From Escherichia coli (GTDB taxonomy: Bacteria > Pseudomonadota > Gammaproteobacteria > Enterobacterales > Enterobacteriaceae): 64,000 nt of DNA. This document shows positions 1 through 64,000 of the stretch, piece by piece. The DNA is taken from the NCBI RefSeq assembly GCF_013122565.1, contig NZ_CP053258.1; one strand, written 5' to 3'. A program made the position numbers and the translations under genes. How positions within the stretch are numbered: the stretch's first letter is position 1; every line of letters begins with the position of its first letter. The notes under the pieces were generated by a model, which searched no databases, was not told the DNA's origin, and worked only from the letters and a program-made list of their open reading frames with translations.

Positions 1-125
1 CGAATGCTGCGGCGCAACGGGCGCTGACAGGCGGCAAGAAAATCATCAAAAGAGAGCGTCGAAGGCATTGCTTCGCGCATTTGCGTCAGAAAGGCGTCCG
101 GGAAATAAACGGTATGTTGGGCCAC
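1..125 (-). CDS. rsmF: rRNA m5C methyltransferase RsmF (YebU), N-terminal fragment; gene runs off the window start
   Basis: Reverse complement of 1-125 translates from GTG (123-125) as [41 protein letters not shown], matching the recalled RsmF N-terminus. Sits downstream of letB as in K-12. Not in ORF track because truncated. Confidence 0.75.
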
Positions 126-204
126 GAGCATATACCACTGGCAAAAAAACAGGCGCGCAGTTTAGCATAAACGCTCCGGCGCAGGCACGCCGGAGCAGTG
201 GGCA

Positions 205-2838
205 TTATTTGGGAAGCGCAGTTCCCCATTCACGCCACTCTTTCGGTTCACTTTCCTGCAACAGGAAGTGCTTGCCTTCCTGGGCTTTCGGTGCCAGTGG
301 CGTACCCGGAGGCGTGGCGAAGGCGATGCCGCCACGGATAAACTGGTTAAAGGTGCCGGTTTTCACTACGCCGCCCGTCAAACCAAAGTCCAGACTGTAA
401 CCCGATGCCAACCAGAAGATGGAATTGTTACGCACCAGGTGTTGATAGCGTTTACTGATGCGCATCGCAATCATCACGCGATCAGACAATGTCCCCAGCG
501 TCATTCCGGTAACCGTACCTACTTCCAGACCACGGAACAGCACAGGCGTACCAATACCTAACGAACCGGCTTCAGGCGCTTCAACAATAATGCTTAAGCC
601 ATCCAGGTAACGCGAATCAGTAATGGTGGCCTCTTGCAACTCAAAGTCGCGGCGAGGATTACCCCGACCTGGTTCGACGTTGATATACGGCTGGAGGATG
701 GTATCAAGATGCTCAACGCCCGCGGCTGAAATTTGCGGTGTGACCACCGAGAAGCGCGTACCGCCGCGGGCGAAGGTCTGGACATACTCCGGATAGAGCA
801 CCGCTTTTGCCTGCACTTCATTGCGCGCGGTAATCAGATCCAGCGTCTGGATTTGCCCGATATCAATACCGAGATAGCGAATTGGCATCCCGACCGCCAG
901 TTTTCCGGCATCGAAAGCGTGGAGCGTAATCTGCCCGCCAACCGCACGGGCTGCTGTTTCGGAAGCATACAGAATACGTTTGTCGCCTTTACGCTGACTG
1001 GCGCTGGCACCGCTGAGGTTATCGAAGCTAATGGCTCCCTTTAATGCTCTGGAGAGCGGGGATGCCTGTACGGTCAGGCCGCTGCCATTCAGCTGAACTT
1101 TCGCCCCGCCTTCTGCCCAGAACACGCTATTGCTGGTCAGAAGGTTGCGATACTCCGGCTTAATATGCAGATCGATATCAAACGCGTTAGCTCGCGGACG
1201 CACGGTAATCACTTCACCAACTTCAAATTTACGGTACAGCACTACCGATCCTGCCTGCACATCCGGCAGCGTCTCTGCACTCAAACTCACGGTTGTGGTG
1301 GGTAAATCGCTAAGGCTGTTCTCCAGCGCTTTTTCCAGATTTGCATACAGTGGATAGCTGGCTTTCATCTCGCCTTTATCGCCCGGCAGAATACGTATCC
1401 CGCCGTTAATCCATTCTGAGGCGCTGGCACCGAGAAACTCAACGCCATCCAGCCCCACCTTCACGTCGACACGGCTGTTGACGACAAATTTGCTATCGCC
1501 TTTTACCAGTTCGCGATGCTGAGGCTCGATGGCGACGGTAAAGGTAACGCCTTTGCTGGTGAGTTTACGATCAATAACCTGGCCTACCTGCACGCCGTGA
1601 AGAATGAGCGGCTGACCAGCATCAATACCGTAACTTTCCGGCGCGGTCAGGGTCAGCGTCAGAACATCAGGTTCATGCAGCAGTGCTTTTTCGCCTGGCA
1701 CAACAACGAACTCTTTGCGTGGCTCGCCATCGCCGGGCACCAACTCAAAGGTTTTGCCAGTCAGCAGGGCGCTGAGATTGGCATCGCTAAGGGATAATTT
1801 CGGGTTGCGTAATTCGATGCGGGTATTTTCCCGTAGCAGCGTAACGACGCTGGGATCAACGGTCATTTCTCCGGTGACTTTACCACCAGGATTTAAATCC
1901 AGTTTAGTCAGCTGTCCGACTTCCAGCCCCTGATACATTAACGGCGTCGAGTCGGCGGTTAATCCGGCCCCACTCGGCAGTTCCAGTTTTATTATTACGC
2001 CACGCTGGCTGTGGGCCAGATCTTCATACAGACCAAAGGTATCTTCCGCCTCGGCAGGTTTCGACTCTTCAGGTGAATCGAAGGCAATCGCACCGTTAAC
2101 CAGTGCCGCCAGACTTTCCAGTTTCACCTTCGCGCCACTGATACTGACGTTGGCATCAACGCCAGAAACATTCCAGAAACGGCTACCTTTTTTCACCAGG
2201 TCGGTAAAACGCCGCTCGATCAGGACATCAATCACCACGCCTTGTTTATTGGGATTGATGGCATAGTCGTAGACTTTACCCACCGGGATCTTGCGGAAAT
2301 AGACCAATGAACCGCTGTTCAGCGAACCGAGATCGGGAGCTTGCAGGTGGATCATCAGATCGCCGTTATCCAGCCGATACTTCGGTTGGGTATCGAGTGC
2401 GACAAAGTGATCCTGCTCTTTACCTTTACCTGGCATCATGCCGATATAGTTACCACCGACGAGGGCGTCCAGCCCGGAGACACCTGCCAACGAGGCCTTT
2501 GGCGTCACCAGCCAGAACTGTGTCTCTTCGCGCAGCGCATCTTTCATATCGGATTTGATGCTGACCTTGACTTCAATCTTACGAAGATCGTCGCTGAGGC
2601 TGATATCCTGCACTGTTCCGACTTCAACGCCCTGATAACGAACAGGCGTACGGCCTGGAACAATACCATCCGCCGACATAAAGTCGATGGTGACGGTATT
2701 ACCCCGGTCCTGATAACTGTCCCAAATCAGCCAACCGGCAATCATTAGCGCGATGAACGGCAGCAGCCAGAAAGGTGAGATACGGCGTTTATTTTTAATC
2801 TGCGCTTCAGTCGTCGAAGCGGGCGTTTCCTGACTCAT
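205..2838 (-). CDS. letB: Lipophilic envelope-spanning tunnel protein LetB (YebT), multi-MCE-domain
   Basis: ORF 205-2880; start trimmed to the [19 protein letters not shown] methionine, giving 877 aa. Overlaps the upstream letA stop as in the K-12 yebST operon. Confidence 0.9.
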
Positions 2839-4090
2839 GTGCATCCCAAAGTAAGCGGCTGTCCAGCCATTCCACAGCAAGAATAGTCAAAATTACCGCT
2901 GCGCCGAAATAAAACGCAGCCGGTCCCATAGTAAAAGCGAGAATCTGATCGCGATTAATCAGCGACATGGTTAAAGATATGACAAACAGGTCGAGCATCG
3001 ACCAGCGACCAATCCAGGTCACCATTCGCAGTAACAGAATGCGTGTGCGTAAACCTTGTTGGCATTTAAAATGAATGCTCAACAGTAAAGTGAACATGAC
3101 GATCACTTTAGTAAACGGAACCAGAATACTGGCGATAAACACGATTCCTGCAACCGCAATGTTGCTACTTGCCAGCGACATAATTCCGGAAAGAATTGTA
3201 TCTTCCTGCCGTCCTCCGTTCAGATAAATGATAGAAATAGGCAACAGGTTGGCAGGTAACAATAAGACGATTGACGCTAACAGCGCCGCCCAGCATTTTT
3301 GCAAACTATGACGGCGACGCAGGCGTAGCGGAATATGGCAACGCGGGCAGCGACCACGCTGATCAGGATAGCCGGTAAAATGGCACCCAAGACAGACACG
3401 AAGTTTCTCGTCCCTACGCGTAGCGGGGCGCTGCGGATAAAATCGCTCCCACAGCTCCTCAACATTAAGATGTGACAACGTCACCGTTGTTAAAATCACC
3501 AACGCCACAAAAGAGAACAAGCCGACGCCAGCCTGGATATGGGCATAATCCTGTACCTTTATAGAAGCAACGCCAATGCCGACCAGGTAGATATCCAGCA
3601 TTACCCACTCTTTAAGGCGCTCAAGCATCAGCAGTACCGGGCGTAAGTTCATTCCCAGTCGGTTACCAAACCATAAATAAGCTATGGAGGTCACCAGAAT
3701 GAGGGGGGCACCAATAACGCAGAAAAAGACCATCGACCCCGTTATCGTATCGCCCTGTTTGGTCATTTGCCAGATGCCTTGCATGACGTTGGCGTCGATA
3801 CGAATACCTAACAGCCAGATATGCAACAGCGGTTCGCCCCAGGCAAACGGCATCAGCAACAGCATGGTGAAAGCCATTGCCGCCAGGCGCGTTAGCGACC
3901 AGTCGCGCCCGTCGCGAATTTTTGCCTGACAGCGCGGACAATAGGCACTCTGATGAGAATTTATCTCGGGCAGGCTAAACAGCATGTCACATTGCGGGCA
4001 ACGTTGGTAATCACCACGCGGCAGTTCCTCGCCGATTGCCCTCACTGTTATCTTTTTTGTCGGCGTAATTTGTTGTGTGTTAAGAGCCAT
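2807..4090 (-). CDS. letA: Inner-membrane protein LetA (YebS), PqiA family
   Basis: 427-aa ORF starting [22 protein letters not shown] with paired Cys-rich zinc-ribbon-like motifs and TM segments; directly upstream of letB. Confidence 0.9.
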
Positions 4091-4219
4091 GACGTGCCAA
4101 ATGTAATAAGAATTAACATTAATCTTAACCCATGATTGGAATGATCTTGAGCATTAACGCATTTAATGCTTATTTTAATAGGCTGGCAGTTCCTGGTAAG
4201 ACAACCAAGTGATTATATA

Positions 4220-4717
4220 ATGAACAAAACAGAATTTTACGCGGATTTAAATCGCGACTTTAACGCGCTGATGGCAGGAGAAACCAGTTTTCTGGCAACG
4301 CTTGCGAACACCAGTGCGTTGTTATATGAGCGTCTCACTGACGTAAACTGGGCAGGTTTTTATTTGCTTGAGGACGATACACTGGTACTCGGACCATTTC
4401 AGGGCAAAATTGCCTGTGTCCGGATACCCGTCGGGCGCGGCGTGTGCGGCACTGCGGTTGCCCGCAATCAAGTGCAGCGTATCGAGGATGTTCATGCGTT
4501 TGACGGGCATATTGCCTGTGATGCGGCGAGTAATTCTGAAATTGTTCTGCCGCTGGTGGTGAAAAATCAGATTATTGGTGTTCTCGACATCGATAGTACC
4601 GTCTTCGGTCGCTTTACAGACGAGGACGAGCAAGGCTTACGTCAGCTTGTGGCACAGCTTGAAAAGGTGCTTGCAACGACGGATTACAAAAAATTCTTTG
4701 CGAGCGTCGCAGGATAA
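4220..4717 (+). CDS. msrC: Free methionine-(R)-sulfoxide reductase (GAF domain)
   Basis: ORF 4166-4717; start trimmed to MNKTEFYADLNRDF (165 aa). Divergent from letA. Confidence 0.88.
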   Translation: MNKTEFYADLNRDFNALMAGETSFLATLANTSALLYERLTDVNWAGFYLLEDDTLVLGPFQGKIACVRIPVGRGVCGTAVARNQVQRIEDVHAFDGHIACDAASNSEIVLPLVVKNQIIGVLDIDSTVFGRFTDEDEQGLRQLVAQLEKVLATTDYKKFFASVAG

Positions 4718-4813
4718 TCAACGGATAACGTAGCATTTACTGATAGCGTCATTATAATGACGCCTGTTCATGCCTGCGCTTGTTGGCTACGTCCGTTGTA
4801 ATCAGGAAATTTC

Positions 4814-5512
4814 ATGGAAAATCAACCTAAGTTGAATAGCAGTAAAGAAGTAATCGCGTTTCTGGCCGAACGTTTTCCCCACTGTTTCAGTGCGGAAGGT
4901 GAAGCGCGTCCGCTGAAAATCGGTATTTTTCAGGATTTGGTCGATCGTGTTGCCGGGGAAATGAACCTGAGCAAAACGCAATTACGATCCGCTTTACGTC
5001 TCTACACTTCGAGCTGGCGTTATCTTTACGGTGTTAAACCCGGCGCAACGCGTGTCGATCTTGACGGCAACCCATGCGGTGAGCTGGATGAGCAACATGT
5101 AGAGCATGCTCGCAAGCAGCTTGAAGAAGCGAAAGCGCGTGTTCAGGCACAGCGTGCTGAACAGCAAGCGAAAAAACGCGAAGCTGCCGCAGCTGCTGGT
5201 GAGAAAGAAGACACACCGCGCCGCGAACGCAAGCCACGTCCGACCACGCCACGTCGCAAAGAAGGCGCTGAACGTAAACCTCGTGCGCAAAAGCCGGTAG
5301 AGAAAGCGCCAAAAACAGTAAAAGCACCTCGCGAAGAACAGCACACCCCGGTTTCTGACATTTCAGCTCTGACTGTCGGACAAGCCCTGAAGGTGAAAGC
5401 GGGTCAAAACGCGATGGATGCCACCGTATTAGAAATCACCAAAGACGGCGTCCGCGTCCAGCTGAATTCGGGTATGTCTTTGATTGTGCGCGCAGAACAC
5501 CTGGTGTTCTGA
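4814..5512 (+). CDS. proQ: RNA chaperone ProQ
   Basis: 232-aa ORF starting [25 protein letters not shown], with a basic Lys/Arg/Ala-rich linker; immediately upstream of prc. Confidence 0.95.
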
Positions 5513-5531
5513 AACGGAGGCCGGGCCAGGC

Positions 5532-7580
5532 ATGAACATGTTTTTTAGGCTTACCGCGTTAGCTGGCCTGCTTGCAATAGCAGGCCAGACCTTCGCTGTA
5601 GAAGATATCACGCGTGCTGATCAAATTCCGGTATTAAAGGAAGAGACGCAGCATGCGACGGTAAGTGAGCGCGTAACGTCGCGCTTCACCCGTTCTCATT
5701 ATCGCCAGTTCGACCTCGATCAGGCATTTTCGGCCAAAATCTTTGACCGCTACCTGAATCTGCTCGATTACAGCCACAACGTGCTGCTGGCAAGCGATGT
5801 TGAACAGTTCGCGAAAAAGAAAACCGAGTTAGGCGATGAACTGCGTTCAGGCAAACTCGACGTTTTCTACGATCTCTACAATCTGGCGCAAAAGCGCCGT
5901 TTTGAGCGTTACCAGTACGCTTTGTCGGTACTGGAAAAGCCGATGGATTTCACCGGCAACGACACTTATAACCTTGACCGCAGCAAAGCGCCCTGGCCGA
6001 AAAACGAGGCTGAGTTGAACGCGCTGTGGGACAGTAAAGTCAAATTCGACGAGTTAAGCCTGAAGCTGGCAGGAAAAACGGATAAAGAAATTCGTGAAAC
6101 CCTGACACGCCGCTACAAATTTGCCATTCGTCGTCTGGCGCAAACCAACAGCGAAGATGTTTTCTCGCTGGCAATGACGGCGTTTGCGCGTGAAATCGAC
6201 CCGCATACCAACTATCTTTCCCCGCGTAATACCGAACAGTTCAACACTGAAATGAGTTTGTCGCTGGAAGGTATTGGCGCAGTGCTGCAAATGGATGATG
6301 ACTACACCGTTATCAATTCGATGGTGGCAGGTGGTCCGGCAGCGAAGAGTAAAGCTATCAGCGTTGGTGACAAAATTGTCGGTGTTGGTCAAACAGGCAA
6401 GCCGATGGTTGACGTGATTGGCTGGCGTCTTGATGATGTGGTTGCCTTAATTAAAGGGCCGAAGGGCAGTAAAGTTCGTCTGGAAATTTTACCTGCTGGT
6501 AAAGGGACCAAGACCCGTACTGTAACGTTGACCCGTGAACGTATTCGTCTCGAAGACCGCGCGGTTAAAATGTCGGTGAAGACCGTCGGTAAAGAGAAAG
6601 TCGGCGTACTGGATATTCCGGGCTTCTATGTGGGTTTGACAGACGATGTCAAAGTACAACTGCAGAAACTGGAAAAACAGAATGTCAGCAGTGTGATCAT
6701 CGACCTGCGTAGCAATGGCGGTGGGGCGTTGACCGAAGCGGTATCGCTCTCAGGTCTGTTTATTCCTGCGGGTCCTATTGTTCAGGTCCGTGATAACAAC
6801 GGTAAAGTTCGTGAAGACAGCGATACCGACGGACAGGTTTTCTATAAAGGCCCGCTGGTGGTACTGGTTGACCGCTTCAGTGCTTCGGCTTCAGAAATCT
6901 TTGCCGCGGCAATGCAGGATTACGGTCGTGCGCTGGTTGTGGGTGAACCGACGTTTGGTAAAGGCACCGTTCAGCAATACCGTTCATTGAACCGTATTTA
7001 CGATCAGATGTTACGTCCTGAATGGCCAGCGCTGGGTTCTGTGCAGTACACGATCCAGAAATTCTATCGCGTTAACGGCGGCAGTACGCAACGTAAAGGC
7101 GTAACGCCAGACATCATCATGCCGACGGGTAATGAAGAAACGGAAACGGGTGAGAAATTCGAAGATAACGCGCTGCCGTGGGATAGCATTGATGCCGCGA
7201 CTTATGTGAAATCAGGAGATTTAACGGCCTTTGAACCGGAGCTACTGAAGGAACATAATGCGCGTATCGCGAAAGATCCTGAGTTCCAGAACATCATGAA
7301 GGATATCGCGCGCTTCAACGCTATGAAGGACAAGCGCAATATCGTTTCTCTGAATTACGCTGTGCGTGAGAAAGAGAATAATGAAGATGATGCGACGCGT
7401 CTGGCGCGTTTGAACGAACGCTTTAAACGCGAAGGTAAACCGGAGTTGAAGAAACTGGATGATCTACCGAAAGATTACCAGGAGCCGGATCCTTATCTGG
7501 ATGAGACGGTGAATATCGCACTCGATCTGGCGAAGCTTGAAAAAGCCAGACCCGCGGAACAACCCGCACCCGTCAAGTAA
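5532..7580 (+). CDS. prc: Tail-specific periplasmic protease Prc
   Basis: ORF 5484-7580; start trimmed to MNMFFRLTALAGLLAIAGQTFA signal peptide (682 aa). Confidence 0.95.
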   Translation: MNMFFRLTALAGLLAIAGQTFAVEDITRADQIPVLKEETQHATVSERVTSRFTRSHYRQFDLDQAFSAKIFDRYLNLLDYSHNVLLASDVEQFAKKKTELGDELRSGKLDVFYDLYNLAQKRRFERYQYALSVLEKPMDFTGNDTYNLDRSKAPWPKNEAELNALWDSKVKFDELSLKLAGKTDKEIRETLTRRYKFAIRRLAQTNSEDVFSLAMTAFAREIDPHTNYLSPRNTEQFNTEMSLSLEGIGAVLQMDDDYTVINSMVAGGPAAKSKAISVGDKIVGVGQTGKPMVDVIGWRLDDVVALIKGPKGSKVRLEILPAGKGTKTRTVTLTRERIRLEDRAVKMSVKTVGKEKVGVLDIPGFYVGLTDDVKVQLQKLEKQNVSSVIIDLRSNGGGALTEAVSLSGLFIPAGPIVQVRDNNGKVREDSDTDGQVFYKGPLVVLVDRFSASASEIFAAAMQDYGRALVVGEPTFGKGTVQQYRSLNRIYDQMLRPEWPALGSVQYTIQKFYRVNGGSTQRKGVTPDIIMPTGNEETETGEKFEDNALPWDSIDAATYVKSGDLTAFEPELLKEHNARIAKDPEFQNIMKDIARFNAMKDKRNIVSLNYAVREKENNEDDATRLARLNERFKREGKPELKKLDDLPKDYQEPDPYLDETVNIALDLAKLEKARPAEQPAPVK

Positions 7581-7586
7581 TATCAA

Positions 7587-7616
7587 TCAGGCACAAGAAA
7601 TTGTGCCTGATTTTTT
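7587..7616 (+). terminator. Rho-independent terminator downstream of prc
   Basis: Stem tcaggcacaa / ttgtgcctga with gaaa loop followed by a T6 run, 7 nt after the prc stop. Confidence 0.7.
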
Positions 7617-7771
7617 AACAGCGGCAAGATGCCGTAAATCAGATGCTACAAAATGTAAAGTTGTGTCTTTATGGTGACTTACGCGCTATCCAGACTTGAA
7701 AATAGTCGCGTAACCCATACGATGTGGGTATCGCATATTGCGTTTTGTTAAACTGAGGTAAAAAGAAAATT

Positions 7772-8653
7772 ATGATGCGAATCGCGCTCTTCCTGCTAAC
7801 GAACCTGGCCGTAATGGTCGTTTTCGGGCTGGTACTGAGCCTGACAGGGATACAGTCGAGCAGCGTTCAGGGGCTGATGATCATGGCCTTGCTGTTCGGT
7901 TTCGGTGGTTCCTTCGTTTCGCTTCTGATGTCCAAATGGATGGCATTACGATCTGTTGGCGGGGAAGTGATCGAGCAACCGCGTAACGAAAGGGAACGTT
8001 GGCTGGTCAATACTGTAGCAACCCAGGCTCGTCAGGCGGGGATCGCTATGCCGCAAGTGGCTATCTACCATGCGCCGGACATCAACGCTTTTGCAACCGG
8101 TGCGCGCCGTGATGCCTCTCTGGTTGCTGTCAGCACCGGTTTGCTGCAGAACATGAGCCCGGATGAAGCCGAGGCGGTAATTGCTCACGAAATCAGCCAC
8201 ATCGCCAATGGTGATATGGTCACCATGACGCTGATTCAGGGCGTGGTGAACACCTTCGTTATCTTTATTTCCCGTATTCTGGCGCAGCTTGCCGCGGGTT
8301 TTATGGGCGGAAATCGTGATGAAGGTGAAGAGAGCAACGGCAACCCGCTGATCTACTTTGCGGTTGCAACGGTTCTGGAACTGGTGTTTGGTATTCTGGC
8401 GAGCATTATCACCATGTGGTTCTCGCGTCATCGTGAATTCCATGCTGATGCCGGTTCGGCAAAACTGGTTGGTCGAGAGAAAATGATTGCCGCGCTGCAG
8501 CGCCTGAAAACCAGCTATGAACCGCAAGAAGCAACCAGTATGATGGCTTTCTGTATTAACGGTAAGTCGAAATCGCTCAGTGAGTTGTTCATGACTCACC
8601 CGCCGCTGGATAAACGTATTGAAGCTCTGCGTACGGGTGAATACCTGAAGTAA
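7772..8653 (+). CDS. htpX: Membrane zinc metalloprotease HtpX
   Basis: 293-aa ORF starting [20 protein letters not shown], with HEISH zinc motif. Confidence 0.95.
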
Positions 8654-8672
8654 TATGAAGTAAATACTAAAA

Positions 8673-8701
8673 AGCGCGTCCTGAACGACGCGCTTTTTTT
8701 A
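8673..8701. terminator. Bidirectional terminator hairpin between convergent htpX and yebQ
   Basis: Stem agcgcgtc / gacgcgct flanked by an A-run and a T7 run; overlaps the yebQ stop codon. Confidence 0.6.
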
Positions 8702-10072
8702 TGCCCTGGATCGTGGCTGAGTGATACGTAAACCACTGACACAGGCAGCAATCACTGCCAGAATAGCCGCAGCCATCAGCGAGACGTGCGTACCATTATC
8801 ACCAAAGTGATTTAGCATCAGCGCCACCAGCGCCGCGCCGCTACTCTGACCCAGTAGACGAGCCGTCCCTAACATGCCACTGGCTCCACCGCTACGTTCG
8901 CGAGGAGCGGAGGTAATAATGGTGTGGTTATTGGGTGACTGGAATAAGCCAAATCCAGCACCACATAAGATCATCGGCCAGATAATATTGATATCCGCAG
9001 GTGACGCGGGCAGCAGAACCAGGGAAAAAAGCCCCGCAGCCATGATGAACAATCCTAAAGCACCCAGCAATCCTGCATGTACGCGTTCAATCAAATAGCC
9101 TGCCAGCGGAGCCATCACCATCGTTGCTAACGGCCACGGTGTCAGAAGTAAACCTGTTTCGACTTCACTACGCCCGAGCACGGTTTGCAGGTAAAAGGGC
9201 AGGGAAACCATTGCCAGCATTTGTGCGCAGAAAGAGCAAACAGATGTGCAAATAGAAAGTGAAAACAGCGGGATACGCAGTAAATCCACCGGTAGCAGCG
9301 GTACGGGAAGAGAAAGCTGGCGGCGAATAAAGAAAATACCAACGACAACCATTACCACCAGCTCCGCACCAATCAATGTCAGCGATTGCCCCTGAGCGAA
9401 ACCACTCAACGCAGTGATAAGCAGGCCGAAGGTTAACGCGTTCATCACGGCGCTGGGCAGGTCGAAACGGGGTTTACTGGCGCGAGAACCATTGGGTGGC
9501 AGAAAACGCATTGCCAGAAGCAGGGCGATAATACCCAACGGTACGTTGATTAAAAATAACCATTTCCAGGATGCGATGGAGAGGATTGCTGCAGCAATTG
9601 TCGGCCCGGCAGCAGAAGAGACGGCAACAATAAACGAGTTTATGCCCATCCCTCTACCCAGAAAACGTTGTGGATAGATCAGGCGGATAAGGGCGGTATT
9701 AACGCTCATCAACGCTGCACCGCCGAAACCTTGTATGACACGCGCAAGGGTGAGCATTTGCAGCGAATCAGAAAGGGCGCAGAACAGTGAAGACAACAGA
9801 AAAACGACCAGACCGCATTTATAAATACGTCGATAGCCAAACATATCACCCAGAAACGAAAACGAGAGCAGGGAGATGACAATGGCGATTTGATAGGCGT
9901 TCACTACCCAGATGGAACTGGCTGGCGTGGCATGAAGGTCCGTGGCGATTGTTGGCAAGGCGACGTTGGCGATTGCGCCGTCAAGGACAGCCATCGAAAT
10001 ACCAATCACAATGGTTAATATCGCACCGTATCGCTGGGGCAATGGCAGGCCGTCGGCCTGAACTTTTGGCAT
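8699..10072 (-). CDS. yebQ: MFS transporter YebQ
   Basis: ORF 8699-10183; start trimmed to MPKVQADGLPLPQRYGAIL (457 aa), multi-TM MFS profile. Confidence 0.85.
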   Translation of the reverse strand: MPKVQADGLPLPQRYGAILTIVIGISMAVLDGAIANVALPTIATDLHATPASSIWVVNAYQIAIVISLLSFSFLGDMFGYRRIYKCGLVVFLLSSLFCALSDSLQMLTLARVIQGFGGAALMSVNTALIRLIYPQRFLGRGMGINSFIVAVSSAAGPTIAAAILSIASWKWLFLINVPLGIIALLLAMRFLPPNGSRASKPRFDLPSAVMNALTFGLLITALSGFAQGQSLTLIGAELVVMVVVGIFFIRRQLSLPVPLLPVDLLRIPLFSLSICTSVCSFCAQMLAMVSLPFYLQTVLGRSEVETGLLLTPWPLATMVMAPLAGYLIERVHAGLLGALGLFIMAAGLFSLVLLPASPADINIIWPMILCGAGFGLFQSPNNHTIITSAPRERSGGASGMLGTARLLGQSSGAALVALMLNHFGDNGTHVSLMAAAILAVIAACVSGLRITQPRSRA

Positions 10073-10248
10073 AGGAATTTTATATCTTTGGTGAATAATC
10101 AACAGGGGTATGATTCTAGCACTGATATTCACGGTGGATGTCGCAGAATTGTAACTAACCGGCAAAAGATGGATTGCGACCACCCTGGCGCGAAATTATA
10201 ATAAAAAACAGTTCTGATTTTTATAAAACACTCGCAATGAGGTGATAA

Positions 10249-11040
10249 ATGGCTAACGCAGATCTGGATAAACAGCCTGATTCTGTATCTTCCGTGCTAA
10301 AAGTTTTTGGCATTTTGCAGGCGCTGGGTGAAGAGCGCGAAATAGGGATAACCGAGCTGTCGCAGCGCGTCATGATGTCAAAAAGCACCGTTTATCGCTT
10401 TTTACAGACCATGAAAACCTTAGGTTATGTGGCCCAGGAAGGGGAGTCGGAGAAATATTCCCTGACCCTGAAATTGTTTGAACTGGGCGCTCGCGCGTTG
10501 CAAAACGTCGATTTAATTCGTAGCGCAGATATCCAGATGCGTGAGATCTCCCGCCTGACTAAAGAAACTATCCACCTCGGCGCACTGGATGAAGACAGTA
10601 TTGTTTACATTCACAAAATTGACTCTATGTACAATTTGCGCATGTATTCACGGATTGGGCGTCGTAATCCGCTGTACAGCACCGCGATTGGTAAGGTACT
10701 GCTGGCATGGCGCGATCGCGATGAAGTGAAGCAAATTCTTGAGGGCGTGGAGTATAAACGCAGTACCGAGCGGACTATCACCAGTACAGAAGCGTTATTA
10801 CCCGTTCTGGACCAGGTGCGCGAGCAGGGGTATGGCGAAGATAACGAAGAGCAGGAAGAAGGGCTGCGATGCATTGCGGTACCGGTATTTGATCGCTTTG
10901 GCGTGGTCATTGCCGGTTTGAGCATCTCCTTCCCGACGTTGCGTTTCTCTGAAGAGCGTTTACAGGAATATGTTGCAATGTTGCATACCGCAGCGCGCAA
11001 AATTTCTGCCCAAATGGGTTATCACGACTATCCGTTCTGA
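10249..11040 (+). CDS. kdgR: IclR-family transcriptional repressor KdgR
   Basis: 263-aa ORF starting MANADLDKQPDSVSSVLKVFGILQAL, IclR-type HTH plus effector domain. Confidence 0.95.
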   Translation: MANADLDKQPDSVSSVLKVFGILQALGEEREIGITELSQRVMMSKSTVYRFLQTMKTLGYVAQEGESEKYSLTLKLFELGARALQNVDLIRSADIQMREISRLTKETIHLGALDEDSIVYIHKIDSMYNLRMYSRIGRRNPLYSTAIGKVLLAWRDRDEVKQILEGVEYKRSTERTITSTEALLPVLDQVREQGYGEDNEEQEEGLRCIAVPVFDRFGVVIAGLSISFPTLRFSEERLQEYVAMLHTAARKISAQMGYHDYPF

Positions 11041-11047
11041 TGAGAGT

Positions 11048-11088
11048 AAGAACCTGTCGGAATATCAAACAGACAGGTTCTTTATTTT
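11048..11088 (+). terminator. Rho-independent terminator downstream of kdgR
   Basis: Stem aagaacctgtc / gacaggttctt with 13-nt loop followed by ttattttg. Confidence 0.6.
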
Positions 11089-11183
11089 GCATGAGAAAAA
11101 TAAAGTTGAAGGTGGCGTTAGATTAAACGCGCTTGCTATAAGAATTTTTTACTTGTGAGTGAGAATCTGGTTATTTATTACCC

Positions 11184-11423
11184 TTAACCATTATCGACCA
11201 CGATATTGCTTTTGCGTAACAGCGGGCAATCTGTTATCCCCAAAAAACCACTTTTAGTGTGCAAGTATTGTACCGTGCTGGTGCCTCTGGCAGTCAGATA
11301 GGTACATTGCAAACCTAATCCTGCGGCATTCTCTTTGCTTCCAATCAAAACGCCATATCCGCTGAGTAATAATCCTATCCATACCAGTGCTATCAGCATA
11401 ACTGTGCGAATGATGAATCGCAT
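11184..11423 (-). CDS. yobH: Small membrane protein YobH
   Basis: 79-aa ORF starting MRFIIRTVMLIALVWIGLLLSGYGVLIGS. Confidence 0.8.
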   Translation of the reverse strand: MRFIIRTVMLIALVWIGLLLSGYGVLIGSKENAAGLGLQCTYLTARGTSTVQYLHTKSGFLGITDCPLLRKSNIVVDNG

Positions 11424-11525
11424 TACAACCTCTTCTCTTTTTATGTTCGCTTAATCGTAGCGGCAATATGCGCTGAAGCAAGCGACTCATTCCGAAAAAG
11501 CACGAATATCGACATAGTTAGGCGC

Positions 11526-11550
11526 TGTTTAACTAACGCATGCTAGTTTA
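11526..11550 (+). promoter_or_regulatory. PhoP-box-like direct repeats upstream of mgrB
   Basis: TGTTTA at 11526-11531 and AGTTTA at 11545-11550, about 30 nt upstream of mgrB, which is known to be PhoP-activated. The spacing is not the canonical 5 nt, so the exact site is uncertain. Confidence 0.3.
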
Positions 11551-11581
11551 ATGACATAAGGTAGGTAAAACGGAGATTGGA

Positions 11582-11725
11582 GTGAAAAAGTTTCGATGGG
11601 TCGTTCTGGTTGTCGTGGTGTTGGCTTGCTTGCTGCTTTGGGCGCAGGTATTCAACATGATGTGCGATCAGGATGTACAATTTTTCAGCGGAATTTGTGC
11701 CATTAACCAGTTTATCCCGTGGTGA
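11582..11725 (+). CDS. mgrB: Small membrane protein MgrB (PhoQ feedback inhibitor), 47 aa
   Basis: GTG start preceded by GGAG SD; translates to [47 protein letters not shown]. Below the ORF-track size cutoff. Confidence 0.85.
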
Positions 11726-11799
11726 TATCATTTTTTCAGCACTAGATTTTCTTCCTCTCCAGCAATGGTAGAATAGCGCCTCTACTCAGAGGTGGTGAA

Positions 11800-12087
11800 A
11801 TGAACGAAGTTGTAAATTCAGGCGTGATGAGCATTGCGTCTTTGGTTGTATCGGTGGTGGTTCTTCTTATCGGGCTCATCTTGTGGTTTTTTATCAATCG
11901 TGCCAGTTCACGGACTAACGAACAGATTGAACTGCTTGAGGCGTTGCTGGATCAGCAAAAACGTCAAAATGCACTGTTACGTCGTTTGTGCGAAGCAAAC
12001 GAACCTGAGAAAGCAGATAAAAAGGCCGTTGAGAGTCAAAAATCGGTTGAAGACGAAGATATTATTCGTCTGGTCGCCGAACGATAA
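11800..12087 (+). CDS. yebO: Small membrane protein YebO
   Basis: 95-aa ORF starting MNEVVNSGVMSIASLVVSVVVLLIGLILWFF. Confidence 0.85.
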   Translation: MNEVVNSGVMSIASLVVSVVVLLIGLILWFFINRASSRTNEQIELLEALLDQQKRQNALLRRLCEANEPEKADKKAVESQKSVEDEDIIRLVAER

Positions 12088-12754
12088 TCCTTCCTCAATC
12101 TTGAGTAACCCCGTCGTTGCAGGGTTACTCAATTCGTCCTGATTATACGCACTGTCATGGTGCAATTGCTTCAAATTAAAACTCTGGTCTGACTTCAAAT
12201 AATTATCATATTATTTATCTGCGTAACGGGATACCAGAAAAAATATTTACCCTATTAATTTATTAGGATGTTTACATCGGATTTTTGATTAAGCGTGGTA
12301 TTATTTATTAGCGAAACGTTTCTCTCTTGATTTTTTTACTCATTCATCAATTTTTCTTATTTTAAATTTACAATACCTTTGGGATTGACTTCTCTTTGGG
12401 GTAATTGATAGCCGTTAACTGCCTGTTTTATGAGAAAAAGTAATATAACTTTTTATTCATTGCATAGCAGAAAATGTGATATTGCACGCACTATGTAATA
12501 ACTTCTCCCACTGGCCTGGAACAACTGAACTTATTGAACTATGTTAGAAAATACGCCAGTTTAAGTATCTGTCTGAACTGGCAAGGTTAAGCACAATGAT
12601 ATATCGGCGCGTATTCCGTTGCATAAGTGTGCAAAAAAAGTGGAAGACGTATCGAGATTTGTGCGTCTGATCGAGACATGTTTAAAAATGGCTTGCCATA
12701 ATTAACGTTGTATGTGATAACAGATTTCGGGTTAAACGAGGTACAGTTCTGTTT

Positions 12755-12898
12755 ATGTGTGGCATTTTCAGTAAAGAAGTCCTGAGTAAACACGTTGACG
12801 TTGAATACCGCTTCTCTGCCGAGCCTTATATTGGTGCCTCATGCAGTAATGTGTCAGTTTTATCTATGTTATGCCTGCGGGCGAAGAAAACAATCTAA
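12755..12898 (+). CDS. yobF: Small protein YobF, 47 aa, co-transcribed with cspC
   Basis: ATG at 12755 translates to [47 protein letters not shown]; stop 12 nt before the cspC start. Below the ORF-track size cutoff. Confidence 0.85.
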
Positions 12899-12910
12899 GG
12901 AATTTTTCAA

Positions 12911-13120
12911 ATGGCAAAGATTAAAGGTCAGGTTAAGTGGTTCAACGAGTCTAAAGGTTTTGGCTTCATTACTCCGGCTGATGGCAGCAAAGACGTGTTC
13001 GTACACTTCTCTGCTATCCAGGGTAATGGCTTCAAAACTCTGGCTGAAGGTCAGAACGTTGAGTTCGAAATTCAGGACGGCCAGAAAGGTCCGGCAGCTG
13101 TTAACGTAACAGCTATCTGA
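12911..13120 (+). CDS. cspC: Cold-shock-family protein CspC
   Basis: 69-aa [40 protein letters not shown] with RNP1/RNP2 cold-shock motifs. Confidence 0.95.
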
Positions 13121-13166
13121 TCGAATCCACTGATCTGAAGTGTGAATACGCTTCAATCTCGCTATA

Positions 13167-13193
13167 AAGCCTCGTCGAATGCGAGGCTTTTTA
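13167..13193 (+). terminator. Rho-independent terminator downstream of cspC
   Basis: Stem gcctcg / cgaggc with 7-nt loop followed by a T5 run. Confidence 0.65.
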
Positions 13194-13285
13194 CTTTGCT
13201 TTATCTTCGCTCCAGTCGTTCGGATATTTGCCCGCCGCGTGATTCGCGTTACACTTGCGGCCTTTAGTATCCTGCCGGAGTTGTC

Positions 13286-14095
13286 ATGTCGTTTTCCTGT
13301 CCACTTTGCCATCAGCCTCTTTCGCGTGAAAAAAACAGCTATATCTGTCCCCAGCGACATCAGTTTGATATGGCGAAAGAAGGGTATGTCAATCTGCTGC
13401 CCGTTCAGCATAAACGGTCTCGTGATCCGGGCGACAGCGCGGAAATGATGCAAGCACGCCGCGCATTCTTAGATGCCGGACATTATCAGCCGCTGCGTGA
13501 TGCAATTGTCGCCCAACTGCGGGAACGGCTTGATGATAAGGCCACGGCGGTGCTGGATATTGGCTGTGGTGAAGGGTATTACACACACGCATTTGCCGAT
13601 GCGTTGCCCGAAATCACCACCTTTGGCCTGGATGTCTCGAAGGTAGCGATAAAAGCGGCGGCGAAACGCTATCCGCAGGTCACTTTTTGTGTCGCTTCCA
13701 GCCACCGTTTGCCGTTTTCCGATACCAGTATGGACGCCATAATACGTATTTACGCGCCGTGTAAAGCAGAAGAATTAGCGCGAGTAGTGAAGCCCGGCGG
13801 TTGGGTCATTACTGCCACGCCGGGACCGCGACATTTGATGGAGCTGAAGGGGCTGATTTACAATGAAGTACATCTTCATGCACCTCATGCAGAACAACTG
13901 GAAGGTTTTACATTACAGCAGAGTGATGAGTTGTGTTATCCGATGCGTCTTCGCGGTGATGAAGCCGTCGCATTATTGCAGATGACGCCGTTTGCCTGGC
14001 GTGCGAAGCCAGAAGTCTGGCAAACACTGGCAGCAAAAGAAGTGTTCGACTGCCAGACGGACTTTAATATTCACCTCTGGCAGCGTTCTTATTAA
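13286..14095 (+). CDS. rlmA: 23S rRNA m1G745 methyltransferase RlmA
   Basis: 269-aa ORF starting [28 protein letters not shown], with N-terminal Cys4 zinc motif and SAM-MTase motif [10 protein letters not shown]. Confidence 0.9.
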
Positions 14096-14658
14096 CCGTG
14101 GAAGTGCGTCCAGAGGATCTGGACGCCGATGCCGATCAGCACCAGCCCGCCGAGAATTTCCGCTTTTTTCCCAATAATTGAGCCGATAAAGCGACCAACC
14201 ATCATCCCTAATGTCGACATAATCAAGGTTGCACAACCAATGGCCAATGCGGTCGCGATAATGTTGACCTGAAGGAAAGCAAGACCAACACCCACAGCCA
14301 TGGCATCCAGGCTGGTGGCAATCGCGGTGGTTACCAGTAGCCAGAAACCGTGTCGACGGCGCGGTTCTTCATCTTCATCATCTGCGCCACGAAACCCCTC
14401 AATAATCATTCGCCCGCCGAGAAATATCAGCAGAACAAACGCAATCCAGTGGTTCCATTCAAGGACAAATCGGCTGGCTAACATGCCCATTCCCCAGCCG
14501 ATCAGCGGCGTCAGGGTTTCGACGGCACCAAAAATAAGGCCGGTTCGCAATGCTTCAGAAAATTTCGGTTTATGGAGGGTGGCACCTTTACCGATTGATG
14601 CAGCAAATGCATCCATCGACATACCAAACGCAAGAAGAACAGTAGCAGTGATATTCAT
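14092..14658 (-). CDS. mntP: Manganese efflux pump MntP
   Basis: ORF 14092-14901; start trimmed to [25 protein letters not shown] (188 aa). The upstream 243 nt of the ORF call is leader, not coding. Confidence 0.9.
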
Positions 14659-14779
14659 GACAACGTCCTGACCGGGGTATCCATAAAACACATCATCGCC
14701 CCCAGCAAACATGCATACATGAACAACAAGCCGCGATGGGTTTTCGCGTTCATGCAGGCATAGCGATTGATGTGCATAT

Positions 14780-14890
14780 GGTCTCGCCTGACTGAAAGTC
14801 TTCAGTCCGTACGTGCCACGTTTTGCAACGAGTATGTTGACACGTACATTTCCGGAATCTGGAAATTGGCTACTCCCCAAATGAGGGCGC
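14780..14890 (-). ncRNA. yybP-ykoY manganese riboswitch aptamer in the mntP 5' leader
   Basis: Minus-strand RNA contains GGGGAGUAGC (complement of 14869-14878) and GUCAACAUAC (complement of 14832-14841), both characteristic of the yybP-ykoY class, upstream of mntP. Confidence 0.6.
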
Positions 14891-15087
14891 AACCTTAACA
14901 TATTTTGAGAATATAAAACAACTGTTGGAATATATTATTTTATTGCTTTGTTGATAACGATTTTCATTTAGATTTATATATCAATGAAACGTTAAAATAA
15001 ATAACAAATAAGGGAAGAGGTAATATAGCCTAAGCTATGTCTGATTATTAAAAACACACTAAACATAGCTTTGGGTAAATTCATAAG

Positions 15088-15546
15088 TTATTGAGTTGAT
15101 ACGAGAAGCTTATAAAATTTTTCCAGATCGTCGATATTTCGAACGCGGATTAACAGCCGACGCTGTTCTAATTGCATCACCAACACGCCATCTTCCGACA
15201 AGTTTATCGCTTTGATTCGGCTATATTCAATCCAGACATTGGCGAAGAAAAAACCTTTTTGGTTAAAGATGATCTTCGGAACGCGGATCCAGAATATATA
15301 AAAACCCATCAGAGCCAGTGCGCTTAATAACCATGTCGTTATTAACGCACCATGATTCGTGACGTTGTTATAGATAAGAATGACAATCAATCCGACGAAG
15401 ATAACGCTATCGATGCGACCACGCCGGAGCAAAGGAATTGCCAGCAGGGTGGGGCCGTTACGGCGGGGCATGATGAACTGATCGTAGATCGCGAAGGCCA
15501 GGAGTGCGGCGATGAAAAGAATTAGTACCAGGTCCGTGATTGTCAT
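15088..15546 (-). CDS. yobD: UPF0266 inner membrane protein YobD
   Basis: 152-aa ORF starting [30 protein letters not shown]. Confidence 0.85.
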
Positions 15547-15557
15547 TAATCCTCCAG

Positions 15558-15584
15558 ATAAAAAAACGGGGCCAAAAGGCCCCG
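15558..15584 (-). terminator. Rho-independent terminator downstream of manZ
   Basis: Stem cggggcc / ggccccg with aaaa loop; the plus-strand A-run 15559-15566 gives a U-run after the hairpin on the minus strand. Confidence 0.6.
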
Positions 15585-15600
15585 GTAGTGTACAACAGTC

Positions 15601-16461
15601 TTACAGTCCCAGCAGGCCGCAAGCGTAACCAGCGATACCGATGACGAAGAAGCCAACGATGATCCACAGCGGGTTAACTTTTTTGCGCAACAGCCACATA
15701 CAAGCAAATGTCAGCAGCAGTGGCACAAGGCCTGGCATTAACTGGTCCAGAATAGTCTGGACGGTAGTAACGTGTTCTTTGCCCGTCTGGTCAGTAATGC
15801 GAGAGACAACCAGCGGGATGTTGACATGTGTCCACTTGTTAACTAATGCCCCCATGACAAACAGGCCGAGGATAGACGCCCCTTCCGTCAGTTTTTGCAG
15901 GAAGCCACCACCCATATCTTTAACGATATCGATACCTTTGGAGTAACCATACGCTACGCCGTAGTAACGGGTTGCCAGACGCACCAGGTTAAACAGGATG
16001 AAGAACAGCAGCGGACCTAACAGGCTGCCGCTCATCGCGATACCGGCACCCAGCGCTGCAAATACCGGACGTACGGTTCCCCAGAAGATCGGGTCGCCTA
16101 CGCCAGCCAGCGGCCCCATCAAACCGACTTTGATACCGTTGATAGCACCGTCATCGATCTCTGCGCCATTAGCACGCTGTTCTTCCAGCGCCAGGGTTAC
16201 GCCGAGAATCGGCGCAGCCACGAACGGCTGGGTGTTAAAGAACTCCAGGTGACGGCGAATAGCTTGTTTACGAGCTTCGTTGTTCTCAGGGTAGAGGCGA
16301 CGAATTGCCGGTACCATAGAGAAGCAGAAACCCAGTGCCTGCATACGTTCGAAGTTCCATGAACCCTGGAAGAGGTTAGAACGCAGGAAGACGCCACGAA
16401 TATCACTTTGAGTGAGTTTTTTCTCGGTGGTAGTTTGAGTTGTATCAACCATTTCGCTCAC
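15601..16461 (-). CDS. manZ: Mannose PTS EIID component
   Basis: 286-aa ORF starting MSEMVDTTQTTTEKKLTQSDIRGVFLRSNLFQGSWNFERMQALGF. Confidence 0.95.
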   Translation of the reverse strand: MSEMVDTTQTTTEKKLTQSDIRGVFLRSNLFQGSWNFERMQALGFCFSMVPAIRRLYPENNEARKQAIRRHLEFFNTQPFVAAPILGVTLALEEQRANGAEIDDGAINGIKVGLMGPLAGVGDPIFWGTVRPVFAALGAGIAMSGSLLGPLLFFILFNLVRLATRYYGVAYGYSKGIDIVKDMGGGFLQKLTEGASILGLFVMGALVNKWTHVNIPLVVSRITDQTGKEHVTTVQTILDQLMPGLVPLLLTFACMWLLRKKVNPLWIIVGFFVIGIAGYACGLLGL

Positions 16462-16464
16462 CTG

Positions 16465-17265
16465 TTAGTCCAGTTCGTTATCGAGATCGTTGTTACCAGC
16501 AGCCTGAGCAGGCGCACCGGCTACGCGGTTGTATTTCGGGCTAAGTTGGATGTAGAGCACTGCCATAACAGTACCAATCACACCCAGAGCAACCAGGTTA
16601 AAGTTGGTGAATGCTGCGGTTACGAAGCCGAGGTAGAAGAACGGCATCAGGTAGCCAGCACGCATCATGTTGATAACCATCGCATAACCAACCACCACGA
16701 TCATGCCACCGGCGATATTCAGACCATTGGTCACCACTTCCGGAATCGCATTCAGCATGTTCTGTACTTCGCTTGTACCAACAGACAGCGCAACGATGAC
16801 GGCCGGAATAGCCACACGCATTGCTTGCAGGAGCAGAGAAGAAACGTGGATCCAGGAAATCGCTGTCAGGTTGCCGTTATCAGCAGCCTTATCCGCAGCG
16901 TGCTGGAAAGCAACGGTGATAGTACGAACGATGATGGTCAGTACCTGGCCCGCAGCGGCCAGAGGGATTGCCAGTGCAATACCTGCACCAATGCTCTGAT
17001 GACCTGCGATAACCAGAATGGTAGAAATGATAGATGCCAGAGCGGCGTCAGGCGCAACTGCAGCACCGATGTTCATCCAGCCCAGCGCGATCATTTCCAG
17101 CGTACCACCGATAATAATACCGGTTTTCATATCCCCAAGAACGATACCCACCAGGGTACACGCGATTAGCGGACGGTGAAACTGAAATTCATCGAGGATT
17201 GATCCCATACCTGCGATACAGGCTACGATAAATACCAGCACAATTTGAAGAGTGGTAATCTCCAT
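16465..17265 (-). CDS. manY: Mannose PTS EIIC component
   Basis: 266-aa ORF starting MEITTLQIVLVFIVACIAGMGSILDEFQFHRP. Confidence 0.95.
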   Translation of the reverse strand: MEITTLQIVLVFIVACIAGMGSILDEFQFHRPLIACTLVGIVLGDMKTGIIIGGTLEMIALGWMNIGAAVAPDAALASIISTILVIAGHQSIGAGIALAIPLAAAGQVLTIIVRTITVAFQHAADKAADNGNLTAISWIHVSSLLLQAMRVAIPAVIVALSVGTSEVQNMLNAIPEVVTNGLNIAGGMIVVVGYAMVINMMRAGYLMPFFYLGFVTAAFTNFNLVALGVIGTVMAVLYIQLSPKYNRVAGAPAQAAGNNDLDNELD

Positions 17266-17327
17266 TGTACTTCTCCTGTTTACGTAAGACTAAAGTGTGA
17301 AAACTGAGTGATAATCAACACAATACG

Positions 17328-18299
17328 TTACTTATCGATTTTGCTGATCAGATCCATCATTTTCAGTTTCGGATCGGTGGAAACCTTACGGACTTCCAGC
17401 TCAATACCGCGCGCATTCAGTTTCTTGAACGCCTCGATATCTTTTTCATCAACCGAAACCGCGTTATTCACCTGGGTTTTACCCTGACGGAATGCCATAC
17501 CACCAACGTTAACAGAGGTGATTTTCACGCCGCCTTCAACGAGACGCTCTACATCTGTTGGGTTGGTAAATAACAGCATTACACGTTCGCCAGCATATTT
17601 CGGGTTGTTGTAGACGCGAATCATTTTGGCAACATCAACTACGTGTGCTGTTACGCCCGGAGGTGCAACCTGGGTGAGCAGTGTCTTACGAACGGTATCC
17701 GCAGCCACTTCATCACTAACAACAATAATACGGGAGACATTGGTTTCTTTAGTCCAGCGGGTGGCGACCTGACCGTGAATCAGACGGTCGTCGATACGCG
17801 CAAGGCCAATAACCATGTAGTCGTTTGGCCCCATTGGTTTTGCCGGAGTTGGAGCCGCTTTTGGTGCTGCCGCAGCGGGTGCTGGCGCGGCCTTTTCAAC
17901 CGGTTTGGCTTTCAGTGCTTTCACGCCTTCACGGCCTGTTTCTACTGCCAGCGCAACCAGTTCATCAAAGCTTGGGTCATCATCACGGGCCATTAACGTT
18001 TCCACGAGCATTGGAATGTTAACGCCTGCAATGACTTCATAATGCTCTTTGTCGACGACAATGCGGCTGGCAGCATTGAACGGGCTGCCTCCCCATGTAT
18101 CAACGAGAAACAGCACGCCTTTAGTGGTGTCGAGTTTTGCCAACTGAGCGTTGTACTTTTCAATCAGCGTTTCGGCATTTTCACCTGGAACGAAATCGAT
18201 CCAGCCAACGTTTTCCTGCTCGCCTAACAGCATTTCTGCCGTTTTAAGCAACTGCTCTGCAGCCCAACCATGTGTGCCTATAACAATAGCAATGGTCAC
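17328..18299 (-). CDS. manX: Mannose PTS EIIAB component
   Basis: 323-aa ORF starting MTIAIVIGTHGWAAEQLLKTAEMLLG, with Ala/Pro-rich linker between IIA and IIB. Confidence 0.95.
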   Translation of the reverse strand: MTIAIVIGTHGWAAEQLLKTAEMLLGEQENVGWIDFVPGENAETLIEKYNAQLAKLDTTKGVLFLVDTWGGSPFNAASRIVVDKEHYEVIAGVNIPMLVETLMARDDDPSFDELVALAVETGREGVKALKAKPVEKAAPAPAAAAPKAAPTPAKPMGPNDYMVIGLARIDDRLIHGQVATRWTKETNVSRIIVVSDEVAADTVRKTLLTQVAPPGVTAHVVDVAKMIRVYNNPKYAGERVMLLFTNPTDVERLVEGGVKITSVNVGGMAFRQGKTQVNNAVSVDEKDIEAFKKLNARGIELEVRKVSTDPKLKMMDLISKIDK

Positions 18300-18500
18300 T
18301 TGCTACCTCCTTTATTATCGTTAACACCTCAACGTGCCAGATGTATTTTTGAATCGTCGTCCACAATCGAATCGATTCAGATAAGGGCTACAACCAAAAA
18401 CCCCTGCGTTTCGCGATTTATTTTAGATATCGAAAAAATTATTTTATGTGATGAAGATCCGTAATTTAACTTTCGATTAGCAGAAATTTCGAAAGGTAAA
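18300..18500 (-). promoter_or_regulatory. manXYZ promoter region (expected CRP/Mlc control)
   Basis: AT-rich 462-bp divergent region between manX and yoaE, containing TGTGA-type CRP half-sites and AT-rich repeats; individual operators not resolved. Confidence 0.35.
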
Positions 18501-18761
18501 ATATCCTTGTCACATTCGTTTGCAAAGGAAGGTAAATCTTTGCCAAATCAGAGGCGTCTCTGATATGTTTAACTCCCGTTTAACAACCATGGAGTATAGG
18601 GCAGTAGCCCGCAGTATGGATCGTCACCGACGTCATTTCAGCATCAGGCCTTTTAACGCCTGCCTTTCTGGCACTCTATGCCGCACCTTTCGTTTGCATT
18701 TTGTCGTTACGCCTGCATTATTTCTGGCGTCGAATAGCTATTCCTTAAGCAGGAGCTTGTC

Positions 18762-20318
18762 ATGGAATTCTTAATGGACCCCTCAATTTGGGCGGGGCTA
18801 CTCACGCTTGTTGTTCTCGAAATTGTGCTGGGTATCGATAACCTGGTCTTCATCGCCATTCTTGCTGACAAACTGCCGCCAAAACAACGCGATAAAGCGC
18901 GTTTGCTGGGGTTATCACTGGCGCTGATTATGCGTCTGGGACTGCTGTCGCTGATTTCATGGATGGTCACGCTGACCAAACCGCTATTTACCGTCATGGA
19001 TTTCTCCTTCTCCGGACGCGACCTGATTATGTTGTTCGGGGGGATATTCTTGCTGTTCAAAGCAACAACCGAACTGCATGAACGGCTGGAAAACCGCGAT
19101 CATGATTCCGGCCACGGTAAAGGCTACGCCAGTTTCTGGGTGGTCGTCACACAGATTGTCATCCTTGACGCCGTCTTCTCGTTGGATGCGGTAATTACTG
19201 CAGTAGGGATGGTTAACCATCTGCCGGTGATGATGGCGGCGGTAGTGATTGCGATGGCGGTTATGTTGCTGGCATCCAAACCGCTGACGCGATTCGTTAA
19301 CCAGCACCCCACGGTGGTGGTGCTCTGTCTGAGCTTCCTGTTAATGATTGGTCTGAGTCTGGTGGCAGAAGGTTTCGGTTTCCACATTCCGAAAGGTTAC
19401 CTGTATGCCGCGATTGGCTTCTCGATCATCATCGAAGTGTTTAACCAGATTGCGCGTCGCAACTTTATTCGTCACCAGTCGACTTTGCCGCTGCGAGCGC
19501 GTACTGCCGATGCCATCCTGCGTTTGATGGGCGGGAAACGTCAGGCCAATGTTCAGCACGATGCCGATAACCCGATGCCGATGCCGATCCCGGAAGGTGC
19601 ATTTGCCGAAGAAGAACGTTACATGATTAACGGCGTACTGACGCTGGCGTCGCGTTCTCTGCGCGGGATCATGACGCCGCGCGGTGAAATAAGCTGGGTT
19701 GACGCTAATCTCGGGGTCGATGAAATCCGCGAGCAGCTGCTCTCCTCACCGCACAGCCTGTTCCCGGTATGTCGCGGTGAACTGGATGAAATCATCGGAA
19801 TCGTACGTGCTAAAGAACTGCTGGTGGCGCTGGAAGAGGGCGTTGATGTGGCGGCGATTGCTTCGGCGTCTCCGGCGATTATCGTCCCGGAAACCCTCGA
19901 TCCGATCAACCTGTTGGGCGTGCTGCGTCGTGCTCGCGGGAGCTTTGTTATCGTGACCAACGAGTTTGGTGTGGTACAAGGTCTGGTCACGCCGCTGGAT
20001 GTGCTGGAAGCCATTGCGGGTGAATTCCCGGACGCTGACGAAACGCCGGAAATCATTACTGATGGTGACGGCTGGCTGGTAAAAGGCGGTACAGATTTGC
20101 ATGCCTTGCAGCAGGCGCTTGATGTTGAGCACCTTGCCGATGACGATGATATCGCGACGGTCGCGGGCCTCGTGATCTCGGCAAATGGTCACATTCCCCG
20201 TGTGGGCGATGTGATTGATGTAGGGCCACTGCATATCACCATCATTGAAGCCAATGATTATCGTGTTGATCTGGTTCGCATTGTTAAAGAGCAACCGGCG
20301 CACGATGAAGATGAGTAA
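18762..20318 (+). CDS. yoaE: TerC-family membrane protein with CBS and CorC domains
   Basis: 518-aa ORF starting [39 protein letters not shown]; AGGAG SD 6 nt upstream. Confidence 0.9.
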
Positions 20319-20321
20319 GCG

Positions 20322-21920
20322 TTAACGTAACGGCATAATGGGTGTGATATGTCCATTATGCCGGGCGGGCGGCGGTTGGCTGCCCGCCAGCCATTTGGGA
20401 AAATCACGTAGTGGCATCGGCTGTGCGTACAAATACCCTTGCAAAATATGCACGCCATGACGGCGCAAATATTTCGCCTGTTCTTGCGTTTCCACACCCT
20501 CCGCCACCAGTTCAATATTCAGTCTTTGCCCCAGTGCGATGATGATATCGGTCACCGTCGAGTTAACCGCGTCAGAACCTATAGCTGCGGTAAATGACTT
20601 ATCAATTTTCAGCACGTCAGGACGTAATGTTTCAAGCCAGGAAAATGAACTGTTGCCGGTGCCGAAGTCATCAATCGCCAGTTTGACGTTTTTACGATGT
20701 AGCTCGCGGGCAATCCGATAATCAACATCCAGTAAGGCATCGCGTTCGGTGATTTCGAGGATCAGTTGCTGAATCGGGTGAGCGCTAAACCAGTACTGAT
20801 TGAGATCTTTTATCAGCACACCACGGCGAAAATGGCTGGGTGCGACGTTAATACCAACATGAAACTGACTACTCATCGGGAAAACATGGCGCTGACGAAT
20901 GGTTTCTGCCATCACATAGCGGGTCAGTGGCACAATTAAATGATGTTCTTCCGCGATAGGAATAAACACATCCGGCGAAATCCAGCCCTGACGCGGATTG
21001 TTCCAGCGCAGCAAAATCTCTACACCAATACATTGTTGGCTGCGCGCATTAAGCAAAGGCTGACAGAACAATTCGAACTCATGTTGCGCCAGGCCCAGAT
21101 TGATTTCGCGGGAAAAGCTCATCCGGTAAGCGGTCGCCAGCCAGGCGATGTAGCCCACCAGTAAACTTAGCAGCACCGCCAGCGGTAATTGTGTTGGAAG
21201 ATAGTGCCATGCCAGCGCCGTAGCCCCCGGACCATTAACGTTAATGGTAAAAGGAAAGCGTTGCGAAGAAACCTGATAGTTTTCATTGTCTTCAGGTTGC
21301 GGAAGGGAATCTACCAGCCCATTACCATAGAGCAAATGCCGATTGTCCACCGTCAGGCTGGCGCTACTGATTTGCGGCAGTTGTGGCTCAAGGAGCATTG
21401 TCGTCAGTAAGTCGATGTTAATCATCTCCATGACCCCAGCATTGCTACTGCCCGTTGCAGGCGTCCATTGAATCAAAACCGGACTGCCTTTAATCAGGGC
21501 ACGGTCGGTTGTCAGTCGTAAAAGTGGTTGCGGTGCAGGAAGTTCAGCCAGAATGTCCACGACGGGCACATTGCGATAACCAAAAATGCTGGAGCAATAG
21601 AGTGTGCCGTCTTGCACCAGGCCAATGGATCGCACAGTTTGGAGTTTTGCCGCCTGTTTACGTAATGGCAAATGGGCGACAGAGCAGGGCAGACCAATCA
21701 GCGGAAGCAAGACTTCGCTACCTGCCTGTAGGGGAAGCAGTACTTTATCTAATTCTTCTACAGCGTGATTGGCGAATTGTACTACTCGTTGTTGATTTAA
21801 GTTACGCTGTGAAATAAATCGCACGCTCAGGGTCGAAGCGAGCGTAACGAGTGCGCAAATCGTACAAACAATCATTCGATTACGGCGATAGGTTTTAATG
21901 ATCCGTTGTGCTTTTTGCAT
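20322..21920 (-). CDS. pdeD: c-di-GMP phosphodiesterase PdeD (YoaD), CSS-motif sensor plus EAL domain
   Basis: ORF 20322-21950; start trimmed to MQKAQRIIKTYRRNRMIV (532 aa); EITE and DDFGTG EAL motifs. Confidence 0.85.
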   Translation of the reverse strand: MQKAQRIIKTYRRNRMIVCTICALVTLASTLSVRFISQRNLNQQRVVQFANHAVEELDKVLLPLQAGSEVLLPLIGLPCSVAHLPLRKQAAKLQTVRSIGLVQDGTLYCSSIFGYRNVPVVDILAELPAPQPLLRLTTDRALIKGSPVLIQWTPATGSSNAGVMEMINIDLLTTMLLEPQLPQISSASLTVDNRHLLYGNGLVDSLPQPEDNENYQVSSQRFPFTINVNGPGATALAWHYLPTQLPLAVLLSLLVGYIAWLATAYRMSFSREINLGLAQHEFELFCQPLLNARSQQCIGVEILLRWNNPRQGWISPDVFIPIAEEHHLIVPLTRYVMAETIRQRHVFPMSSQFHVGINVAPSHFRRGVLIKDLNQYWFSAHPIQQLILEITERDALLDVDYRIARELHRKNVKLAIDDFGTGNSSFSWLETLRPDVLKIDKSFTAAIGSDAVNSTVTDIIIALGQRLNIELVAEGVETQEQAKYLRRHGVHILQGYLYAQPMPLRDFPKWLAGSQPPPARHNGHITPIMPLR

Positions 21921-22007
21921 GCGGGCCACCCTGTAAGCGTATGGCGACAAACGCCTGACGCAACAGTGGAAGTGTAGTGGGGAAAATTACAGCAGACGAG
22001 AAAGCGG

Positions 22008-22040
22008 GGATAAATTCGCCCATCCGTTGCAGATGGGCGA
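22008..22040 (-). terminator. Putative terminator downstream of sdaA
   Basis: Stem cgcccatc / gatgggcg with 7-nt loop just past the sdaA stop; the U-tract is weak. Confidence 0.45.
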
Positions 22041-22050
22041 GTAAGAAGTA

Positions 22051-23415
22051 TTAGTCACACTGGACTTTGATTGCCAGACCACCGCGTGAGGTTTCGCGGT
22101 ATTTGGCGTTCATGTCCTTACCGGTTTCGTACATCGTTTCGATGACCTTATCCAGCGAGACGCGCGGTGCACTGGTGCGGCGCAGAGCCATCCGTGCGGC
22201 GTTAATCGCCTTCACAGAGGCAATGGCATTACGCTCAATGCACGGCACCTGAACCTGCCCTGAAACCGGGTCGCAGGTTAAACCAAGGTTGTGTTCCATG
22301 CCAATTTCCGCCGCCACGCAAACCTGTTCCGGGCTACCGCCCAGCAGTTCTGCAAGACCCGCAGCAGCCATTGAACAGGCAACACCCACTTCGCCCTGGC
22401 AACCAACTTCCGCACCGGAAATAGAGGCGTTCATTTTATACAATGCACCAATCGCGCCCGCTGCCATAAAGTAACGGGTATAGATGTCCGGGCTGACCGA
22501 TTCAATAAAGTGGTCATAGTAAGCCAGCACTGCCGGAACGATACCGCAGGCACCGTTGGTTGGCGCAGTTACCACACGACCACCGGCGGCGTTTTCTTCG
22601 TTAACTGCCAGCGCAAACATGTTTACCCAGTCAATGACATTCATCGGATCGTTAGACAGTTTATCGCTGGAAACCAGCATCCGGCGCAGGGCAGACGCAC
22701 GACGTGGCACGCGCAGCGGGCCTGGCAGTACACCTTCGGTGTTCATCCCGCGATCGATACATGCCTGCATGGTTTGCCAGACATGCGCGAAATACTCGTC
22801 GATCTCTTTCTTGCTGTGCAGCGCCAGTTCGTTCTGCATAGCGAGACCAGACAGCGAATAGCCGGTTTCATTACAGTACGCGAGCAGTTCGGTGGCAGAT
22901 TTGAACGGATACGGCACGCTCACTTCGTTGGCAGCATCCTGACCAAAGTGTTCTTCATCGACGATAAAACCGCCGCCGATGGAATAATAAGTTTTGCTGT
23001 AGACGACTTCATCGCCGTTATAGGCGTGGATTTGCATACCGTTTTCATGCAGCGGCAGGTTGCCGTTATGAAAACGCATCCCGTTGTCGCGCGGGAAATC
23101 CACTTCATGCTGTCCCTGTGCCAGCAGCAGACGTTCGCGCTCTTCTACGTCGCGAATAAAACCGGGAATACTGTCGATATCCACGGTGGCAGGTTCGTTA
23201 CCTGCAAGACCCATAATAATGGCGATATCGGTGTGGTGGCCTTTACCCGTCAGCGACAGTGAACCATAAACGTCCACGGCAACGCGAGTAATGCTATCCA
23301 GTAAGCCTTTTTCGACCAGATCATCGACGAACTGTTTACCTGCCTTCATAGGCCCTACGGTATGGGAAGATGAGGGACCAATCCCCACCTTAAACATGTC
23401 GAATAGACTAATCAC
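22051..23415 (-). CDS. sdaA: L-serine dehydratase 1
   Basis: 454-aa ORF starting [29 protein letters not shown]. Confidence 0.95.
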
Positions 23416-23598
23416 GATAATACTCCTGACAAGGTGACTGGACTTCCAGTAACGAACTAATAACAGCGCATAGTGTAAGAGGGAACGCGGCGACTGGCTT
23501 AACTATTCACATGAATTAAACTAATCAAAAACCGCGATTTAACTAATATTGCGATGATTGTCTCAAGTAGTGTTTTGTAGATGTAAAGATAAGTATAG

Positions 23599-24177
23599 TC
23601 AGGGTTTCACACCAATTTGCAGCGCCAGCTCACGAATTATGCCTGCGGTCATTCCCCATACAAAATACTGTTCGTACCAGGACAGCCATACCCGATGTGA
23701 ATCGCCACGGCGGTAGATATCTAAAGGGTGATAACGACCCAGATGTAATGCCTGGGCGAGCGGCATTTCAAACACCGCCGAGACTTCATCTTCACTGGCG
23801 CGATACGGCAGATCGGGCGGGATAATGCCGACCACTGGGGTTACCTGGTAGCCAGTTACGCTATCGACGGGCGGCAGCACGCCGATAACTTCAACGGCGG
23901 AAGGCGGTATAGCAACCTCTTCTTCAGCTTCGCGCAGCGCGGCGGCGATAACTGATGCGTCCGTGTCATCGACTGCACCTCCAGGGAATGCCACTTGTCC
24001 AGCGTGTTTACGCAGATGAATTGAACGCTGAGTCAGCAACAACCCCGGTTGCGGTCGACGGACGATGGGGATTAACACGGCAGCCTGACGATGATTTAGG
24101 GTTTCCCGGTTAATTTGCGGGCGCAAAAGTTGAAAGCGCGATAAAAAATCATCAAGCGTCAGGCTACGGTATTCCAC
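23599..24177 (-). CDS. nudL: Nudix CoA pyrophosphohydrolase NudL (YeaB)
   Basis: 192-aa ORF with Nudix box [23 protein letters not shown]. Confidence 0.9.
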
Positions 24178-24180
24178 GTC

Positions 24181-25542
24181 TTACTTCTCCAGTTGCTTCA
24201 GGATACGATTAACTTTATCAAAAGTTTCCTGATATTCCGCTTCTTCCTGGCTATCGGCGACAATTCCACCGCCCGCAGAGCAGAAAATTTGTCCGTTAAT
24301 GGCAGTCAGCGTGCGGATAGTAATGCTGGTGTCCATGTTGCCGCAAAAGCTCAAATAGCCAATGCTGCCGCACCAGGCATTGCGTCGCTGCGGTTCCAGT
24401 TCGTCGATAATTTCCATAGCCCGTACTTTCGGAGCCCCGGTTATTGAACCACCAGGAAAAGCTGCGCGCAGCAGATCGCTGGCGTGTAACTGTTCTGGTA
24501 GTCGCGCCGTTATGGTGCTGACCAGATGATGCACGGCAGGGAAGGGTTCCACCACGAACAGCTCTGGTACTTTTACCGAACCTGCTACGGCAACACGACC
24601 GATATCATTACGCATTAAATCGACAATCATCAGATTTTCGGCACGATCTTTCGCTGAGTTCGCCAGTTTTTCTGCTTGTTTGCTATCCTCCTGAGGATCG
24701 GGCAGGCGCGGTAGCGTGCCTTTAATAGGGCGGGTCTGGATTTCACTATTATCACAAAGAATAAACCGCTCTGGCGAAAGGCTTAAAATTGCACCCTGTT
24801 CAAGACGTAAAAAAGCGCTAAATGGCGCGCGGTTGGCCTGATTAAGCTGAAGGAATGCCTGCCATTCATCGCCAGAATAGGTCGCATGAAAACGCTGGGC
24901 GAGATTCACCTGATAGCAATCACCGCTGTGCAGATATTCCTGTACCTGGCGAAATTTTTCGCCGTACTGCTCGCGGGTCATATTGGATTGCCAGTCGGAA
25001 GTGAGCGTGAAATCTTCCTGCGGGGAGAATTGCTGGCTTTCCAGCCAGACCCGACGGGCATTGACATCATTATGACTCAGCAAAGAAACTGTTTGACGCT
25101 GGTGGTCGACAATGAGCGCCCAATCGTAGATACCCACTGCCATATCGGGCAGAACGATATCTTGTTCCGCAATTTCTGGCATTGACTCAAAACGGCGACC
25201 CAGATCGTAGCCAAACAACCCCAGCGCGCCGCCCTGAAATGGCAAATCTTCGTTATGCGCTGGGCGGATGTCTGCGCGATCCAGCACCCGCTGTAGCACC
25301 TGTAGCGGGTCATCTGTAGTCGTTGTGCGTTTTTCGCCTTCACTAACAACGGTTTCTTTACCGGAAGTGGTTAAAGTGCAAATCGGCTCGGCGACCACAA
25401 TATCAAAGCGACTATGCGGATGTTTGGCATAGCCGGAGTGTAACAACATCGCCCACGGCAGGTGGCTTAAGCGGGAGAAATAAAATTCAGCGGCGTCCTG
25501 ACGCCAGGGTAAAGTAATCACAGCGGGAGATAACGTCTTCAT
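24181..25542 (-). CDS. pabB: Aminodeoxychorismate synthase component I
   Basis: 453-aa ORF starting MKTLSPAVITLPWRQDAAEFYFSRLSHLPWAMLLHSGYA, with chorismate-binding domain. Confidence 0.95.
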   Translation of the reverse strand: MKTLSPAVITLPWRQDAAEFYFSRLSHLPWAMLLHSGYAKHPHSRFDIVVAEPICTLTTSGKETVVSEGEKRTTTTDDPLQVLQRVLDRADIRPAHNEDLPFQGGALGLFGYDLGRRFESMPEIAEQDIVLPDMAVGIYDWALIVDHQRQTVSLLSHNDVNARRVWLESQQFSPQEDFTLTSDWQSNMTREQYGEKFRQVQEYLHSGDCYQVNLAQRFHATYSGDEWQAFLQLNQANRAPFSAFLRLEQGAILSLSPERFILCDNSEIQTRPIKGTLPRLPDPQEDSKQAEKLANSAKDRAENLMIVDLMRNDIGRVAVAGSVKVPELFVVEPFPAVHHLVSTITARLPEQLHASDLLRAAFPGGSITGAPKVRAMEIIDELEPQRRNAWCGSIGYLSFCGNMDTSITIRTLTAINGQIFCSAGGGIVADSQEEAEYQETFDKVNRILKQLEK

Positions 25543-25615
25543 CAGTCCTGACTCTACTGGCTATGTGCCGGGTAGCATGAAATAATTAGCGCCAACAATT
25601 TAGCAGGAGTTAACA

Positions 25616-25795
25616 ATGTTTGCAGGTTTACCTTCACTCACCCATGAACAGCAGCAAAAAGCTGTCGAGCGGATCCAGGAACTGATGGCACAAGGGATGA
25701 GCAGCGGCCAGGCAATCGCGTTGGTGGCAGAAGAGCTGCGTGCCAACCATTCCGGCGAGCGAATCGTGGCGCGTTTTGAGGATGAAGACGAGTAA
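25616..25795 (+). CDS. yoaH: UPF0181 small protein YoaH, 59 aa
   Basis: ATG at 25616 preceded by AGGAG SD; translates to [59 protein letters not shown]. Below the ORF-track size cutoff. Confidence 0.8.
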
Positions 25796-25853
25796 CACAC
25801 TAATCCGTATTGATTTCGTTATACAAGCCGATGATTATTTGATTGTGAGAAAA

Positions 25854-25886
25854 AGGACGCTTTTTATATGTGATTAAAAGCGTCCT
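25854..25886. terminator. Hairpin between convergent yoaH and yoaC (bidirectional terminator candidate)
   Basis: Stem aggacgctttt / aaaagcgtcct with 11-nt loop, flanked by A-run and T-run. Confidence 0.55.
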
Positions 25887-25914
25887 GACCCATTTATGCT
25901 GATATAAATTTAAC

Positions 25915-26214
25915 TCAGACCAGTGCTTTTAGTTCTTCCTGCATATATGTTGAAAAGTATTCAGGATTTTTAATCACAGAGCGTTCACCTGTCTCCATTT
26001 TTTTTGCCCATCCAACCATTTTTTCCGTGAACCCAGGGTTCCAGCCTTCCTGGTCAGCTCGCGCCGTAATATCAGCGGCACTCGCGGGTACTCCCAGTTC
26101 TTTTAAATATTTAAAGATTCCCTTCGCCGTGCTTTCATTCATCGAACTTGGTGTTGGCGCTGATACATCCATGGCACCAATGAAATCCAGGGCTTTATCT
26201 ATTACAGCAGGCAT
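25915..26214 (-). CDS. yoaC: DUF1889 protein YoaC
   Basis: ORF 25915-26274; start trimmed to MPAVIDKALDFIGAMDVSAP (99 aa). Confidence 0.8.
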   Translation of the reverse strand: MPAVIDKALDFIGAMDVSAPTPSSMNESTAKGIFKYLKELGVPASAADITARADQEGWNPGFTEKMVGWAKKMETGERSVIKNPEYFSTYMQEELKALV

Positions 26215-26635
26215 ATTCTTATCCTTAAAATTAACCATGTTATCGATAAGGCTATATATGACCTTAATTTGCATCTAATATCAAAGGGATTATAACGATA
26301 TGGCACGAGTTAACCTGTTGACATTCAGGTGTTTTAAAGGTAGCAGCTCATGGTGTGTTATCCAGTAAGATGGAGAAAATTAACGGTCAGTCCGCACGCT
26401 ATAACCAGATTGTTCAGCTAAGAAAGAAAACCAGAGTTGCTAATCAAAGGGCGAACACAACGGCATAGTTATGTTTATTTATATAGTTAGTTTTATAGAT
26501 AAAATTGAAATTATAAAAATAAATAATGAATTAGCAGAAGCATCAACAGTAATATCTTATTCTCTGGTCGATTTATGTAAAACCGACCAGTATTATCGAT
26601 AAATTATCGTCTGACTTATTTTGCTTCGATAAAGC

Positions 26636-26980
26636 TTACACCGCAGCCACAATCTTAATTTCAACTTTATACTTCGGGTTCATCAAACCCGCTTGTACCG
26701 TGCAGCGCACCGGCGCATGACCCGCGACAACCCAGGCATCCCACGCTTTATTCATCGCCGCGAAGTCGTTTTTATCGGCCAGGAAAATGGTGGCATCCAG
26801 AATGCTCGATTTATTGCTGCCCTGTTTTTCCAGCACGGCGTCAATCTGCGCCAGCGTGTTGGCGGTTTGCTCAAAGGCATCGGCGTCGAGGTTTTCCGGT
26901 ACACCAGTGTAGTAGAGCGTGTTGTTGTGGATTACTACATCAGACCAGCGGGCTTCAGCATCGATACGAACGATAGTCAT
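26636..26980 (-). CDS. yoaB: RidA/YjgF-family protein YoaB
   Basis: ORF 26636-27028; start trimmed to MTIVRIDAEARWSDVVIHNN (114 aa). Confidence 0.85.
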   Translation of the reverse strand: MTIVRIDAEARWSDVVIHNNTLYYTGVPENLDADAFEQTANTLAQIDAVLEKQGSNKSSILDATIFLADKNDFAAMNKAWDAWVVAGHAPVRCTVQAGLMNPKYKVEIKIVAAV

Positions 26981-27087
26981 CATTTTGTCCTCATTATACT
27001 TCCATTTTCGTGCTGCAAAGACTGCCACAATGTGAGGTCGCCGTCATCACTTCAACTGGCGAAAGCGCCCTCATCCTGACATAATCC

Positions 27088-27103
27088 CTGTTCAAATCAA
27101 CAG
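27088..27103 (+). promoter_or_regulatory. LexA (SOS) box upstream of yoaA
   Basis: Exact CTGT-N8-ACAG (CTGTtcaaatcaACAG), 9 nt upstream of the yoaA GTG start, with a CATAAT -10-like hexamer at 27080-27085. Confidence 0.55.
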
Positions 27104-27111
27104 GGGGTAGT

Positions 27112-29022
27112 GTGACGGACGATTTTGCACCAGACGGTCAGCTGGCGAAAGCGATACCAGGCTTTAAGCCGCGAGAACCACAGCGACAGATGGCGGTAGC
27201 CGTCACCCAGGCGATAGAAAAAGGCCAGCCGCTAGTGGTGGAAGCAGGAACCGGTACGGGCAAAACCTACGCTTACCTGGCCCCTGCGCTGCGGGCGAAA
27301 AAGAAAGTCATTATCTCGACCGGCTCAAAAGCGTTGCAGGATCAGCTCTACAGCCGCGATTTGCCAACGGTCTCAAAGGCGTTGAAATACACGGGCAACG
27401 TGGCGTTGCTGAAAGGGCGCTCAAACTATCTCTGCCTCGAACGTCTCGAACAGCAGGCGCTGGCGGGCGGCGATCTGCCGGTACAAATCTTAAGCGATGT
27501 GATCCTCCTGCGCTCCTGGTCCAATCAAACAGTCGATGGCGATATCAGCACCTGCGTCAGCGTGGCGGAAGATTCGCAGGCGTGGCCGCTGGTCACCAGC
27601 ACCAACGACAACTGTCTTGGCAGCGACTGCCCGATGTATAAAGATTGCTTTGTGGTCAAAGCACGTAAAAAAGCGATGGACGCCGATGTGGTGGTGGTAA
27701 ACCATCATCTCTTTCTGGCGGATATGGTGGTTAAAGAGAGTGGATTTGGCGAGTTGATCCCGGAAGCGGACGTCATGATCTTCGACGAAGCCCACCAGCT
27801 ACCGGACATTGCCAGCCAGTATTTTGGTCAGTCACTCTCCAGTCGACAACTGCTCGACCTGGCAAAAGACATCACCATCGCCTACCGCACCGAATTAAAA
27901 GACACCCAGCAGTTACAAAAGTGCGCTGATCGTCTTGCCCAGAGTGCGCAGGATTTTCGTCTGCAACTCGGTGAACCAGGTTATCGCGGTAACCTGCGTG
28001 AGCTGTTAGCTAATCCGCAAATTCAGCGGGCATTTTTACTGCTCGATGACACCCTGGAACTTTGTTATGACGTGGCGAAACTGTCACTGGGGCGTTCCGC
28101 GTTGCTGGATGCGGCATTTGAACGCGCCACGTTATATCGCACGCGACTCAAACGGCTAAAAGAGATCAATCAACCGGGCTATAGCTATTGGTACGAATGC
28201 ACTTCGCGCCATTTTACTCTGGCTCTCACACCGCTCAGCGTGGCGGATAAATTCAAAGAGTTAATGGCGCAAAAACCAGGTAGCTGGATCTTTACCTCAG
28301 CAACGCTGTCGGTGAACGACGATCTGCATCATTTCACCTCGCGACTTGGCATCGAACAGGCAGAGTCGTTGCTGTTACCCAGCCCCTTTGATTACAGCCG
28401 TCAGGCGTTACTCTGTGTGCCGCGCAACCTGCCGCAAACCAATCAACCGGGCTCCGCACGGCAACTGGCGGCAATGCTGCGACCGATCATCGAAGCTAAC
28501 AACGGTCGTTGTTTTATGCTTTGTACCTCGCACGCCATGATGCGCGATCTGGCCGAGCAGTTCCGCGCCACCATGACGCTTCCCGTTTTGTTGCAGGGGG
28601 AAACTAGCAAAGGGCAACTGTTGCAGCAATTTGTCAGCGCCGGTAACGCGCTTCTTGTGGCAACCAGTAGTTTCTGGGAAGGGGTGGACGTGCGTGGCGA
28701 TACATTGTCATTGGTGATTATCGACAAATTGCCGTTTACCTCGCCGGATGATCCACTGTTAAAAGCGCGCATGGAAGATTGCCGTTTGCGTGGTGGTGAC
28801 CCGTTCGATGAAGTGCAGCTGCCGGATGCGGTCATTACTCTCAAGCAGGGAGTAGGGCGACTGATTCGCGACGCCGACGATCGCGGGGTTTTGGTGATTT
28901 GTGACAATCGGCTGGTGATGCGCCCTTACGGCGCGACGTTTCTCGCCAGTCTGCCGCCAGCGCCGCGCACCCGTGACATTGCCCGTGCGGTTCGTTTCCT
29001 TGCGATACCATCCTCCAGGTAA
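27112..29022 (+). CDS. yoaA: DinG-family ATP-dependent DNA helicase YoaA
   Basis: 636-aa ORF starting (GTG) MTDDFAPDGQLAKAIPGFKPREPQRQMAV, with Walker A AGTGTGKT. Confidence 0.9.
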   Translation: MTDDFAPDGQLAKAIPGFKPREPQRQMAVAVTQAIEKGQPLVVEAGTGTGKTYAYLAPALRAKKKVIISTGSKALQDQLYSRDLPTVSKALKYTGNVALLKGRSNYLCLERLEQQALAGGDLPVQILSDVILLRSWSNQTVDGDISTCVSVAEDSQAWPLVTSTNDNCLGSDCPMYKDCFVVKARKKAMDADVVVVNHHLFLADMVVKESGFGELIPEADVMIFDEAHQLPDIASQYFGQSLSSRQLLDLAKDITIAYRTELKDTQQLQKCADRLAQSAQDFRLQLGEPGYRGNLRELLANPQIQRAFLLLDDTLELCYDVAKLSLGRSALLDAAFERATLYRTRLKRLKEINQPGYSYWYECTSRHFTLALTPLSVADKFKELMAQKPGSWIFTSATLSVNDDLHHFTSRLGIEQAESLLLPSPFDYSRQALLCVPRNLPQTNQPGSARQLAAMLRPIIEANNGRCFMLCTSHAMMRDLAEQFRATMTLPVLLQGETSKGQLLQQFVSAGNALLVATSSFWEGVDVRGDTLSLVIIDKLPFTSPDDPLLKARMEDCRLRGGDPFDEVQLPDAVITLKQGVGRLIRDADDRGVLVICDNRLVMRPYGATFLASLPPAPRTRDIARAVRFLAIPSSR

Positions 29023-29079
29023 TTTGTTACGGAGTATGGTATGATGCGCGCCTTTTTATTGATCTAAGCACGAAGACCC

Positions 29080-29775
29080 ATGCGAATTCTGGCTATCGAT
29101 ACCGCGACAGAGGCCTGCTCTGTCGCCCTGTGGAACGACGGTACTGTCAACGCTCATTTTGAGCTTTGCCCTCGTGAACATACTCAACGAATTTTACCGA
29201 TGGTGCAGGATATCCTGACCACCAGCGGAACTTCCCTGACTGACATAAACGCTCTGGCATACGGGCGCGGCCCCGGTAGCTTTACCGGCGTGCGCATTGG
29301 TATTGGCATTGCGCAAGGGCTGGCACTTGGCGCAGAGCTACCGATGATTGGCGTCTCCACGCTAATGACGATGGCGCAAGGGGCGTGGCGCAAAAACCGC
29401 GCAACACGCGTGCTGGCAGCCATTGACGCGCGAATGGGCGAAGTTTACTGGGCCGAATATCAGCGTGATGAGAACGGTATCTGGCACGGTGAAGAAGCCG
29501 AAGCCGTACTCAAACCCGAACTCGTTCATGAACGGATGCAACAGCTTTCCGGCGAATGGGTGACGGTAGGGACGGGCTGGCAAGCCTGGCCGGATCTCGG
29601 TAAAGAGAGCGGGCTGGTTTTGCGCGATGGCGAAGTGTTACTCCCCGCTGCAGAAGATATGCTGCCGATTGCTTGTCAGATGTTTGCCGAGGGTAAAACG
29701 GTGGCGGTGGAACATGCCGAACCGGTTTATTTACGTAACAACGTCGCATGGAAGAAACTTCCGGGCAAAGAATGA
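29080..29775 (+). CDS. tsaB: tRNA t6A biosynthesis protein TsaB (YeaZ)
   Basis: 231-aa ORF starting [23 protein letters not shown]. Confidence 0.95.
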
Positions 29776-29814
29776 ATCTTAAGAGTATGCCCTGAGAAAA
29801 AAAGGAGTCGCATC

Positions 29815-30396
29815 ATGGCGGTTCAAAAGAATGTTATCAAAGGCATACTGGCAGGTACGTTTGCGCTAATGCTGAGCGGTTGTGTCACTGTGCCGGACGC
29901 CATTAAAGGCAGCAGTCCCACGCCGCAACAAGATTTAGTTCGGGTGATGAGTGCGCCGCAGCTGTACGTTGGTCAGGAGGCACGCTTTGGTGGCAAAGTG
30001 GTTGCGGTACAAAACCAGCAAGGGAAAACCCGCCTGGAAATTGCTACCGTACCGCTGGACAGCGGAGCCAGACCGACGCTGGGAGAACCTTCTCGCGGTC
30101 GCATTTATGCCGATGTGAACGGTTTTCTGGACCCGGTGGATTTCCGTGGACAACTGGTTACGGTAGTCGGGCCAATCACTGGTGCGGTTGACGGCAAAAT
30201 CGGCAATACGCCCTATAAATTTATGGTGATGCAAGTAACGGGTTACAAACGTTGGCATTTAACCCAGCAGGTGATTATGCCGCCTCAGCCGATTGATCCA
30301 TGGTTTTATGGTGGTCGTGGCTGGCCCTATGGCTACGGTGGATGGGGCTGGTATAATCCCGGCCCCGCGAGAGTACAAACAGTTGTAACTGAATAA
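29815..30396 (+). CDS. yeaY: Slp-family outer-membrane lipoprotein YeaY
   Basis: 193-aa ORF with lipoprotein signal [23 protein letters not shown]. Confidence 0.85.
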
Positions 30397-30511
30397 TTGC
30401 TTGTTTTTAAAGAAAAAGAAACAGCGGCTGGTCCGCTGTTTCTGCATTCTTACGGTAAAGATAAAAATAAATAGTGACGCGCTTCGCAACCTTTTCGTTG
30501 GGTAATTATCA

Positions 30512-30528
30512 AGCTGGTAAGATGAGTT
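30512..30528 (+). promoter_or_regulatory. FadR operator-like site upstream of fadD
   Basis: AGCTGGTAAGATGAGTT fits the FadR pattern A-N-CTGGT-NN-GA-NNN-GTT; lies about 70 nt upstream of the fadD start. Confidence 0.45.
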
Positions 30529-30600
30529 AATATTATGTTAACAACATGTTTATCACTTGGGGTTGCGATGACGACGAACACGCATTTTAGAGGTGAAGAA

Positions 30601-32286
30601 TTGAAGAAGGTTTGGCTTAACCGTTATCCCGCGGACGTTCCGACGGAGATCAACCCTGACCGTTATCAATCTCTGGTAGATATGTTTGAGCAGTCGGTCG
30701 CGCGCTACGCCGATCAGCCTGCGTTTGTGAATATGGGGGAGGTGATGACCTTCCGCAAGCTGGAAGAACGCAGTCGCGCGTTTGCCGCTTATTTGCAACA
30801 AGGGTTGGGGCTGAAGAAAGGCGATCGCGTTGCGTTGATGATGCCTAACTTATTGCAATATCCGGTGGCGCTGTTTGGCATTTTGCGTGCCGGGATGATC
30901 GTCGTAAACGTTAACCCGTTATATACCCCGCGAGAGCTTGAGCATCAGCTTAACGATAGCGGCGCATCGGCGATTGTTATCGTGTCTAACTTTGCTCACA
31001 CACTGGAAAAAGTGGTTGATAAAACCGCCGTTCAGCACGTAATTCTGACCCGTATGGGCGATCAGCTATCTACGGCAAAAGGCACGGTAGTCAATTTCGT
31101 TGTTAAATACATCAAGCGTCTGGTGCCGAAATACCATCTGCCAGATGCCATTTCATTTCGTAGCGCCCTGCATAACGGCTACCGGATGCAGTACGTCAAA
31201 CCCGAACTGGTGCCGGAAGATTTAGCCTTCCTGCAATACACCGGCGGCACCACAGGTGTGGCTAAAGGCGCGATGCTGACTCACCGCAATATGCTGGCGA
31301 ACCTGGAACAGGTCAACGCCACCTATGGGCCGTTGCTGCATCCAGGTAAAGAACTGGTAGTAACGGCGCTGCCGCTGTATCACATTTTTGCCCTGACCAT
31401 TAACTGCCTGCTGTTTATCGAACTGGGTGGGCAGAACCTGCTTATCACTAACCCGCGTGATATTCCAGGGTTGGTAAAAGAGTTAGCGAAATATCCGTTT
31501 ACCGCTATCACTGGCGTTAACACCTTGTTCAATGCGTTGCTGAACAATAAAGAGTTCCAGCAGCTGGATTTCTCCAGTCTGCATCTTTCCGCAGGCGGAG
31601 GGATGCCTGTTCAGCAAGTGGTGGCAGAACGTTGGGTGAAACTGACCGGACAGTATCTGCTGGAAGGCTATGGCCTGACCGAGTGTGCGCCGCTGGTCAG
31701 CGTTAACCCGTATGATATTGATTATCATAGTGGCAGCATCGGTTTGCCGGTGCCGTCGACGGAAGCCAAACTGGTGGATGATGATGATAATGAAGTACCA
31801 CCGGGTCAACCGGGTGAGCTTTGTGTCAAAGGACCGCAGGTGATGCTGGGTTACTGGCAGCGTCCGGATGCTACAGATGAGATCATCAAAAATGGCTGGT
31901 TACACACCGGCGACATCGCGGTAATGGATGAAGAAGGATTCCTGCGCATTGTCGATCGTAAAAAAGATATGATTCTGGTTTCCGGTTTTAACGTCTATCC
32001 TAACGAGATTGAAGATGTCGTCATGCAGCATCCTGGCGTACAAGAAGTCGCGGCTGTTGGCGTACCTTCCGGCTCCAGTGGTGAAGCGGTAAAAATCTTT
32101 GTAGTGAAAAAAGATCCATCGCTTACCGAAGAGTCACTGGTGACTTTTTGCCGCCGTCAGCTCACGGGCTACAAAGTACCGAAGCTGGTGGAGTTTCGTG
32201 ATGAGTTACCGAAATCTAACGTCGGAAAAATTTTGCGACGAGAATTACGTGACGAAGCGCGCGGCAAAGTGGACAATAAAGCCTGA
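30601..32286 (+). CDS. fadD: Long-chain-fatty-acid-CoA ligase FadD
   Basis: ORF 30535-32286; start trimmed to TTG at 30601 ([23 protein letters not shown]), 561 aa, AMP-binding motifs. Confidence 0.9.
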
Positions 32287-32305
32287 GCGTTAAGTCAGTC
32301 GTCAG

Positions 32306-32331
32306 ACGCCGGTTAATCCGGCGTTTTTTTT
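32306..32331 (+). terminator. Rho-independent terminator downstream of fadD
   Basis: Stem acgccgg / ccggcgt with ttaat loop followed by a T8 run. Confidence 0.7.
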
Positions 32332-32355
32332 GACGCCCACTAAAGAGAATACAAT

Positions 32356-33483
32356 TTGAATTACCAAATGATTACCACGGACGATGCGCTGGCTTCTTTG
32401 TGTGAAGCCGTCCGTGCCTTTCCGGCGATAGCCCTGGATACTGAATTTGTTCGTACGCGCACTTATTACCCGCAGCTGGGGTTGATTCAACTTTTCGATG
32501 GCGAGCATCTGGCGCTAATTGATCCTCTCGGGATCACCGACTGGTCACCGCTGAAAGCGATCCTGCGCGATCCGTCCATCACAAAATTTCTCCATGCAGG
32601 CAGTGAAGATCTGGAAGTGTTCCTCAATGTCTTTGGCGAATTACCACAACCCTTGATTGACACGCAAATCCTTGCTGCCTTCTGCGGACGCCCGATGTCA
32701 TGGGGTTTCGCTTCCATGGTGGAAGAGTATTCCGGCGTTACGCTGGACAAGAGTGAATCGCGCACCGACTGGCTGGCCAGACCGCTGACCGAACGTCAGT
32801 GTGAATACGCAGCGGCGGATGTCTGGTATCTGTTACCGATCACCGCCAAGCTTATGGTAGAAACGGAGGCCTCCGGCTGGCTACCTGCGGCGCTGGATGA
32901 ATGCCGCCTGATGCAAATGCGTCGTCAGGAAGTCGTTGCGCCGGAAGATGCCTGGCGTGATATCACCAATGCCTGGCAGTTACGCACACGCCAACTGGCC
33001 TGTCTGCAACTGTTAGCCGACTGGCGACTGCGCAAGGCGCGAGAGCGCGATCTGGCGGTGAACTTTGTCGTGCGTGAAGAGCATTTGTGGTCGGTAGCGC
33101 GTTATATGCCGGGAAGTTTAGGCGAACTGGACAGCCTGGGTTTATCCGGTAGCGAAATCCGCTTTCACGGTAAAACGCTGCTGGCGCTGGTGGAAAAAGC
33201 GCAGACATTGCCGGAAGAGGCCTTACCGCAGCCGATGCTTAACCTGATGGACATGCCGGGTTATCGTAAAGCGTTTAAAGCGATTAAGTCGCTGATTACT
33301 GACGTGAGCGAAACGCACAAGATCAGCGCCGAATTGCTGGCATCGCGTCGGCAAATCAACCAACTGCTGAACTGGCACTGGAAACTGAAACCGCAGCACA
33401 ATTTGCCGGAGCTGATTTCCGGCTGGCGTGGTGAGCTGATGGCGGAAGCATTACACAATTTATTGCAGGAATATCCGCAGTAA
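32356..33483 (+). CDS. rnd: Ribonuclease D
   Basis: 375-aa ORF starting MNYQMITTDDALASLCEAVRAFPAIALDTEFVRTRTYYPQLGLIQ (DEDDy exonuclease plus HRDC). Confidence 0.95.
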   Translation: MNYQMITTDDALASLCEAVRAFPAIALDTEFVRTRTYYPQLGLIQLFDGEHLALIDPLGITDWSPLKAILRDPSITKFLHAGSEDLEVFLNVFGELPQPLIDTQILAAFCGRPMSWGFASMVEEYSGVTLDKSESRTDWLARPLTERQCEYAAADVWYLLPITAKLMVETEASGWLPAALDECRLMQMRRQEVVAPEDAWRDITNAWQLRTRQLACLQLLADWRLRKARERDLAVNFVVREEHLWSVARYMPGSLGELDSLGLSGSEIRFHGKTLLALVEKAQTLPEEALPQPMLNLMDMPGYRKAFKAIKSLITDVSETHKISAELLASRRQINQLLNWHWKLKPQHNLPELISGWRGELMAEALHNLLQEYPQ

Positions 33484-33489
33484 AATCTT

Positions 33490-33532
33490 CCGAAGCCGGA
33501 CTGGGCGCGCTCAGCGCCACATCCGGCTTCGG
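33490..33532. repeat. Compound palindromic hairpin between rnd and the yeaX fragment
   Basis: Outer arms ccgaagccgga / tccggcttcgg enclosing inner stem ggcgc / gcgcc; no clear U-tract on either strand. Confidence 0.45.
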
Positions 33533-33536
33533 CAAA

Positions 33537-33950
33537 CTACAAATCCAACACCAGGCGTTTACCCTTCGCACGCGAACAACAGATCAACATACTTTGCTGG
33601 CTGGCACGCTCTTCATCGCTAAAATACTGATCCCGATGGTCAGCTTCACCTTCCAGTATTGCCGTTTCGCAGGTTCCGCATACCCCTTCACGACATAAAC
33701 ATTCCACTTTCGCGGCTTTATTATTTTCAATAACCTGCAAAATAGTCATCTCTTCCGGCACCACAAACTCTTTTCCGGAACGGGCAAGCACCAGGGTAAA
33801 TGCATCGCCGGTTTTGTCTTCGATAGCAAATTGCTCAAAGTGCAGCGTATCGGCGGCGATGTCCAGACGCGCAGCTTCACTTCTTACCGCTTCAATTAGC
33901 GCCTCGGGGCCACAGGTATAAACGTGTGTGCCAGGTTCGATATCCGCCAT
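33537..33950 (-). pseudogene. yeaX: 3' fragment of yeaX (cntB-like oxidoreductase): end of NAD-binding domain plus plant-type 2Fe-2S ferredoxin domain
   Basis: ORF 33537-34016 (159 aa). From MADIEPGTHVYTCGPEALIEAVRSEAARL onward it looks like the C-terminus of an FNR-type reductase followed by a 2Fe-2S domain (CREGVCGTCE ... LICC). The N-terminal FAD/FMN-binding domain is absent and yeaW/yeaV are not found upstream. Confidence 0.6.
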
Positions 33951-33992
33951 TGACATCCTCCACGTCCTGAAGGACGAGGAGGATGTCAATGG
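33947..33992. repeat. 46-bp near-perfect palindrome at the 5' edge of the yeaX fragment
   Basis: ccattgacatcctccacgtcc-tgaa-ggacgaggaggatgtcaatgg: two 21-nt arms with one mismatch. The minus-strand reading of the left arm gives GGAGG, 6 nt spacer, ATG (the MADIEPG start). Confidence 0.85.
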
Positions 33993-34136
33993 CAGGGTAT
34001 GAGTTGTATATTGCATTTAACGAATTAATTATTTTTGTGTTATATAAATTAAACAATTAAGAATTCGGAAAGCCATAAAACACGAAACGGAAACAATAAA
34101 AGGTGAAATGACGCAGGTTATTAACTGCAAAGAACG

Positions 34137-34165
34137 AATAAAAAAACCGCGTCAGTGACGCGGTT
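34137..34165 (-). terminator. Rho-independent terminator downstream of dmlA
   Basis: Stem aaccgcg / cgcggtt preceded on the plus strand by an A-run, giving a U-run after the hairpin on the minus strand; 20 nt past the dmlA stop. Confidence 0.6.
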
Positions 34166-34184
34166 CAAATAAACTGGTTTGACC

Positions 34185-35270
34185 TTAACGCAAAATAATT
34201 TTGCAAATCGCGTCGGCAACCTGTGGCGTGGTGGCACTGCCTTTCATATCCGGTGTTTTCGGCCCGTGAGCAATCACTTCTTCAATCGCTGCCAGAATAC
34301 CGTTATGCGCTTGCTGGAAACGCTCATCGCCATTGCCGAGAAAATCGAGCATCATTGCACCGGCCCAAATTGTGGCGATAGGGTTAGCAATATTTTTCCC
34401 GTAGATATCCGGCGCGGAACCGTGGACAGGCTCGAAGAGCGACGGGAAAGTGCGTTCCGGATTCAGGTTGGCGGATGGGGCAATGCCAATGGTGCCGGTG
34501 CAGGCCGGGCCAAGATCGGAAAGGATATCGCCAAACAAATTGGACGCCACTACCACATCGAAGCGTTCCGGCTGCATCACAAAACGCGCGCAGAGAATAT
34601 CAATATGCTGCTTGTCCCACCGGATCTCCGGATAATTCTCGGCCATTGCTTCCACTCGCTCATCCCAGTACGGCATGCTGATGGCTAAACCGTTCGATTT
34701 AGTGGCAGAAGTTAGTGTCTTACGTGGGCGGCTTTGCGCAAGTTCGAAGGCATAACGCAAAATGCGATCGACACCACGACGCGTAAATACCGATTCCTGA
34801 ATGACGACTTCATGCTCTGTACCTTCATTCACTCTACCGCCGAGCGAGGAATATTCGCCTTCGGTGTTTTCCCTGACCACGTAAAAATCGATGTCGCCAG
34901 GCTGTTTTCCCGCCAGCGGGCAGGGAACGCCAGGAAAGAGACGAACCGGGCGCAGATTGACGTACTGGTCGAATTCACGACGAAATTTCAGCAGCGAACC
35001 CCACAACGAAATATGGTCCGGAACGGTATCCGGCCAGCCGACGGCACCAAAATAGATGGCGTCGAAACGGCTAAGTTGCTCATGCCAGTCGTCCGGCATC
35101 ATTTTACCGTGATGGCTGTAATACTCGCAGCTCGCCCACTCCATTTGCTCAAAACTCAAGGCGAAGCCCCAGCGCTCAGCGGCAGCCTGTAACACGCGAA
35201 TCCCTTCAGGAAGGACTTCTTTGCCAATCCCGTCTCCCGGGATCGCAGCAATACGCATCGTTTTCATCAT
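34185..35270 (-). CDS. dmlA: D-malate dehydrogenase (decarboxylating) DmlA (YeaU)
   Basis: 361-aa ORF starting MMKTMRIAAIPGDGIGKEVLPEG, isocitrate/isopropylmalate dehydrogenase family. Confidence 0.9.
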   Translation of the reverse strand: MMKTMRIAAIPGDGIGKEVLPEGIRVLQAAAERWGFALSFEQMEWASCEYYSHHGKMMPDDWHEQLSRFDAIYFGAVGWPDTVPDHISLWGSLLKFRREFDQYVNLRPVRLFPGVPCPLAGKQPGDIDFYVVRENTEGEYSSLGGRVNEGTEHEVVIQESVFTRRGVDRILRYAFELAQSRPRKTLTSATKSNGLAISMPYWDERVEAMAENYPEIRWDKQHIDILCARFVMQPERFDVVVASNLFGDILSDLGPACTGTIGIAPSANLNPERTFPSLFEPVHGSAPDIYGKNIANPIATIWAGAMMLDFLGNGDERFQQAHNGILAAIEEVIAHGPKTPDMKGSATTPQVADAICKIILR

Positions 35271-35372
35271 TGGGTTCTCACTTCCTGACCATCAAAATTG
35301 ACAACATCACCATCCTATAATTGACTGAAAAGGAATTAATCCCCGTAACTGGTGAAACATAAAACACGAATC

Positions 35373-36296
35373 ATGAATAATTTACCGCTGCTGAATGATT
35401 TGCGCGTCTTTATGCTGGTGGCTCGCCGGGCTGGTTTTGCCGCCGTGGCGGAAGAACTGGGCGTTTCACCGGCGTTCGTCAGCAAGCGCATCGCCTTGCT
35501 GGAGCAAACGCTAAACGTGGTGTTGTTACACCGCACCACCCGCCGCGTCACCATTACCGAAGAAGGAGAGCGGATTTATGAATGGGCGCAGCGGATTTTG
35601 CAGGATGTCGGTCAGATGATGGACGAACTTTCTGACGTGCGTCAGGTGCCACAGGGGATGCTGCGTATTATCAGCAGCTTTGGTTTTGGACGACAGGTGG
35701 TGGCTCCGGCGTTATCAGCGCTGGCGAAGGCGTATCCGCAACTGGAATTACGTTTTGATGTGGAAGACCGGCTGGTCGATTTGGTCAATGAAGGTGTCGA
35801 TCTCGATATTCGCATTGGCGATGACATCGCCCCTAATTTAATCGCCCGCAAACTGGCGACCAATTACCGCATTCTCTGCGCGTCGCCGGAATTTATTGCG
35901 CAACATGGCGCGCCGAAACATTTAACCGATCTTTCTGCATTGCCGTGCCTGGTCATTAAAGAGCGCGATCATCCTTTTGGTGTCTGGCAATTACGCAATA
36001 AAGAAGGCCACCATGCGATTAAAGTCACCGGCCCACTGTCGTCTAATCATGGAGAAATTGTCCATCAGTGGTGTCTCGATGGGCAGGGGATTGCTCTGCG
36101 CTCCTGGTGGGATGTTAGCGAAAACATTGCCAGTGGTCATTTAGTGCAAGTGCTACCGGAATATTACCAGCCAGCGAACGTCTGGGCCGTTTATGTTTCA
36201 AGGCTGGCGACGTCAGCGAAAGTGCGGATAACGGTAGAATTTTTACGCCAGTATTTTGCCGAGCACTACCCGAATTTTTCACTGGAGCATGCCTGA
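35373..36296 (+). CDS. dmlR: LysR-family regulator DmlR (YeaT)
   Basis: ORF 35352-36296; start trimmed to MNNLPLLNDLRVFMLVARRAGF (307 aa); divergent from dmlA. Confidence 0.85.
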   Translation: MNNLPLLNDLRVFMLVARRAGFAAVAEELGVSPAFVSKRIALLEQTLNVVLLHRTTRRVTITEEGERIYEWAQRILQDVGQMMDELSDVRQVPQGMLRIISSFGFGRQVVAPALSALAKAYPQLELRFDVEDRLVDLVNEGVDLDIRIGDDIAPNLIARKLATNYRILCASPEFIAQHGAPKHLTDLSALPCLVIKERDHPFGVWQLRNKEGHHAIKVTGPLSSNHGEIVHQWCLDGQGIALRSWWDVSENIASGHLVQVLPEYYQPANVWAVYVSRLATSAKVRITVEFLRQYFAEHYPNFSLEHA

Positions 36297-36353
36297 TTAA
36301 TGATTCAATTATCGGGTTGATATCAGGTTAAAACCTGATTTTCTCCTTTCTAA

Positions 36354-37061
<708 letters not shown>

Positions 37062-37144
37062 TGCTTTCAGCCCGCGTTGTCGCGGGCTTCCCATCTGTAA
37101 TTCTCCCTGATTCTTCTTTGATACGGTGCTAAAAAGTAACCAAT

Positions 37145-37167
37145 AAATGGTATTTAAAATGCAAATT
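37145..37167 (+). promoter_or_regulatory. NsrR-operator-like inverted repeat upstream of yeaR-yoaG
   Basis: AAATGGTATTT-A-AAATGCAAATT resembles the 11-1-11 NsrR consensus; sits about 65 nt upstream of yeaR, a known NsrR/NarL-regulated operon. Confidence 0.4.
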
Positions 37168-37233
37168 ATCAGGCGTACCCTGAAACGGCTGGAATAAACC
37201 GTTTTCAGCGCATTCACCGAAGGAGGGAAAAGG

Positions 37234-37593
37234 ATGCTGCAAATCCCACAGAATTATATTCATACGCGCTCAACGCCTTTCTGGAATAAACAAACTGCGC
37301 CTGCCGGAATATTCGAACGTCATCTTGATAAAGGAACGCGCCCGGGGGTTTACCCACGCCTTTCCGTTATGCATGGGGCGGTCAAATATCTCGGCTACGC
37401 TGATGAACACAGTGCAGAGCCTGATCTGGTGATCCTTATCGAAGCGGGGCAGTTTGCGGTGTTCCCTCCAGAAAAGTGGCACAACATTGAAGCCATGACT
37501 GACGATACTTATTTCAACATTGACTTCTTCGTTGCTCCTGAAGTCCTGATGGAAGGCGCGCAACAACGGAAAGTCATTCATAACGGGAAATGA
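37234..37593 (+). CDS. yeaR: DUF1971 protein YeaR
   Basis: 119-aa ORF starting MLQIPQNYIHTRSTPFWNKQTAPAGIFERH. Confidence 0.85.
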   Translation: MLQIPQNYIHTRSTPFWNKQTAPAGIFERHLDKGTRPGVYPRLSVMHGAVKYLGYADEHSAEPDLVILIEAGQFAVFPPEKWHNIEAMTDDTYFNIDFFVAPEVLMEGAQQRKVIHNGK

Positions 37594-37596
37594 ATC

Positions 37597-37779
37597 ATGG
37601 GCAAAGCAACGTATACCGTGACCGTCACCAATAACAGCAATGGCGTTTCTGTCGATTATGAAACAGAGACGCCGATGACTTTGCTGGTGCCAGAAGTGGC
37701 GGCTGAAGTGATAAAAGATCTGGTGAATACCGTGCGTTCTTATGACACGGAAAACGAACATGATGTTTGTGGTTGGTAA
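37597..37779 (+). CDS. yoaG: DUF1869 small protein YoaG
   Basis: 60-aa ORF MGKATYTVTVTNNSNGVSVDYETETPMT, 3 nt after the yeaR stop. Confidence 0.8.
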   Translation: MGKATYTVTVTNNSNGVSVDYETETPMTLLVPEVAAEVIKDLVNTVRSYDTENEHDVCGW

Positions 37780-37926
37780 TTATCACTGATCGTTGATGGC
37801 GCAATTTCTGCGCCATCGCAAAAAAATCCTCCGTGATGCTCGTCACAAATCTTGCCCTCCCGATGTTGTGCTATGCTTTTTATCAGCGACTAACCCGCTA
37901 ATGCAAAACAGATAAGTGAGGAAACA

Positions 37927-38175
37927 ATGGGTATTCTGTCATGGATTATTTTTGGGCTTATTGCCGGTATTCTGGCGAAGTGGATCATGCCAGGTAAAGA
38001 TGGTGGTGGATTCTTTATGACTATCCTGCTGGGAATAGTCGGTGCCGTAGTCGGCGGATGGATCAGCACGCTGTTTGGCTTTGGTAAAGTCGATGGCTTC
38101 AATTTTGGCAGCTTCGTGGTTGCCGTTATTGGTGCGATTGTCGTGCTATTTATCTACAGGAAGATTAAAAGTTAA
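37927..38175 (+). CDS. yeaQ: GlsB/YeaQ/YmgE-family membrane protein YeaQ
   Basis: 82-aa ORF starting MGILSWIIFGLIAGILAKWIMPGKDGGG. Confidence 0.85.
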   Translation: MGILSWIIFGLIAGILAKWIMPGKDGGGFFMTILLGIVGAVVGGWISTLFGFGKVDGFNFGSFVVAVIGAIVVLFIYRKIKS

Positions 38176-38189
38176 CGCGTAAATTGCAC

Positions 38190-38223
38190 AAAGGCTGCAC
38201 ACAGGCAGCCTTTGCTATTTTTT
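38190..38223 (+). terminator. Rho-independent terminator downstream of yeaQ
   Basis: Stem aaggctgc / gcagcctt with 6-nt loop followed by tttgctatttttt. Confidence 0.65.
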
Positions 38224-38233
38224 AGAGGTGACG

Positions 38234-38308
38234 TTACCACCATCCCAGCTCAGTGCCGAGTACGACAATAATCGCCACACCCATCATAATGATCGTTGTT
38301 TTTTTCAT
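38234..38308 (-). CDS. yoaJ: Small membrane protein YoaJ, 24 aa
   Basis: Minus-strand translation MKKTTIIMMGVAIIVVLGTELGWW, a single TM helix. Below the ORF-track size cutoff. Confidence 0.7.
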   Translation of the reverse strand: MKKTTIIMMGVAIIVVLGTELGWW

Positions 38309-38310
38309 CT

Positions 38311-38409
38311 TTATGCTCCCGGGGCAGCATAGCCGCCAATAAAAAACCATGCTAAAAATACGACCGCTGTAATGAAGATTACAACCGGAAAAATAATACC
38401 GATTCGCAT
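38311..38409 (-). CDS. yoaK: Small membrane protein YoaK, 32 aa
   Basis: Minus-strand translation MRIGIIFPVVIFITAVVFLAWFFIGGYAAPGA; its stop lies 2 nt upstream of the yoaJ start. Below the ORF-track size cutoff. Confidence 0.7.
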   Translation of the reverse strand: MRIGIIFPVVIFITAVVFLAWFFIGGYAAPGA

Positions 38410-38441
38410 GTTATCACCAATCAAAAGGATGTGAATACGCC

Positions 38442-39467
38442 TCAGGAATGTAGCGCTGGATGCGCGACAAAAGGTGTTTTCTGTTTGTGTTTTTTCTCCT
38501 GATACATCGCGATATCGGCAGCATGCAGGGCACTGTCTGCATCGGTTGTTTCAGGATCGACTTCTACTATGCCAAGACTGGCACCAGGATAATACAAATC
38601 AACATCACCTAAGTGATATTCTCCGCGTATTTGCTGCTGAATACGTTCTCGCAGCGACGAAATATCCGCATTCTCGTTGTTCAGTGAAACAACCAAAAAC
38701 TCATCACCGCCGAGACGACCAATAACTTCGCCATTTTGCTGGAGCGTATTAAGGCGCTCGCCAACCTGAATGAGGAACAAATCACCACTATTATGACCAA
38801 AACGATCGTTGATTAATTTGAAGTTATCCAGATCGATAAACGCGATCATTATCTTATGGTTAAGATGCCGGGCGAGGGAAAACAGCGTCGTCAGATTTTC
38901 AAAAATCGCCCGCCGATTCGGTAGCCCGGTTAACGAGTCGGTATACGATTGCGCAATCAGCGCAGCATTGGCTTCGCGCAGCTGTTCAACCAACGCCTCT
39001 TTTTGAATATATTGTGCAATCAGTCCGGCGAATAACTGTAAAACCTGTTCCGCGCGTTCACTCCACTGGCGCTTCTCACTGCTGGCGGCGCAAAGCGTGC
39101 CATAGAATGATCCATCCGGTAAGTGAATTGGCGTGCTCAGAAATGTGGTGATGCCAAGATTGCGTGCCGCAATACAGTCGCCCCAACGGTCAGGGACTTC
39201 ATCGCTGAAAAAGCAGTTTTCATCAATGGCGCGTTTGCATAACGAGTAATCCCACGAGACGGTAAAATTCTCCGGGATGTGCATTTTCTGGCTGTTACGG
39301 GCAAACATAATATGCTGCAGGCGCGCTTCGACATCCACTTTGGTCAGGTAGGTTGATTCCATATCAGTGACCATTTCCAGCATCTCCAGAAGCTGTCGGA
39401 CCAGACTTTCCAGTGACTGTTCTTTGGCAAGGGATTGCGAGACGCGGTCGATGATCTGATCTGACAC
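38442..39467 (-). CDS. dgcP: Diguanylate cyclase DgcP (YeaP), GAF plus GGDEF
   Basis: ORF 38442-39596; start trimmed to GTG (VSDQIIDRVSQSLAKEQ), 341 aa; intact RLGGDEF motif. Confidence 0.85.
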   Translation of the reverse strand: MSDQIIDRVSQSLAKEQSLESLVRQLLEMLEMVTDMESTYLTKVDVEARLQHIMFARNSQKMHIPENFTVSWDYSLCKRAIDENCFFSDEVPDRWGDCIAARNLGITTFLSTPIHLPDGSFYGTLCAASSEKRQWSERAEQVLQLFAGLIAQYIQKEALVEQLREANAALIAQSYTDSLTGLPNRRAIFENLTTLFSLARHLNHKIMIAFIDLDNFKLINDRFGHNSGDLFLIQVGERLNTLQQNGEVIGRLGGDEFLVVSLNNENADISSLRERIQQQIRGEYHLGDVDLYYPGASLGIVEVDPETTDADSALHAADIAMYQEKKHKQKTPFVAHPALHS

Positions 39468-39649
39468 GAAACAACTCCAGGATACGGCGGGTAAATGCTG
39501 ATTATTTAATCTTTGCAGGCATGATAAAACATCATCAACAAAGATGAAACAATGCGTAATATGATTTGAGTGAATGTAATAAAAATAGTGCTGCAAAACA
39601 AAACGATACCGCGATACTCTAAGTCTGGATAAATATGTGAGATCAATAA

Positions 39650-39904
39650 ATGAAAATTATCAGTTTTGTTCTGCCTTGCTTGCTGGTCCTGGCTGGTTGT
39701 TCAACCCCTTCTCAGCCAGAAGCACCCAAACCGCCGCAGATTGGTATGGCAAATCCGGCGTCGGTCTATTGCCAGCAGAAGGGCGGGACGCTCATTCCAG
39801 TGCGGACAGCGCAAGGGGTCAGCAACAATTGCAAATTACCGGGCGGTGAAACGATTGATGAATGGGCATTGTGGCGACGGGACCATCCGGCTGGTGAAAA
39901 ATAA
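39650..39904 (+). CDS. yoaF: DUF333 lipoprotein YoaF
   Basis: 84-aa ORF with lipobox MKIISFVLPCLLVLAGC. Confidence 0.85.
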   Translation: MKIISFVLPCLLVLAGCSTPSQPEAPKPPQIGMANPASVYCQQKGGTLIPVRTAQGVSNNCKLPGGETIDEWALWRRDHPAGEK

Positions 39905-39925
39905 CCGCCGGATGCTGTACTAAAA

Positions 39926-40273
39926 TCACAAGCTACGTAGCCAGTCGGCCAGCACCAGCGCATGGTTCTGCGTGGTGTTTTTGGCTGAGTAGAGCAGGGT
40001 CAGCGGCTGTTTTTTGGCGATGTCCGCCAGCCGCTTTCCTTCTTGCTCGTGTTGCGCCAGTTCTGCAAGATATTGCTCGCGAAAGGTTGCAAAATCGACG
40101 ACTTCGCCGTGAAAGGCTTTGCGCAGTTCCGTTGACGGTGTGATTTCTTTATCCCACTCATCAAGGGCTAAATCGGTTTTTTTGATACCGCGCGGCCAGA
40201 GGCGGTCGACCAGTACGCGATAACCATCGCTCTGTTCAGCCGGATCATAAACGCGTTTGCACTGAATATTCAT
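39926..40273 (-). CDS. yeaO: DUF488 protein YeaO
   Basis: ORF 39926-40294; start trimmed to MNIQCKRVYDPAEQSDGYRV (115 aa). Confidence 0.85.
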   Translation of the reverse strand: MNIQCKRVYDPAEQSDGYRVLVDRLWPRGIKKTDLALDEWDKEITPSTELRKAFHGEVVDFATFREQYLAELAQHEQEGKRLADIAKKQPLTLLYSAKNTTQNHALVLADWLRSL

Positions 40274-40327
40274 CGTGTTTGTTCTCCCTTTCACGCATGA
40301 TTTGTCACGTCACTATAGCACCGGATA

Positions 40328-41509
40328 TTAGCGAATTTCTTTGTCTCTCCCGGCGCAAAGTCCGAAAATCGCCATCAGTAGTGACAGTATTGCAACACCC
40401 ATCAGTGGTGCGGACCAGTCACCGATAGCATCGTGTATTTTCCCCATCAGCGGCGGCCCACAGGCTGCCAGCAAATACCCGACGGATTGTGCCATCCCCG
40501 AGAGTGCCGCCGCCTGATGCGCAGAACTAGCCCGCAGACCAATGAACGTCAATCCCAGTATCATTGCTGCGCCGGAACCAAAGCCGAAAAGCAGAGTCCA
40601 GGTGATCGCGTGCGCTGGCATAAAGCAGAGCCCAACCGCGCCCACTGCGCACATCAAGGCAACGAACGCTGCAATACCACGCTGATCTTTCACATGATGT
40701 AAGAAAAGAGGGATCAGCAAACCGGGCGCTGCTGTGGCTAGTTGCAGCAAACCATGCAGTGAACCCGCCTGTGCTTCGCTATAGCCGTGACTGATGAGGA
40801 TCGCCGGAAGCCAGCCAATAATCACGTAATAGACCAGTGAGTTGATCCCAAGAAACAATGTTACCTGCCAGGCAAGCGGCGAACGCCAGATACCCCGAGT
40901 ATGTAAGGCGCGTGAAGTACTCAAATTTGCATGTTGTTGGCTTCGCCACTGTGGCAGCCATAAAAAAAGAGCCAGCAGAGGAAAACACATCAGCATGAGC
41001 AAGGCGCCTTGCCAGCCAAAACCGTTCAAAGCCAGCGGCACTACCATAGCCGATCCCAGGGCCGCCGCAGCTCCCATTGTCAGGGAATATGCGCCGGTAA
41101 GTCTGGCGACGGAATGAGGGAAATCGCGTTTAATTAATCCTGGCAGTAAGACATTACCTAATGCAATCCCACCACCAATGACCGCTGTACCGCCAAATAA
41201 TAAGTAAGGCGAAGGGAGAGAGCGAATTGCGATACCTGCACAGATCAAAAGTAACGCGGCAAACAGGCTACGTTCCATACCAAAACGTCGCGCCACCGGG
41301 GCAGCCAGAGGTGAGATTAGCGCAAAGGCCAATAATGGCAGGGTGGTTAATAAGCCGGTTTGCGCCGTCGTCAGCGAGTAAGCGGAACGAATCGTATCGA
41401 GTAACGGTGCTGCGCCGGTGAAGGTGACGCGTAATGTTGTGGCAATCATTAGAATGCCAGCGATAAGGACAATCCTGTTTTTGCCGCTTAATGAAGTTGA
41501 ACAGGTCAT
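40328..41509 (-). CDS. nimT: MFS exporter NimT (YeaN)
   Basis: 393-aa multi-TM ORF starting MTCSTSLSGKNRIVLIAGILMIATTLRV. Confidence 0.9.
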   Translation of the reverse strand: MTCSTSLSGKNRIVLIAGILMIATTLRVTFTGAAPLLDTIRSAYSLTTAQTGLLTTLPLLAFALISPLAAPVARRFGMERSLFAALLLICAGIAIRSLPSPYLLFGGTAVIGGGIALGNVLLPGLIKRDFPHSVARLTGAYSLTMGAAAALGSAMVVPLALNGFGWQGALLMLMCFPLLALFLWLPQWRSQQHANLSTSRALHTRGIWRSPLAWQVTLFLGINSLVYYVIIGWLPAILISHGYSEAQAGSLHGLLQLATAAPGLLIPLFLHHVKDQRGIAAFVALMCAVGAVGLCFMPAHAITWTLLFGFGSGAAMILGLTFIGLRASSAHQAAALSGMAQSVGYLLAACGPPLMGKIHDAIGDWSAPLMGVAILSLLMAIFGLCAGRDKEIR

Positions 41510-41605
41510 ATGCTTCTCATTGTTACAAACGAGGCTGTACCTTACCGTTTTTATTGTTATGTTGAATCAAGCTAAAATGACAAATTATCGCTAAATTCGG
41601 ACAAA

Positions 41606-42427
41606 ATGATGCACAGGTTGAATCTCAATGGCTATGAACCCGACCGACACCATGAAGCCGCGGTCGCATTTTGTATTCACGCCGGAACGGATGAGTTAAC
41701 CAGTCCTGTACATCAGCACCGCAAAGGACAGCTGATACTGGCATTACATGGTGCAATTACCTGTACGGTGGAAAATGCTTTGTGGATGGTGCCGCCACAA
41801 TATGCGGTTTGGATACCGGGCGGGGTGGAACATAGTAATCAAGTGACAGCTAACGCTGAACTCTGTTTTCTGTTTATCGAACCCAGCGCAGTGACAATGC
41901 CGACAACATGTTGCACATTGAAAATATCGCCCTTATGCCGGGAATTAATTTTAACTCTGGCAAACAGGACGACGACTCAGCGTGCTGAGCCGATGACCCG
42001 CAGATTAATTCAGGTCCTGTTTGATGAACTCCCTCAGCAGCCACAACAACAGCTGCACCTACCCGTTTCTTCTCATCCTAAAATCCGCGCGATGGTGGAG
42101 ATGATGGCGAAAGAGCCCGTCGAGTGGGGGTCATTGGGGCAATGGGCTGGCTTTTTTGCGATGAGTGAACGCAATCTTGCCCGACTGATAGTAAAAGAGA
42201 CGGGGTTGAGTTTTCGCCAGTGGCGACAGCAGTTACAGCTGATTATGGCGCTTCAGGGATTAGTGAAAGGCGATACTGTACAGAAAGTTGCTCATACGCT
42301 GGGGTATGATTCAACAACGGCCTTTATTACTATGTTTAAGAAAGGCCTGGGGCAAACGCCAGGCCGATATATTGCGGGATTAACTACTGTTTCCCCACAA
42401 TCAGCGAAACCAGACCCGCGGCAATAA
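41606..42427 (+). CDS. nimR: AraC-family regulator NimR (YeaM)
   Basis: 273-aa ORF with cupin N-domain and C-terminal AraC HTH; divergent from nimT. Confidence 0.9.
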
Positions 42428-42830
42428 GCGGGCCAACCGGTACGCCGCGAAACAGCGCTACGCCTAAAACAGTGCCCACCAGCAGCCCAGCAACCAGTTG
42501 CGGCTGGCTGCCCATTAACGTCACGCCGCGCCCACCCAGCCAGGAGACAATAACGCCTACTGCAATTGCCACCAGCGATTTCCAGTTCAGAAACGAGTGA
42601 ATCAAGGTTGAGGGCGGTAGCGTCCCGCTGGCGATGGGGGCCATAACGCCAATCGTCAGAATGATTATCCCGATACTTAGCCCCTGTTTTTCAATCCACG
42701 GGAAAAAGGTGCTTAACGGTGTGACGCGGACAATGATCAACACCAGAATTGAAACGGCGACAGTGGTGTTATGACTGATAAAGCCCAGCGCAGCTAACCC
42801 GAGCAGGATCAGCAAAGTGACATCAAACAT
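42384..42830 (-). CDS. yeaL: UPF0756 membrane protein YeaL
   Basis: 148-aa multi-TM ORF starting [27 protein letters not shown]. Confidence 0.85.
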
Positions 42831-42999
42831 CGTGGTTTCCTTGCCAAAAAATAATAAGCCTGCTTACTTTACGCTTGCTGCAGGAAGGAAGTAGAAAATC
42901 TTTACGTTTTTTGCATAAAAAATCAGGCGAACTGTCATCAAACTGCCATTTGTGCACGCTAACAATAACGTGAAAACAGCTATCTCCCGGGGGCATGCT

Positions 43000-43104
43000 A
43001 TGAACGATCAAATGTTCGTCGAGACACTGATTATCACGTCATCGTTTTTTGCCATTGCGGTTGTGCTGGTTTTGTCCGTTCTGCTTATTGAACGGACAGG
43101 CTAG
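43000..43104 (+). CDS. yoaI: Small membrane protein YoaI, 34 aa
   Basis: ATG at 43000 translates to [34 protein letters not shown]; its stop abuts the convergent proX stop. Below the ORF-track size cutoff. Confidence 0.7.
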
Positions 43105-43608
43105 TTACGCAGTGCGGCGGAAATTGATCAGTTCTGGTTGCGCAATGCGCAAATAATCCGCGGTTTTCAAAATAACGGATTTATCCAGCATGCCTGCATT
43201 GAAGGCGATTTCATCAAATCGTTCGAAGAGTAGGGGGTCGGCAACCAGTTTGAGTTTTGGATGGAAGCTGAAAGGGGGGATCGCGCCGAAGACACAGCCT
43301 GTGAGTTCATCGACTTCCGCCGGGCTGGCCAACGAAGCGCGTAATCCGCCTATATGGCTGGCGAGTTGGCTCAGATCGGCCTGTTGATCGGCAGCGAGGA
43401 TCGCCAGAACATGTTGATTTACGCCATTGCCTTTGACTTTACATACCAGTGCCTTAGCCCCCTGGCCTAAAGCGGTGCCACGAATTTCTGACACCGCTTC
43501 GCATTTACCTACCGCTTCATGGGTAACGACGCGGAAGTCAGCACCTTCTTGTGATAATAAAGCGATTAACCGCTGATGCGTCACGCTTCCTTTAGCCATT
43601 TCAGTCAT
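43105..43608 (-). CDS. proX: YbaK/ProX-family aminoacyl-tRNA deacylase (YeaK)
   Basis: 167-aa ORF starting MTEMAKGSVTHQRLIALLSQEGADFRVVTHEAVGKCE. Confidence 0.9.
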   Translation of the reverse strand: MTEMAKGSVTHQRLIALLSQEGADFRVVTHEAVGKCEAVSEIRGTALGQGAKALVCKVKGNGVNQHVLAILAADQQADLSQLASHIGGLRASLASPAEVDELTGCVFGAIPPFSFHPKLKLVADPLLFERFDEIAFNAGMLDKSVILKTADYLRIAQPELINFRRTA

Positions 43609-43650
43609 TTCACGCTCCTGAGATTACAAGCAAACAACCACAGAAGATTA

Positions 43651-45141
43651 TCATGAACGGCTGTTTTTGTTCTGCTTATTGACATATAAACGCTCATCGG
43701 AAGCTTTATACGCATCATGTAACGTATCGTTTTCTTTCATCGCGTAAATACCGGAAGAGAAGCCAATCTCTTTCTGCGGCGCGATATGTTGCAGACGTTT
43801 TTCGATACGTTCAGGCAGTTGTGCTGCAATTTGCGGCGTCGAATCGACAAGAATGATGCAGAATTCATCGCCACCGAGTCGGATGGCATAATCACTTTTA
43901 CGAATCGACAGTTTAATCGCCTGAGCTAATAACGTAATCGCTAAATCCCCCTCCTGATGACCGAGGGTGTCATTTATTTGCTTTAACTTGTCCATGTCAA
44001 TTGCAATAAACATCACCGAAGAACCGGATTGCACCAGTTTTTGCAACCGCTGCTCCAGTTCAGGGGTTAAAATTTTGCGATTATAGAGTCCAGTCATCGC
44101 ATCACTAATATTTTCTCGCGACACATTTTGGTATAAACGGAAGTGCATCCGCACCATATTCAGCAAAATTAACGCCGTCAAAATCCAGAACAGAACGCTT
44201 TTCCACGAAGACGTGATAAAGTAAAGAATATCAATGGATAACGAGACACGAATGCCGCCCGGTAAGTCATGGACGTAACTGACATACTGGAACAGATTAT
44301 CTTCGCTCTGGTTGATGATAATGTCGCGCCCCGAATCTGTATCGGTTAGCGTGACATTGAGAAAACGCCAGAGGAGAGGGCGGTCATGAGTGTAAAAGAT
44401 ATTCCGCAGATTGTTTTTGTTAATATCCAGCAGCACAATCCCTTTTAGCTGCCCTGCAACATACACCGGCGTCAGCAAACTCATCACGTTCTGTTTAGTA
44501 CGCTGATCCTGGTAAATGCTCGACAATACGGTACGCCCGGTAAATACCTTTTCAATATCTTTGCGATCGATGCCAATACTTCCTGACTGCAGGAAGGACC
44601 AGTTATTCATCGCAAAGTATTCAACATTAACCGGCTCATAAAAATAGACATAGCGGTCATTGAGATCGAGATAATAGTGAAATTTCTCTTCGGCCATCCC
44701 AAGACCTGAACCGTAATCATCCTGGTGGCGGTTGCCTTCCACTGCCTGATCAAAAGCGGGTAATAGTGCTGCAGCTTCCACAATTGTGTCGCAGTCAGTG
44801 GATGCGGTTTGTAGTGTGCCGCGTAAGCCCGGGTATTTATGGGCAGTCAGGTTTAAGCCATGGGTATTATTGGCAGACTCAAAAGCCTCGCAGATGGCGC
44901 GCCGCTGTTCTGGCGACACTTCCGACTGCTCAGCAGCGAGAGCGCGCATCACATGCGCGGCAATACTCTGATTCTGATACTTATCATAAAGAAAGGAGGA
45001 GTCTGCTTTCTGCACGATATAGCGCAGATAGGCACTCATTGCTCTGTCGCTGGCGACAAGTTCAAAAATAAGGAAGGAAGATGTCAGCACAATGACACTT
45101 GCGGCGATAAAATGCCGGAGCATTCTATGGTGCAATTTCAT
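43651..45141 (-). CDS. dgcJ: Diguanylate cyclase DgcJ (YeaJ)
   Basis: ORF 43651-45321; start trimmed to MKLHHRMLRHFIAASVIVLTSSFLIF (496 aa); RLGGDEF motif. Confidence 0.85.
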   Translation of the reverse strand: MKLHHRMLRHFIAASVIVLTSSFLIFELVASDRAMSAYLRYIVQKADSSFLYDKYQNQSIAAHVMRALAAEQSEVSPEQRRAICEAFESANNTHGLNLTAHKYPGLRGTLQTASTDCDTIVEAAALLPAFDQAVEGNRHQDDYGSGLGMAEEKFHYYLDLNDRYVYFYEPVNVEYFAMNNWSFLQSGSIGIDRKDIEKVFTGRTVLSSIYQDQRTKQNVMSLLTPVYVAGQLKGIVLLDINKNNLRNIFYTHDRPLLWRFLNVTLTDTDSGRDIIINQSEDNLFQYVSYVHDLPGGIRVSLSIDILYFITSSWKSVLFWILTALILLNMVRMHFRLYQNVSRENISDAMTGLYNRKILTPELEQRLQKLVQSGSSVMFIAIDMDKLKQINDTLGHQEGDLAITLLAQAIKLSIRKSDYAIRLGGDEFCIILVDSTPQIAAQLPERIEKRLQHIAPQKEIGFSSGIYAMKENDTLHDAYKASDERLYVNKQNKNSRS

Positions 45142-45321
45142 GATAAATGGCACTCCTTCGGTTAGTGAAACGAGAAAACCAGATAAAGTTCGATTGCGGC
45201 CTGGCACAGGGGCGCTAATTATACTCATCTCTGCGCCGCTGGGGAGGGGAAATTTAGGGGTAATAGTAATAAATTGTATGCAAAAGCCACGCAAAAAGCA
45301 TGGCTCTGAATATTTTTGCAC

Positions 45322-46797
45322 TTAAATATGATGAATAATCACTTTGTTGCCCCCCTCGCTTTTCGCTTCGCGTAAGGCTTTATCTGCTTCCGTCATGACA
45401 AGCGAGATATTACGCGTGTCACCCGTTGAAAAAACCGTGCCAATACTGATGGTCATTTGTTCAGGAACATCATATCTGTTACTAAAGCCGGTCAGGAGTT
45501 CGACATTTTTACGCATACGTTCCGCAATGATTTTTGCCTGGGCACTATTGAGTTCGGTAAATAGCAAGCCAAACACCTCACCCTCCAGTCGCGCTAAAAT
45601 ATCATCGGGGCGGATGCTTTGCTGGATAATATCGACAATTGAAACCAGCACTTTATCACCCACACGATGTCCCCATTGGGCATTGATACGTTTGAACTGA
45701 TTAATATCAACCAGCATGACACAGAAGTCCTTAACAACAGGTCGCGACAATAATGACTCTACGCTGTTGAAAAAGTAGCGCCGATTATAAATATTGGTCA
45801 GCACATCATGAACTGCCAGTTTGCTGGAGAGTTGCAGTTCCTGAAAAATGTTATAAATCAGAAAAGACACAACAAACAGTTTACTGGAGACTTCAATCCC
45901 GCGACTGATATACCAGATGGTGTAATTATACTCATCCAGAGTCAGTAGAAGTAAGTTACAGCATAGCGATGCCAGACATAATAATGCTATTAACGGCCAT
46001 AGTTCGCTGGCTAATCGTGTACGCATGATAATAAAGAACAGTAAAAATGCCCACAAACAAACCAATATTTTTGTATAGTTGATTCCCCAGGTCGCAGTAT
46101 GGTTGTCCGGACAGTAATCGACGACATACAAAGAATAGTCAGCGTTATAACTGCTCAGATTGTGTGCCAGAAGGGGAAAAACTAAAAAAGGGATCAGCGC
46201 CAGCAACAGGATTGCCATTTTTTTCTTATTGTTGTCAAGGATGTTGTCTTTTCCATAACAAAAGAGCGCCAGCGAGGTTAAACAAATAAAACTGAGTTGG
46301 CGGAAAATATAGAAAATAGAAACATCATTCGACTTTGTCTGAATCAGTGTACTGTCGCTGATAGGTTTATGGATAACAACAATAGTTTCAACTAAATAGA
46401 TAAGGCCACTTAAAAACGCAAGACTTAAAATGAGTGTTGGTAGAATTTGTTTGTTAGTGAAATATTTCATTAACATGAAAAGAAAAATGATGGCGTTAAG
46501 GAAAAACAAAGCCACAACGACCATCAGATAATTCATCTGTGGGATGAGTTTTACATTCGTGTTTTCGTTATATAAGGTGGTGATGCAAAATAAAATTAAC
46601 GTCAGCAATAAACTGAAAATAAAAAAGCTTTGAGCTTTTAATTTTTGTGTACCCATAGAAACCATAAAAAGGAGAGCAATATGAGTGCTGGATTTTATTG
46701 ATGGCAGAGATATATAGTTTTGACCAGGATCAATTTTCGTTAACGATAAAAAATATTTAAAGAATAACCCCAGGGAAATACGTGTTGACCGAATCAT
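45322..46797 (-). CDS. cdgI: c-di-GMP-binding protein CdgI (YeaI), degenerate GGDEF domain
   Basis: 491-aa membrane protein with EGEVF in place of GGDEF (ARLEGEVFGLLF). Confidence 0.85.
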   Translation of the reverse strand: MIRSTRISLGLFFKYFLSLTKIDPGQNYISLPSIKSSTHIALLFMVSMGTQKLKAQSFFIFSLLLTLILFCITTLYNENTNVKLIPQMNYLMVVVALFFLNAIIFLFMLMKYFTNKQILPTLILSLAFLSGLIYLVETIVVIHKPISDSTLIQTKSNDVSIFYIFRQLSFICLTSLALFCYGKDNILDNNKKKMAILLLALIPFLVFPLLAHNLSSYNADYSLYVVDYCPDNHTATWGINYTKILVCLWAFLLFFIIMRTRLASELWPLIALLCLASLCCNLLLLTLDEYNYTIWYISRGIEVSSKLFVVSFLIYNIFQELQLSSKLAVHDVLTNIYNRRYFFNSVESLLSRPVVKDFCVMLVDINQFKRINAQWGHRVGDKVLVSIVDIIQQSIRPDDILARLEGEVFGLLFTELNSAQAKIIAERMRKNVELLTGFSNRYDVPEQMTISIGTVFSTGDTRNISLVMTEADKALREAKSEGGNKVIIHHI

Positions 46798-46943
46798 TTT
46801 TCCGAATGATTGTTTTCTGGAACTAAATTGTGTAAAGGTTATGCTGTCATATTTAAAACGATTGTAAGCTAATGTATGTAATAAATGAGATAATTTACAG
46901 TGAGCTAAAAATCAGCCAGGCGATAATGACCCGGCTGATAGTT

Positions 46944-48239
<1,296 letters not shown>

Positions 48240-48339
48240 CTACATTTGCCAACTGTATGCTACGCCTGTGTTGCCGCTTCTCTGGCCCACGGTTCGCTGT
48301 CGTTGTAGGCCCGGTAGCATGTATACCGGGCCAGGGTTG

Positions 48340-50274
48340 TTAAGACGATTTACGTACGCGCAAATACCATTCGCACAGTAAACGCACCTGTTTACGGGTG
48401 TAGCCTTTTTCCATCATACGGTCGACAAAGTCGTCATGTTTCTTCTGCTCGTCGGTTGACGTTTTGGCGTTAAACGAAATAACCGGCAACAGCTCCTCGG
48501 TATTGGAGAACATTTTCTTCTCGATAACCGTGCGCAGTTTTTCATAGCTGGTCCAGTTCGGATTGCGTCCGCTGTTATTCGCTCTGGCGCGCAGTACGAA
48601 GTTAACAATCTCGTTGCGGAAATCTTTTGGATTACTGATCCCCGCCGGTTTCTCGATTTTCTCCAGCTCGGCGTTAAGAGACTCGCGGTCAAACAGCTGC
48701 CCGGTATCCGGATCGCGATACTCCTGATCCTGAATCCAGAAATCCGCGTAGGTAACATAACGGTCGAAAATGTTTTGCCCATATTCGGAATAGGATTCAA
48801 GGTAGGCCGTCTGGATCTCTTTGCCGATAAACTCGGCATATTTCGGGATCAGATAACCTTTCAGGAACTCCAGATAGCGTTCTGCCTGCTCTTGCGGGAA
48901 CTGCTCGCGCTCGATCTGCTGTTCCAGGACGTAGAACAGATGGACCGGGTTTGCCGCCACTTCTACATGATCGAAGTTGAACACGCGGGAGAGGATCTTA
49001 AACGCAAAACGCGTCGACAGACCGTTCATCCCTTCATCGACACCGGCATAGTCACGATATTCCTGATACGACTTGGCTTTGGGATCGGTGTCTTTCAGAC
49101 TTTCGCCATCATAAACCCGCATCTTTGAATAAATGCTGGAGTTTTCTGGCTCTTTCAGGCGCGAAAGAATGGAAAAACGTGACAGTGTTTCGAGCGTGCC
49201 AGGGGCGCAGGGGGCGTGAGTCAATTCACTGTGATTAAGCAATTTCTCGTAGATTTTGATCTCTTCGGAAATGCGCAAGCAATACGGCACCTTTACGATG
49301 TAAACACGATCGAGGAAGGCTTCGTTGTTTTTGTTATTACGGAAAGTGACCCATTCGGATTCGTTCGAGTGGGCGAGAATAATCCCGTTGAACGGCAGGG
49401 CGGAGATACCTTCCGTCCCGTTGTAGTTACCTTCCTGAGTGGCGGTTAACAGCGGATGCAGCACTTTTATCGGTGCTTTAAACATCTCAACGAATTCCAT
49501 GATCCCCTGATTGGCGCGGCATAGTGCACCGGAATAGCCATAGGCGTCCGGGTCATTCTGCGCGTAGTGTTCGAGTTTACGAATATCGACTTTCCCAACC
49601 AGCGCGGAGATGTCCTGGTTGTTCTCATCACCGGGTTCCGTTTTGGCGATGGCAATTTGTTGCAGAATTGACGGCCAGACCTTCACTACCCGGAACTTAG
49701 TGATATCGCCACCAAATTCATGCAGGCGTTTTGCCGCCCACGGCGACATGATGGTGCCGAGATAACGGCGAGGAATGCCATACTCTTTTTCCAGAATCTG
49801 CGCATCTTCCTGCGGATTGAAAAGACAGAACGGATGATCGTTGACCGGGCTACGCTCACCGTTGGCGCTCAATACATAAATCGGTACGAGCTGCATTAAT
49901 GATTTCAGTCGCTCAGCAAGCGATGATTTACCCCCACCCACAGGCCCCAGCAGATACAGGATTTGTTTCTTCTCTTCCAGCCCCTGAGCCGCGTGTTTCA
50001 GATAAGAGACAATCTGTTCAATCGCGTCTTCCATGCCGTAAAACTCTTCAAATGCCGGATAACGTGCAATGACCCGGTTAGAAAAGAGTCGAGAAAGTCT
50101 GGGTTCCTGGGCTGTATCGACCATGACAGGCTCACCGATAGCCATCAATAGCCGCTCAGCCGCGTTGGCATAAGCACTGCGATCTTGCCGACAAGTGGTA
50201 AGAAACTCCTGCAGTGTGAACTCTTCGTCCTTGGCAGCTTCATATCGCTGGCGATAGTGATCGAATATATTCAT
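48340..50274 (-). CDS. yeaG: PrkA-family serine protein kinase YeaG
   Basis: 644-aa ORF starting MNIFDHYRQRYEAAKDEEFTLQEFL, with Walker A GPVGGGKSS. Confidence 0.95.
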   Translation of the reverse strand: MNIFDHYRQRYEAAKDEEFTLQEFLTTCRQDRSAYANAAERLLMAIGEPVMVDTAQEPRLSRLFSNRVIARYPAFEEFYGMEDAIEQIVSYLKHAAQGLEEKKQILYLLGPVGGGKSSLAERLKSLMQLVPIYVLSANGERSPVNDHPFCLFNPQEDAQILEKEYGIPRRYLGTIMSPWAAKRLHEFGGDITKFRVVKVWPSILQQIAIAKTEPGDENNQDISALVGKVDIRKLEHYAQNDPDAYGYSGALCRANQGIMEFVEMFKAPIKVLHPLLTATQEGNYNGTEGISALPFNGIILAHSNESEWVTFRNNKNNEAFLDRVYIVKVPYCLRISEEIKIYEKLLNHSELTHAPCAPGTLETLSRFSILSRLKEPENSSIYSKMRVYDGESLKDTDPKAKSYQEYRDYAGVDEGMNGLSTRFAFKILSRVFNFDHVEVAANPVHLFYVLEQQIEREQFPQEQAERYLEFLKGYLIPKYAEFIGKEIQTAYLESYSEYGQNIFDRYVTYADFWIQDQEYRDPDTGQLFDRESLNAELEKIEKPAGISNPKDFRNEIVNFVLRARANNSGRNPNWTSYEKLRTVIEKKMFSNTEELLPVISFNAKTSTDEQKKHDDFVDRMMEKGYTRKQVRLLCEWYLRVRKSS

Positions 50275-50709
50275 GGTATGCCGTCCTTTCGTTTTTTAGC
50301 ACAGGTTAAGAGCCGTTCATATGAATAGTAGAGGCTCCCGGAAGAGGTAAACTGAACGACGTCTCTTGCTAAAACACAGCAACTCTCATGCCATTTTATC
50401 GACGATGAGAACAACGTGCCCGGTGATACACCTTCAAAATTAAGCGTAGATGGCAAATGGAAAACTTGCCTGCACGGCTTTCTTAATTTCAATGGCATAT
50501 CAACAACTCATCCATAAATTTTGCATAATTAATGTAAAGACCAGGCTCGCCAGTAACGCTAAATTCATTTGGCTGTAAGCGCGGTGTCATCCGCGTCAGG
50601 AAAATTAAACAGTTACTTTAAAAAATGAAAACGTAAAAAGGTTGGGTTTCGATGTATTGACGGGTAAACTTTGTCGCCCGCTAAACATTTGTTTAAGGAA
50701 TGATTAATT

Positions 50710-51456
50710 GTGACCAAACTCAAACTTCTGGCACTTGGAGTGCTTATCGCAACGTCTGCAGGCGTAGCGCACGCTGAAGGTAAATTTTCCCTGGGCGCAG
50801 GCGTAGGTGTCGTTGAACACCCATATAAAGATTACGATACCGATGTGTACCCAGTACCGGTAATCAACTATGAAGGCGATAACTTCTGGTTCCGTGGCTT
50901 AGGTGGTGGTTACTACCTGTGGAATGACGCAACGGATAAACTTTCAATTACCGCTTACTGGTCGCCGCTTTACTTCAAAGCTAAAGACAGTGGCAATCAC
51001 CAAATGCGTCACCTGGATGACCGTAAGAGCACCATGATGGCTGGTCTGTCTTATGCTCACTTTACCCAGTACGGTTACCTGCGTACCACCCTGGCTGGCG
51101 ATACCCTGGATAACAGCAACGGCATCGTCTGGGATATGGCCTGGTTGTATCGTTACACCAACGGTGGCCTGACCGTGACTCCGGGTATTGGTGTGCAGTG
51201 GAACAGCGAAAATCAGAACGAATACTATTATGGCGTATCGCGCAAAGAGTCCGCTCGCAGCGGTCTGCGTGGCTATAACCCGAACGACAGCTGGAGCCCT
51301 TACCTGGAGCTGAGCGCCAGCTACAACTTCCTCGGCGACTGGAGTGTTTACGGTACCGCGCGCTACACCCGTCTGTCTGATGAAGTTACTGACAGCCCGA
51401 TGGTGGATAAATCCTGGACTGGCCTGATTTCTACCGGGATCACCTACAAATTCTGA
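50710..51456 (+). CDS. mipA: MltA-interacting outer-membrane protein MipA
   Basis: 248-aa ORF with GTG start, signal peptide MTKLKLLALGVLIATSAGVAHA. Confidence 0.9.
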   Translation: MTKLKLLALGVLIATSAGVAHAEGKFSLGAGVGVVEHPYKDYDTDVYPVPVINYEGDNFWFRGLGGGYYLWNDATDKLSITAYWSPLYFKAKDSGNHQMRHLDDRKSTMMAGLSYAHFTQYGYLRTTLAGDTLDNSNGIVWDMAWLYRYTNGGLTVTPGIGVQWNSENQNEYYYGVSRKESARSGLRGYNPNDSWSPYLELSASYNFLGDWSVYGTARYTRLSDEVTDSPMVDKSWTGLISTGITYKF

Positions 51457-51485
51457 TAATGCATCTTTCCAGGGCATTTTGTGCA

Positions 51486-51513
51486 TAAAAACAGGGCGTG
51501 ATGCCCTGTTTTG
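51486..51513 (+). terminator. Rho-independent terminator downstream of mipA
   Basis: Stem acagggc / gccctgt with gtgat loop followed by a T4 run. Confidence 0.6.
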
Positions 51514-51545
51514 CATTACGGTGGTGCAATACCTGGGAGGAAACA

Positions 51546-52400
51546 ATGCAACAAAAAATGATTCAATTTAGTGGCGATGTCTCACTGCCAGCCATAGGGC
51601 AGGGAACATGGTATATGGGCGAAGATGCCAGTCATCGCAAAACAGAAGTTGCTGCACTACGCGCGGGCATTGAACTCGGTTTAACCCTCATTGATACCGC
51701 CGAAATGTATGCCGATGGCGGTGCCGAAAAGGTGGTTGGGGAAGCATTAACCGGTCTGCGAGAGAAGGTCTTTCTCGTCTCTAAAGTCTATCCGTGGAAT
51801 GCTGGCGGGCAAAAAGCGATAAATGCATGCGAAGCCAGTTTACGCCGTCTCAATACTGATTATCTCGATCTCTACTTATTACACTGGTCTGGCAGTTTCA
51901 CTTTTGAAGAGACTGTCGCAGCGATGGAAAAATTGATCGCTCAGGGAAAAATCCGCCGCTGGGGCGTTTCTAACCTTGATTATGCCGATATGCAGGAACT
52001 CTGGCAGCTGCCGGGGGGAAATCAGTGTGCCACTAATCAGGTGCTTTACCATCTCGGTTCACGAGGGATTGAGTACGATCTACTCCCCTGGTGCCAGCAA
52101 CAACAGATGACGGTGATGGCTTACAGTCCATTAGCCCAGGCCGGGCGGTTGCGCAATGGGCTGTTAAAAAACGCGGTAGTCAACGAAATTGCACATGCTC
52201 ACAATATCAGCGCGGCACAAGTATTGTTGGCGTGGGTAATCAGCCATCAGGGTGTGATGGCGATTCCAAAAGCGGCCACGATTGCCCATGTCCAACAAAA
52301 TGCGGCTGTGCTTGAGGTCGAACTTTCTTCAGCGGAATTAGCTATGTTGGATAAGGCATATCCGGCACCAAAAGGAAAAACTGCGCTGGATATGGTGTGA
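51546..52400 (+). CDS. yeaE: Aldo-keto reductase YeaE
   Basis: ORF 51498-52400; start trimmed to MQQKMIQFSGDVSLPAIGQGTW (284 aa) with GGGAGG SD. Confidence 0.9.
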   Translation: MQQKMIQFSGDVSLPAIGQGTWYMGEDASHRKTEVAALRAGIELGLTLIDTAEMYADGGAEKVVGEALTGLREKVFLVSKVYPWNAGGQKAINACEASLRRLNTDYLDLYLLHWSGSFTFEETVAAMEKLIAQGKIRRWGVSNLDYADMQELWQLPGGNQCATNQVLYHLGSRGIEYDLLPWCQQQQMTVMAYSPLAQAGRLRNGLLKNAVVNEIAHAHNISAAQVLLAWVISHQGVMAIPKAATIAHVQQNAAVLEVELSSAELAMLDKAYPAPKGKTALDMV

Positions 52401-52450
52401 TGTTGATGCGTGCCGGATGCATCGCACCCGGCACACAACATTAACGCAAA

Positions 52451-53335
52451 TTAACGTTTGGTAACGCGAATGGATTGCGCCAGATGTGCAGGTTTTTCTT
52501 TGGTCACTTTTTGCGTTTCTGAAGCGTAAGCCGTTTCTACACAAACAAAGGTCTTGTAGCCATCGTCCGGCATGTCGCCCATGCTAACTGAAAGCGCCGG
52601 TCCCGGGTTCCAGCCGACAACGTTCAGATGATGCTGGTGGCCTACGGCGATAATACGATTCAGCGCTTCATCATTAATTACGCTGCAATCTTGCGGATTC
52701 AGATACACGCGATCGGTACGGTCAGGGAAGGTCTGAATACCGTCGGTCAGTACATCTTCTTTCGCGTCATTTACTTTATCAATGAAGCGATCGCCCAGCC
52801 CACTGACGCTTACCTTAGCGATATCACCCACGTTAAAGTAGGTATGCAGGGCAGAGGTGGTTTCAAATTCGCCATGAGATTCAAGATCGATTTCACAGGT
52901 TTTACCCACGCGGAAATGCGCTAACAGCGTAAAGTCGTGCGGCCAGAATTTTTTCGTCTCGTCGCTTTGTGTCAATTCAAAAGTCAGCGCTACGCCATCA
53001 GCATCTTCATAATGTGATTTCAGCGTCCACGGCAGGTTGCGGGCAAAACCGTGCGCAGGCAGACCTTGTTCTGCAGCCGGACCAAACCACGGCCAGCAAA
53101 CCGGTACGCCACCGCGAATAGCGACGCCATTTTTGAACGGTGTGTTGTTGCTCAACCACAGAACTTCTTCTTCACTCGCAGGTTTCCACGAGAGAAGGTG
53201 TGCGCCCTGTAATGCAAAAGAGGCTTTTACCTGGGGATGATCGACCACAATGAGGTCCAGTTCATCCAGTTTACGACGGGAGAGGACAGGGGAGATTTGT
53301 TCGATGACCGGAAGGGCAAAAATTTTATTAATCAT
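52451..53335 (-). CDS. yeaD: Glucose-6-phosphate 1-epimerase YeaD
   Basis: ORF 52451-53356; start trimmed to MINKIFALPVIEQISPV (294 aa). Confidence 0.9.
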   Translation of the reverse strand: MINKIFALPVIEQISPVLSRRKLDELDLIVVDHPQVKASFALQGAHLLSWKPASEEEVLWLSNNTPFKNGVAIRGGVPVCWPWFGPAAEQGLPAHGFARNLPWTLKSHYEDADGVALTFELTQSDETKKFWPHDFTLLAHFRVGKTCEIDLESHGEFETTSALHTYFNVGDIAKVSVSGLGDRFIDKVNDAKEDVLTDGIQTFPDRTDRVYLNPQDCSVINDEALNRIIAVGHQHHLNVVGWNPGPALSVSMGDMPDDGYKTFVCVETAYASETQKVTKEKPAHLAQSIRVTKR

Positions 53336-53365
53336 GACGCAGTCCTTTAACTTCATTTTATCAGG

Positions 53366-53397
53366 TAAAAAAAAGAGCGACCGAAGTCGCTCTTTTT
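53366..53397. terminator. Bidirectional terminator between gapA and yeaD
   Basis: Stem gagcgac / gtcgctc with cgaa loop flanked by an A8 run and a T5 run. Confidence 0.65.
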
Positions 53398-53418
53398 AGA
53401 TCACAGTGTCATCTCAAC

Positions 53419-54426
<1,008 letters not shown>

Positions 54427-54755
54427 CTATTTGTTAGTGAATAAAAGGTTGCCTGTAAAATTACAAAAACCTTACGCAGCGTCAAGCGGAATCGTGTCAA
54501 TCATTGCGACAAATCAATCCTGTGCCTAAGCATTACGCGACTGACTCGCCTCACTCTTCCTTTGGGCTTGAGACCACATGGGGTCGGCGCCCCGAATTTT
54601 AAAGGGCAATTACGATAAAAATGTGATTTTCATCACGATTTAGGTGCAGCCATTTCGTCGAGATCAAGTTTAGGACAAAATTTTACCAGTTGGTGTTAAT
54701 GTTTTGTTAGAATCAGTCACGTAATGTGAGCACGATTAAAGTGAGATGTGAGCAA

Positions 54756-55169
54756 ATGGCTAATAAACCTTCGGCAGAAGAACTGAAAAAAAATTTGTCC
54801 GAGATGCAGTTTTACGTGACGCAGAATCATGGGACAGAGCCGCCATTTACGGGTCGTTTACTGCATAACAAGCGTGACGGCGTATATCACTGTTTGATCT
54901 GCGATGCCCCGCTGTTTCATTCCCAAACCAAGTATGATTCCGGCTGTGGCTGGCCCAGTTTCTACGAACCGGTGAGTGAAGAATCCATTCGTTATATCAA
55001 AGACTTGTCACATGGAATGCAGCGCATAGAAATTCGTTGCGGTAACTGTGATGCCCATCTGGGGCATGTCTTTCCCGACGGGCCGCAGCCAACGGGCGAA
55101 CGTTATTGTGTTAACTCTGCCTCTTTACGCTTTACCGATGGCGAAAACGGCGAAGAAATCAACGGTTGA
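54756..55169 (+). CDS. msrB: Peptide methionine-(R)-sulfoxide reductase MsrB
   Basis: ORF 54726-55169; start trimmed to [31 protein letters not shown] (137 aa); CxxC zinc motifs. Confidence 0.9.
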
Positions 55170-55210
55170 AAAAACGATTCAGCAACTTATTCCACAGGAG
55201 CGGAAAAATT

Positions 55211-55483
55211 ATGAATCTTGATGACATTATCAACAGCATGACGCCTGAGGTATACCAGCGTTTGTCGACCGCCGTTGAACTGGGGAAATGGCCTGATGGC
55301 GTTGCGTTGACCGAGGAACAAAAAGAGAACTGCCTGCAACTGGTGATGCTGTGGCAAGCCCGCCATAATACCGAAGCACAGCATATGACAATTGACACAA
55401 ATGGTCAGATGGTCATGAAGAGCAAACAGCAGTTAAAAGAAGATTTTGGTATCTCAGCAAAGCCTATTGCCATGTTTAAGTGA
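55211..55483 (+). CDS. yeaC: DUF1315 protein YeaC
   Basis: ORF 55166-55483; start trimmed to MNLDDIINSMTPEVYQRLSTAVELGKWPDG (90 aa). Confidence 0.8.
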   Translation: MNLDDIINSMTPEVYQRLSTAVELGKWPDGVALTEEQKENCLQLVMLWQARHNTEAQHMTIDTNGQMVMKSKQQLKEDFGISAKPIAMFK

Positions 55484-55589
55484 ATGAGTTATCTAGTATT
55501 TAAGCCTGTTATTAAGGGAGGGCAAATATACTTGTTCGGACGTCGTGTTTTAGCTGCAAGTAGGTTAAATGCAACACTGACAAGTATTA

Positions 55590-55626
55590 TCTGGCCTACA
55601 ATGTCATTGAGGAAATGTAGGCCAGA
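55590..55626. repeat. Hairpin in the pncA-yeaC spacer
   Basis: Stem tctggcctaca / tgtaggccaga with 15-nt loop, nested within a wider inverted repeat atacttgt ... acaagtat; no U-tract. Confidence 0.5.
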
Positions 55627-55643
55627 GATGAATTCAACTAAAA

Positions 55644-56285
55644 TTACCCCTGCGTCTCTTCCCAGTCTGCCAGCGTATATAGCGTTGCCCCAGCTGCTGA
55701 CATTTCCATAAACGCGTGCGCACTGTCCTGTGGCTGGATATTCACCCCACGACAGCCATCGATAATCACGTTTACCTTATAACCTAACTGTAACGCGTCC
55801 AGCACGGTAAACTTCACGCAATAGTCAGTCGCCAGGCCCATAACGATCAATTCATCGATTTCATGATCGCGTAACCAGTCATCAAGCGAGGTTTTCTGCC
55901 GACGGCCGTTATCAAAAAAGGCACTGTAACTGTCAACTAAAGGATTTTCGCCTTTATGGAACACCGCTGCGATCGCTTTTTGGTTCAGTAACGGATGTAA
56001 TTGTGCGCCTTCACTGTTCTGCACACAGTGATCTGGCCAGAAGGTTTGTGGCAAACCGTCGAGTTGGCCTGGCGTATAAGGCTCTACACCGTGCTGACTG
56101 GCAAAACTGCCGTGATTCGCCGGGTGCCAGTCCTGACTGGCGATAACCGCTTCACCGCGCGACTGGCACCAGTCAATCAGGCGGTTAGCGACATCCACCG
56201 TACTGTCACCTTCCGGCACGGCGAGCGCGCCACCAGCACAGAAATCATTTTGTAAATCGACCAGTAACAGGGCGCGAGGGGGCAT
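55644..56285 (-). CDS. pncA: Nicotinamidase/pyrazinamidase PncA
   Basis: ORF 55644-56303; start trimmed to MPPRALLLVDLQNDFCAGGAL (213 aa). Confidence 0.9.
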   Translation of the reverse strand: MPPRALLLVDLQNDFCAGGALAVPEGDSTVDVANRLIDWCQSRGEAVIASQDWHPANHGSFASQHGVEPYTPGQLDGLPQTFWPDHCVQNSEGAQLHPLLNQKAIAAVFHKGENPLVDSYSAFFDNGRRQKTSLDDWLRDHEIDELIVMGLATDYCVKFTVLDALQLGYKVNVIIDGCRGVNIQPQDSAHAFMEMSAAGATLYTLADWEETQG

Positions 56286-56295
56286 TGCAGTCTCC

Positions 56296-57312
56296 TTAAT
56301 CATCCGGCGTCAGTTCGCCGCGCAGGTTTTGGCTCATGGCCTTGCGAATGGTTTCAGTATCCAGTTCCTGGCTAAGCAGGTAATGCAGTTTGGTTAGCGT
56401 GGCTTCTACAGTCATATCTGCACCGCCAATTACGCCGGCATGGGCGAGGGCGTTACCGGTGGCATAACCACCCATGTTCACTTTACCGGACATACATTGT
56501 GTCAGGTTGACCACCACAATACCGCGATCGCTGGCTTCTTGTAATTCCTGCAGGAAGGCTTTGTTTTGTGGCGCATTACCCACGCCATAGGAGCGCAGAA
56601 TCAATGCTTTCACCGGTTGGCGCAGAAAATTGCGCACGACGTCAGCAGAAATCCCCGGATAAATCGTCACTACGCCAATTGGTTGCGGGGTGATTGGATG
56701 AACGATCAATTCCCCATCACCGTGCGGGGCGGGTGGCGTATTCAAACGACGAATATGGATACCTGCTTCCAGTAACGGAGGAAGGTTTGGAGAGGCAAAC
56801 GCATCAAAACCATCGGCATGGGCTTTGGTAGTGCGGTTGCCGCGATACAGTCGGTTATTAAAAAAGAGTGTTACTTCGTTGATCGGATAATTCGCCGCAA
56901 CGTACAACGCATTCAGCAGATTAATTTGTCCGTCAGAGCGTAGCTCAGCCAGCGGGATTTGTGACCCTGTCACAATGACCGGTTTACCGAGATTCTCGAG
57001 CATGAACGACAGCGCAGAGGCGGTATACGCCATCGTGTCGGTACCGTGTAGAATGACAAAACCATCATAGTCGTCATAGTGCGCTTTAATATCTTCAGCA
57101 ATATGCTGCCAGTCTTCCGGCGTCATATCTGAAGAATCCATCAGTGGCGTATATTCATGAATGGTGAAATCTGGCATCTCCGGGCGATGGAATTCCGGCA
57201 TCAGCGCCAGTTGGCGTTGTAGATGACCTGACACCGGTATATAACCCTGCTCGGAACGCTGCATCCCGATGGTCCCGCCCGTGTAGGCAACGTAAATTGA
57301 TTTCTTTTGCAT
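56296..57312 (-). CDS. ansA: Cytoplasmic L-asparaginase 1
   Basis: 338-aa ORF starting MQKKSIYVAYTGGTIGMQRSEQGY; 10 nt upstream of pncA. Confidence 0.95.
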   Translation of the reverse strand: MQKKSIYVAYTGGTIGMQRSEQGYIPVSGHLQRQLALMPEFHRPEMPDFTIHEYTPLMDSSDMTPEDWQHIAEDIKAHYDDYDGFVILHGTDTMAYTASALSFMLENLGKPVIVTGSQIPLAELRSDGQINLLNALYVAANYPINEVTLFFNNRLYRGNRTTKAHADGFDAFASPNLPPLLEAGIHIRRLNTPPAPHGDGELIVHPITPQPIGVVTIYPGISADVVRNFLRQPVKALILRSYGVGNAPQNKAFLQELQEASDRGIVVVNLTQCMSGKVNMGGYATGNALAHAGVIGGADMTVEATLTKLHYLLSQELDTETIRKAMSQNLRGELTPDD

Positions 57313-57443
57313 GATATTGATATGAATGATATCGAAAGAGCAAAAGTATATACGTGAGGGGCAGCGAGCGCACCTGGATACTCTGTGGATATGAGAAAAG
57401 TCCGGCAGGACGGAGGGATTAGTGTCCCGCCGGAGAAAAGTGG

Positions 57444-58166
57444 TTAATCCTGCAACGCATAGGTTACGGTCGTGACTACGCGTACCGTTTTATTAATCGC
57501 CGTAGGATCATCTTCATCACTGCCACTGGCAAAGATCTGGAATACGCCTTGTGAGGCATCGCTAATTGACCCCACCTGGCTACCTGAGTCCGTTGCAAAT
57601 TGTAGTGCGGCGTTGCGTGCATCTTTGGTGGCGGCAGCAATCATCTCAGCGCGCAGTGCGCCAATACCATTAAAGCGATAGGCGACTTTGCTCTCAGCGA
57701 TAGCGCCATCTGTAGCGACTTGCAGTTCGTTTAATTTCGCGACGACTTTTTCGACAGCAGCAACATTATGGGTTTTTATCGTCACTGACCCGTCTGCGTT
57801 ATAGCGTGGCATTGTGGGATCATCTTTCAGATAGAAGGAATCTGTTCGCTTGCTTGTCCATTGGCCCAGGATTATCTCTTTCTCGTTAATCCCCTGAGCA
57901 TTGAGTTCGGCAACAATTTTTTTCTGCGCGTCTTCCAGTTTCGGGAACAGTTCGCCGGGAACATTACCTTTAAAGTTAAGCGCAATTATTAATTCTGCCG
58001 TATCTGCGCGAACTTCTTTTTCAGAAAGCCCGCGCACATTGACATAACGGTTGTTGGTTTTTAAATGTTTAACACCATCGCCAACAAAATAACCACAGGC
58101 GCTAATCCCCAGTCCGAGGACGATAGCGGCAATTAAAGAGGGGGCCTTGTTCACTGATGACTCCAT
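57444..58166 (-). CDS. SIMPL-domain (DUF541) putative lipoprotein
   Basis: ORF 57444-58256; most plausible start is MESSVNKAPSLIAAIVLGLGISAC (signal-like hydrophobic stretch plus lipobox-like ISAC), giving 241 aa. SIMPL-like blocks: VRADTAELIIALNFKG, AQKKIVAELNAQGINEKEI, AATKDARNAALQFATDSGSQVGSI. Start codon lacks an obvious SD. Confidence 0.6.
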   Translation of the reverse strand: MESSVNKAPSLIAAIVLGLGISACGYFVGDGVKHLKTNNRYVNVRGLSEKEVRADTAELIIALNFKGNVPGELFPKLEDAQKKIVAELNAQGINEKEIILGQWTSKRTDSFYLKDDPTMPRYNADGSVTIKTHNVAAVEKVVAKLNELQVATDGAIAESKVAYRFNGIGALRAEMIAAATKDARNAALQFATDSGSQVGSISDASQGVFQIFASGSDEDDPTAINKTVRVVTTVTYALQD

Positions 58167-58269
58167 ATCAGATGCTAAATGAGCAAGGGAATGTAGTGGA
58201 GAGAGGGAGTGAAAGACAGTCCGATTCAGGAGTGTGGCCGACAGCATATCGGCCACATTTTTGCAGGAT

Positions 58270-60126
58270 TTAACGCACGTTGGCGCAGGTCAGGCAAAAC
58301 GCATAACGGTTTTGTGGGTCGTTAAACGCCGCCAGCTTGTCGCTTTCACTTTTAACGGTAGAGGCTACCGAGGCCAGCGGTGCAGGTAACATGGCCTGGA
58401 ACGCATCTGGCAACATTGCCCGGACAGAACCAGACATGTTGTCCATCACTTTGTCGAAGAAGGTCGGTTCATCAACGTAGTATTCCAGATGCCACTGTTT
58501 CACTTTTGCCAGCTCTGCTGCTTTGGCGACCGCATCATCGAAATCCCCGAGACTATCGACCAGCCCGTTAGCTTTTGCGTCCTGACCGGTCCAGACGTGG
58601 CCCTGGGCGATTTTATCAATCTGCTCCGGCGTCGAATGACGCGCATCAGCAACCAGCGTGATAAAGCGTTTATAGCCATTCTCAATGCTTAACTGCATCA
58701 TCTGCTGCGCTTCCGGCGGCAGTGCCCTGGTGATAGAAACATCCGCCAGCGGTGAAGTTGAGACACCATCAGTATGAACACCAATCGAATCCAGACTATT
58801 TTCTACGGTGGTGATCACGCCGAAGATACCGATAGAACCGGTCAGGGTGCTGGGGTTAGCCACAATGTAATTAGCTGGCGTGGAAATCCAGTAACCACCA
58901 GATGCCGCCATGCCGCCCATCGATACAACCACAGGCTTACCCGCAGCCCGGGCTGCTGCCAGTTCAGCGCGAATCACTTCAGACGCGGTAACGCTGCCGC
59001 CTGGGCTATTAACACGCAGAACAATCGCTTTCACTTTCGGGTCAAGGCGAGCGTCGCGGATTTGTGCCGCAGTGGTATCACCGCCAACATTCCCCTGAGT
59101 TTCCTCGCCATCCATAATTGCGCCATTAGCGAAGACGACACCGATGCTGTCACCGGTATCTGCTGGCGTTTTCAATGCGTAATCGTAATAACTGATGGCG
59201 CGATAATTTTTATCAGTCTTACTCCAGCCGAACTCTTTGGTCAGAGCTTTTTCGATTTCGGCACTCGATGCCAGTGCATCGACCAGCTTGTTTTCCAGCG
59301 CATATTTCGCGGTATCGCCACCGGTTTTGGTTAAACCTTCAAGCAACCCTTGCGCGCCAGGAAATACCTGCTGAGCAGGGATCTGCCGGTTAGCGGCAAC
59401 AGTATTCAGATAGTTTTGCCACAGCTCACCAATCCAGCGGCTGTCAGCTTCGCGGGCTGCCGGTGACATATCATCACGAATAAACGGTTCAACGGCAGAT
59501 TTATACGTACCCACGCGGAACACATGGGTGGAAACTTTCAGCTTATCCAGCAACGATTTGTAGTACAGACCGTTGGTGGCAAAGCCGTGTAGATCAACCA
59601 CGCCTTGCGGAGACAGCCAAATTTTATTGGCGAAACTGGCGAGATAATATTGCCCCTGGCTGTAGTTCTCGCCAACGGCATAAACCGGTTTCCCGCTGTC
59701 ACGAAACTCTTTCAGGGCTTTGCCGATGTACTGCATAGACGGCTGGTCGCCGCCTGCGAAGTTTTTCAGATCCATCACGATACCGGTGATATTGCGGTCG
59801 TCCTTCGCCTGGCGAATGGTGTTGACGATATCAAACAGTGAGTTTTCCTGCAGACGATCGGAACTGGCACCAAGTAGTTGGCGGCTTAATTTACTAAACC
59901 GCTGAGAACTGTCGGGTTTATCGACGATTACACCAGAAATGTCCAGCAGCAGTGCACCACGACTGGCCGTTTCTTTCGAATCACCACCACTGACCTGCAT
60001 CCAGATCCCCACACCAACCAGCACGAGAAAAATAAAGAACAGGTTAAGTACCATTTCACGGACGAAATTCAGCAGACGCCACGTCCATTTAAAAAATCCG
60101 GCAATAAATCGCCAAAGGGTTCGCAT
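58270..60126 (-). CDS. sppA: Signal peptide peptidase A (protease IV)
   Basis: ORF 58270-60270; start trimmed to [27 protein letters not shown] (618 aa); tandem S49 peptidase domains. Confidence 0.95.
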
Positions 60127-60286
60127 GTATTCTCCCAACTTAAGGTCACACCTGTCACAGGCGCAATAGATGTGGTTATCGTAATGACCCAACCGACACT
60201 TGTCAGCAGGAATTGCGGACTGTGCTGTAACAAAATCCACTCTCGTGTTAATTTTGTGAATAAATATCATGACAGGAGTTAATCAA

Positions 60287-60838
60287 ATGGATGCACTCGA
60301 ACTATTGATCAATCGCCGTAGCGCCTCCCGCCTGGCTGAACCCGCGCCAACGGGTGAACAACTGCAAAACATCCTGCGTGCGGGTATGCGCGCGCCGGAC
60401 CATAAGTCCATGCAACCGTGGCATTTTTTTGTGATTGAAGGGGAAGGACGCGAGCGTTTCAGCGCCGCACTGGAACAGGGGGCGATTGCTGCCGGTAGTG
60501 ATGACAAAGCTATCGACAAAGCCCGTAATGCGCCGTTCCGCGCACCGCTCATCATCACGGTGGTGGCGAAATGCGAAGAAAATCATAAAGTCCCGCGATG
60601 GGAACAGGAAATGTCTGCCGGATGCGCGGTCATGGCGATGCAAATGGCAGCCGTTGCCCAGGGGTTTGGCGGCATCTGGCGCAGTGGCGCATTAACTGAA
60701 AGCCCGGTAGTGCGTGAAGCATTCGGTTGCCGTGAGCAGGATAAAATTGTCGGTTTTCTCTACCTCGGTACGCCGCAGTTGAAAGCATCTACGTCGATAA
60801 ACGTCCCGGACCCGACGCCGTTTGTGACTTATTTCTGA
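60287..60838 (+). CDS. ydjA: Nitroreductase-family protein YdjA
   Basis: ORF 60269-60838; start trimmed to [25 protein letters not shown] (183 aa). Confidence 0.9.
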
Positions 60839-60954
60839 TAATTGTCGCGAAACTGTCTGGATTGTGAGCAAAGGCGCAGGAATTCAGACACTCTCACTTA
60901 TCACTTCACGGAATGAGGGTTACCATACCCGGATTGCATTGACAGGAGATGTCC

Positions 60955-61998
60955 ATGAGCGAGAACTCGATTCGTTTGACCCAATACAGCCACGGAGCTG
61001 GTTGCGGCTGTAAAATTTCCCCAAAAGTGTTGGAAACCATCCTGCACAGTGAGCAGGCGAAGTTTGTTGATCCGAATTTGCTTGTGGGTAATGAAACCCG
61101 CGACGATGCGGCGGTGTACGATCTGGGCAATGGCACCAGCGTTATCAGTACCACCGACTTCTTTATGCCGATCGTTGATAATCCTTTCGATTTTGGCCGC
61201 ATTGCGGCGACTAACGCCATCAGCGATATCTTCGCGATGGGGGGCAAACCGATTATGGCGATTGCGATCCTCGGCTGGCCGATTAACAAACTTTCCCCGG
61301 AAATTGCCCGCAAAGTAACCGAAGGTGGACGCTATGCATGCCGTCAGGCGGGTATTGCGCTGGCTGGCGGTCACTCCATCGATGCGCCGGAGCCGATTTT
61401 TGGTCTGGCGGTAACGGGGATCGTACCGACCGAGCGGGTGAAGAAAAACAGTACCGCACAAGCCGGATGCAAACTGTTCCTGACGAAACCGCTGGGGATC
61501 GGCGTTCTTACCACGGCTGAGAAAAAATCACTGTTGAAACCAGAACATCAGGGACTGGCGACGGAAGTGATGTGCCGGATGAACATCGCAGGCGCGTCCT
61601 TTGCCAACATTGAAGGCGTAAAAGCGATGACCGACGTAACGGGCTTTGGCCTGCTGGGCCATTTGAGCGAAATGTGTCAGGGCGCAGGTGTGCAGGCGCG
61701 CGTTGACTATGACGCGATCCCAAAATTGCCGGGGGTTGAAGAGTACATTAAGTTGGGCGCAGTGCCTGGCGGCACCGAACGTAACTTTGCCAGCTACGGT
61801 CATCTGATGGGTGAAATGCCGCGTGAAGTGCGCGATTTGCTGTGCGATCCGCAAACTTCTGGCGGTTTGCTGCTGGCGGTCATGCCGGAAGCAGAAAATG
61901 AGGTTAAAGCTACAGCCGCCGAGTTTGGCATTGAACTGACGGCGATTGGCGAACTGGTGCCAGCGCGCGGCGGTCGTGCCATGGTTGAGATCCGTTAA
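60955..61998 (+). CDS. selD: Selenide, water dikinase SelD
   Basis: ORF 60949-61998; start trimmed to [27 protein letters not shown] (347 aa). Confidence 0.95.
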
Positions 61999-62002
61999 TT
62001 CA

Positions 62003-63964
62003 ATGCGGTTGTTTATTGCCGAAAAACCGAGTCTGGCGCGTGCCATTGCTGATGTCCTGCCCAAACCGCACCGGAAAGGCGATGGCTTTATTGAGTGCGG
62101 TAATGGTCAGGTGGTGACCTGGTGTATCGGTCACCTGCTTGAGCAGGCGCAGCCAGACGCCTACGACAGCCGCTATGCGCGCTGGAATCTTGCGGATTTG
62201 CCGATTGTCCCGGAAAAGTGGCAATTACAGCCCCGACCCTCCGTGACCAAACAACTTAATGTCATCAAACGCTTTTTGCATGAAGCCAGCGAAATCGTTC
62301 ATGCCGGGGACCCGGATCGTGAAGGGCAATTGCTGGTGGATGAAGTGCTGGACTATCTGCAACTGGCACCGGAAAAGCGCCAGCAGGTGCAGCGTTGCTT
62401 GATAAACGACCTGAACCCGCAGGCGGTTGAGCGGGCGATCGACCGTCTTCGTTCCAACAGTGAGTTTGTACCGCTGTGCGTTTCTGCGCTGGCGCGAGCG
62501 CGTGCCGACTGGCTGTACGGCATCAATATGACCCGTGCGTATACCATTCTCGGTCGCAATGCCGGTTATCAGGGCGTACTTTCCGTGGGACGCGTGCAGA
62601 CACCCGTGCTCGGGCTGGTGGTGCGCCGCGATGAAGAGATTGAAAACTTCGTGGCGAAAGACTTCTTTGAAGTCAAAGCACATATCGTGACACCTGCCGA
62701 TGAGCGGTTTACCGCTATCTGGCAACCGAGCGAAGCGTGTGAACCGTACCAGGATGAAGAAGGGCGCTTGTTACATCGTCCACTGGCGGAGCATGTGGTT
62801 AACCGCATTAGTGGTCAACCGGCTATTGTCACCAGCTATAACGATAAACGGGAATCAGAATCCGCGCCGCTGCCTTTTTCGCTTTCGGCGTTGCAGATTG
62901 AAGCGGCAAAACGCTTTGGTCTGAGCGCGCAGAACGTGCTTGATATCTGCCAGAAGCTGTACGAAACGCACAAGCTAATCACTTATCCGCGTTCCGATTG
63001 TCGCTATTTGCCAGAAGAACATTTTGCCGGACGCCACGCGGTGATGAATGCCATCAGCGTTCATGCACCGGGCTTGTTACCGCAGCCGGTGGTAGATCCG
63101 AATATGCGCAACCGCTGTTGGGATGACAAAAAGGTCGATGCGCACCACGCCATCATCCCGACCGCACGGAGTTCTGCGATCAACCTGACGGAGAACGAAG
63201 CGAAGGTCTATAACCTGATTGCCCGTCAGTACTTGATGCAGTTCTGCCCGGATGCGGTCTTCCGCAAGTGTGTTATCGAACTGGACATTGCCAAAGGCAA
63301 ATTTGTCGCTAAAGCCCGTTTTCTTGCTGAAGCAGGCTGGCGCACGCTGTTAGGCAGCAAAGAGCGCGATGAAGAAAACGACGGCACGCCATTGCCTGTG
63401 GTGGCGAAAGGCGATGAGTTGCTGTGTGAAAAAGGTGAAGTGGTAGAGCGGCAAACCCAGCCGCCGCGCCATTTTACCGATGCAACACTGCTTTCGGCGA
63501 TGACCGGGATCGCGCGCTTTGTACAGGACAAAGATCTGAAAAAGATCCTCCGTGCTACCGATGGTCTGGGGACAGAAGCAACGCGTGCCGGGATTATTGA
63601 ACTGCTGTTCAAGCGTGGCTTCCTGACCAAAAAAGGGCGCTATATCCACTCTACCGACGCCGGAAAAGCGTTATTCCATTCGCTGCCGGAGATGGCGACG
63701 CGACCGGACATGACCGCTCACTGGGAATCGGTGCTGACGCAAATCAGCGAAAAGCAGTGTCGCTACCAGGACTTTATGCAGCCGCTGGTGGGGACGCTAT
63801 ATCAGCTTATTGATCAAGCCAAACGTACTCCGGTGCGGCAGTTTCGCGGCATTGTGGCTCCGGGCAGTGGTGGCAGTGCTGATAAGAAAAAGGCTGCAAC
63901 GCGTAAACGTAGTGCGAAAAAAAGTCCGCCAGCAGATGAAGCCGGAAGCGGGGCGATAGCGTAA
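62003..63964 (+). CDS. topB: DNA topoisomerase III
   Basis: ORF 61946-63964; start trimmed to [29 protein letters not shown] (653 aa); TOPRIM plus topo IA domains, basic C-tail; starts 4 nt after selD. Confidence 0.95.
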
Positions 63965-64000
63965 GCAAGCGAATCTTTCGTGCTATTCGAGTCATATTCT

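Follow-up and report, generated by a model that had tools for sequence, protein, structure and literature searches.

The sppA-ansA spacer

The neighbouring genes sppA and ansA are separated by a short spacer in E. coli K-12, and a much longer spacer in another E. coli genome raises the question of whether a gene was gained there or lost from K-12. We addressed this question in a 64,000-nucleotide stretch of E. coli DNA, referred to here as the window. A preliminary description of it had noticed an additional open reading frame between sppA and ansA, and had suggested that it may be an ancestral gene lost in K-12.

Both flanking genes lie on the minus strand. The upstream flank is sppA (signal peptide peptidase, 618 aa; 58270..60126, with its stop at 58270), which is on the same strand as the additional gene, and the downstream flank is ansA (asparaginase; 56296..57312). 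The spacer between them spans 57313-58269 and measures 957 bp, as had been described. The short K-12 spacer given in the preliminary description was borne out as well: in a K-12-type genome 166 bp lie between sppA and ansA, and they do not contain the additional ORF. In the window, the spacer holds one long ORF, called mechanically on the minus strand at 57444..58256 (270 aa, with a GTG at 58256 as its first codon), and none of comparable length on the other strand. The part of the spacer next to ansA, the ansA upstream region (57313..57392), is common to both haplotypes. In alignments of this part, alleles with the gene (SIMPL+) and without it (SIMPL-) are 88-90% identical, and the differences are bunched near the junction.

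The gene encodes a SIMPL-domain protein. Its composition is host-like with a slightly low GC: the coding sequence has 48.0% GC and a GC3 of 0.46, compared with 51-53% and 0.53-0.56 in the neighbouring genes and 49.8% GC in the whole window. The host-like GC of the preliminary description thus held broadly, with this small deficit as a qualification.

Taking all the evidence together, we consider it probable that this is an intact chromosomal SIMPL gene, that its product is a membrane-tethered envelope protein, and that the gene is ancestral in Escherichia and was deleted in most E. coli. The gene is already known: it is annotated in hundreds of RefSeq genomes, and its absence from K-12 MG1655 has been published under the name ECs2473 (PMC4940412). 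It is an ordinary variable gene, not a new system. What is gained here is a fixed start codon, a warning that "lipoprotein" is unsafe as a label, and the recognition that K-12 has the derived (deleted) state at this locus. The locus also provides a clean case of an old presence/absence polymorphism within a single intergenic spacer.

The coding sequence and its start codon

PGAP calls identical coordinates for the coding sequence in TB06051, EDL933, and ST131. In the window these are 57444..58154 on the minus strand: 711 nt from a GTG start at 58154 to a TAA stop (57444-57446) that is counted in the length. The 236-aa product opens MNKAPSL..., and its sequence starts MNKAPSLIAAIVLGLGISACGYFVGDG. 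The preliminary description had preferred an ATG (58166-58164) from which the protein would begin MESSVNK, and had remarked that the start codon lacks a Shine-Dalgarno sequence.

The start codon was assessed by aligning the sppA-SIMPL junction in ten lineages. In this alignment E. coli and a single cryptic clade were alone in having the MESSVNK ATG. At the same position E1V33, E. whittamii, E. albertii, and E. fergusonii have AAG, the ATGGAG of E. coli corresponding to AAGGAG in E1V33, E. whittamii, and E. fergusonii and to AAGGAA in E. albertii. The GTG at 58154 is kept in all Escherichia, and two more distant contigs have ATG at the same aligned position. Because the start position is conserved across the ten-lineage alignment, the true start is GTG 58154, as PGAP calls it, and not the MESSVNK ATG. 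A Shine-Dalgarno GGAG (58161..58164, minus strand) lies 6 nt upstream of this GTG and overlaps the MESSVNK ATG; its apparent lack had come from judging the wrong start. As for the SIMPL-like ORF of 241-270 aa that had been described in the gap, both the ORF and the SIMPL domain stand, and the length is now 236 aa.

Placement in the SIMPL family

A Pfam scan matched the protein to SIMPL/DUF541 (PF04402) with an E-value of 1.4e-16. The match covers the whole model (1-205 of 205) and residues 42-236 of the 240-aa form, which confirms the SIMPL/DUF541-like blocks that had been noticed by eye, and PF04402 is present in all listed full-length homologues. The E. coli protein YggE has this Pfam family in common with the protein between sppA and ansA and belongs to another subfamily. 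Since the NCBIfam YggE equivalog NF008299 gives 16 bits, below its cutoff of 249, the protein is not YggE.

Sequence comparison with the PDB yielded matches over the full length, to 10am (E 5e-27) and to 7c50/7c51 (E 2e-25). An AlphaFold model built with 31 homologues had a mean pLDDT of 84.8 and showed a long N-terminal helix (residues 8-33, 240-aa numbering) and, after it, a two-lobed alpha/beta domain, as in solved SIMPL members. The best Foldseek match of the model was again 7c50 (E 2e-17; TM 0.80, normalised to the target), and the next was BP26 (4hvz, E 2e-12).

The gene is in the SIMPL subfamily of the Campylobacter jejuni Simpl-like protein (7c50/7c51; 10am contains the same or a near-identical chain). 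The two proteins are ~32% identical and share their length and a C-terminal "KT[IV]RVV[ST]T" strand. The 10am entry is named "Periplasmic protein" and has nine chains of 231 aa, and the match to it includes the N-terminal hydrophobic segment. Unlike the E. coli protein, which has a cysteine at residue 20, the C. jejuni protein has Phe at the corresponding position and is without a lipobox. An equation of the C. jejuni protein with Cj0420 was considered and rejected: the Cj0420 papers deal with another protein.

Other SIMPL proteins are more remote. BP26 (Omp28) of Brucella is a soluble periplasmic protein whose signal peptide is cleaved. It is an envelope protein with the SIMPL/DUF541 fold, like the E. 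coli protein, but the two are 18% identical, with a TM of about 0.45-0.49 (4hvz). Jileicin, from the Gram-positive Paenibacillus jilinensis, is a SIMPL-domain protein by its authors' BLAST (PMC9104118) and can be likened to the E. coli protein by description only. It is secreted, and is reported to damage target membranes by permeabilising them (PMC9104118), whereas the E. coli protein is predicted to be membrane-tethered; nothing suggests that the latter is a toxin.

Ancestry of the gene

The order and orientation of sppA, the SIMPL gene, and ansA are the same in E. albertii, E. fergusonii, and E. whittamii. The arrangement also occurs in Escherichia sp. MOD1-EC7003, in Escherichia sp. E1V33, and in two enterobacterial metagenome contigs, whose SppA proteins are 90% and 76-80% identical to that of E. 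coli. In each lineage, dS of the SIMPL gene was of the same order as dS of sppA and ansA. Because the synteny is the same and dS tracks that of the flanks across lineages, the gene already lay here when the Escherichia species began to diverge; the K-12 state is therefore derived. The suggestion of an ancestral gene lost in K-12 agrees with these observations, namely synteny in seven other lineages and dS that tracks the flanks, together with a dN/dS of 0.04-0.12. A gene that lay between sppA and ansA before Escherichia diverged, and that was removed from K-12 by deletion, is supported.

Beyond this group, the closest proteins come from metagenomes (MAGs of Phycisphaerales, Rickettsiales, and other Alphaproteobacteria) and have 46-59% identity. 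The next are from Thalassospira, Sphingobium, and Azospirillum, at 30-36% identity. A scan of one genome per species found no carrier in Salmonella, Citrobacter, or any other named enterobacterium. An ancient transfer into the ancestor of the enterobacterial group, as opposed to a recent import, is plausible.

The preliminary description had seen no mobile-element signatures around the gene, and our searches agreed. The flanking repeats were only short and at chance level. PHROGs and PADLOC gave no match for the SIMPL product, there was no close plasmid copy (the best plasmid relative was 37% identical), and Rfam had nothing in the region. None of the features that mark a genomic island or mobile insertion (repeats, an integrase or transposase, a tRNA target, phage or plasmid relatives) was found.

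Distribution in E. coli and the deletion allele

The whole SIMPL+ spacer is present in 943 of the 5426 complete E. coli genomes, with one chromosomal copy in each, and the RefSeq annotation in these carriers is "SIMPL domain-containing protein". The short K-12-type spacer is found as one contiguous piece in 4481. Together the SIMPL+ and deletion haplotypes account for all but two of the genomes (5424/5426), and the gene is absent from 83% of them. The carriers comprise two allele groups: an ST131-type allele in 586 genomes, mostly 100% identical among themselves, and an O157:H7/O145-type allele in 357 genomes, 98.2% identical to the ST131-type allele, the clone labels being taken from strain names among the sampled rows and not from sequence typing. 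A few other strains, such as TB06051, are included in the two counts.

The carrier frequency of 17% probably reflects the heavy sequencing of pathogenic clones. Typical carriers of this cjSLP-like SIMPL subfamily are ST131 and O157:H7/O145, pathogenic clones on which much work has been done. Because laboratory K-12 is without the gene and studied pathogens carry it, the gene is both easy to overlook and easy to knock out.

Most E. coli, including K-12 and CFT073, have one old deletion allele of ~790 bp in which the 5' leader and the whole coding sequence are gone. In coordinates of the window the segment missing from the K-12-type haplotype is 57444..58233. Its approximate ends, taken from alignments, are GGCCAC/A after the sppA hairpin and TAACCAC/TTTTC at the SIMPL stop (the slash marks the end), with CCAC common to both. 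This suggests that the deletion ran from just after the sppA hairpin to the SIMPL stop, in a region where the alignment is loose. As a result of such a deletion, the sppA hairpin would be followed by the T-rich 3' UTR that belongs to the SIMPL gene.

K-12, APEC37, and CFT073 have the same junction and the same filler, APEC37 with an extra 13-bp loss. The filler of K-12 (~50 bp) aligns, loosely, only to the 3' terminator region of the SIMPL gene. Residual SIMPL homology within it was considered and rejected, since local alignment was no better than with shuffled sequence: scores against the interior of the SIMPL segment were 9-12, and those of shuffles had a mean of 11.0 and an sd of 1.8.

Both haplotypes have phylogroup-level internal divergence, and both are present within phylogroup B2. 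Between CFT073 and K-12 the deletion spacers show 5 differences in 166 nt; between ST131 and O157 the SIMPL+ spacers are 1.8% divergent. ST131 (SIMPL+) and CFT073 (SIMPL-), which are both B2, differ at 6 of 1857 nt in sppA and at 8 of 1017 nt in ansA. Either the presence/absence polymorphism is old, or short recombination tracts moved the alleles. It is also conceivable, though we think it improbable, that the polymorphism is unusually old and under niche-dependent (balancing) selection, and that the anchored SIMPL protein would act with SppA in envelope quality control.

Constraint on the gene and alternative histories

Comparison of eight Escherichia lineages (the window, TB06051, EDL933, MOD1-EC7003, E1V33, E. 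whittamii, E. albertii, and E. fergusonii) showed that the gene is real and under purifying selection. The coding sequence is intact in all eight, at 711 nt and with its start and stop unchanged. Pairwise dN/dS against the window was 0.04-0.12 between species; within E. coli it was 0.18-0.21, from tiny counts. In E. albertii the SIMPL protein has 87% amino acid identity, as against 97-99% for the products of sppA and ansA, and in E. fergusonii the corresponding values are 70% and 87-94%. The SIMPL gene evolves faster than its neighbours and is still clearly constrained.

A reader who started from the E. coli genomes could picture the gene as recently acquired, by horizontal transfer into a small number of pathogenic clones and in the manner of a small O-island; the K-12 state would then be the ancestral one. 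The absence from 83% of complete genomes, the concentration of carriers in the ST131-type and O157:H7/O145-type allele groups, the slightly low GC3 (0.46), and the fact that the nearest relatives beyond Escherichia-like bacteria are Planctomycetota and Alphaproteobacteria MAGs, at 46-59% identity, all fit that picture. We nevertheless regard it as very improbable. The gene keeps its position and orientation in seven other lineages, its divergence scales with that of the flanks, and repeats, integrase, tRNA, and phage or plasmid relatives are all lacking. Moreover, the 1.8% by which the ST131 allele departs from that of O157 is divergence at the level of phylogroups.

We give hardly any credence, either, to a decaying or non-functional ORF that survives in some lineages. 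A reading frame that is intact in eight Escherichia lineages with a dN/dS of 0.04-0.12, a conserved Shine-Dalgarno sequence, start, and terminator, and the peptide and transcript evidence attributed to Z2800/ECs2473 all argue against decay. They do so in spite of the loss of the gene without obvious harm in most E. coli, an IS1 inside the gene in one ST131 genome (H156), and the existence of truncated variants (P0004, P0005). An ancestral gene, under constraint and deleted in most E. coli, is the history that we retain.

The N-terminal segment: anchor or lipoprotein

The protein is predicted to consist of a short N-terminus (MNK), a hydrophobic helix of ~22 residues, and the two-lobed SIMPL domain. 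The N-terminal hydrophobic segment (58080..58145, minus strand; residues 4-25, APSLIAAIVLGLGISACGYFVG) has a hydropathy peak of 2.1 and contains a lipobox-like ISAC, with the codon for Cys20 at 58095-58097. Both the segment and the ISAC had been pointed out in the preliminary description, and the segment passes a lipobox regex in the style of PROSITE PS51257. This rule asks for Lys or Arg in the n-region, an uncharged h-region, and the motif [LIVMFWSTAG](2)-[LIVMFYSTAGCQ]-[AGS]-C with the Cys at 15-35. The flank after the helix has more positive charges than the N-terminus.

Among the relatives, the lipobox rule is passed, with Cys20, by E. coli (LGISAC), E. albertii, and the homologue on contig L007, and it is failed by E. 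fergusonii (ITVC, with Val at -1). Of 109 full-length homologues, no more than 5 satisfy it. The Cys is confined to Escherichia and L007, and the few distant homologues that have an aligned Cys fail the rule. The glycines that follow are far more widespread. The hydrophobic stretch ends in G-[YFWL]-x-x-G in 102 of the 109 full-length homologues, and G21 and G25 (G-x-x-x-G; G25 and G29 in 240-aa numbering) are family-invariant, with no exception in the 31-sequence alignment.

On balance, and with modest confidence, we favour an uncleaved signal-anchor as the role of the helix. Such an anchor would keep the SIMPL domain attached to the inner membrane, on its periplasmic side. It fits better than a discarded signal peptide because the conserved GxxxG helix is modelled as continuous with the residues that follow. 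The charge balance and a reported phosphotyrosine leave the periplasmic topology in some doubt.

In Escherichia, the lineage-specific Cys might allow lipidation instead. The protein would then be an outer-membrane lipoprotein: LspA would cleave before Cys20, the Cys would be lipidated, and, with Gly at +2, Lol would deliver the protein to the outer membrane. Two points speak for this: the PROSITE-PS51257-style rule accepts LGISAC, the n-region having a Lys, and the Cys has persisted through a dS above 1 in E. coli, the cryptic clades, E. albertii, E. fergusonii, and L007. We consider it unlikely, if by no means negligible. The ITVC of E. fergusonii fails the rule through its Val at -1, in the syntenic relatives P0009 and P0010/L010 the Cys is replaced by Gly or Ala, and a lipobox occurs in only the five full-length homologues counted above. 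In addition, the residues after the Cys (G-Y-F-V-G) are near-invariant across the family and are modelled within one continuous helix. The uncleaved signal-anchor remains our preferred reading.

Published traces and possible function

Two published studies seem to have detected the product or the transcript of the SIMPL gene, by identifications that are indirect. One of them, on the tyrosine phosphoproteome of EDL933, has the entry "Z2800, hypothetical protein, Y68" (PMC3681748). An ORF that begins at the ATG at 58247 has 267 aa and a Tyr at exactly residue 68, and the equation of Z2800 of EDL933 with the gene between sppA and ansA fits. Phosphorylation of a tyrosine would be more readily understood if the domain faced the cytoplasm. 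The other trace comes from a microarray study of Sakai, in which ECs2473 was absent from MG1655, had its best non-coli match in E. albertii at 81% nucleotide identity, and was induced 11.65-fold by lettuce cell-wall polysaccharide (PMC4940412). The coding sequences of EDL933 and E. albertii have 80.0% nucleotide identity, and ECs2473 of Sakai likewise fits the SIMPL gene.

In the literature we found no experiment on the protein encoded between sppA and ansA, and no defined biochemical mechanism for any SIMPL protein. Because distant homologues, in four contigs, share no conserved neighbours, gene context gives no clue to function. By analogy with other SIMPL proteins, the product is probably a non-enzymatic, possibly oligomeric envelope protein. 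It would help under particular envelope or oxidative stresses and be dispensable in most niches. Expression of YggE protects against oxidative stress generated by tellurite (Acuna et al. 2009, as cited in PMC12489995), a phenotype that is not transferable with confidence to the present protein. BP26 binds the extracellular matrix components collagen and vitronectin, in vitro only (PMC7697752).

Hairpins and transcription

An 11-bp stem-loop lies after the SIMPL stop (57401..57434, minus strand) and is followed by CUUUUCUC at 57393-57400. In RNA folding it reached -21.2 kcal/mol with a z of -6.8, and 0 of 200 shuffles folded as well. The stem-loop, whose stem E. coli and the cryptic clades conserve, is likely to be the terminator of the SIMPL gene. 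A simple terminator scan missed it because its loop is 12 nt.

A conserved hairpin also stands 13 nt after the sppA stop (58234..58256, minus strand). It folds at -19.7 kcal/mol (z -4.95) on the minus strand and at -27.4 kcal/mol on the plus strand, and a T-run, TTTTT, sits beside it on the plus strand at 58258-58262. The preliminary description had placed a hairpin with a T-run in the upstream part of the ORF. The stem at 58234-58256 and the T-run on the plus strand are indeed there, but they lie outside the real gene, upstream of its start. In SIMPL+ E. coli the sense strand continues after the stem with ACUCCUGAA, without a U-tract; an intrinsic terminator, defined as a GC-rich stem with a sense U-tract, was thus not found between sppA and the SIMPL gene. 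A sense-strand T-rich run does follow the post-sppA hairpin in the K-12 type, E. fergusonii, L007, and L010. The stem is the same in the K-12 type and E. fergusonii, and different in L007 and L010.

A promoter scan found no sigma-70-like promoter between 57250 and 58400. With the U-tract gone from the sppA hairpin and no such promoter ahead of the gene, read-through from sppA is possible, and the SIMPL gene may be transcribed in this way in E. coli. A sigma-E promoter based on TCTGA at 58168-58172 was tried and rejected: its -35 fit was poor (3/7), and its start site would remove the Shine-Dalgarno sequence. We also rejected an inversion of the sppA hairpin relative to K-12, which the swapped sides of the A-run and the T-run had brought to mind; the loop matches were uninformative (3/7 vs 2/7). 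Loss of the T-run is a simpler explanation than inversion of the hairpin because E. fergusonii has both runs.

Lineage of the locus

The E. coli lineage of the window is poorly represented among complete genomes. No close match to the locus at 55100-60126 was present among complete E. coli genomes, and the highest identity found in that set was 98.8% over the pncA-yeaC stretch and 99.4% over the spacer between sppA and ansA. The latter was to TB06051, a fresh-water strain from the Galapagos that carries the SIMPL gene, the PF04402 coding sequence located in this spacer. When sppA of the window is compared with that of representative A, B2, and E strains (phylogroups), 21-31 nt differ.

We also observed that the window unites the SIMPL+ state, meaning the haplotype with the SIMPL gene, with the absence of ydjE-L. 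This eight-gene cluster, ydjE-ydjL, sits between pncA and yeaC in K-12, CFT073, ST131, and TB06051. It is missing from the window, where pncA (55644-56303) directly adjoins yeaC (55166-55483) and msrB (54726-55169), the junction lying within 55166-56303. The same contiguous arrangement of pncA and yeaC without ydjE-ydjL occurs in 1089 of the 5426 complete E. coli genomes, and the two genes are likewise contiguous in E. fergusonii.

Disruption of the SIMPL gene

In the genome of hit H156 (NZ_OX030701.1 448809-450542), which holds the ST131-type allele, the version of the SIMPL gene present in 586 genomes, an IS1B-family element cuts the gene into two annotated pieces. This disruption was found in one genome, and the inactivation by the element is recent and independent.

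Features flanking the SIMPL gene

The A- and T-runs beside the hairpin that follows the sppA stop codon differ among lineages. At 58234-58262 in the window, the T-run is antisense (+ strand), and on the sense strand the hairpin is preceded by an A-run. The K-12-type allele, with its short spacer and deleted SIMPL gene, has a T-run on the sense strand only, and the E. fergusonii hairpin has both an A-run and a T-run, resembling a bidirectional terminator. About 9 nt of the T-run after the stem are missing in SIMPL+ Escherichia lineages except E. fergusonii.

The mechanical sppA reading frame (58270-60270; 666 aa, ATG at 60270) runs into the start region of the divergent ydjA; the annotated protein has 618 aa and starts at 60126.

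Across the whole window, no Rfam match exceeded the gathering score beyond a cspA-type thermoregulator 5' UTR (12735-13195, + strand, 139.6 bits) and the sRNA sroD (32245-32330, + strand, 115.2 bits), ordinary E. coli features with no relation to the SIMPL finding. Near the sppA-ansA locus of CFT073, at 7615-12125 of the CFT073 sequence L035, genes for a J-domain protein and an Hsp70-family protein, together with a hypothetical gene, lie between gdhA and topB.
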